The notes under the pieces: model-generated
The model's input: only the letters and a program-made list of their open reading frames with translations
What the model was told of the DNA's origin: nothing
The model's database searches: none
Program-made: the position numbers and the translations under genes
From: Candidatus Methylomirabilis oxygeniifera
GTDB taxonomy: Bacteria > Methylomirabilota > Methylomirabilia > Methylomirabilales > Methylomirabilaceae
NCBI GenBank assembly: GCA_000091165.1
Contig: FP565575.1
Span: forward strand, 2,280,001-2,312,000
Direction of reading: 5' to 3'
Length of the DNA: 32,000 nucleotides
Shown: one piece after another, positions 1 to 32,000 of the stretch
Position numbering within the stretch: position 1 is the stretch's first letter
Layout of the letters: every line of letters begins with the position of its first letter

Positions 1-155
1 TTCTAAGGTTTTTCCTTGACAGACTGGAGGCTAAGTTGTTAGCCTGTATGGCGCTCAGGCTATTCAAGGAATCCACCATATTGTAAGCTACGGGTATTAC
101 TTTTTCGCTTTCTCGACACACAGAGATGATCGTGAAAAGCTCAGCAGGACAGGTG

Positions 156-1034
156 ATGACGTTCCAGGAATTGATCCTCGCATTGCAGCGGTTTTATGCG
201 GAGCAGGGTTGCGTCATTCAGCAGCCGTACGACGTAGAAGTGGGCGCGGGGACGATGAATCCGGCGACCTTTCTGCGTGTACTCGGCCCTGAGCCGTGGA
301 ATGTCGCCTATGTCGAGTCGACCCGGCGCCCCGCTGATGGACGGTATGGGGAAAACCCGAATCGCCTCCAGCACTACTACCAGTACCAGGTCATCATGAA
401 GCCATCTCCTGACAACATTCAGGAGATCTACCTGGACAGCCTTCGGAGCCTTGGGATCGACCCGCTCAAGCACGATATCCGTTTCGTAGAGGACGACTGG
501 GAGTCGCCGACCCTTGGCGCCTGGGGTCTCGGTTGGGAGGTCTGGCTGGACGGCTTGGAGATTACCCAGTTCACTTACTTCCAGCAGGCTGGAGGCGTCG
601 ACCTGAAGCCGATCTCTGCAGAGTTGACCTATGGGATCGAGCGGATCGCCATGTTCCTGCAGGGAGTGGACAGCGTCTACGACCTGACGTGGGTCAAGGG
701 CGTGACCTACGGCGATATCCATCATAAGAGTGAGGTGGAGTGGTCGATCCACAACTTTGAGGAAGCCGATGTGGCGCTTCAGTTTCAGCTTTTCGACCAG
801 TATGAACGGGAAGGACTCCGCCTGATCGAGAAAGGACTGGTGCTGCCGGCATACGACTACTGCCTCAAGTCCTCTCACACGTTTAACCTCCTGGACGCCA
901 GAGGCGCCATAGGTGTCACTGAGCGGACCAGTTTCATCGGTCGCGTCAGAAACCTCGCTCGCCGCTGCGCGGAAGCCTATCTGAAGCAGCGTGAGGAGGT
1001 CGGCTTCCCACTCATGAAGGCGTGGCAGCCCTAA
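156..1034 (+). CDS. glyQ: Glycine--tRNA ligase alpha subunit
   Basis: ORF 126..1034. The translation shows the conserved GlyQ core ([56 protein letters not shown]). Start is placed at ATG 156, where GlyQ proteins usually begin; ATG 126 is also possible. glyS follows directly. Confidence 0.95.
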
Positions 1035-1058
1035 CCGCATGATGCAGGATAATTCTTG

Positions 1059-3128
1059 ATGACCCAAGACCTGTTGTTTGAGATCGGTATCGAGGAGATC
1101 CCTTCCGGTTACCTGACGCCGGCGTTGAAGGATCTGGCGACACAGGCGCGTCGCCTGTTCGAAGAGCACCGCATCGCCTTTACCGGCGTGCGCACATTCG
1201 GTACGCCTCGGCGCCTCACCCTGCATGTGGAGCGGCTGGACCAGAATCAAGGCGATCTGGTTCGCGAGGTGGTTGGGCCATCCAGAGCGGCCGCGTTCGA
1301 TCAGGAAGGCCGTCCGACCAAGGCTGCGCTTGGCTTCGCAAGGGGACAGGGCGTCCCGGTGGAGCAGCTCCGCGTGAAGACACTTGATCGGGGAGAGTAT
1401 GTTGTGGCTGCCATCGTCGAGCAGGGCGCGCGTCTGGACGAGATCCTGCCGGTTGTCCTGCCCCGTCTGATCACCTCGCTCTCCTTCCCGAAGTCGATGC
1501 GATGGGGACAAGGTGCGTTTCGGTTTGTCCGTCCGATCCGGTGGCTCGTTGCCCTGTACAGTGGCCGGGTGATTCCCTTTGAAATTGACGGGGTCATAAG
1601 CGGGAATAAGACGTGCGGCCATCGATTCCTGAGCCGAGGCCAGATCCGTGTTAGAAACTTCCAGGATTATATCGAAAAGCTGGAGGAGCGGTATGTCATC
1701 GTCAACCAGCACCGTCGCCGCGAGCTGGTGACACGGTTGGCCAAGGAGGCCGCAGCCAAAGTCGGCGGGAAGCCCGTGTTTGACGATGAGTTGGTGGAGA
1801 TGGTGGCCAGTCTGGTGGAATACCCTACCGCGGTGTGCGGTGGCTTCGAACAGGAGTATCTCAGCTTACCGCGTGAGGTGATCATGACGCCCATGCGGAA
1901 GCACCAGCGCTACTTCCCGGTGACGGACGATGCCGGCAAGCTCCTCCCCTATTTCGTGACAATCTCCAACATGAAGGCAAAGGATATGGGCCTGATTCGT
2001 GCCGGCAACGAACGGGTCCTCAGGGCACGATTGAAGGATGCAGCCTTCTTTTTTACGGAGGATCGCAGACTCGAGCTTCACGAGCGAGTTCCTCAACTGA
2101 GAGGGATTACCTTTCAGGAGCGACTTGGCACCATGCTCGAAAAGGTCGGTCGGCTGACGGAACTGACCGCCTACCTGGCCGAGCAGGTTGCCCCGCACCT
2201 TGCGCATGATGCCTGTCAGGCGGCTCAGTTGTGCAAGGCCGACCTCGTGACCACGATGGTCAAGGAGTTCCCGAGCCTGCAAGGGGTCATGGGCCGTGAA
2301 TATGCGCAGCTCTCCGGGGAACCTGCCGTTGTGGCCCAGGCGATTGAGGAACACTATCTCCCTCGTTTTTCCGGCGACAGGCTCCCGGAATCACTGGTTG
2401 GCGCCCTTGTGGGTATCGCCGATCGGCTCGACACCATCTGCGGCTGCTTCGGCATCGGACTCATCCCGACCGGATCGGAAGATCCGTACGCCCTCCGGCG
2501 ACACGCGCAAGGGATCATACAGATCCTTCTCAATGCAGGTATCGATCTGCCACTCTCACAGCCGATATACAAGAGCTTGGATCTCCTCAGTGATCGCGTG
2601 ACGCTCCCGCGTGAGCGTGTCGCACAAGAGGTTATGGAGTTTCTGGCGGCCAGACTCCAGGCGATCCTGATGGAACGGGGTGTACCCGGCGATCTCGTCG
2701 AGGCTGCCCTCTCCGTCGATGCAGAACGGGTCTCAGATGCCGGTAAACGCGCCGAGGCCCTGGCCACCTTCAGACGAGAGGCCGATTTTACAGAATTGGC
2801 GGCCGCCTTCAAGCGGGTTATCAGGATCCTGCCCAAGGACTTCTCGAAGCCGGTCGATCCACGGCGATTCGTCAGCAGCGCCGAGCGGGCGCTTCATGGC
2901 GAAGCAGCCACATTGCGGGCCGAAACGGAACCCCTTATGCAATCGGGCGACTATGTGCGCGCTCTGCAGCTCATCGCCGCGATCCGCCCTATTGTGGATA
3001 TGTTCTTCGAAGAGGTTCTGGTGATGGTGGAGGATCGGGACCTGCAGGACAACCGTTTGGCCATTCTGAAGGAGGTTGCAGACCTGTTTTGCGGGATTGC
3101 GAATTTCAGCAAGATTATGGCTTCGTAA
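1059..3128 (+). CDS. glyS: Glycine--tRNA ligase beta subunit
   Basis: 690-codon ORF 1056..3128, with the ATG at 1059. It has a typical GlyS N-terminus (QDLLFEIGIEEIPSGYL) and internal blocks (FGTPRRL, MRWG, AGNERVLRARL.DA.FF), and sits 25 nt after glyQ as in glyQS operons. Confidence 0.95.
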   Translation: MTQDLLFEIGIEEIPSGYLTPALKDLATQARRLFEEHRIAFTGVRTFGTPRRLTLHVERLDQNQGDLVREVVGPSRAAAFDQEGRPTKAALGFARGQGVPVEQLRVKTLDRGEYVVAAIVEQGARLDEILPVVLPRLITSLSFPKSMRWGQGAFRFVRPIRWLVALYSGRVIPFEIDGVISGNKTCGHRFLSRGQIRVRNFQDYIEKLEERYVIVNQHRRRELVTRLAKEAAAKVGGKPVFDDELVEMVASLVEYPTAVCGGFEQEYLSLPREVIMTPMRKHQRYFPVTDDAGKLLPYFVTISNMKAKDMGLIRAGNERVLRARLKDAAFFFTEDRRLELHERVPQLRGITFQERLGTMLEKVGRLTELTAYLAEQVAPHLAHDACQAAQLCKADLVTTMVKEFPSLQGVMGREYAQLSGEPAVVAQAIEEHYLPRFSGDRLPESLVGALVGIADRLDTICGCFGIGLIPTGSEDPYALRRHAQGIIQILLNAGIDLPLSQPIYKSLDLLSDRVTLPRERVAQEVMEFLAARLQAILMERGVPGDLVEAALSVDAERVSDAGKRAEALATFRREADFTELAAAFKRVIRILPKDFSKPVDPRRFVSSAERALHGEAATLRAETEPLMQSGDYVRALQLIAAIRPIVDMFFEEVLVMVEDRDLQDNRLAILKEVADLFCGIANFSKIMAS

Positions 3129-3146
3129 GCCTTTAGCCCTCAACGC

Positions 3147-3176
3147 GTTCGTTGCGTTTATTGGGTTCGTTGCGTT
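3147..3176. repeat. Direct 12-nt repeat GTTCGTTGCGTT, two copies (3147..3158 and 3165..3176)
   Basis: Read directly from the sequence in the glyS-PRT spacer. Confidence 0.8.
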
Positions 3177-3192
3177 CGGCGTATTGTGATCT

Positions 3193-3226
3193 TCGCTGCA
3201 CGCTATACGCTATACGCTGCACGCTC
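3193..3226. repeat. Heptanucleotide tandem repeat, about 5 units (TCGCTGC ACGCTAT ACGCTAT ACGCTGC ACGCTC)
   Basis: Read directly. Strict 7-nt register, ending 16 nt before the ATG at 3243. Confidence 0.9.
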
Positions 3227-3242
3227 ATTGTGAGGGGTATTG

Positions 3243-3893
3243 ATGAACGCAGAGATCTTGGAGCGGATCAACCGGGGTATCATCCTCAGGACCGGGGCGT
3301 ATCTGACAAACGATCACTTCGTCCTGCCCTCCGGTCGCCACACCCAGGAGTATGTGGAGAAGGCGTTGGCCACCACCGAGCCGGCCTTTACGGAAGGGCT
3401 GGGAGACGTGATTGCAAAACATTTCGCGGAAGAGCCGATCGATCTGATCCTGACTACCGGCTACGGTGCCTCGCTGCTGGGCCATTGTGTGGCGCGCGCC
3501 CATCCGTTGCGACCTCGCTTCATCTATGCCAACAAGCAACGCAACGACTCCGGCGTCAGTCAGGTCACGCTTCCGAGGGAATTCCGACAGTATTTTGTCG
3601 GCAACCCCAGGGTGCTGATCGTCGAAGACATTATGACCACCGGTGAGACGGTCAAGGGGCTCATTAAGCTCGTCAAATCATTGGGCGGAACGGTGAGCGG
3701 GATCGGGACGCTCTGGCGACGAATGCGAAAAGTGAATTTCAAATTCCCCTTTTTTACGCTGGTCGATCGGGAATTCCCCACATACACCCCGAAGGACTGC
3801 CCGATGTGTCGCAGAGGGATGCCGATCAATCAGGAGTTTCTAACAGTGCCCAGCCGGCAGAAGTCTCGTCGAGTCAGGGCTGGGGCTCGCTGA
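3243..3893 (+). CDS. Type I phosphoribosyltransferase family protein (orotate-PRT-like)
   Basis: ORF 3240..3893, ATG at 3243. It has the PRPP-binding loop VLIVEDIMTTGETV and a C-terminal CPMC motif. Substrate is not assignable by eye. Confidence 0.75.
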   Translation: MNAEILERINRGIILRTGAYLTNDHFVLPSGRHTQEYVEKALATTEPAFTEGLGDVIAKHFAEEPIDLILTTGYGASLLGHCVARAHPLRPRFIYANKQRNDSGVSQVTLPREFRQYFVGNPRVLIVEDIMTTGETVKGLIKLVKSLGGTVSGIGTLWRRMRKVNFKFPFFTLVDREFPTYTPKDCPMCRRGMPINQEFLTVPSRQKSRRVRAGAR

Positions 3894-4021
3894 CGGTCGT
3901 GCCCAGAACCCGCAATGCTGCCAGGCGCTTTCCGACCGTGGAAACCGCGACCGTCGAGTGGGACGAGTGCCGCCCCTCCGGAGAAGGACCTCCGACAGAA
4001 GGCGGCGCCTTCTCACATTCA

Positions 4022-4324
4022 ATGCAAGCGGCAGGCGGAGCATTCGAGCCCTTGCTTCCCTGTTCAAACCTCGACTGTCAAGACGGCGGGTTCGAGATCC
4101 TGGAAGCACTGGAATGGATGATCAGCAACCGGCGCACGGAGAAGACCGGGCTACTGGTCTGTATCGGGTGGGAACGTACAAAGGGCAGGCAGACAGAACC
4201 ATCGCCATGTACGCGGGCGATCAGCTATCAAATCAAACTGATCTATCGGAAGATCGACCGTGCCAGGACCCAACCAAAAAGAACGCACAAGGATAAAGAT
4301 GTGGTGAGGATACATGAGGCATAA
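4022..4324 (+). CDS. Hypothetical small protein (uncertain)
   Basis: Internal ATG of ORF 3806..4324 (MQAAGGAFEPLLPCSNLDCQDGGFEILEALEWM...). No recognisable family; kept only because the frame stays open in a gene-free gap. Confidence 0.25.
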   Translation: MQAAGGAFEPLLPCSNLDCQDGGFEILEALEWMISNRRTEKTGLLVCIGWERTKGRQTEPSPCTRAISYQIKLIYRKIDRARTQPKRTHKDKDVVRIHEA

Positions 4325-4358
4325 CGTCCACGTCACTCGCACCCAAGAGGAGACCTGT

Positions 4359-5087
4359 ATGATCAGCGGATTGAGGCGGATACCGGCGTATATCTGGCTG
4401 GCTATGTTCGCAATCCTGTCACCTGCCATATCATGGGCTGAGATCCTCCCTCAAGAGGCAGTGACGCTGGGGCGAGAGACTGAACTCATTGCGGTCCGCA
4501 CCCTCGCTTTCGCCGGCACAGAGGGCCCACCGGCAGCGGCAAGCGGGCAAAAACCAACCTTCCACCCCGAAGAAGGATTCCAATCGGGAACGTGGCATTT
4601 GGGCGTCAAGACCGGCGGTACCGACACTGTCAAGATTTTTGCGGGTAGGCACCCCGATGTTCAATTTGTCCCGGTCTTCTTCCAGATCGGCTATACGGTC
4701 ACCGATGTCCATGGCCCGTTCCCGGTTCGCGGGAGCCTGGAAGTCATCTTTGAGCCGACCCTCCTCATCACAACAAACCCGGAAACAGAGGTTGGAGGGG
4801 GCGCAAGCCTCCTCTTCCGCTATAATTTCGTAACGGGCACTCGGTGGGTGCCGTTCTTCGAGGTCGGCATCGGTATCCTCGACGCGGATCTGAACGTCCC
4901 ACGGGACCTCAACAGCCGGCTCAACTTTACCATTCTGGGCGGACCTGGAATCAATTACTTCCTGACCGATAACCTGGCTATTCTGGGACAAGTTGGTTTA
5001 CACCATATCTCGAATGCCGGCCGCAAAAGCCCGAACGTCGGCGTCAATTCGGTCATGGGTCTGCTGGGGGTCTCGTACTATTTCTAG
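4359..5087 (+). CDS. Outer-membrane beta-barrel protein, acyloxyacyl hydrolase / PagL-like lipid A deacylase family
   Basis: ORF 4314..5087. ATG 4359 is preceded by AAGAGGAG and encodes a signal peptide (LAMFAILSPAISWA). The protein ends in an OMP-type terminal Phe (GVSYYF) and has a HHISNAG (H-x-S-N) motif like the PagL catalytic pair. Confidence 0.6.
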   Translation: MISGLRRIPAYIWLAMFAILSPAISWAEILPQEAVTLGRETELIAVRTLAFAGTEGPPAAASGQKPTFHPEEGFQSGTWHLGVKTGGTDTVKIFAGRHPDVQFVPVFFQIGYTVTDVHGPFPVRGSLEVIFEPTLLITTNPETEVGGGASLLFRYNFVTGTRWVPFFEVGIGILDADLNVPRDLNSRLNFTILGGPGINYFLTDNLAILGQVGLHHISNAGRKSPNVGVNSVMGLLGVSYYF

Positions 5088-5091
5088 AACA

Positions 5092-5142
5092 AGCTCTCAG
5101 CAGTCAGCTAGACATCAGAAAAGCTGAGAGCTGGCTGCTGAG
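5092..5142. repeat. CAGC-rich interrupted palindrome between convergent genes
   Basis: AGCTCTCAGCAGTCAGC (5092..5108) is complementary to GCTGAGAGCT / GCTGGCTGCTGAG (5123..5142), giving two alternative pairings. There is no T-run. Confidence 0.7.
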
Positions 5143-5157
5143 CGATTCCCCCACGCG

Positions 5158-5529
5158 TTACTCTTTGCTGCCGCCGCGAACCCATTTGTTTGGTGTGCCG
5201 TCAAGAGGAGAGCTCTCGTCCGGTCGCCAGAGCACCGACTGCTCGATCTGCCTGGCAAGGGTAAAGTCCTTTTCGGTGATCCCACCGGCGGCGTGGGTCC
5301 TCAGCTTCACCCAGACCTTGCCCCATGTGACCTCCAGGTCCGGGTGATGCCAAGCGGCCTCGGCCAGGTAGGCAATCGTGTTGACCAACATCAGAGTGGT
5401 CGGCCAGCCGTCGGTGTTGAATTTTCTCCTGATCCATCGCCCCTCCAGATACCACCCCGGCAGCTCTTGCTTCAGGCGTTCGGCCACTTCCTCGTCCGGA
5501 AGGGCCGGATACTCTTTGGCTGTTGACAT
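5158..5529 (-). CDS. Pterin-4-alpha-carbinolamine dehydratase (PCD/DCoH family)
   Basis: 123-aa ORF with the PCD signature region (AEAAWHHPDLEVTWGKVWVKLRTH, GGITEKDFTLA). Confidence 0.85.
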   Translation of the reverse strand: MSTAKEYPALPDEEVAERLKQELPGWYLEGRWIRRKFNTDGWPTTLMLVNTIAYLAEAAWHHPDLEVTWGKVWVKLRTHAAGGITEKDFTLARQIEQSVLWRPDESSPLDGTPNKWVRGGSKE

Positions 5530-5682
5530 GGCCTCGCTCCTTTTTCCTCAATCAATGACGTGCTCGCCTCTTATTCGAAATGTACGGTAGGAATTTACAT
5601 CGGGCAAGCGAATTCTGAGGCCGGGATCGGGTCGACAATTGATGAGCAGGAGGACGTCTCTCCGGGATGGTAATCCCCCACG

Positions 5683-5729
5683 AAAAGAAAAACGCCCCAG
5701 CGATAGGATGCTGAGGCGTCCGCTTTTTT
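5683..5729. terminator. Bidirectional intrinsic terminator-like hairpin
   Basis: ACGCCCCAGC (5692..5701) pairs with GCTGAGGCGT (5710..5719) at 9 of 10 positions. It is flanked by an A-run (5683..5691) and a T-run (5724..5729), and lies about 45 nt downstream of the glpX stop on the minus strand. Confidence 0.6.
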
Positions 5730-5766
5730 GTTATGTGCGTCTGAGCGGGCCTGGAACTACCCTCTC

Positions 5767-6780
5767 CTAATGGTGTATCTGCTTATGCTTTACACCTTCG
5801 TAGCGGGTTCCGGCGATCTCTTTGAGGCGTTTCAGATCGTGCCTTGCCTCCATCCATCGTATCCCTCCGGAGACCGAGCGCATCATGAGGGAGGTTGTTC
5901 GCGCGTAACCTCCAGTATAGCGAACCCCTCGGAGCAACTCGCCGTCCGTGATACCCGTGATAGCCACGAACACATTGCTTCCCTTACAGAGGTCATCGGC
6001 AGTTAAGATGCGATCCAAATCGTGACCCTCCGCCTCGAGGATCTGCCGTTCTTGTTCATCTCTCGGCCAGAACCTGCATTGCATCTGACCGCCAAGACAC
6101 TTCAACGCGCAGGCAATGAGTACCGCCTCCGGAGAACCCCCGGTTCCCATAAGCACATCGATCCCCGTGTCTTCCTCCATTGCCGCCATCACGCCTGGGG
6201 CAACGTCCCCCTCACTGATCAGTTTGATCCGGGCTCCAGCCTCTTTCACCTCTTTAATGAGGCGCTCGTGGCGTGGTCGGTCAAGTATGACCACCGTCAG
6301 GTCATCAACCTCCCGGCCCTCAGCCTGAGCAATCCGTTGCAGATTCTCTTTGACGGGCGCGTTGATGTTGATGGCGCCGGCGGCCCGAGGCCCGACAACA
6401 ATCTTATCCATGTAGGCAAGCTGCGTGGAAAACAGCGTATTCCGATCGGCAAGCGCAGCCACAGAGATCGCGCCCGGTCGGCCGTTGGCGAGGAGCGTGA
6501 CCCCGTCAACCGGATCTACGGCGACATCAAGAGCCGGAGCGGAGCCTGTGCCGACCCGCTCTCCCACCTGCAGCAGGGAGGCCTGACCTTTCTGCTCCTC
6601 ACCAATCACCACCGTACCGTCGATCTCGAACGAGCTCAAGGCATAGCGCATCGCGTCAACGGCGGCCTGATCAGCGGCGTCACGGTCGCGTCTGCCCATC
6701 AGTCGAGCCGCCGCCAAAGCGGCAGCCTCTGTGACCCTGCTGAGCTCGAGAGCCAGGTTCCGATCCATTAGCTCGGTCAT
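5767..6780 (-). CDS. glpX: Fructose-1,6-/sedoheptulose-1,7-bisphosphatase, class II
   Basis: ORF 5767..6972. The true start is probably ATG 6780 (MTELMDRNLALEL..RVTEAAALAAA), preceded by GGGGAGGG. Typical GlpX blocks are present (LDVAVDPVDGVT, GTGGSPEAVLIACALKCLGG). Confidence 0.9.
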   Translation of the reverse strand: MTELMDRNLALELSRVTEAAALAAARLMGRRDRDAADQAAVDAMRYALSSFEIDGTVVIGEEQKGQASLLQVGERVGTGSAPALDVAVDPVDGVTLLANGRPGAISVAALADRNTLFSTQLAYMDKIVVGPRAAGAININAPVKENLQRIAQAEGREVDDLTVVILDRPRHERLIKEVKEAGARIKLISEGDVAPGVMAAMEEDTGIDVLMGTGGSPEAVLIACALKCLGGQMQCRFWPRDEQERQILEAEGHDLDRILTADDLCKGSNVFVAITGITDGELLRGVRYTGGYARTTSLMMRSVSGGIRWMEARHDLKRLKEIAGTRYEGVKHKQIHH

Positions 6781-6799
6781 AGTATGGTTTCCCTCCCCT

Positions 6800-6875
6800 G
6801 AAGAAGGGTGGAGGGTAGAGGGTTGAGATCTATTTTTCTTCTGGCCTTTACCCTTTACCCTAAACCCTATACCCT
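6800..6875 (-). repeat. Heptad-repeat spacer with complementary G-rich and C-rich arms (tkt-glpX intercistronic)
   Basis: The minus-sense RNA reads AGGGUAU AGGGUUU AGGGUAA AGGGUAA AGG, then about 21 nt, then ACCCUCU ACCCUCC ACCCUUC. This was read directly (plus-strand arms 6800..6828 and 6845..6875). Confidence 0.85.
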
Positions 6876-6880
6876 GTTTT

Positions 6881-8902
6881 TTATGCCAGGAGTTCCATGG
6901 CTCTGGATACGACATGCTCGGTCGTAAAGCCGAATTGCTGCAAGAGGACCTGATACGGGGCTGAGGCTCCAAAGCGTGTCATGCCGATCACCCCTCCGCG
7001 CAGACCGACGTAACGGTGCCAACCGTGAGGAGAGCCCGTCTCAATGGCCAGACGGGCGGTTACCGCCGGGGGAAGCACCTCGTCCCGATACGCCTCCGGC
7101 TGCCGATCAAATAGTTCCCAGCTCGGCATGCTGACAACGCGAGCCGGGATGCCTTGGTCGACCAGTCGTCCCCACGCCTCCAGGGCCAGGGACACCTCCG
7201 ACCCGGTCGCGATAAGAATGACGCGCGGATGACCCTGATCGGCATCGGCCAGGATATAGGCTCCCTTCAAAAGCAGTTCGGCAGGCGGGAATTTCGTCCG
7301 GTCGAGAGTCGGGAGCTTCTGCCTGGTCAGCGCCAGCACCACCGGTCCGCTACGGTGTTCCAGGGCGGCGCGCCAGGCGACCGCTGTTTCTGTTGCGTCG
7401 GCAGGGCGGATGACCGTAAGGTTGGGTATGGCCCGGAGCGACGACAAATGCTCAATCGGCTGGTGGGTAGGGCCATCTTCGCCCAAACCGATACTGTCAT
7501 GGGTAAAGACATAGATCACATGGATATGCGACAGCGCCGCCACCCGGATCGCGGGGCGCACGTAGTCGGAAAAGACGAGGAAGGTACCCCCATACGGGAT
7601 CACCCCCTGGTGCAGTGCCATACCGTTGAGAATCGAACCCATCGCGTGCTCTCGAACGCCAAAGTGAAAGTTCCGGCCCCCGGGGCTTGACCTCTGAAAG
7701 TCGCCGCCTCCCTTCAGGTAGGTATTGTTCGACGGGGTCAAGTCGGCTGAGCCGCCGATGAGGGTCGGCAGGGATGAGGCAATCGCATTGAGCACCTTGC
7801 CGGAGGCCTCACGGGTCGCGAGGCCTCCGCCGGCAGGGGTGAAGATCGGGATCTTCTCGGCCCAACCCTCGGGGAGCTGCCCACTCATCACCCTGTTCCA
7901 TTCGTTTGCGAGTTCGGGATACGCGGCAGCGTAGGCATCGAATTTGGTTTGCCACTCTGCTTCCCGGGTACGACCTCGCTGCAGGGCCTCTCGAAAGTGA
8001 GCCAGCGCCTCATCAGGGATATAGAACGTGGGCTCAAGCGGCCAGCCCAACGCCTCCTTGGTCAGTCGTATCTCCTCATCTCCCAGAGGCGACCCGTGGG
8101 CCTCCGACGTATCCTGCTTATTCGGGCTGCCATAGGCGATATGAGTCCTGGCCATGATGAGCGATGGGCGATCAGATTCGGCCTGAGCCGCACTGATCGC
8201 AGCCTCGATCCCCTTCACGTCGTTGCCGTCTACGCGCTGGACATGCCACCCGTAGGCCTCAAAGCGTTGTCCGACATTTTCAGTAAAGGCCATGTCGGTG
8301 CTGCCGTCAATGGTAATCCGGTTGTCGTCGTACAGGTAGATAAGCTTGCCCAAGCCAAGATGACCGGCAAGCGAGGCCGCCTCAGAGGTGATTCCTTCCA
8401 TAAGGTCGCCGTCGCTCACGATGGCATAGGTGTAGTGGTCAACAATCGGGTAACCCGATCGGTTGAAGTGATGTGCTAGAAATCGCTCGGCGATCGCCAT
8501 CCCGACGCCGTTGCCGAAACCCTGGCCAAGTGGACCGGTCGTCGTCTCCACGCCAGGTGTCATACCATGTTCCGAATGCCCTGGGGTTCGGCTACCCCAC
8601 TGGCGGAACTGCTTCAATTCATCAAGGGAGAGGTCGTAGCCGGTCAGATGAAGGAGACAATACAGCAGCATGCAACCATGACCAGGCGACAGAATAAATC
8701 GATCGCGATTCGGCCATGACGGATCGGTCGGATTATGGCTGAGCGCGCGCGTCCAAAGAGTGTAGGCCATGGCGGCGGCCCCCATCGGCAGCCCAGGATG
8801 CCCGGAGTTCGCCTTCTGAACCCCGTCCATAGCCAGCGTTCTAATGGTATTGATGCACAACTGGTCGAGCGTTTCCTGAACGTTTTTCACTGATCCCCCC
8901 AT
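6881..8902 (-). CDS. tkt: Transketolase
   Basis: 673-aa ORF with canonical Tkt motifs ([40 protein letters not shown]). Confidence 0.95.
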
Positions 8903-8905
8903 TTT

Positions 8906-9010
8906 TAGAGTGTAGGGGGTAGGGTGTAGGGTGTACCGATATCTCAGTTTCTTACCTTCACCCTCTACCCTATACCCTGTCTTTGCCTATACCTTCACCC
9001 CTCACCCTTA
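8906..9010 (-). repeat. Heptad-repeat spacer with complementary G-rich and C-rich arms (gap-tkt intercistronic)
   Basis: The minus-sense RNA reads GGGUGAGGGGUGAAGGUAUAGG...AGGGUAU AGGGUAG AGGGUGA AGG...ACACCCU ACACCCU ACCCCCU ACACUCU, followed by AAAA-AUG (tkt). Read directly. Confidence 0.85.
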
Positions 9011-10069
9011 TTATGACGGCCGTGCGTCTTTTTTGACGCCCCAGAGCCGTTGCTGATCACGCTTGAGATCCTGAGCAGCCACGTACGCAGCCAGATCGGC
9101 CATCCGACACGAATATCCCCACTCATTGTCATACCACGCCACGACCTTCACAATCCGGTCCTTCAGGACCAGCGTCATAAGGGCGTCCACGATGGAAGAA
9201 TGCGGATTACCCTTGAAGTCCATTGAGACCAGCGGCCGATCGCACACCTCCAGGATCCCGCGCAGCCGTCCCGTAGTCGCGGTTCGGAACGCGGCATTCA
9301 CCGTTTCAGGGGTAACGTCACAACCAAGCTCCGCAACAAGATCGATCACGGATACCGTGGGCGTCGGTACCCGGTAGGCCATCCCGTTGAAGCGACCGGC
9401 CAGCTCCGGGATCACCTTGACGAGCGCTCTGGCAGCACCGGTGTCGGTCGGGATGATATTGAGGGCGGCAGCCCTCGATTCCCTCACGTCTTCCGCCCCG
9501 CGATCATGAATCGCCTGCGAATTGGTATAGCTGTGCACCGTGCTCATGAACCCCCATTGGATGCCAAACGCATCAAGAAGGACCTTCGCGACCGGCGCCA
9601 GGCAGTTGGTTGTGCACGACCCATTTGAGATAATCTGGTGTTGTCCCGGATCGTATCGTTCTTCATTAACCCCCATCACGACCGTCAGATCGTCATTCTT
9701 CCCTGGGGCGGAGATCAGCACCCGTTTCGCCCCCGCCGCGAGATGTTTTTCGGCCTCCGGGCGGGCGGTCCCGCGGCCGCTGCACTCCAGTACGATGTCG
9801 GCGCCCACATCCGACCAGTTGAGCTTGGTCCAATCGCGTTCGCGGAAGACCGTAATCCGTTTTCCATCGACCCGCATACTGCCTTCATCGCTCTCGACCT
9901 TTGCAGGAAAGGCCCCGTAGTTCGAGTCGAATTCCAGTAACAAAGCGTCCGTGCGGGCGCCGGCCGGATCGTTGATGGCCACCAGATCGAGCGCACCCTT
10001 CTGCTCCCACGCCGCTCGAAATGCCAGCCGGCCGATTCGTCCGAAGCCGTTGATCGCGATCCTTACCAT
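9011..10069 (-). CDS. gap: Glyceraldehyde-3-phosphate dehydrogenase, type I
   Basis: 352-aa ORF with INGFGRIGR, the active site SCTTNCLAP and WYDNEWGYS. It starts 3 nt after the prk stop. Confidence 0.95.
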   Translation of the reverse strand: MVRIAINGFGRIGRLAFRAAWEQKGALDLVAINDPAGARTDALLLEFDSNYGAFPAKVESDEGSMRVDGKRITVFRERDWTKLNWSDVGADIVLECSGRGTARPEAEKHLAAGAKRVLISAPGKNDDLTVVMGVNEERYDPGQHQIISNGSCTTNCLAPVAKVLLDAFGIQWGFMSTVHSYTNSQAIHDRGAEDVRESRAAALNIIPTDTGAARALVKVIPELAGRFNGMAYRVPTPTVSVIDLVAELGCDVTPETVNAAFRTATTGRLRGILEVCDRPLVSMDFKGNPHSSIVDALMTLVLKDRIVKVVAWYDNEWGYSCRMADLAAYVAAQDLKRDQQRLWGVKKDARPS

Positions 10070-10072
10070 CGG

Positions 10073-11068
10073 TTATCCCTCGGCTATCTCTGCAAGCCCT
10101 TCTTGCGGGACCTGCTGCCGCGCCTCTCTGGCTTGGAGCAGGTAATAGATCGATATGAGTTGCACAAGGGCCAGGGCATCGCTGTGGCCGGAGGCTTCGC
10201 CTGCGGCAAAACTGCCGAGCTTATCCGGCGCCAGATCTTGAATCAATTTCATTGGAGCGAGGAGATGGGCCCAGATCCTTTGCTCCAGCCCTGCCGCCGT
10301 TTGTGGGGAGATGGAACCGTCGATCTCCAGAGTATGGAAAGGCTGACCATAATAGTCCTCATCCACCAGCCTGACGGCCCGCCTGGTCCTCCGGCCCATC
10401 GCCTCTTGCAGCAGTTCATCCAGACCGGTTTTCGGCAGGGTTCGACTGAGGAACAGACGGACGTTCAACTGGGCATCATCCTGCGGACTCCAGGTGCCGC
10501 TGGGCGGGTAAAACCGGACGATGATATCAGCATATTCCTTCTGAGGTTCGATATGCCGTCTGATATCATCCTGCCTGGCCTCGATCTCCTTCATCACCTG
10601 CTCAATACTGTAGCCTCGCCTTCCGGCATCTCGATGGATCTTCCAAGCCCGTTTCAGTTCCTCATCCGGGTCCAGATACACCTTCAGGTCGAAGACATTC
10701 CTCAGTTCCTGGGTAAAAAAGGGGAATAGACCGCCAATGATGACGATCTGGTTTGGCTCGATCTCTTCAGGTTCCGCGAAACAGCCGGTCGAATGATCGT
10801 ACACCGGCTTGATGATCTTCTCGCCGTTTTTGAGCTGCCAGGCGTGTTTCCCCATTAAGGCCATGTTATTGGCCGCCGGATGAAGGGCTGTCAGTCCGTA
10901 GATCTTGCGTTGAACACGGTCGAACGTGTGGTAATCGTCAAGATTGATGTTGGTAATCTTTTCAGGACCGAAAATCTTATAGATGCCGCCGACGAACGTA
11001 GACTTCCCGGTCCCACTATCCCCGCCGATTCCGAGCAGGAGCGGGGTTGTCTTGGCCATCTGCATCAT
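10073..11068 (-). CDS. prk: Phosphoribulokinase
   Basis: 331-aa ORF with the P-loop GIGGDSGTGKST and PRK/uridine-kinase family blocks. It is first in the prk-gap-tkt-glpX array. Confidence 0.9.
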   Translation of the reverse strand: MMQMAKTTPLLLGIGGDSGTGKSTFVGGIYKIFGPEKITNINLDDYHTFDRVQRKIYGLTALHPAANNMALMGKHAWQLKNGEKIIKPVYDHSTGCFAEPEEIEPNQIVIIGGLFPFFTQELRNVFDLKVYLDPDEELKRAWKIHRDAGRRGYSIEQVMKEIEARQDDIRRHIEPQKEYADIIVRFYPPSGTWSPQDDAQLNVRLFLSRTLPKTGLDELLQEAMGRRTRRAVRLVDEDYYGQPFHTLEIDGSISPQTAAGLEQRIWAHLLAPMKLIQDLAPDKLGSFAAGEASGHSDALALVQLISIYYLLQAREARQQVPQEGLAEIAEG

Positions 11069-11355
11069 CTCCTTTCACGTGGATCGCATGAAGAACAGAA
11101 TGATGTCTCGGGTTTGGGCTGGTCAACCATGCTCTCGCTGTCACTTCACAGCGAAAGGCCCTACCACCCGTTTATTTTCACGGCGATAGTCGTACCACCA
11201 CCGGTCTCCGATTTTACGTGAACGAAATTCTATCACTTGCCCTATTTTCTGTCTAGCGGTTGTTTCGAAATAGACAGTAAATCCGGCTTGACATCCGGCG
11301 CGTCGGTGCGATAGCTTCCAGTTGGTTATACACAACTACCATGTGAGGAGGTACA

Positions 11356-11844
11356 ATGGCAGCGTTTCGTATCAGGGTAAACCACGAAAATCTCAAGTTC
11401 AGCTCAGCTCACTTTGTGCTCTTCGGTAATGGTCAGTGCGAGTCTCTTCACGGTCATAACTATAGAGCCTGGGTAGAGCTCGAAGGGTCGCTTCAGCCGA
11501 GCGACTACGTCATGGATTTCCTCGCAGTGAAGCCGCTTTTGAAACAGATCTGCGAACGTCTGGACCACCGAATGCTGCTGCCGACCGAAAACGAGGATTT
11601 GAAAATCAGGGAGGGCAGTTCGGTGGTCGAGGTGATTTATGGCGCAAAGCAGTATAGCTTCCCTGCGGAAGATGTACTGCTGCTTCCGATTCATAACGCC
11701 ACCGCAGAGCTGTTGGCCCGGTATATCTGCGGCGAGTTGAAGACAGAGATCAAGAACCGATACGGGGGCGAAGGGGTCGTCACAATCAGAGTCGGCGTGC
11801 AGGAATCGTTCGGGCAGGAGGCCTCCTACGAGGAGGCTTTCTAA
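11356..11844 (+). CDS. 6-pyruvoyl-tetrahydropterin synthase / QueD family protein
   Basis: 162-aa ORF with the family motif C-x3-HGHNY (GQCESLHGHNYRAWVEL). RBS GAGGAGG lies upstream. Confidence 0.8.
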   Translation: MAAFRIRVNHENLKFSSAHFVLFGNGQCESLHGHNYRAWVELEGSLQPSDYVMDFLAVKPLLKQICERLDHRMLLPTENEDLKIREGSSVVEVIYGAKQYSFPAEDVLLLPIHNATAELLARYICGELKTEIKNRYGGEGVVTIRVGVQESFGQEASYEEAF

Positions 11845-12584
11845 GCTTCCGCCTTCGTGCGAATCAGGTCTTCCCGCGTGATCGATCCGCTGTGCAGCGC
11901 GGTGGCGAGCAACACCCCGGACGCACCGGCGCGCTGGAGGAGGATAAGCTCCGCGACTGACGCGATTCCGCCGCCCACGATGATTCGCATGCCGGGCGCG
12001 GCCCTCGCCACCCCGCCGAGCAGTTCCGTATCTGCTCCGGCGCCCGCGCCGATCCTGTCCATCCTCAGGAGAATCATCTCACGAAATCCGAGCGACAGCA
12101 GTCGGCAGGCCGTCGCGCTCGCGTCCTTTGACTCGGTTGAGGGTTCTCTCCAGGTCACGTCTTGAGTTGTAAGGTCGAGGCTGAAGAGCGTCCTTTCGGT
12201 TCCCAATGCGGTAAGGAGGCCTGATGCCGTGTTGAGGCTCGTCAGCGACTCAGAGGCGATAATGACCCTCTGCGTACCGGCATCCAGCAGCCGTTTCGCC
12301 TGCACGATGTCGTGGATGCCGGCATCGACCAGCAGTTCAAGCCGTGACTCAGAGGCCGCCATCTTGCTGATGGTGGCCAGATTATCGCCGCGGCCCATGA
12401 TGGCATCCAGATCGGCGATGTAGACCACATCACACTCGAGGGTTTCACGGTATGCCCGCAACAGGGCGACAGGATCGGCTCCTTGCAGCAGTACACTCCG
12501 GATCGGTCTGTACGCCGACCGCTCTCCGCGGCGGGCGTGGACCGCAACCCCTCCCATGATATCGATAACAGGTATGACCTGCAT
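11841..12584 (-). CDS. HisA/HisF-fold (beta/alpha barrel) protein of the C1-cofactor cluster
   Basis: ORF 11841..12833. The likely start is ATG 12584 (MQVIPVIDIMGGVAVHARRG), a typical HisA/HisF N-terminus. A C-terminal GGGI phosphate-binding motif is present. Specific function is unknown. Confidence 0.7.
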   Translation of the reverse strand: MQVIPVIDIMGGVAVHARRGERSAYRPIRSVLLQGADPVALLRAYRETLECDVVYIADLDAIMGRGDNLATISKMAASESRLELLVDAGIHDIVQAKRLLDAGTQRVIIASESLTSLNTASGLLTALGTERTLFSLDLTTQDVTWREPSTESKDASATACRLLSLGFREMILLRMDRIGAGAGADTELLGGVARAAPGMRIIVGGGIASVAELILLQRAGASGVLLATALHSGSITREDLIRTKAEA

Positions 12585-12608
12585 GGCAATAGCCGCTGTT
12601 CCTCCACG

Positions 12609-13658
12609 ATGAAAATCGTCGTACATGAATCTATCACGGCGGGCGGGTTGGGTGAAAGCTCGATCCCGCCGACGCTGCTGGCAGAAGGGCGCATGATGCT
12701 TGAGGCGCTGCTCACCGATCTGCTTGACCTTCAGGAACATAGGCTGTTCGCGCAAGTCGACCGGAGATACCTCCCACAGCTCCACACTCGTCCAGGCCTT
12801 CAGGTTGTTGACAGCAGGAACAGCTACTCTCAATGCTTCCGACAGATGATCGATGAGGCGGATGCCGTGTTTCTAATAGCTCCGGAGACAGGCGGCCAAC
12901 TCAAAACGATCACGGCGATGGTCGAGAAGTGCGGTAAGTTAGTAATAGGTTCCAGCGTTGCCGGTGTTAAGACCGCCGGCGATAAGACGCTGACATACCG
13001 ATTACTGAAGGCGCACGGCATCCCCACCCCCAGGACGCTCCGCCTTCGACCCGCTGATGATTCGGCATCGATAGGCCGCCGGATCGGCTACCCCATGGTA
13101 GTCAAACCGATTGACGGGGTGGGATGCCACGGCGTGTTCGTCGCCAGGCAACAATCGGAATTGGAGCAAGCGATCGCGACAGCCAGGCAAAAAGCATCCG
13201 ATGCGATACTCCTTGCACAAACCTACATCGACGGCGTCGCCGCCAGCGTCTCGTTCCTCACCGATGGGAGTCGGTCCGTTCCTCTGACCTTGAACCTCCA
13301 GGAGATCAGAGGACGGAAGAGGCTCAGGTATCATGGAGGTCGTATCCCGTTCGATCATCCGCTCCGCACCCTGGCGTTCCGTCGGGCCGAGGAGGTCGTG
13401 CAGGCGATTCCAGGCCTGAAGGGGTATGTCGGGATCGATCTGGTCCTGACCGACCACGACGCGGTGGTCATCGAGGTCAACCCCCGCCTCACAACCTCGT
13501 ATGTCGGTGTCCGAAAGGTCCTCCGGCAGAATCCGGCTGCCCTGATTCTTGACGCCGTAGCAGGCACACTTCCGGATCCTGCCGCAATCCAGATCGTCGG
13601 GTCGGCGCGGTTTACCACACGTTCCTGTGAAGTGAGCACCCTGGGGAGCCGGCAATGA
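12609..13658 (+). CDS. ATP-grasp ligase (MfnD-like tyramine-glutamate ligase candidate)
   Basis: ORF 12483..13658; likely start ATG 12609 (MKIVVHESITAGG). ATP-grasp blocks are present (YPMVVKPIDGVGCHGV, VIEVNPRLTTSY). The MfnD assignment is inferred from neighbours. Confidence 0.7.
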   Translation: MKIVVHESITAGGLGESSIPPTLLAEGRMMLEALLTDLLDLQEHRLFAQVDRRYLPQLHTRPGLQVVDSRNSYSQCFRQMIDEADAVFLIAPETGGQLKTITAMVEKCGKLVIGSSVAGVKTAGDKTLTYRLLKAHGIPTPRTLRLRPADDSASIGRRIGYPMVVKPIDGVGCHGVFVARQQSELEQAIATARQKASDAILLAQTYIDGVAASVSFLTDGSRSVPLTLNLQEIRGRKRLRYHGGRIPFDHPLRTLAFRRAEEVVQAIPGLKGYVGIDLVLTDHDAVVIEVNPRLTTSYVGVRKVLRQNPAALILDAVAGTLPDPAAIQIVGSARFTTRSCEVSTLGSRQ

Positions 13659-14689
13659 TCCGGGTCATCGGATGGGACGTCGGCGGCGCAAACGTGAAGG
13701 CCACCTACCTTCTTTTTGCTGACGGACGCGCCGAGAGCGGGCGTACGGTTCGCCGCTATTTTGAGCTATGGAACAACAGCGGCGGTCTTCGCTCACTCCT
13801 GCAGGAGATCTACAGCGATCTTGGGCCGGCCGATGCGATGGTAGTAACCATGACCGGGGAGCTGTGCGATGCGTTCGACGACAGAGCCGAAGGGGTGGCA
13901 TCCATCATCGACGCGGTGAGAGAGGCGGTCCCTGCAATCCCGCTGTATGCCGTCGATCTTGAGGGGAGGCTCATTCGCTTAGACGGAAGTGCGGTGGAAC
14001 TACTTACCTTTGCGCCGACAAATTGGATCGCCGAGGCGTTGGTACTGGCACGCCTGCAACCGGACTGCCTGATGGTGGATATCGGCAGCACCACCACCGA
14101 TCTGATTCCGATCGTAGGCGGGAAAATCGCCGCACAGGGCAAACGGGACATCGAGCGGTTGGCACGTGGGGAGCTGATCTACACGGGCGCCCTCCGTACG
14201 CCTGTGGCTGCCATCGTGTCCCAGATCCCCATACACGGGACGATCTGCCGGATCGCGGCCGAATACTTCGCCATCTCGGCGGATGTGCATCTGGTATTAG
14301 GCAGGCTCGCGCCGGAGGACTATACCTGCGCGACCCCTGACGGCCGCGAGAAAACGAAGGGGGGGGCGCTCCGCCGCCTGGCCAGGGTAGCCTGCGAAGA
14401 CAGTCGGCATCTCACAGCCGGTGAACTTCACGCGATGGCGGCCTATATCGCCGAACACCAGATCCAACAGATCACAGAGGGGATGTTTCAGGTGCTCTCC
14501 AGGATCGAGAACGGCCTCTGTCTTCCTGTGGTGCCGGTGGGGATCGGCGCCTTCCTGGGGGAGACCTGCGCAAGGCGGCTGAACCTTTCGACGTGTAACC
14601 TGTCAGCGCTCACCGAGAGCGGATCTGTCACACTAAGCCCGTGCGCGGCGGCGGCCCACCTCTTGGGAGAGGCGCTCTCACGAGGATAA
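13655..14689 (+). CDS. Hydantoinase/oxoprolinase-fold, H4MPT-linked C1-transfer pathway protein (MfnF-like)
   Basis: 344-aa ORF overlapping the ATP-grasp stop by 4 nt (ATGA). It has the N-terminal ASKHA-type motif GWDVGGANVKA and the later DIGSTTTDLIP. Confidence 0.7.
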   Translation: MIRVIGWDVGGANVKATYLLFADGRAESGRTVRRYFELWNNSGGLRSLLQEIYSDLGPADAMVVTMTGELCDAFDDRAEGVASIIDAVREAVPAIPLYAVDLEGRLIRLDGSAVELLTFAPTNWIAEALVLARLQPDCLMVDIGSTTTDLIPIVGGKIAAQGKRDIERLARGELIYTGALRTPVAAIVSQIPIHGTICRIAAEYFAISADVHLVLGRLAPEDYTCATPDGREKTKGGALRRLARVACEDSRHLTAGELHAMAAYIAEHQIQQITEGMFQVLSRIENGLCLPVVPVGIGAFLGETCARRLNLSTCNLSALTESGSVTLSPCAAAAHLLGEALSRG

Positions 14690-14811
14690 GGGCTCAACGG
14701 CGTTGCGGATTACTTACCAGCAAGGCACAACGTTCGATCCGACCACACGTGAGAAGACGCCGGCCGAGCGCAGATGAGATTTCGCTGACGCGACGTTCGT
14801 CGAAGGGCAAG

Positions 14812-16989
14812 ATGACCATGAATTTTTTCGCCACCACCGCGCAAGGGATGGAGCACCTGCTGTGCGATGAGCTGCGCGCTCTCGGAGCGGAGATCACCTC
14901 GGAGACGCGGGCCGGTGCCTCATTTCGCGGGGAGCTCGAACTGGCCTATCGCGCCTGCTTGTGGTCACGCACCGCCAATCGAATCTTGATGCCGCTATGC
15001 ACCTTCCCCGCCGCAGACGAGACCGCGCTCTACGATGGCGTCCGCACCATTCGCTGGTCGGAGCATCTCACCCCGGCGCAGACCATCGCCGTCGACTTTC
15101 GATCGTCCCACTCTAAGATCACCCACGCTCACTTCGGCGCGCTCAAGACCAAAGACGCGATCGTCGATCAATTTCGCGACGAACGAAATGCGCGTCCCTC
15201 GGTCAAGGTGGTCGAGCCGGATGTTCGGGTCAATGTCTACCTCCACGAGGACGAGGCAACGATCAGCCTCGATCTGTCGGGCGAGAGCCTGCACCGACGC
15301 GGCTATCGCGCTCAGGCCGCCGAGGCGCCGCTGAAGGAGACTCTCGCGGCGGCAATCCTTTTGCTCGCCGATTGGCCGGCGCTCAGCAAGCTCGGTACAC
15401 CCCTACTCGATCCCATGTGCGGCTCGGGGACGCTCCCCATCGAAGCGGCGCTCATCGCCGCGGACATCGCGCCCGGACTGAAGCGGAGCTACTTTGGGTT
15501 TCTCAATTGGCTTGGCCACGACGCCCGGATGTGGCGTCGAGTGTTGGCGGAGGCGGAGGCCAGCGAGATTCGCGACGCGAAAAGCATCCCGCCAATCGTC
15601 GGCTTCGACGTCGACGGCCGCGCGGTGCGAATGGCCCTCGAGAACGTCGAACGGGCCGGCCTGCGAGGGCGAGTGCATATCGAGAAGCGCGAGCTATCCG
15701 AGGCGCGGCCGCTCGAACGCCGCCGCGCACCACGCGGTGAAGGACCGCTCGGAGTCCTCGTCAGTAACCCGCCCTATGGGGAGCGCATGGGTGAGGAGGA
15801 TTCCCTCGGGCTGCTGTACGAGACCATCGGCAATCTTCTCCGCCGCGAATTCACCGGCTGGACCGGGTACGTCTTCACGGGCAACCCGGAGCTGGCCAAG
15901 CGCGTCGGCCTGCGCGCGGCCAAGCGGCACATCTTGTGGAACGGCGCCATCGAGTGCCGTCTCCTCGAATTTCCGATCTCGAAGGAGAAGGTTCGTGCCA
16001 CCGACGATCCCGGGCCGGCATGGCGAAAACCTCGCCCGCCCCGTCCACCCGCCCCGGAAGCGCAGATGTTCGTCAACCGCCTACAGAAGAACTGGCGCCA
16101 CTTGCGCAAGTGGGCGAAGCGCGAAGGCGTGTCCTGCTACCGCATCTACGACGCCGATCTCCCGGAGTACGCGGTGGCCGTCGATCTGTACGAACAATCG
16201 GCGCACGTACAGGAGTATCAAGCTCCGAAGACCGTCGACGAGAAGAAAACCGAAGAGCGCCTCGAGGACATCATGGCGCTGTTGCCCGAAGCGCTCGGCC
16301 TGCCACGCGAAGACATCTTCTTGAAGGTGCGCCGTCGCCAACGGGGCCGGGAGCAGTACGAGAAGCAGGGCAGTGAGAGCGCGGTGCGCGAGGTCGGCGA
16401 AGGCGGCTATCGCTTCCTCATCAACCTGAGCGACTACCTCGACACCGGCCTCTTCCTCGACAACCGGCGCCTGCGGGCGATGATCGGCGAGGCGGCGCGC
16501 GATCGCGATTTTCTCAACCTCTTTTGCTACACCGCAACCGCCACCGTCTATGCCGCCAAGGGCGGAGCCACATCGACCACCAGCGTCGATCTATCGAACA
16601 CCTACCTCGACTGGGCACAGCAAAACTTTGCGCTCAACAACATCACCGGGAACACACACCACCTTGTCCGCGCCGACTGCAGCGAGTGGCTTGCCGAGCC
16701 GCGCTCGCCCTATGGACTCATCTTCTTGGCTCCCCCGACGTTTTCCAACTCGACGCGCATGGACACCGTGTTCGACCTGCAGCAGGGCTACATTCCCCTC
16801 GTGGAACAGTGCGCCGACCTGCTCACCCCCGACGGGATTCTCTTCTTCTCCACCAATTTCCGACGCTTCACGTTCAACCCGGCGGCATTCCCGGGACTGC
16901 GCAGCGAGAACATCTCACGGATGACGATTCCACAAGACTTCGCGCGCGATCCCCGCGTCCATCAAGCGTGGAAGATCGTACGCCGCTGA
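14812..16989 (+). CDS. rlmL: Bifunctional 23S rRNA methyltransferase RlmKL (THUMP plus two SAM-MTase domains)
   Basis: ORF 14641..16989; likely start ATG 14812 (MTMNFFATTAQGMEHLL..EL). Motifs DPMCGSGT and NPPYGERMG are present, plus a C-terminal RlmK-like domain (LNLFCYT, PPTFSNS). Confidence 0.85.
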   Translation: MTMNFFATTAQGMEHLLCDELRALGAEITSETRAGASFRGELELAYRACLWSRTANRILMPLCTFPAADETALYDGVRTIRWSEHLTPAQTIAVDFRSSHSKITHAHFGALKTKDAIVDQFRDERNARPSVKVVEPDVRVNVYLHEDEATISLDLSGESLHRRGYRAQAAEAPLKETLAAAILLLADWPALSKLGTPLLDPMCGSGTLPIEAALIAADIAPGLKRSYFGFLNWLGHDARMWRRVLAEAEASEIRDAKSIPPIVGFDVDGRAVRMALENVERAGLRGRVHIEKRELSEARPLERRRAPRGEGPLGVLVSNPPYGERMGEEDSLGLLYETIGNLLRREFTGWTGYVFTGNPELAKRVGLRAAKRHILWNGAIECRLLEFPISKEKVRATDDPGPAWRKPRPPRPPAPEAQMFVNRLQKNWRHLRKWAKREGVSCYRIYDADLPEYAVAVDLYEQSAHVQEYQAPKTVDEKKTEERLEDIMALLPEALGLPREDIFLKVRRRQRGREQYEKQGSESAVREVGEGGYRFLINLSDYLDTGLFLDNRRLRAMIGEAARDRDFLNLFCYTATATVYAAKGGATSTTSVDLSNTYLDWAQQNFALNNITGNTHHLVRADCSEWLAEPRSPYGLIFLAPPTFSNSTRMDTVFDLQQGYIPLVEQCADLLTPDGILFFSTNFRRFTFNPAAFPGLRSENISRMTIPQDFARDPRVHQAWKIVRR

Positions 16990-17050
16990 GCGCTATGTTC
17001 TTGCCTTCTCGTCGATCCCGATGATCTCACGGAGGGAGAAGGGAGTAGAA

Positions 17051-18070
17051 GGGGTCAAATCTTTTGTTGATTGATAAGCGCCTGAACCTGTTCGACCCGC
17101 TCTCTGAATGGCCCATCCACCTTGATCGCTGAACGAACTGCGTGGCAGGCCCATCCCACTACACCGTAACTCCCAACTCCAAAATGCTCCGCCGTCTCTG
17201 CGAGCGTCAAGTCACACAACCGCTTGACCAGATACATCGCTGCTTTTCTCGCCTCGCTTGCCTGTCCTCGACCCCCGCGCACCAGATCCTCCACAGCCAC
17301 CTGATACACTTGGGCCACCTCCCTCAGTACTTCATCAACCCCGGGCCGCACCTCCCTCCGCTCATACCGAGGATGCTCAGCCGTCAGTCGGCTGACATGC
17401 TGGCGGATCCGCTCAACAAATCGCTCCCCGCCCAACACCGGACTCCTCCGACTCCGAGCATAAAACTCTCGAATCCCGTCGTCGTTGCCGGATCGCACAA
17501 ATTGGTGAAACGCTCTTGGATCACTGCTGAATCGTTCCAAGATCTCTCCGGTCCTGAGCCATTCGGGAAGTGCCTTGCCCCGGATGTAGAAACGATGACT
17601 ACTCCAACGATACGCTTCTGGCTCCCTCACGAATCCTCCCTCCACGGGGTTCACATGAATGTACCGCACGACCGCAGTCAAGTACTCGTCCGCATCAATT
17701 AGCAGCGCTTTATATCGGCCCCGAAAAAGCGAGCCGTCGCTCCGGTGAGCACGGTTGAACCGCTGCGTGTACAGGCCATCCACATGATGCATGATGCGGG
17801 AGAGATTCCCCTCCGGTGTCCTCAGACACACATGGTAGTGATTGTCCATCAGACAGTACGCGAACACCTCCACACCCCACAGCTCATGCGTCTCACTGAG
17901 CGTGCGGAGACATTGCTCATCGTCCGCTTTGCCCAGGAAGGTCTTCCGGCGGGAGGTGCCCCGGTTCATCACATGATACACCGCCCCCGGAAATTCGATC
18001 CGCAATGGCCGTGACATACGGGAATCACGTCGCAGGGCAACGACAATTAGTCAACAACAGATTTGACCCC
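17051..18070 (-). mobile_element. RAYT/IS200-like unit bounded by 23-bp imperfect inverted repeats
   Basis: GGGGTCAAATCTTTTGTTGATTG (17051..17073) matches the reverse complement of TAGTCAACAACAGATTTGACCCC (18048..18070) at about 20/23 positions (17 of the terminal 18). The repeats enclose the single transposase-like gene. Confidence 0.6.
17055..18017 (-). CDS. IS200/IS605-type Y1 (HUH) transposase-like protein, REP-associated (RAYT-like), with C-terminal DnaA-domain-IV-like HTH
   Basis: 320-aa ORF with the HUH motif (DNHYHVCL) and the catalytic-Tyr block (VVRYIHVNPV). The C-terminal part (ARKAAMYLVKRLCDLTLAETAEHFG) resembles the DnaA C-terminal helix-turn-helix. Confidence 0.8.
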   Translation of the reverse strand: MSRPLRIEFPGAVYHVMNRGTSRRKTFLGKADDEQCLRTLSETHELWGVEVFAYCLMDNHYHVCLRTPEGNLSRIMHHVDGLYTQRFNRAHRSDGSLFRGRYKALLIDADEYLTAVVRYIHVNPVEGGFVREPEAYRWSSHRFYIRGKALPEWLRTGEILERFSSDPRAFHQFVRSGNDDGIREFYARSRRSPVLGGERFVERIRQHVSRLTAEHPRYERREVRPGVDEVLREVAQVYQVAVEDLVRGGRGQASEARKAAMYLVKRLCDLTLAETAEHFGVGSYGVVGWACHAVRSAIKVDGPFRERVEQVQALINQQKI

Positions 18071-18312
18071 TTTACTACACGCCCACCTATGCCTCGTGGC
18101 TCAATCAGGTGGAGATCTGGTTCAATCTTATCACGCAGCAGGCGATCCGTCGGGGCACCTTTCGCAGCGTGAAGGACCTCATCACGAAGATCAACGCGTT
18201 CGTCGCTCACTATAATCCGACCTCACAACCGTTCGTCTGGACTGCTACGGCTGAGTCGATCCTGCAGAAGATCGAACGACTTTGTAAAGCTATTCGCGGG
18301 ACACGACACTAG
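18067..18312 (+). pseudogene. 3-prime remnant of an IS630-family DDE transposase gene
   Basis: The frame opens right after a TGA at 18064. It reads PLYYTPTYASWLNQVEIWFNLITQQAIRRGTFRSVKDLI..I..FV..YN....PFVWTATAESIL, the conserved C-terminal end of IS630 transposases including the catalytic E. No N-terminal part is present. Confidence 0.75.
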
Positions 18313-19877
18313 TTCTTCATCGACTGATTGCAGTACGGGTGAGTCAAGTCGCAGTTGTCCACTGCACCGTTGCCGCCCTCGCGCCTTCTGCTGACGTGAT
18401 CATACGAAACAGATTTCGCTGGATCCAGGTAACCGCCGCATATCGAGCACTTCACCGTATTCTCAAGTGCTTTCCGAATGAACGTTTCGCTTTTCACGTC
18501 GTCGGAGAACGACTGGGACTCAACGGGTGCACTGCCCACAAACACTTTGCCCGCCAAACCGCTTAGTGTAACGATGTCCTCGTTTGTGATCGGTGCTTCG
18601 CTATCTAACCGGTTAATCAACGCCTCAAGAAAGCCAGCGTACTTCTCGACACGGTGCCTGCTAACGTATCCTTGCAGAATAGCCGCGATAGTGGGTTTGT
18701 ACTCAACCAACGCTTTTTCCAGTCGCGAGCGGCACCCGGAGAGCTTCCGGAAGAAGGTAGGGTCGTTGTTCAGCAACTTCTTCTTGAGCATCAGAGCCGT
18801 CCCCATGAACATCGGCGCTTGATGTTGTCCCGAAGGTCCATAGAAATAGACTGCAGGATGAAGACCGAGACTTCCGTGATCGTTTCCTGTTATGCGGCTC
18901 GCAAGTTCCCATATCTGCTTCAGTGCTTCTGTAGTGCCACTGCCGTCCGCGTCATCAGCCTGATCCGGAACCGTCTTCGGATGCCCCTGCTGATTGCGAC
19001 AGGCGATGAGCACGAAATCTAAGAGAGTCCTGAGCGCAACGCGTACGCCTCTGGCCCCTCCCAGTGGGAGATCGAGCGTCTTGACCGGTGTGTTCAGGTC
19101 CGGCTCAAATATTAGCTGATGGATGATACGTGCTTTGTCTTCAATCAGGGCCGAAGTCTCTGGGGAAAACGCCGACCAATATTTGTGGCCGGTTCCGGCG
19201 CGGATGATCGCACGTGCGGCGATGGAAATGGGTTTGTGTCTCGTCTTGAGCAGTAGTTCTTCAATGTCGTCTAGCGGTGTCCCTTCCGTGTTGATCTTGA
19301 AGAAGGCGGATTCGGCTTTGTCAGCATTACCATTAACCCACTGAATCGAGAGCGCTCGTGATATGACGGCATTAAATTTACGTTTGTCTTCGTTGTCGAG
19401 ACCTGGTTGCGCAAGTGTCGCCTGCACGTGCTTGAAACTGCCAATGGTGTCGTTAACCAGTTTTCGCGTTTTGTCAGCTACCTTCTTCTGAACGGCAGGA
19501 ATATTCCTATCAAAGAACATGAGCGAGATGGGTCCGTCTCCATAGTCATCCTCAACCCAAGCCCGCAAGACACTGAGGCGGTGACCACCGTCGATCACGA
19601 ATATGTTGGTCGGTGATTTCCAGAGAATGACCGATGGGATGAGGTCGCCATTGACAAAACACTCAAGGAGAGAAAGAACTTGCGCGGGAGTCCAGTGGTT
19701 TGTTTCGCGCTGAAAGTCCGGCTTCCGTAAGTTGGGTCCGACAAGTGCACCGGGAGTAAAATCGCGCAACGAAACGGACGGCACCATGTCGTACGTCTGT
19801 TCTGCCTCAGGCTGAGTGGCGAAATCAGCGCGCAGAATCATCGCGTCGAGGTTGACGAGTTGCTTAAGGTTCGACAT
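18309..19877 (-). CDS. ParB/DUF262-like N-terminal domain fused to a C-terminal HNH nuclease motif (GmrSD-like architecture)
   Basis: 522-aa ORF with RBS GGAGGA. The N-terminus has PDFQRE..W, then VIDGGHRLSVL, then FFKINTEGTPLDDIE, a DUF262/ParB-Srx-type motif order. The C-terminus is CSICGG...YDHV...GGNGAVDNCDLTHPYCNQ (HNH). Its stop shares a CTAG with the IS630 remnant stop. Confidence 0.75.
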   Translation of the reverse strand: MSNLKQLVNLDAMILRADFATQPEAEQTYDMVPSVSLRDFTPGALVGPNLRKPDFQRETNHWTPAQVLSLLECFVNGDLIPSVILWKSPTNIFVIDGGHRLSVLRAWVEDDYGDGPISLMFFDRNIPAVQKKVADKTRKLVNDTIGSFKHVQATLAQPGLDNEDKRKFNAVISRALSIQWVNGNADKAESAFFKINTEGTPLDDIEELLLKTRHKPISIAARAIIRAGTGHKYWSAFSPETSALIEDKARIIHQLIFEPDLNTPVKTLDLPLGGARGVRVALRTLLDFVLIACRNQQGHPKTVPDQADDADGSGTTEALKQIWELASRITGNDHGSLGLHPAVYFYGPSGQHQAPMFMGTALMLKKKLLNNDPTFFRKLSGCRSRLEKALVEYKPTIAAILQGYVSRHRVEKYAGFLEALINRLDSEAPITNEDIVTLSGLAGKVFVGSAPVESQSFSDDVKSETFIRKALENTVKCSICGGYLDPAKSVSYDHVSRRREGGNGAVDNCDLTHPYCNQSMKN

Positions 19878-19926
19878 AGAGATCCTCCACTGCGTTACAT
19901 GCGTTCGCTTCCTTCATAAGGGCACA

Positions 19927-20587
19927 ATCGGGATAGGGAGGTGCCTCGCAACCCCTCTCCCCCCACACTACCGTACATACGGATCACGTACCACGGCGGT
20001 TCGGTTGATTACTTCGGCAAGACTGCCGACCGGGGGTTCGGACTCCTCTATCCACCATACACATCGCTCTTTCGAGCAGCTACGTTTCCGCCAGCTTTAT
20101 GCACACTGGACACAGGGCTTACTGACCCTTTCAACCGTTCGGGCCTTCGGCACAAGACGTTGCGGTTCGGCCTATCTGTTTCTCCACCTTTCGGTTCAGG
20201 AGTGCCTCACTCGCCTCGCCTGCCTCTCACCGACTCTGCCCTCTGCTGACTTCTGCACCGCGGTCAGGAAGCCTCTCGACCCCCTCAGTTATTGCGGGAC
20301 GCGTTGCAGACCTCCCGGGGTAAGACACAGAGCGTTCCATGCGTAGACGCCGGATTATAAAGCACGCCCCGTTGCAGATGGAGGACTTCGCGGTCACGTG
20401 CCCGCTCGTCCCGGGTGGTCCCACACCTCCTATCCGGTTCCTGTTCATCGCCCCGCGCGTTTGGATTGGACTTCCTTCAGACCCCACCTCACGGTGACGC
20501 CCTTGCCCTTCTCCTCGCCTTCGGCTCTGCGAGAACCTGGCGCGGGGACTTTCACCTCGCTCGCTCTGTGTCATGCCTGGCACACAC
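19927..20587 (-). mobile_element. ORF-less group II intron-like ribozyme (about 660 nt)
   Basis: The minus-sense RNA starts GUGUG(UG)CC. It contains GGUGAAAGUCC and GAAGUCAGCAGAGG strings typical of intron domain I-III regions. A domain-V-like hairpin is present: GCCGUGGUACG-UGAUC-CGUAUGUACGGU. The domain-VI-like 3-prime end is GGCACCUCCCUAUCCCGAU, with a candidate bulged A 7 nt before a terminal AU. No RT-length ORF is present. Confidence 0.6.
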
Positions 20588-20591
20588 GGTA

Positions 20592-20628
20592 CGCATGTGC
20601 GGTCGGCGTAGCCGGTCCGAATCATGCG
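20592..20628 (-). terminator. Interrupted stem-loop 4 nt after the restriction-gene stop and 4 nt before the intron 5-prime end
   Basis: Minus-sense CGCAUG-AUU-CGG-A-C-CGGC-UAC-GCCG-A-CCG-CA-CAUGCG, about 13 bp in total. There is no U-run. The position matches the stem-loop targets used by class C group II introns. Confidence 0.5.
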
Positions 20629-20632
20629 AATG

Positions 20633-21469
20633 CTAGGCTAGCTGCTTGATCCAGTTCTTAACCAGCACAGGTATTCTGGTGATGACTTCCCGGCCGACGA
20701 GGACTTCATCAACATAGCCCATGTGGAGCATATCGACAATCCGGCAGAGGTACGATTTTCCACAATCCCACCATGTGAACCGAGCATCAATCATAAGGTA
20801 GTGAAGAACGTTAATATTTTCAGCCGCCGCGAGCTCTTCGATCTCCATCCCATCCAACAATGTTTCATAGACACCATCAGCGACACGGCTACCAAAGGTG
20901 GTTGTGTAGTAGTATTCCTTAACTTCCCAAACCGCGACCGGATTGATAACGGAGGGGAAAGCACCATCCATGCGGCGGGCGAATGTTCGGAGAGGGAAGC
21001 CGCCCGCGGCGACTGTGGTCAACGCGCGAGGATCATGATCGCAGGCTTTGCCATCAGCATTCGCCTCAATCAGCATGTTAACCATGCCGGTGAGAAAAGC
21101 GGGAGCTTTCATGGCGCCCTTCTGCTTGTTCATCGGCAAAGGGCAGGTGGGTTTGAATCTACGCTTCAAGCGAGTGAATTCTTGTTTCGCTTGGGCCGCA
21201 TCCATGAGATTGGGCTCGACGTGCTGATGAAGCAAGTCCCGGCGATACGTGAAGTACTCCAACAGGACATCCCATGTGATATTTCCGTCAGGAAGAGCCC
21301 TGGCCAGGGCCTCGGTTTTCAGGCCGAGCGCCTGGAGAGCGGCCACTACCGCCTCCTCAGTCGGTACGGTAATCTGGCCCCTGCTTGCATATCCGCACTC
21401 CTGGCCGATTAGACGAACAAGGGCCCAGAAGTGCTTGGGAAGCTGGATAAACCTCTTGTCAGGCGTCAT
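20633..21469 (-). CDS. Type II restriction endonuclease candidate (PD-(D/E)xK-like)
   Basis: 278-aa ORF overlapping the C gene by 11 nt and divergent from a Dam-class methyltransferase. It has a candidate catalytic block MDGAF-x11-VWEVKEYYYTTTFGSR (D...E-x-K). The family was not confirmed. Confidence 0.6.
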   Translation of the reverse strand: MTPDKRFIQLPKHFWALVRLIGQECGYASRGQITVPTEEAVVAALQALGLKTEALARALPDGNITWDVLLEYFTYRRDLLHQHVEPNLMDAAQAKQEFTRLKRRFKPTCPLPMNKQKGAMKAPAFLTGMVNMLIEANADGKACDHDPRALTTVAAGGFPLRTFARRMDGAFPSVINPVAVWEVKEYYYTTTFGSRVADGVYETLLDGMEIEELAAAENINVLHYLMIDARFTWWDCGKSYLCRIVDMLHMGYVDEVLVGREVITRIPVLVKNWIKQLA

Positions 21470-21704
21470 GATGTGGTAGATAATCCTTAAGAAAAGTCGC
21501 GGGATCTATTCCCAAGGCTCGGCAAACGTCAATGGTTTCAACGAACGATAAGAGTCTTTCACCCGCCTCGTACTTGCTGACGAAAGACTGGGGCTTGCCA
21601 AGGGTTGCCGCCAGGTCGGCCTGTGTCAGTCCGCGATCTTTTCTTTTCTGGCGGAGCAAAGTCCGAAAGTGCTCCTCGTTATTGGCATATCTGTTGTATT
21701 TCAT
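21459..21704 (-). CDS. XRE-family HTH controller (C) protein of the R-M system
   Basis: 81-aa ORF with an HTH (RGLTQADLAATLGKPQSFVSKYEAGERLLS). It lies immediately upstream of, and overlapping, the endonuclease gene, which is the classical C-R arrangement. Confidence 0.75.
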   Translation of the reverse strand: MKYNRYANNEEHFRTLLRQKRKDRGLTQADLAATLGKPQSFVSKYEAGERLLSFVETIDVCRALGIDPATFLKDYLPHHDA

Positions 21705-21711
21705 GTCTCCG

Positions 21712-21741
21712 AGTATAGAAGATGCTTGACAATAATCCCAA
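21712..21741 (-). promoter_or_regulatory. Putative C/R promoter (TTGGGA-18-TATACT) giving a near-leaderless C transcript
   Basis: The reverse complement of 21736..21741 is TTGGGA and of 21712..21717 is TATACT. Only 7 nt separate the -10 box from the ATG at 21704. Confidence 0.4.
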
Positions 21742-22654
21742 ATCAGGATATTGTGACGGTATGAAGGTTAAAGAGGATACCCTTGATCTTTTTTACGGCA
21801 TGGAGTTTCAGCACGTGCCGCCATTCAGGACTCAACTTCTCAAATGGATAGGAAACAAGCAACGCTTTGCCCATAAGATCGCTTCCTACTTCCCCAAGGA
21901 TATCCGCACCTACCGGGAGCCGTTTCTTGGAAGCGGGGCAGTGCTCGCGGCTCTCCAACCCCCCAATGCCGTTGGTTCAGACATCTTCGGCCCACTCATG
22001 GAGATATGGCGATGTCTTCACGAATCCCCCGAGAAACTGACGGATTGGTACCGAACCCGGTACGTTGAATTTACGACGGTAGGAAAAACTGAGGGTTATG
22101 AAGGTATCAAGGCAAGATACAACGCCAACCCAAATGGTCCCGATCTCCTCTTCATTTGCCGGAGCTGTTACGGTGGCGTTGTTCGGTTCAGAAAGAGTGA
22201 CGGGTACATTTCCACGCCTTGTGGCGTCCATGATCCGATCAATCCCAAGTCATTTGCCCAACGCGTCGAGATTTGGAGAAGGAGGACAGCTGGAGCGAAC
22301 TTCCGGCACATGGATTTTGAGGAGGCCATGTCATTGGCCCACGAGAAGGATCTCGTGTATTGCGACCCGCCCTATGTATGCAGTCAGACAATTCTATACC
22401 AAGGACAGGGCTTTTCCTTGGATCGTTTGATGCAGACCATCGCAGACTGCAAGAAACGTGGTGTTAGGGTAGCGTTGAGTATCGATGGGAAGAAGAAGTC
22501 AGGTCGGGTTGACTGCGAACTCAGGATCCCTGATAGCCTCTTTGAGCGCGAGGTATTCCTCGATTGCGGCAGAAGCATGCTGCGACGCTTCCAGAGGGGG
22601 GGTGAATCTCTTGAAGATGAAATCGTCCATGATCGGCTTCTTCTCACCTACTGA
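21722..22654 (+). CDS. Dam-class (D12, alpha-group) N6-adenine DNA methyltransferase
   Basis: It has LKWIGNKQRF, motif I EPFLGSGAV and motif IV YCDPPYV in the alpha order. The in-frame ATG at 21761 is the more likely start if the promoter call at 21726 is right. Confidence 0.9.
   Translation: MLDNNPKSGYCDGMKVKEDTLDLFYGMEFQHVPPFRTQLLKWIGNKQRFAHKIASYFPKDIRTYREPFLGSGAVLAALQPPNAVGSDIFGPLMEIWRCLHESPEKLTDWYRTRYVEFTTVGKTEGYEGIKARYNANPNGPDLLFICRSCYGGVVRFRKSDGYISTPCGVHDPINPKSFAQRVEIWRRRTAGANFRHMDFEEAMSLAHEKDLVYCDPPYVCSQTILYQGQGFSLDRLMQTIADCKKRGVRVALSIDGKKKSGRVDCELRIPDSLFEREVFLDCGRSMLRRFQRGGESLEDEIVHDRLLLTY
21726..21754 (+). promoter_or_regulatory. Putative M promoter (TTGACA-17-TATTGT) overlapped by an imperfect palindrome
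   Basis: TTGACA is at 21726..21731 and TATTGT at 21749..21754. The half-sites ACAATAATCC (21729..21738) and GGATATTGT (21746..21754) are inverted copies with a 1-nt indel. ATG 21761 lies 6 nt after the -10 box. Confidence 0.4.
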
Positions 22655-22783
22655 TTTCATGGCTCAACGCCGCGCGGATGAGCGGCGGAAGCGGAGTCGA
22701 GCGTGCTCGGCGGAGCTGTAGTCTGCTCGATCCGCTGGTTGGCCGTAGCGAAGCGGAGGCAAGGGGCACCGGCTTAGCCCCGC

Positions 22784-22812
22784 GTTCTCCCTGAGCGACG
22801 CGAAGGGAGAAC
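22784..22812. repeat. 9-bp hairpin GTTCTCCCT-N11-AGGGAGAAC
   Basis: Read directly. Confidence 0.8.
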
Positions 22813-22832
22813 GATAAAAATAACCCGCCGGG

Positions 22833-22896
22833 GCAACCAGCCTTAGCAAAAATCAAACCAGGTTTATTTCCGGTCGGGTTGATTTGCTGGTTAGGC
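22833..22896 (+). terminator. Long bulged hairpin followed by a T-run
   Basis: AACCAGC pairs with GCTGGTT and AAATCAA with TTGATTT, separated by a 5-nt bulge. AGTTTTTA follows. It lies about 180 nt after the methyltransferase stop. Confidence 0.35.
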
Positions 22897-22910
22897 AGTT
22901 TTTATGAACT

Positions 22911-22932
22911 ACCCCGCGGCAAGCTGCGGGGT
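22911..22932. repeat. 9-bp hairpin ACCCCGCGG-CAAG-CTGCGGGGT; its 3-prime half recurs at 23051..23069
   Basis: CAAGCTGCGGGGTATCATC (22920..) and CAAGCCGCGGGGAATGAAC (23051..) match at 15/19 positions. Read directly. Confidence 0.75.
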
Positions 22933-22974
22933 ATCATCTTCTGTTCTGGCTCGTCGTTCCGTACTTGACACGGA

Positions 22975-23037
22975 ATCCGGTCGGACTCTCCGGATACCGG
23001 CGCCTGCCCCGGACTCTGATCCGGAGTCCGCCGGTAT
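22975..23037. repeat. Nested inverted repeats with reiterated GGACTC
   Basis: ATCCGG-N9-CCGGAT spans 22975..22995. ATACCGGCG (22994..23002) pairs with CGCCGGTAT (23029..23037). CGGACTC (23010..23016) pairs with GAGTCCG (23024..23030). GGACTC occurs three times in direct orientation. Confidence 0.8.
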
Positions 23038-23122
23038 GACGGACTCACGACAAGCCGCGGGGAATGAACCCTTTATGGATTCAATCATCGGTATTCCGCA
23101 AGAACGAATGGAGTGATGCGCT

Positions 23123-23854
23123 CTACTTCTGTTGTAACTTCATGGCCAACTCGAATTCCCTGTCATAGGGCAAGTGCAGTTGGGAGAGCATTTCGGGAAT
23201 GGCCAACTTCCAGCTCACGTAGTAGAAGGCCAATATGTGATGACCCGAGAATATCTTTTCGGGAATGGCATTGATTTTGTAGCCCTCTTGGTCCGGGCTG
23301 AACCCCTGTGTTCCCAACAATGCGATCTCATATGCGATTTCTTTGATTCTCTCTTTTGGCATATACCTAAAGTAGTTCAGAGCATCGACCATGAACATGA
23401 CCACCGCCATGTTGGTCCCGATTTCCGCTTGAGATTTCTGGAACCTTTCTTCATCCCTCTTCTTATCGATATCCTTTGACTCAACACCATAAGGGCCTTC
23501 TTCTACCGAAGCCAACAGCGTGTCGATATCCGTGTTCTTGCCGCGGTATTCCTTCTCATCGATCAACTCAAAATATTTGTCAAGACCAAGGCGTTCTGCC
23601 CAATCAAGAACCATTTCGTATTCCTGGCCGGGCTTGCGGCTATCCTTATGCTGCAGGAAGTCACCGTAGAAAGCCTTCGCTTTCGATAGCTCTGACGACG
23701 TTGCGTGAAACTCCTGAACAGTGGGAACCCCATAGAGGTCCTTGAACTGCATGGCACCAACAAGATTGTAGATCTTGCTACTCCACAAGACATTTGGCGG
23801 CGCATGTTCAACGATTTCCTTGTTTGTGACCGCATGCAAACCTTCCTTCAGCAA
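23123..23854 (-). CDS. Hypothetical protein; probably the frameshifted C-terminal part of the upstream TPR/HExxH gene
   Basis: This 243-codon frame has only a TTG start and no RBS, and overlaps the upstream ORF by 7 nt. It stays open 15 codons further upstream (IQGTAAIPQFISLSG), so it overlaps the end of the other frame. Confidence 0.5.
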   Translation of the reverse strand: MLKEGLHAVTNKEIVEHAPPNVLWSSKIYNLVGAMQFKDLYGVPTVQEFHATSSELSKAKAFYGDFLQHKDSRKPGQEYEMVLDWAERLGLDKYFELIDEKEYRGKNTDIDTLLASVEEGPYGVESKDIDKKRDEERFQKSQAEIGTNMAVVMFMVDALNYFRYMPKERIKEIAYEIALLGTQGFSPDQEGYKINAIPEKIFSGHHILAFYYVSWKLAIPEMLSQLHLPYDREFELAMKLQQK

Positions 23855-25104
23855 ACCAGATAGGGAGATGAATTGTGGTATGGCCGCAGTTCCTTGAATT
23901 CATGGTAAAGGAAGTCTTCTATGAAAAGGTCTATGGGGGTATTGAAGATCTGCAGATTGATTCCATCAAAAAGAGTCGTACAGAAACCTGAGATGGATTC
24001 TTCGGGCAACCCCCTCTTGCGCAACTTCCTGATGGAATAGTCTATCCCTGTTATGAACTCCGCCTTCTGCTTTTGGGACGTCACAAACAACAGGTTTGCG
24101 TCGGCTCTTCGAGCCTCAATAATGTAGGATAAATGGACAAGCTCATGCATCTGTAAATGAACTATGGCCAGTTTATTCGGATTGTATCGTACAACATGGC
24201 GTGATCTGCCGTAGTTTTCGGCGAGTTCAAACTTTGCGGCAGTTGGAATTGAGGGATCTTCGACCAACTCGATCTTCGTATCACATTGGGATTCGAGTTG
24301 ATGTACATAGTCAGACAGTATTTCGGCTCCACTTCCCGTTTCGACAACTTTCTTTGCTGAGCTGAGCGCGAGTTGCAATGCGTTCTGGAACAGGGCATCC
24401 TTGGGATTCGCGCTCTTCTTCAACGTGGTTATTGCATGGTCAAAGGCGCTAAACGGATCATTCTCGACTTCGGCGACCAATCCAAGCGCATAATAAGTAT
24501 TGGCATAGTTGGCATTTATCTTGAGCGCCTCATGAAAATACTTCTTTGCAGCCTCGGTTTTTCCTTGCCGCATCAGATTCGCGCCTATGTTGTTCATTGC
24601 AATATTGTTTCGCGAATCGACTTTCAGAACTTGGTCGTAGTATTTCATCGCAGTCGCGATGTCGTCCTTATATTTTGCAAAGATGTTTCCCATCATCAGT
24701 AAGGCCCATGCGTTCTTCGGGTCCCATCTTAAAGCGTCAATAAGAGAATCGATGGCACCTTCCTGGTCTCCCTCTTCCGAGAGAATTTGACCGTTAATCC
24801 TATAATATTCAGAGTTCGTCCTATTCTTCGAGATGAGATTTCTCAGGATTGGCTTGACTTCCGCAAATTTCCGTTTTTCAGCTAATGCAACGACTTTTCT
24901 AAAGTCAGATTCTTCGGATAGTATGACTGGCGTGTTGATTTCGACTTTGACCCAGCCGCCCTCAAGCGTAACAATGGGTTTGTAGGGTCCGAACGTATAG
25001 AACTTGGTCATTTCGTCCTTCAGGACTTCAGTGTCGTTCCCTGATTCCTGCGCTTTGGGAAACAACCCGAATAGAAACTCGTCCAATCTGTGCAGGATCT
25101 GCAT
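23848..25104 (-). CDS. TPR-repeat protein with an HExxH motif (putative metallopeptidase-like region)
   Basis: 418-aa ORF. The central part has TPR-like repeats (AWALLMMGNIFAKYKDDIATAMKYYDQVLKVD, NNIGANLMRQGKTEAAKKYFHEALKIN, YYALGLV). HELVH lies in LQMHELVHLSY. The region is visibly AT-richer than its flanks, and no SD is seen. Confidence 0.65.
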   Translation of the reverse strand: MQILHRLDEFLFGLFPKAQESGNDTEVLKDEMTKFYTFGPYKPIVTLEGGWVKVEINTPVILSEESDFRKVVALAEKRKFAEVKPILRNLISKNRTNSEYYRINGQILSEEGDQEGAIDSLIDALRWDPKNAWALLMMGNIFAKYKDDIATAMKYYDQVLKVDSRNNIAMNNIGANLMRQGKTEAAKKYFHEALKINANYANTYYALGLVAEVENDPFSAFDHAITTLKKSANPKDALFQNALQLALSSAKKVVETGSGAEILSDYVHQLESQCDTKIELVEDPSIPTAAKFELAENYGRSRHVVRYNPNKLAIVHLQMHELVHLSYIIEARRADANLLFVTSQKQKAEFITGIDYSIRKLRKRGLPEESISGFCTTLFDGINLQIFNTPIDLFIEDFLYHEFKELRPYHNSSPYLVC

Positions 25105-25432
25105 CTTGAGGTACCTGTGTATGGCTGCTAAGATTCTTACATTCAGCTACTTAAGAGCACTTGCCACATGTGATTAGGGCGCTGCCACACTGTAAAACAG
25201 CTCAATGCTACGCAGCCATTTTGATTGGTTTCTGCTGCTGCCGCCGTCCACCGCAGCTTGGAAAAGCCGCGGCTTTCCCACTCCTCCCCCAGGCTTGGTG
25301 ACTACTCAGGGGGGTGGGTCCCTTTTGCTTTATCACGGTGGGTTCTTTTTACGTTGTCAAAACGACACGGGGCTCAGCCGCCGCGAAGCGGTCGGTTTCG
25401 TGTCCCTGGTCCTCCCGGAGCGGAGGAAGAGC

Positions 25433-25461
25433 TTGACATAAATTATCAAATTTCATTATAT
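25433..25461 (+). promoter_or_regulatory. Sigma-70-like promoter TTGACA-17-TTATAT upstream of the amino-acid-kinase gene
   Basis: TTGACA is at 25433..25438 and TTATAT at 25456..25461, in an AT-rich patch. ATATGC(A/G)A recurs three times, at about 25459, 25476 and 25523. Confidence 0.45.
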
Positions 25462-25563
25462 GCGACAAAGAATTAATATGCAATTTACGGAGTACCCGAT
25501 TTGAGACACCTCATATGCAAGCCGCGGGCGGAGCATTGAAAGCTGACTACTGAGTGCTGAATC

Positions 25564-26244
25564 ATGAAGATCGACGTCGTCATCAAGGTGGGCGGGAGCC
25601 TCGGCCGGTGGGGGGGCGTCGGGAAGCTGCTCGACTCTGTCGAGGAGTGGAGGGGCGCCGCCAATGTGTTGGTCGTTCCCGGCGGCGGGGTGTTTGCCGA
25701 TCTGGTGCGGGCAGAGTATCGCCGAGTACGGCTTACCGAAAGCGCCGCGCACCGGATGGCTATCCTGGCGATGGATCAGTACGGCCTGGAGCTTTGCGAC
25801 CTCGCTTCACGTGCAGCGCCGGCCTCCAGTCTGAATCAGGTCAGGGAGGTGATCCGCAGCGGCCGGCTTCCGGTCTACCTCCCCTCCCGATCCCTTGCTC
25901 GCCACGATCCCTTTACGCCTTCGTGGCGCGTCACCTCGGATTCGATCGCTGCCTATATCGCCGGATGTGCAAAGGCGAACAGCCTGCTGCTACTGAAGTC
26001 TGTGGACGGGATCTTCGCGCGAGACCCGAAGGTTGACCCGTCGGCGCCCCTGCTGCCGCGCATCACGCGCTCGCACCTTTCGCGTGACAGTGGCGTGGAC
26101 CGCGAGTTTGCCAGGTGGCTGAACGGGATCGACTGTTGCTGGATCATCAACGGGAGACGTCCGGCTCGCGTCAAGGAGTGGCTGGAGTGCAGGAAGACGG
26201 TGGGAACGTGTGTGATTACGCGGAGTGCGAGGCGGAAGAAATAG
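25564..26244 (+). CDS. Amino-acid-kinase-fold protein (MfnE-like kinase candidate of methanofuran synthesis)
   Basis: 226-aa ORF with the AAK N-terminal motif VIKVGGSL and VVPGGG. The assignment to MfnE is by context, since mfnB is convergent next door. Confidence 0.65.
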   Translation: MKIDVVIKVGGSLGRWGGVGKLLDSVEEWRGAANVLVVPGGGVFADLVRAEYRRVRLTESAAHRMAILAMDQYGLELCDLASRAAPASSLNQVREVIRSGRLPVYLPSRSLARHDPFTPSWRVTSDSIAAYIAGCAKANSLLLLKSVDGIFARDPKVDPSAPLLPRITRSHLSRDSGVDREFARWLNGIDCCWIINGRRPARVKEWLECRKTVGTCVITRSARRKK

Positions 26245-26249
26245 GTCGT

Positions 26250-26286
26250 CCTACACCCTTCACTCTACACCCTGTACCCTGTTTTT
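26250..26286. repeat. Heptad repeat CCTACAC CCTTCAC TCTACAC CCTGTAC CCT followed by GTTTTT
   Basis: Read directly. It lies between the convergent mfnE-like and mfnB genes and overlaps the last codons of the mfnB ORF. Confidence 0.8.
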
Positions 26287-26970
26287 GAGGCGTTCCACCA
26301 ACGTCGTGGAAATGGAGCCGCTTCGCTGTCCTCCCTCGCAGGCCGCGGTTCGTACACCGACAATGTCGGCGCCGAGCGCCAGGGCTTTGGAAAGATCCGC
26401 CTGCTGCAAGGAGCCCGCCAGGGCACAGAAGAGCTCCCGATCGTGGCACTGCTGAATGAAGCGGGTGATGGTCTCCTCCGGAAGGCACTGGAAGAGCGTC
26501 CGTCCGTCTTTGATGGCGGTATCGATGAGGCAGCCCTCAACAAAGGGGGCGGCGGCACCGGGCAGCTCAAGCGGATCGACCGAACCAACGAGGGCGGCAT
26601 CGGCGTACACGCAGGCTACCAGACCCACTGTGCCGTTCGCCATCCGTAACGCGCCACTGACGGCATCGAGCAGGTTGGCCGCCTCCGCTCCTGTCCTGGC
26701 CCCCAGCAGTCCCACCTTGACGAATCGAACCCCGCAGGTGGCGGCGCCCAGACCGGCAAGGGCTACGGTCCCCGGAAGGTTCGGGACGTCGCCGATCGAT
26801 GCGCTGACAGGGGTCGCGCCCCGGACAGTTCTCACGATCGCCGAGATAGTCTCCGGCCGCCCGGCGCCCAGCGACCCTTCCGCCGGGTTTTTCACGTCGA
26901 TGATATCGGCTCCACCGGCCAACGCGGCTGCTGCCTCTTGCTCGTCCCGCACACTGATCATGAGCTTCAT
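26260..26970 (-). CDS. mfnB: (5-formylfuran-3-yl)methyl phosphate synthase (DUF556 family)
   Basis: ORF 26260..26994; likely start ATG 26970 (MKLMISVRDEQEAAAALAGGADIIDVKNPAEGSLGA...SASIGDVP..PGTVALA). This strongly resembles the MfnB/DUF556 N-terminal and Schiff-base Lys region as I recall it. Confidence 0.8.
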   Translation of the reverse strand: MKLMISVRDEQEAAAALAGGADIIDVKNPAEGSLGAGRPETISAIVRTVRGATPVSASIGDVPNLPGTVALAGLGAATCGVRFVKVGLLGARTGAEAANLLDAVSGALRMANGTVGLVACVYADAALVGSVDPLELPGAAAPFVEGCLIDTAIKDGRTLFQCLPEETITRFIQQCHDRELFCALAGSLQQADLSKALALGADIVGVRTAACEGGQRSGSISTTLVERLKNRVQGVE

Positions 26971-27071
26971 CGCGATTCTCCGAAAGCTGTGCATTCACGT
27001 GTGACCGTTGTCTTGTATCGGAAAGCGCCAGAGAGTGTCAAGCAAGAAATGCATGAACAACGCCGTTGGCC

Positions 27072-27100
27072 TTGACAGAGATACGGCCTTCATGATACAT
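27072..27100 (+). promoter_or_regulatory. Putative vapBC promoter TTGACA-17-ATACAT
   Basis: TTGACA is at 27072..27077 and ATACAT at 27095..27100, 8 nt before ATG 27109. Confidence 0.35.
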
Positions 27101-27108
27101 ATTCCCAT

Positions 27109-27354
27109 ATGAAGACTACCATAGAGGTTACTGATACGCTTTTGCGTGACGCCAGACAATTGGCTGCCAACGAAGGCACCACATTACGGGCCCTCGTAGA
27201 AGAGGGCTTGCGCCGGATTCTCGCTGAGCGGGAACAAGGTGGCAGGTTTCATCTTCGAAAAGCCACTTTCAAGGGTAGCGGACTTCAGCCAGGTCTAACC
27301 ACGGCCTCATGGGACCGCATCCGCGAGATGATCTATGAAGGGCACGGCGGGTGA
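27109..27354 (+). CDS. vapB: Type II antitoxin, VapB family (DUF2191-like)
   Basis: 81-aa ORF with MKTTIEVTDTLLRDARQLAANEGTTLRALVEEGLRRIL. It overlaps the PIN gene by 4 nt. Confidence 0.8.
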   Translation: MKTTIEVTDTLLRDARQLAANEGTTLRALVEEGLRRILAEREQGGRFHLRKATFKGSGLQPGLTTASWDRIREMIYEGHGG

Positions 27355-27785
27355 TCGCCGTTGACACGAATCTTCTAGTCTATGCCCATCGGGAAGATTC
27401 CCCATGGCACACAGCCGCCTACGCGCGGATCGCCGAGCTGGCGGAGAGTCGAGCGCCTTGGGCAATTCCCTGGCCTTGCCTTCATGAGTTCCTAGCCATC
27501 GTAACCCATCCTACGATCTACGCTCCTGCAACCCCCCTTGCTATCGCTCTCGATCAGGTCGATGCCTGGCTAGAGTCGCCGAGCCTCACACTCCTTACCG
27601 AAATGAGCGGGTACTGGATCCAACTGCGTCACGCCATCCAGAAAGGCCAGATCGCCGGTCCACAAGTGCACGATGCGCACATTGCCGCCCTCTGTCGCCT
27701 GCATGGTGTGCGCGAGCTGTGGACCGCTGATCGCCATTTCGGGCGGTTTCCGGATCTCCCCGTGCGCAATCCGCTCGTCGAGTGA
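27351..27785 (+). CDS. vapC: PIN-domain ribonuclease toxin
   Basis: 144-aa ORF with PIN acidic residues in the expected order (VDTNLLVY, HEF, HDAHIAAL, TADRHF). Confidence 0.9.
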   Translation: MIAVDTNLLVYAHREDSPWHTAAYARIAELAESRAPWAIPWPCLHEFLAIVTHPTIYAPATPLAIALDQVDAWLESPSLTLLTEMSGYWIQLRHAIQKGQIAGPQVHDAHIAALCRLHGVRELWTADRHFGRFPDLPVRNPLVE

Positions 27786-27878
27786 GATCGAAATCGGGAC
27801 CAGTCTACAATTTCCTTTTTCCAGCGCGTCACTGAAGTGAAGAAATAAGTATTGTGCCTCGGATTCGCGGATTCGCAT

Positions 27879-28628
27879 CTAATCTTGTTTGTGTTGACAT
27901 CGTGGAAAGTTGCTACAACCGTAGAACTTACTAAACTTGCCTATGCGTCTTATCAACTGTGCCCCACAATGGGGGCATATCAAGGCCCTCTCTTTCATTT
28001 TCCTAATTTTTACATTCCACTTGATGCGGCTTATATGGTCCATTTTGGCCTGTTTATCTTTTATAGAGGCTCCTGTCAGGGTAGTAACTATCTCGCCTAT
28101 TTCGTTGTCGTTTAACTTTCTTTGACCTCTATGCTTCATTATGGTCTCAAAGAGAGCATCTAGGCAGATCACATCTGTTGTTACATCAAGATTTTTGAGC
28201 CTTCCTTTTCCAGCAAATACAATGATTGGATAGTAAGGAAGGTCTTTGTATTCCGATAGGTTCTCTCTTATAGCATAGATGTGTGCCCAGTTTTGTTTAA
28301 TGGGGTTGCGGAACTTGAACTTGGATTTATAAAAAGTTTGGACCCAGTATTCGGAGTCTTCCTTGCCGTGAATCCACCCTCCGTAGTCTTTTGTCTCTAT
28401 CACGAAGATTCCGTAGGGAGAAATAACCATATGGTCTATCTGGCTCGTTCCCTGCTTCCCTTTAAGGGTAAGATCATTGAGAATTTTGTAATTTTCTTCG
28501 GGTAACCTTCTTAGCTGTTCCCGAACTCTCCTTTCACCAATCAGCCCTTTAATCTCTGGATGCTTCAGAATGGGCGCAATGATTATAATGATCATTATGA
28601 TCAACAAGACAAGAACTGCGATCCACAT
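27879..28628 (-). CDS. Membrane-anchored NERD-domain nuclease-like protein with C-terminal topoisomerase-type C4 zinc ribbon
   Basis: 249-aa ORF. It has an N-terminal TM helix (MWIAVLVLLIIMIIIIIAPIL), the NERD core (GERRV...QIDHMVISPYGIFVIETKDYGGWI...NPIKQNWAH) and CPHCGAQL...YGCSNFPRCQH. It is visibly AT-rich. Confidence 0.85.
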   Translation of the reverse strand: MWIAVLVLLIIMIIIIIAPILKHPEIKGLIGERRVREQLRRLPEENYKILNDLTLKGKQGTSQIDHMVISPYGIFVIETKDYGGWIHGKEDSEYWVQTFYKSKFKFRNPIKQNWAHIYAIRENLSEYKDLPYYPIIVFAGKGRLKNLDVTTDVICLDALFETIMKHRGQRKLNDNEIGEIVTTLTGASIKDKQAKMDHISRIKWNVKIRKMKERALICPHCGAQLIRRIGKFSKFYGCSNFPRCQHKQD

Positions 28629-28963
28629 TATTTTACTCTGGATGTTGCAGCTGATCTTCTGCGGTAGCCTCTATCGCAGCAACTGCATTGCGGTTGGCAA
28701 CACTCGGGAGTAAGCGGAGGAGTGTGAGATGGACGAAGCGGCGGATGCCGATGAGAACAAAACGGGAGGATCTCGGCGAGCTTGGCGGCGAAACCGATCC
28801 GCTTGGCAAAGGCCCTGAAGAGGGCTACGCCCCTAAAGACTGTCACAGGTTTATCCATGAGGGCGAGTCCAATTGTCTTGGAGCTATCCAACGGAGCAAC
28901 CTGCACCTGCATCGTTTTGTCCCTCTTCGGTGTGTGGGTGGTAACGTAATTCCGCATTACCAA
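28628..28963 (-). pseudogene. Possible 5-prime fragment of an IS (IS1380/IS4-like) transposase gene
   Basis: The first ~70 aa (LDSSKTIGLALMDKPVTVFRGVALFRAFAKRIGFAAKLAEILPF) look like the N-terminal region of such transposases. The remainder is low-complexity. The stop overlaps the NERD ATG (TAATG). Confidence 0.3.
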
Positions 28964-29280
28964 ATAGCTAGGAGCAGGACAATGCTTTTTTATCTGTAAT
29001 GATGTGGCTTACACCGTAATTATGACACTTAATGCCTTATTCAAGCTAGAACTTTATATCTCTATCTTCTCAAGCGGATTGTAATCCGCTCATAGTGAGT
29101 GTCAAGTTGAAAGCGGTGCAAGGAATGCGTAAGGCGTGCCATCGGTCCGCGTCGATTGCCTTTTCTGTTAACCCATTTTTGCTTGCCGACCTTACCTCCC
29201 TCCGTTATAGTGGCAACATCAATAGTGCAGCTATCAGCCGTCTTTCTATAGGTATTTGGGGCCTCATTCTTTCCGGATTC

Positions 29281-29315
29281 TAGCTGATAGCTGAATGCTG
29301 ATTGCTGATAGCTGG
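29281..29315. repeat. Heptanucleotide tandem repeat x5 (TAGCTGA TAGCTGA ATGCTGA TTGCTGA TAGCTGG)
   Basis: Read directly. The last unit runs into the SD (GCTGGAG) of the UbiD-family gene. Confidence 0.9.
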
Positions 29316-29322
29316 AGTTAAC

Positions 29323-30768
29323 ATGGCATACGAGGATCTGCGGGGCTTTATTGCGGCGCTGGAGCGGCAGGGACTGCTGAGGCGGATCACGACCCAGGTC
29401 GATCCGATTCTCGAGGTCACTGAGATCACTGATCGAATCAGCAAGCGGCTCGGACCGGCGCTGCTGTTCGAGCGAGTCAAAGATTCGTCCATGCCGCTGC
29501 TGATCAACGCCTTCGGCTCTGAGGCGCATCTCTGCCTGGCGTTGCAGCGCGCGTCGCTGGACGAATTGGCCGAGGAACTGGACGGCATCCTCGAGATCAA
29601 GAGCCCGGAGGGGTGGATCGAGAAGCTCAAGATGTTGCCGAAGCTTACGGAGATGGCGAGTTACCTGCCCAAACGGGTGAAGGATGGCCCGTGCAAAGAG
29701 GTGCGCATCACGAAGGATCCCTCGTTTGACCTGTTACCGGCCATCAAGTGCTGGCCGATGGACGGCGGCCGGTTCATCACGTTTCCCCTGGTCTTCACCA
29801 AAGACCCGGACACCGGCACGCGTAACTGCGGTATGTATCGGATGCAGATCTATGACGAACGGACCGCGGGCATGCACTGGCACGTCCACCACGGCGGGGC
29901 CAGGCATTACGAGAAAAACCGGCAATTGGGGCGCCGTACTGAGGTCGCTGTGGCCATTGGGCCGGATCCGGCCACGACGCTATCGGCCGTCATACCGGCG
30001 CCCGATGGGATTGACGAGATGCTGATCGCCGGCTTCCTGCGGAAACAGGCCGTCGAGCTAACCCAGTGCGAGACCGTCGACCTGGAGGTTCCGGCCAATG
30101 CCGAGATCGTCCTGGAAGGATACGTCGAGCCCAATGAACTACGCCTGGAAGGGCCGTTTGGCGACCACACCGGCTTTTATTCCCTCCCTGACTATTACCC
30201 CGTCTTTCACCTGACGGCCATCACCCATCGCCGGGACCCGATCTATCAAACCACCATCGTCGGCCGCCCACCCATGGAGGACTGCCACATGGGGACGGCC
30301 GTGGAACGGATGTCCCGACCCCTCCTGAGAAAACAGTTGCCTGAGATCGTAGACTTCCACATGCCGTTCGCCGGGGTCTTCCACAACCTTGTCATCGTGA
30401 GTCTCGACAAAGCCTACCCGGGCCACGCGCGCAAGATCATGCACGCGATCTGGGGCCTTGGCCAGGCGATGTTCTCGAAGGTGATCGTCGTCGTGGACAA
30501 GGATGTGAACGTCCGTGATCCGGCCGAAGTGGTCTGGAAGGTCCTGAACCACATCGACCCGGAGCGTGACATCGAGTTTGTCATGGGGCCGGTCGAAACC
30601 CTGGATCATGCCAGCCGGCTGCCGAAGTACGGCTCAAAGATGGGGATCGACGGAACGCGGAAGTGGAAGGAAGAGGGATTCACGCGCGAGTGGCCGGAGG
30701 AACAGGTGATGGATCACGACACCAAGACCCTCGTGGACCGACGCTGGAAAGAGTACGGCCTGGGTTAA
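29323..30768 (+). CDS. UbiD-family (prenyl-FMN-dependent) aromatic decarboxylase, quinone biosynthesis type
   Basis: ORF 29302..30768; start ATG 29323 (MAYEDLRGFIAALERQGLLRRI...VDP.LE.TEI.DR). The length (481 aa) and blocks (CGMYRMQ, HWHVHHGG, GPFGDHTGFY) are typical of UbiD. Confidence 0.9.
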   Translation: MAYEDLRGFIAALERQGLLRRITTQVDPILEVTEITDRISKRLGPALLFERVKDSSMPLLINAFGSEAHLCLALQRASLDELAEELDGILEIKSPEGWIEKLKMLPKLTEMASYLPKRVKDGPCKEVRITKDPSFDLLPAIKCWPMDGGRFITFPLVFTKDPDTGTRNCGMYRMQIYDERTAGMHWHVHHGGARHYEKNRQLGRRTEVAVAIGPDPATTLSAVIPAPDGIDEMLIAGFLRKQAVELTQCETVDLEVPANAEIVLEGYVEPNELRLEGPFGDHTGFYSLPDYYPVFHLTAITHRRDPIYQTTIVGRPPMEDCHMGTAVERMSRPLLRKQLPEIVDFHMPFAGVFHNLVIVSLDKAYPGHARKIMHAIWGLGQAMFSKVIVVVDKDVNVRDPAEVVWKVLNHIDPERDIEFVMGPVETLDHASRLPKYGSKMGIDGTRKWKEEGFTREWPEEQVMDHDTKTLVDRRWKEYGLG

Positions 30769-30775
30769 AGAAAAG

Positions 30776-30824
30776 CTGTCAGCGATCAGCCGTCAGCACG
30801 CTGAACACTGAACACTTGCTGAGG
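30776..30824. repeat. Seven-nt-periodic tract (CTGTCAG CGATCAG CCGTCAG CACGCTG AACACTG AACACTT GCTGAGG)
   Basis: Read directly. It ends in the SD (GAGGAGG) of the TlpA-like gene. Confidence 0.8.
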
Positions 30825-30835
30825 AGGTATCGGAT

Positions 30836-31339
30836 ATGAGTACTCTGTTGCGACGAATACGGTTCATTGTCTTTCTAATCGGTACACTACTCATCGCCCG
30901 CGCAGTCCAGGCTGCGCCTGTTCCGGACTTTACGCTCCCGCTCCTGGATGGAAAGTCTGTCGCACTGAAGGACTTTCGCGGTAAGCCGGTTCTGATCAAC
31001 TTCTTCCACTCCAAATGACCCCACTGTCAACGGGAGGCTCCCGTTCTGGCAAAGATTTACCAGCAGTACAAGGGCAAAGGCCTCGTGATGCTGGGCGTGA
31101 ACGTCTTCCGAGATAACGAAGCCGATGCGCGAAGGTTTGTTGAGGAGTATAAGGTGCCGTACCCCGTTGGACACGACAGCACCGGCGAGATCGGCAGGCT
31201 GTATAAAATCGAAGGCACGCCGACCACCTTCCTGATTAATAAAGACGGCAGCTTATATGGACGCTCGGTCGGGGCCATGACAGAGGATGAGTTTCACACA
31301 TCTATTGATGCTCTGCTCAACCAGAAAGGAAAGCCGTAG
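30836..31339 (+). CDS. TlpA/ResA-like periplasmic thiol:disulfide oxidoreductase with in-frame TGA (candidate selenocysteine, U-P-H-C motif)
   Basis: ORFs 30836..31018 and 31085..31339 share one frame. Reading through TGA 31016..31018 gives 167 aa with a signal peptide. The redox site reads FFHSK-U-PHC-QREAP, followed by YKGKGLVMLGVNV, VPYPVGHD and IEGTPTTFLINKDG, which are thioredoxin-fold TlpA hallmarks. Confidence 0.7.
31029..31045 (+). promoter_or_regulatory. SECIS-like hairpin AACGGGA-GGC-TCCCGTT
   Basis: Perfect 7-bp stem with a G-containing apical loop, beginning 10 nt after the TGA. CCA (31021..31023) and TGG (31047..31049) could extend it. Confidence 0.55.
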
Positions 31340-31363
31340 GTGATTCTGGTAAGGAGATATCAC

Positions 31364-31753
31364 ATGGGAAAGTCGATGGCGTCGATGATAACGGGGCTCG
31401 TGGTGGTGTTCGTCGCCGGGCTCTCTATCGGCTGGGCGCAGCAGGCCACGGTCACGCTCGTGTCGCCGAAGGATGGGGACACCATAGGTCCTCGTATGTT
31501 GATACAGTGGGAGTTCAAGCCGGCGGGAGATGTCAACCATATCCATCTCTACCTGGACGGGCTCAACCCGGGGCCACCGTTCGGGACCTCGATGGAACTC
31601 ACGGGCCTCCCGAACGGGCCGCACATCGTCAGGATCGTTGGGGCGAATACGCGCCACCAGGAGGTCGGACCTGAAGCCAGCGCGAAGGTGACGGTACATG
31701 GCGGAGCGCCGACCACGCCGCTACCGGCCCCCAGGCGGAGCCGCGCGTACTAG
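31364..31753 (+). CDS. Secreted hypothetical protein (DUF4399-like HxH-L-x-x-DG motif)
   Basis: ORF 31340..31753; ATG 31364 is preceded by AAGGAG. It has a signal peptide (ITGLVVVFVAGLSIGWA) and the motifs SPKDGDT, NHIHLYLDG and GPHIVRIV. Confidence 0.55.
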   Translation: MGKSMASMITGLVVVFVAGLSIGWAQQATVTLVSPKDGDTIGPRMLIQWEFKPAGDVNHIHLYLDGLNPGPPFGTSMELTGLPNGPHIVRIVGANTRHQEVGPEASAKVTVHGGAPTTPLPAPRRSRAY

Positions 31754-31848
31754 TCGCGGGGCTCTGAGGGAAGCGGAGGACCGGCTGGCCGGTTCGGATC
31801 ATGGTCGCCCCGCGACCCTCCTGTCCCTGGCTAGCATCTCCGCGCGGT

Positions 31849-32000
31849 TCACTCGGCGCGCCCTCTCATCTGTTCTTCAGTCTCTCGCCGGAGGAGTCGG
31901 ATCGTCTCTTCATAGATGGTCCGACGGGGTCCGATCGCCACAAGGTCGATCGCTGCAGGCGTGATTCGGTAGATGACCCGAAGCCTCCCGACTCGCACAC
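31849..32000 (-). CDS. RelE/ParE-family toxin, C-terminal part (gene runs off the window)
   Basis: This is not in the ORF track. The minus frame from 31998 reads VRVGRLRVIYRITPAAIDLVAIGPRRTIYEE...RAE-stop (stop at 31849..31851). The G.YR.IY....I.I..I.HR..IY pattern is typical of RelE/ParE. Confidence 0.65.
   Translation of the reverse strand, partial: VRVGRLRVIYRITPAAIDLVAIGPRRTIYEETIRLLRRETEEQMRGRAE

Follow-up and report, generated by a model that had tools for sequence, protein, structure and literature searches.

Within the window, which is the whole 32-kb stretch of Ca. Methylomirabilis oxyfera DNA analysed here, a restriction–modification (R-M) module is formed by a Dam-type methyltransferase gene and, divergent from it, genes for a controller (C) protein and a type II restriction endonuclease (REase); it is followed by a gene encoding GmrSD_N and HNH domains (Table 1). 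The seemingly empty intergenic gap of ~750 nt between the last two genes is explained by an ORF-less class C (IIC) group II intron, inserted beside a stem-loop that is, on comparative evidence, a slightly degenerate integron attC site, and the R-M module can be recognized as a mobile three-gene cassette.

Table 1. Features of the intron locus, ordered by position in the window
Feature	Coordinates	Strand	Basis or remark
GmrSD_N (DUF262) + HNH gene, downstream unit or cassette	18309..19877	-	GmrSD_N 3.9e-11, weak HNH match
3′ exon start UGUGC, rest of R′ box (GU/UGUGC)	19922..19926	-	IBS3 candidate: U19926
ORF-less class C (IIC) group II intron, GUGUG...CCCGAU	19927..20585	-	659 nt; Rfam RF02001, alignment of relatives, empty aadA1 attC
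Domain VI (D6); A19934 bulged, 7 nt before 3′ splice site	19927..19965	-	Sequence; G.A mismatch in distal helix
Domain V (D5), CGC triad	19968..19999	-	Two private changes: extra G opposite bulge; C.A mismatch at triad partner
Domain IV (D4) without ORF (approximate)	20000..20185	-	Alignment to full-length L034
Distal D4 segment peculiar to this copy (intron about 453-575)	20011..20133	-	No detectable homolog
J2/3 motif GAAGUCAGCAGAGG + domain III (D3) (approximate)	20186..20253	-	Motif invariant in family alignment
Domain II (D2) (approximate), intron positions 272-338	20248..20314	-	Strong family covariation; distal hairpin disrupted here
Domain I (D1) (approximate), intron positions 6-271	20315..20580	-	RNAalifold consensus, 23 family members; many pairs with compensatory changes
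Candidate EBS1 hairpin GCGG-GCACGUGA-CCGC	20390..20405	-	Loop ACG near-invariant, stem covaries
attC of R-M cassette, 5′ exon side: R″ GCCUAGC (20638..20632), hairpin 20628..20592, UACC, GU of R′	20586..20638	-	
Type II restriction endonuclease gene (DUF7690 + DUF7687)	20633..21469	-	Pfam; PADLOC REase_II E = 1.6e-62
HTH controller (C) protein gene of R-M module	21459..21704	-	Pfam HTH_3 1e-12
Dam-type (D12) N6-adenine methyltransferase gene, divergent from C/R	21722..22654	+	Pfam MethyltransfD12; PADLOC MTase_II 8e-66
Preceding attC-like site GGCCAAC...GTTGAGC, start of R-M cassette (approximate)	22672..22745	-	

The element matches the full length of the Rfam model RF02001 (group-II-D1D4-3) over 20498..20325 of the minus strand (107.7 bits, gathering score 32, E = 2e-21), far beyond chance, and it is collinear from end to end with RT-encoding introns at 76–90% identity (76–89% in D1–D3 and 89–90% in D5–D6, compared with bona fide members). 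Its termini, GUGUG at 20585 and ...CCCGAU at 19927, coincide with those of the RT-encoding relatives; the consensus ends of group II introns are GUGYG at the 5′ side and AY at the 3′ side. An assembly artefact is excluded, since six independent M. oxyfera assemblies carry the identical sequence. The first-pass annotation had postulated an ORF-less group II intron-like RNA next to a hairpin, flanked by the restriction and GmrSD_N/HNH genes and co-oriented with both; this is borne out, the class being C. The motifs that had been adduced are all present on the minus strand, namely the purine-rich strings GGUGAAAGUCC (20556..20546) and GAAGUCAGCAGAGG (20253..20240), a bulged D5-like hairpin, and the 3′ end ...CCUCCCUAUCCCGAU with its bulged A. 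The window is also free of any RT ORF, as had been noted: tblastn with a related intron-encoded protein (IEP) gave no match in either the element or the 32-kb window. For the D5–D6 region, RF00029 is matched along its whole length, with 19927 as the last position, at 18.1 bits, below the gathering score of 40 (38.1 and 37.4 bits in relatives). This low score, and a minimum free energy (MFE) z-score of just −2.0 for the whole element, would be compatible with an unrelated structured RNA resembling group II motifs by chance, a reading that nevertheless has practically no probability and is ruled out by the RF02001 match and by the collinearity and shared splice-site motifs with RT-encoding introns.

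GUGUG occurs twice on the minus strand, at 20587 and at 20585. The 5′ splice site is most likely 20585, because the empty aadA1 attC (CTCAAGCGT/TAGATGC, with the slash marking the insertion point; 100% identical in >1600 plasmids) places the start of the closest ORF-containing relative at the second GT, and about 60 other insertion sites give the same reading, YGT/intron/T. The proposed GUGUG start is therefore real as a motif, but its boundary had been set 2 nt too early, and TACC does not serve as the 5′ exon end and IBS1: the exon would end in ...ACCGU, with an IBS1 of about CGU. The predicted ligated-exon junction is ...GCGUACCGU/UGUGCCCUUAUG..., and 49 nt separate the 3′ end of the intron from the ATG at 19877.

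Class C introns insert just 3′ of a stem-loop and recognize a 3–4-nt IBS1 and a 1-nt IBS3, with no IBS2. The hairpin in question, situated 6 nt upstream of the intron and 4 nt past the TAG stop codon of the REase gene (20635..20633), is the MFE fold of its segment (−16.3 kcal/mol), which confirms the interrupted 13-bp stem-loop described earlier. The R″ box GCCTAGC overlaps that stop codon, and the R′ box, GT/TGTGC, is split by the intron; at most family sites the flanks read RYYYAAC...GTTRRRY. Within the 5′ exon, invariance is confined to −1 to −3 (YGU), and position +1 of the 3′ exon is U here, as is the first 3′-exon base at nearly all family sites. A strict regular expression for canonical attC sites found no match in the window, the boxes being imperfect, but a sister locus (L088) with a 97% identical R-M module showed that the site had been missed. 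There, an intron-free canonical attC (GCCTAAC...GTGACGT/TAGAC) follows the homologous REase gene and precedes a different cassette, which identifies the hairpin as an attC. Terminator and attC-like stem-loops had both been named as general class C targets; for this hairpin, an intrinsic terminator was rejected for want of a U-tract and of any terminator-like call.

The R-M unit is bounded by attC sites in both genomes. At the preceding site, the window and L088 differ from each other and then become identical after GTTRRGC/C. The GmrSD_N/HNH gene is missing downstream of the homologous attC in L088, and a convincing attC for the GmrSD unit was not found in the window, so that the R-M unit alone can firmly be described as part of a cassette array. 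No integrase occurs among the called genes with Pfam hits over 21.5 kb of the locus, nor among the annotated ORFs of the window; the locus is at most CALIN-like.

The fold of the intron is supported by the family alignment of 23 sequences, in which 52 of 102 predicted pairs show compensatory double changes. The loop ACG (20399..20397) of the candidate EBS1 hairpin is complementary to the YGU of the 5′ exon, with either C or U at position −3 being able to pair with G, and we infer that this loop is EBS1. Covariation between intron columns and the exon did not locate EBS1 or EBS3, since IBS1 and IBS3 do not vary, and no intron columns in the family alignment covary with positions −4 to −7 of the 5′ exon. 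In the region of J2/3 and D3, the RF01998 match is below threshold (25.2 bits, versus 54, 38.8 and 31.6 bits in relatives). Eight D1–D2 pairs are broken in the window copy, as opposed to 0–1 in intact members of its clade: in D1, mismatches affect pairs 8/269, 29/41, 129/246, 166/223 and 170/220, and in D2, where GUCCC/AUAAC replaces the GUCCC/GGGAC of relatives, pairs 288/296, 289/295 and 282/328 are lost. Most of these mismatches are A.C, a tolerable type, and the copy has no private substitutions at well-conserved D1–D3 columns.

The catalytic triad in D5 of class C introns is CGC rather than AGC. D5 starts with CCGCCGU in the window copy and in 40 or more relatives; in the family it measures 31 nt, with a 3-bp upper helix and a 5-nt loop in 48 of 48 sequences. 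Judged from this alignment, a short D5 is a family trait and not in itself a sign of decay. The earlier suggestion of a decayed or unusual variant, which had been founded on D5 length, thus loses its original argument, although decay itself finds support in private lesions of D5 and D6. The extra G and the triad mismatch in D5 (Table 1) are seen in the window copy alone among the 48 family D5 sequences, and may be expected to affect catalysis. The D5–D6 fold, at −28.4 kcal/mol (z = −0.7) versus a family median of −41.7 kcal/mol (z = −4 to −6), ranks 35 of 36 and is about 14 kcal/mol weaker than that of relatives. Because of these private lesions and the several broken D1 and D2 pairs, the window copy is probably a weakened or dead ribozyme. 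With conserved D1–D3 columns intact and mismatches mostly of the A.C type, its core may still work, and an initial description as a heavily decayed pseudogene was toned down on account of those columns.

The relatives comprise about 75 loci of one class C lineage, inserted at YGT/T in attC top strands. Full-length members are about 1.9 kb long, and their IEPs carry RVT_1 and GIIM domains only. Positions 1–452 of the window copy align to 1–452 of the full-length relative L034 and positions 576–659 to 1818–1900, so that what is missing corresponds almost exactly to the L034 ORF (577–1806). No RT remnant was found in D4 by tblastn with a related IEP or by three-frame translation. Within the family, ORF loss is recurrent and independent (L014, L005, L017/L046/L056b, and L079 versus L085). 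The copies L017, L046 and L056b share an ORF-less D4 lineage, two of the ORF-less introns (L079 and L017) have intact pairing with 0–1 mismatches, and at L056 full-length and ORF-less copies lie 2 kb apart. By blastn, the distal D4 segment of the window copy had no match in about 20 related elements, and a 20-mer from its D4 was absent at 29 other metagenome sites located by a 5′ 28-mer scan (in a collection that does not include the window locus); the ORF-less form of this copy therefore shows no sign of spread in these data.

A maturase acting in trans on the window copy is plausible. A search for RT homologs, with cluster and contig look-ups, found relatives at about 80–84% identity in other MAGs only, but a full-length IIC-attC intron with IEP CBE67152 is listed for M. 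oxyfera FP565575 (Leon et al. 2010, Table 3; PMC3001079), and in bacteria, introns that lack an ORF are almost always accompanied by related IEPs (PMC4424553). It is this published intron, the usual company of ORF-less copies and the pair at L056 that make the supply in trans plausible. ORF-less introns spliced by an IEP in trans, for example in cyanobacteria, resemble the present case in having an IEP-less copy in a genome that reportedly contains a related full-length intron; they are mostly of type IIB/CL and lie inside genes (PMC4424553), whereas the window copy is of type IIC and occupies an intergenic attC.

The element is typical of a family already known and does not constitute a new system. 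With the group IIC-attC introns (S.ma.I2, E.c.I7 and Kl.pn.I1) it shares the class C ribozyme, the attC target, the short IBS1 and IBS3 beside a hairpin, occurrence also in CALINs and outside integrons, and an apparently En-less RT/maturase in full-length relatives. Classical IIC-attC introns, however, target the attC bottom strand at TTGT/T in the R″ box, are opposed to the cassette genes and have outward promoters (PMC3001079, PMC7923331). By contrast, the window lineage is inserted at YGT/T in the R′ box of the top strand and is co-oriented with genes: the REase and GmrSD genes here, aadA1 in L001 and, for 29 of the 35 sites in the family, an ORF on the same strand that terminates at the R″ box. 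The window copy, in addition, has no predicted Pout-like promoter (scan for the sigma-70 consensus) and no IEP. The intron found after aadA1 on IncC and other plasmids (pR148 NC_019380, ltrA WP_015063576.1) belongs to the same lineage (D1–D3 76% and D5–D6 89.5% identical) and has the same 31-nt D5 with a UGAUC loop, the same 3′ end and the same GT/T point in the attC top strand, but measures 1838 nt, encodes a 444-aa RT/maturase and has an intact D5–D6 (RF00029 38.1 bits, −43.2 kcal/mol). Two distant plasmid hits (H24 and H15) considered as classical IIC-attC comparators proved to be class C insertions of the ordinary kind, lying outside integrons, and added no information.

Given their top-strand co-orientation, introns of this lineage should be transcribed with cassette mRNAs and be able to splice from them. 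In the window, a crude scan for the sigma-70 consensus, uncalibrated for NC10 promoters, gave a sole minus-strand site at 21741..21712, and between ~21712 and the GmrSD start the same scan predicted neither a promoter nor a terminator; the intron is accordingly modeled as being co-transcribed with the cassettes. The GmrSD-like gene might then be expressed only by read-through from the R-M module, with trans-maturase splicing setting the level of functional mRNA. We regard such a splicing-gated operon, an idea put forward in the first-pass annotation, as unlikely: while the shared orientation of the intron and both genes, the uninterrupted stretch in a scan uncalibrated for NC10 and the usual co-orientation, hence normal co-transcription, in the family would all favor it, the intron is intergenic and both ORFs are intact without splicing, the downstream ribosome-binding site and start codon lie untouched 49 nt past the 3′ splice site, the lesions in D5/D6 point to inefficient splicing, and the position is simply the family homing site (attC GT/T) known from about 60 unrelated sites.

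Another comparison is offered by HYERs, ORF-less IIC introns of ~0.6 kb with RNA/DNA hydrolysis activity (HYER1, 637 nt), as summarized in two articles (PMC12990946, PMC11754743) that draw on Liu et al. (Science 2024). The window element is likewise ORF-less, of class IIC and 659 nt long, and HYERs have a short target-recognition sequence; HYERs were, however, chosen for demonstrated hydrolytic activity, whereas the window copy is likened to them by architecture and size and has an eroded D5/D6. That it is a domesticated ribozyme of this type, kept as a hydrolytic, sequence-guided RNA/ssDNA endonuclease (for targets such as hairpin + YGU/U) with a possible part in defense or cassette dynamics, is very unlikely. 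Its dimensions, the flanking defense genes and the recurrence of ORF-less copies across phyla, some of them fully paired and some sharing a D4 lineage, would fit, but its D5–D6 is the worst or near-worst of the family, it sits exactly at the homing site as passive insertion would predict, it has no predicted promoter of its own and its D4 form is absent elsewhere. A still bolder proposal, that ORF-less attC-targeting IIC introns at large are maintained as stand-alone HYER-like ribozymes, the window copy being a trans-cleaving RNA device or a maturase-coupler of defense-cassette expression or immobilization, strikes us as highly improbable.

We consider it likely that the element is instead a non-autonomous, ORF-less, attC-homing IIC copy that depends on a maturase in trans and is probably a weakened passenger between the R-M and GmrSD-like cassettes. 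It lies on the coding strand at GU/U, within the R′ box of the attC terminating the R-M cassette (methyltransferase, C protein and REase), with the GmrSD-like cassette coming next in a putative small, integrase-less cassette array. By analogy with the family and with established class C biology, the intron RNP would recognize the single-stranded attC hairpin together with a 3-nt IBS1 (YGU, pairing with loop ACG) and a 1-nt IBS3 (U), reverse splice into the recognized strand and be copied by the intron-encoded RT. The RT-less copy may have been mobilized by an IEP in trans, or may have arrived as a full-length intron and lost its ORF in place (compare L079 with L085). Today, it could be removed from RNA only with the help of a maturase encoded by a full-length intron at another genomic site, and present effects would be mainly passive, in that 659 nt of structured spacer separate the REase gene from the GmrSD gene. 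The split R′ box should moreover block integrase-mediated separation of the two cassettes.

Although no new mechanism is revealed and the importance of the locus is modest, it presents a cleanly delimited natural IEP-less class C intron, located in an attC between two defense cassettes of an NC10 methanotroph. Its lineage, which occupies the attC top strand and is co-oriented with cassette genes, contrasts with the textbook account of IIC-attC introns, and in this family the RT ORF has been lost more than once and almost precisely, yielding the kind of raw material that was mined for HYER-type ribozymes.

The 659-nt element between the REase and GmrSD-like genes (see table) is a group II intron, as the first-pass annotation had proposed from its sequence features. 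In a covariance-model scan of the whole window against Rfam, RF02001 (group-II-D1D4-3) matches 20498..20325 (-) over the full model at 107.7 bits (E = 2e-21; gathering score 32), far beyond chance, and is the sole match at the gathering threshold. With permissive filters, RF01998 (D2/D3 model) aligns at 25.2 bits (gathering score 35) and RF00029 (D5-D6 model) at 18.1 bits over the full model (gathering score 40), the latter stopping precisely at 19927. Pfam has no match for any ORF of the intron region, and searching the intron and the whole 32-kb window by tblastn with a related intron-encoded protein (IEP) gives no hit, in agreement with the earlier remark that no RT ORF is present. Six independent assemblies agree at every one of the 659 nt and are 100% identical over stretches of up to 21.5 kb.

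On the minus strand, the TAG stop of the REase gene is followed by CAUU, a 13-bp interrupted hairpin (20628..20592), UACCGU and the intron 5' end, GUGUGCCAGG; the intron 3' end, CCUAUCCCGAU, precedes the 3' exon UGUGCCC, and the AUG of the next gene lies 49 nt on. The annotated 3' end at 19927 is retained, whereas the start moves from 20587 to 20585, since alignment with the plasmid intron after aadA1 (L001) has the 5' exon ending in ...ACCGU. The empty aadA1 attC/3'-CS junction, CTCAAGCGT|TAGATGC, is 100% conserved in >1600 plasmids; this delimits the aadA1 intron as GUGUGUCGGG...CCCGAU, beginning with the second GU of a GU repeat. The finding is real and its kind was correctly identified, with boundary and target corrected.

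Genes and intron of the defence region and its downstream edge
Feature	Position	Strand	Remark
Dam-type MTase	21722..22654	+	Pfam/PADLOC annotation
HTH controller protein	21704..21459	-	
Type II REase, DUF7690/DUF7687 family	21469..20633	-	PADLOC REase_II E = 1.6e-62
Group II intron	20585..19927	-	between REase and GmrSD-like genes
GmrSD_N + HNH protein	19877..18309	-	
Y1-transposase/DnaA_C protein, 320 aa	17055-18017	-	directly downstream of GmrSD-like gene

Among annotated relatives, the best are RT-encoding introns that sit directly after aadA1 in class 1 integrons carried by IncC and other plasmids; L001 shares the 3' end and is 76% identical over positions 1-360 and 89.5% over D5-D6. Scanning species-representative genomes with the family D5 yielded 46 loci in many phyla, and scanning metagenomes with the intron 5' 28-mer yielded 29; together these give ~60 distinct insertion sites, every one of the form YGU|intron|U. 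Most carry RYYYAAC ~50-60 nt before the insertion point, a hairpin rich in GC, and GT|TRRRY spanning the junction. IBS1 is limited to 3 nt (C/U-G-U) and IBS3 to 1 nt (U); a covariation test found no intron partner for 5'-exon positions -4 to -7. The hairpin-adjacent target, these short IBS elements, the CGC triad in D5 and the En-less IEPs (RVT_1 + GIIM) of full-length relatives are features of class C.

IIC-attC introns, a full-length example of which is listed for M. oxyfera, are described as inserting at TTGT/T on the bottom strand of the attC, in the orientation opposite to that of the cassettes (PMC3001079; PMC7923331). By contrast, the lineage of the window intron targets YGT/T in the R' box of the top strand. 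It runs in the same direction as its flanking genes in the window and after aadA1, and at 29 of 35 family sites a same-strand ORF ends at the R'' box. In two full-length members, on separate contigs of NC10 MAG MFD03726 (L036:4532-6047 (-) and L011 ~4719-6233), the same insert of ~1.5 kb lies exactly at the D5/D6 junction; it codes for a frameshifted IS110-family transposase (DEDD_Tnp_IS110 2e-16, Transposase_20 4e-17) and looks like an IS specifically targeting this junction.

The stem-loop noted earlier beside the insertion is present and, judged by its intron-free counterpart in a sister genome (L088, GCA_053537595.1), is an attC. There, an MTase-C-REase module 97% identical to window 22670..20591 lies in a different genomic context (window 20586-22671, minus view, against L088:2438-4517); the REase stop falls inside GCCTAAC, followed by the same hairpin and GTGACGT|TAGAC, with neither intron nor GmrSD gene after the REase. 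At the other end of the module the two genomes have different attCs, ending in GTTGAGC|C and GTTAGGC|C, with identical sequence after them, so that the three-gene R-M module, with its own downstream attC, is itself an integron-type cassette. The boxes of the window attC depart slightly from the consensus (R'' GCCTAGC, R' GU|UGUGC), and a strict attC regex therefore missed the site. The REase stop within the R'' box is TAG in the window (20632-20638) and TAA in L088 (~4470-4476), a one-base difference that degrades the R'' consensus and retains the stop codon. No integrase was seen at the locus, making the array CALIN-like at most, and no attC was identified with confidence for the GmrSD unit, whose protein is encoded on M. 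oxyfera contigs (ENA 'Methylomirabilis_oxyfera_contig_6', NCBI GCA_009026205.1). In L088:4535-6620, the REase attC is followed by a different cassette, which encodes a 62-aa DUF4177-like protein and has a second attC of canonical form (GTCTAAC...GTTAGGC). Next come genes for an unknown 213-aa protein and for Cas1, so the cassettes adjoin a CRISPR adaptation gene. In the window, the edge of the cassette region, beside rlmKL, is occupied by a RAYT-like gene whose protein has two domains, an IS200-like Y1 transposase and a DnaA C-terminal HTH.

An RNAalifold consensus of the 5' 410 nt from 23 members supports D1 and D2, with 52 of 102 pairs maintained through double changes. A covarying hairpin (20405..20390 (-)) exposes a near-invariant ACG, the likely EBS1 for YGU. 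This candidate loop includes a perfect palindrome, CACGUG (window 20395-20400 (-), intron 186-191), near-invariant in the family; palindromic loop pairing is the dimerisation route of some HYERs. A HYER-like stand-alone function of the window intron is an unlikely alternative; PMC12990946 and PMC11754743 describe HYERs as ORF-less IIC introns of ~0.6 kb with hydrolytic nuclease activity.

The first-pass annotation had taken a short D5 as a possible sign of decay, yet all 48 family D5s share the same 31-nt architecture (9-bp lower helix, 2-nt bulge, 3-bp upper helix, UGAUC loop). Decay is nevertheless partly borne out, as the window copy is, by comparison of sequences and predicted folds, eroded at its catalytic end. 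It alone among the 48 has an extra G opposite the bulge and, facing the first base of the triad, an A in place of G; a G.A mismatch is also present in the distal helix of D6. The RF00029 score is down to 18.1 bits, versus 37-38 in L001 and the full-length, RT-encoding L034. The D5-D6 MFE is -28.4 kcal/mol (z = -0.7; rank 35/36), compared with -42 (z = -4.4) and -43 (z = -5.8), and eight D1-D2 consensus pairs are mismatched, whereas intact clade members, like ORF-less L079 and L017, have 0-1. The well-conserved D1-D3 columns hold no private substitutions, which counts against full decay.

The intron is ORF-less through almost exact absence of the ORF: positions 1-452 correspond to L034 1-452 and 576-659 to L034 1818-1900, the L034 ORF occupying 577-1806. 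For the 123-nt distal segment of D4, no homolog could be detected among related elements or metagenome loci. ORF loss is recurrent in the lineage and has happened in several ways. Crude deletions within the element produced L014 from an intron of the L001 type and L005 from one of the L024 type; a precise deletion at an otherwise identical site, with the same 5' flank, separates L079 from L085 (L079:1045-1743 is L085:2416-4353 minus 608-1845); and L017, L046 and L056b have an ORF-less D4 lineage in common across phyla (NC10, Acidobacteria and another MAG). On one contig (L056), full-length (2425-4440) and ORF-less (6457-7135) copies lie 2 kb apart. Such sequences suggest that ORF-less forms persist or spread. 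A Logan contig (L053, ERR13927216) begins at intron position 183, broken within the intron, which is weakly compatible with a second genomic copy of the same 5' part.

The intron interrupts no ORF. A simple scan of the minus strand from the C-gene promoter region (21741..21712) to the GmrSD start turned up neither a sigma-70-like promoter nor a terminator, and no outward promoter within the intron, so co-transcription with the flanking genes is plausible. Splicing would need a maturase supplied in trans; in bacteria an ORF-less intron is nearly always accompanied by a related IEP (PMC4424553), and M. oxyfera has a published one (PMC3001079). An unlikely alternative is that, as first suggested, expression of the downstream gene is gated by splicing. 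Read most economically, the window intron is a non-autonomous, probably weakened passenger, sitting where its lineage normally homes; it also splits the R' box of the attC, which probably freezes the junction of the two defence cassettes.
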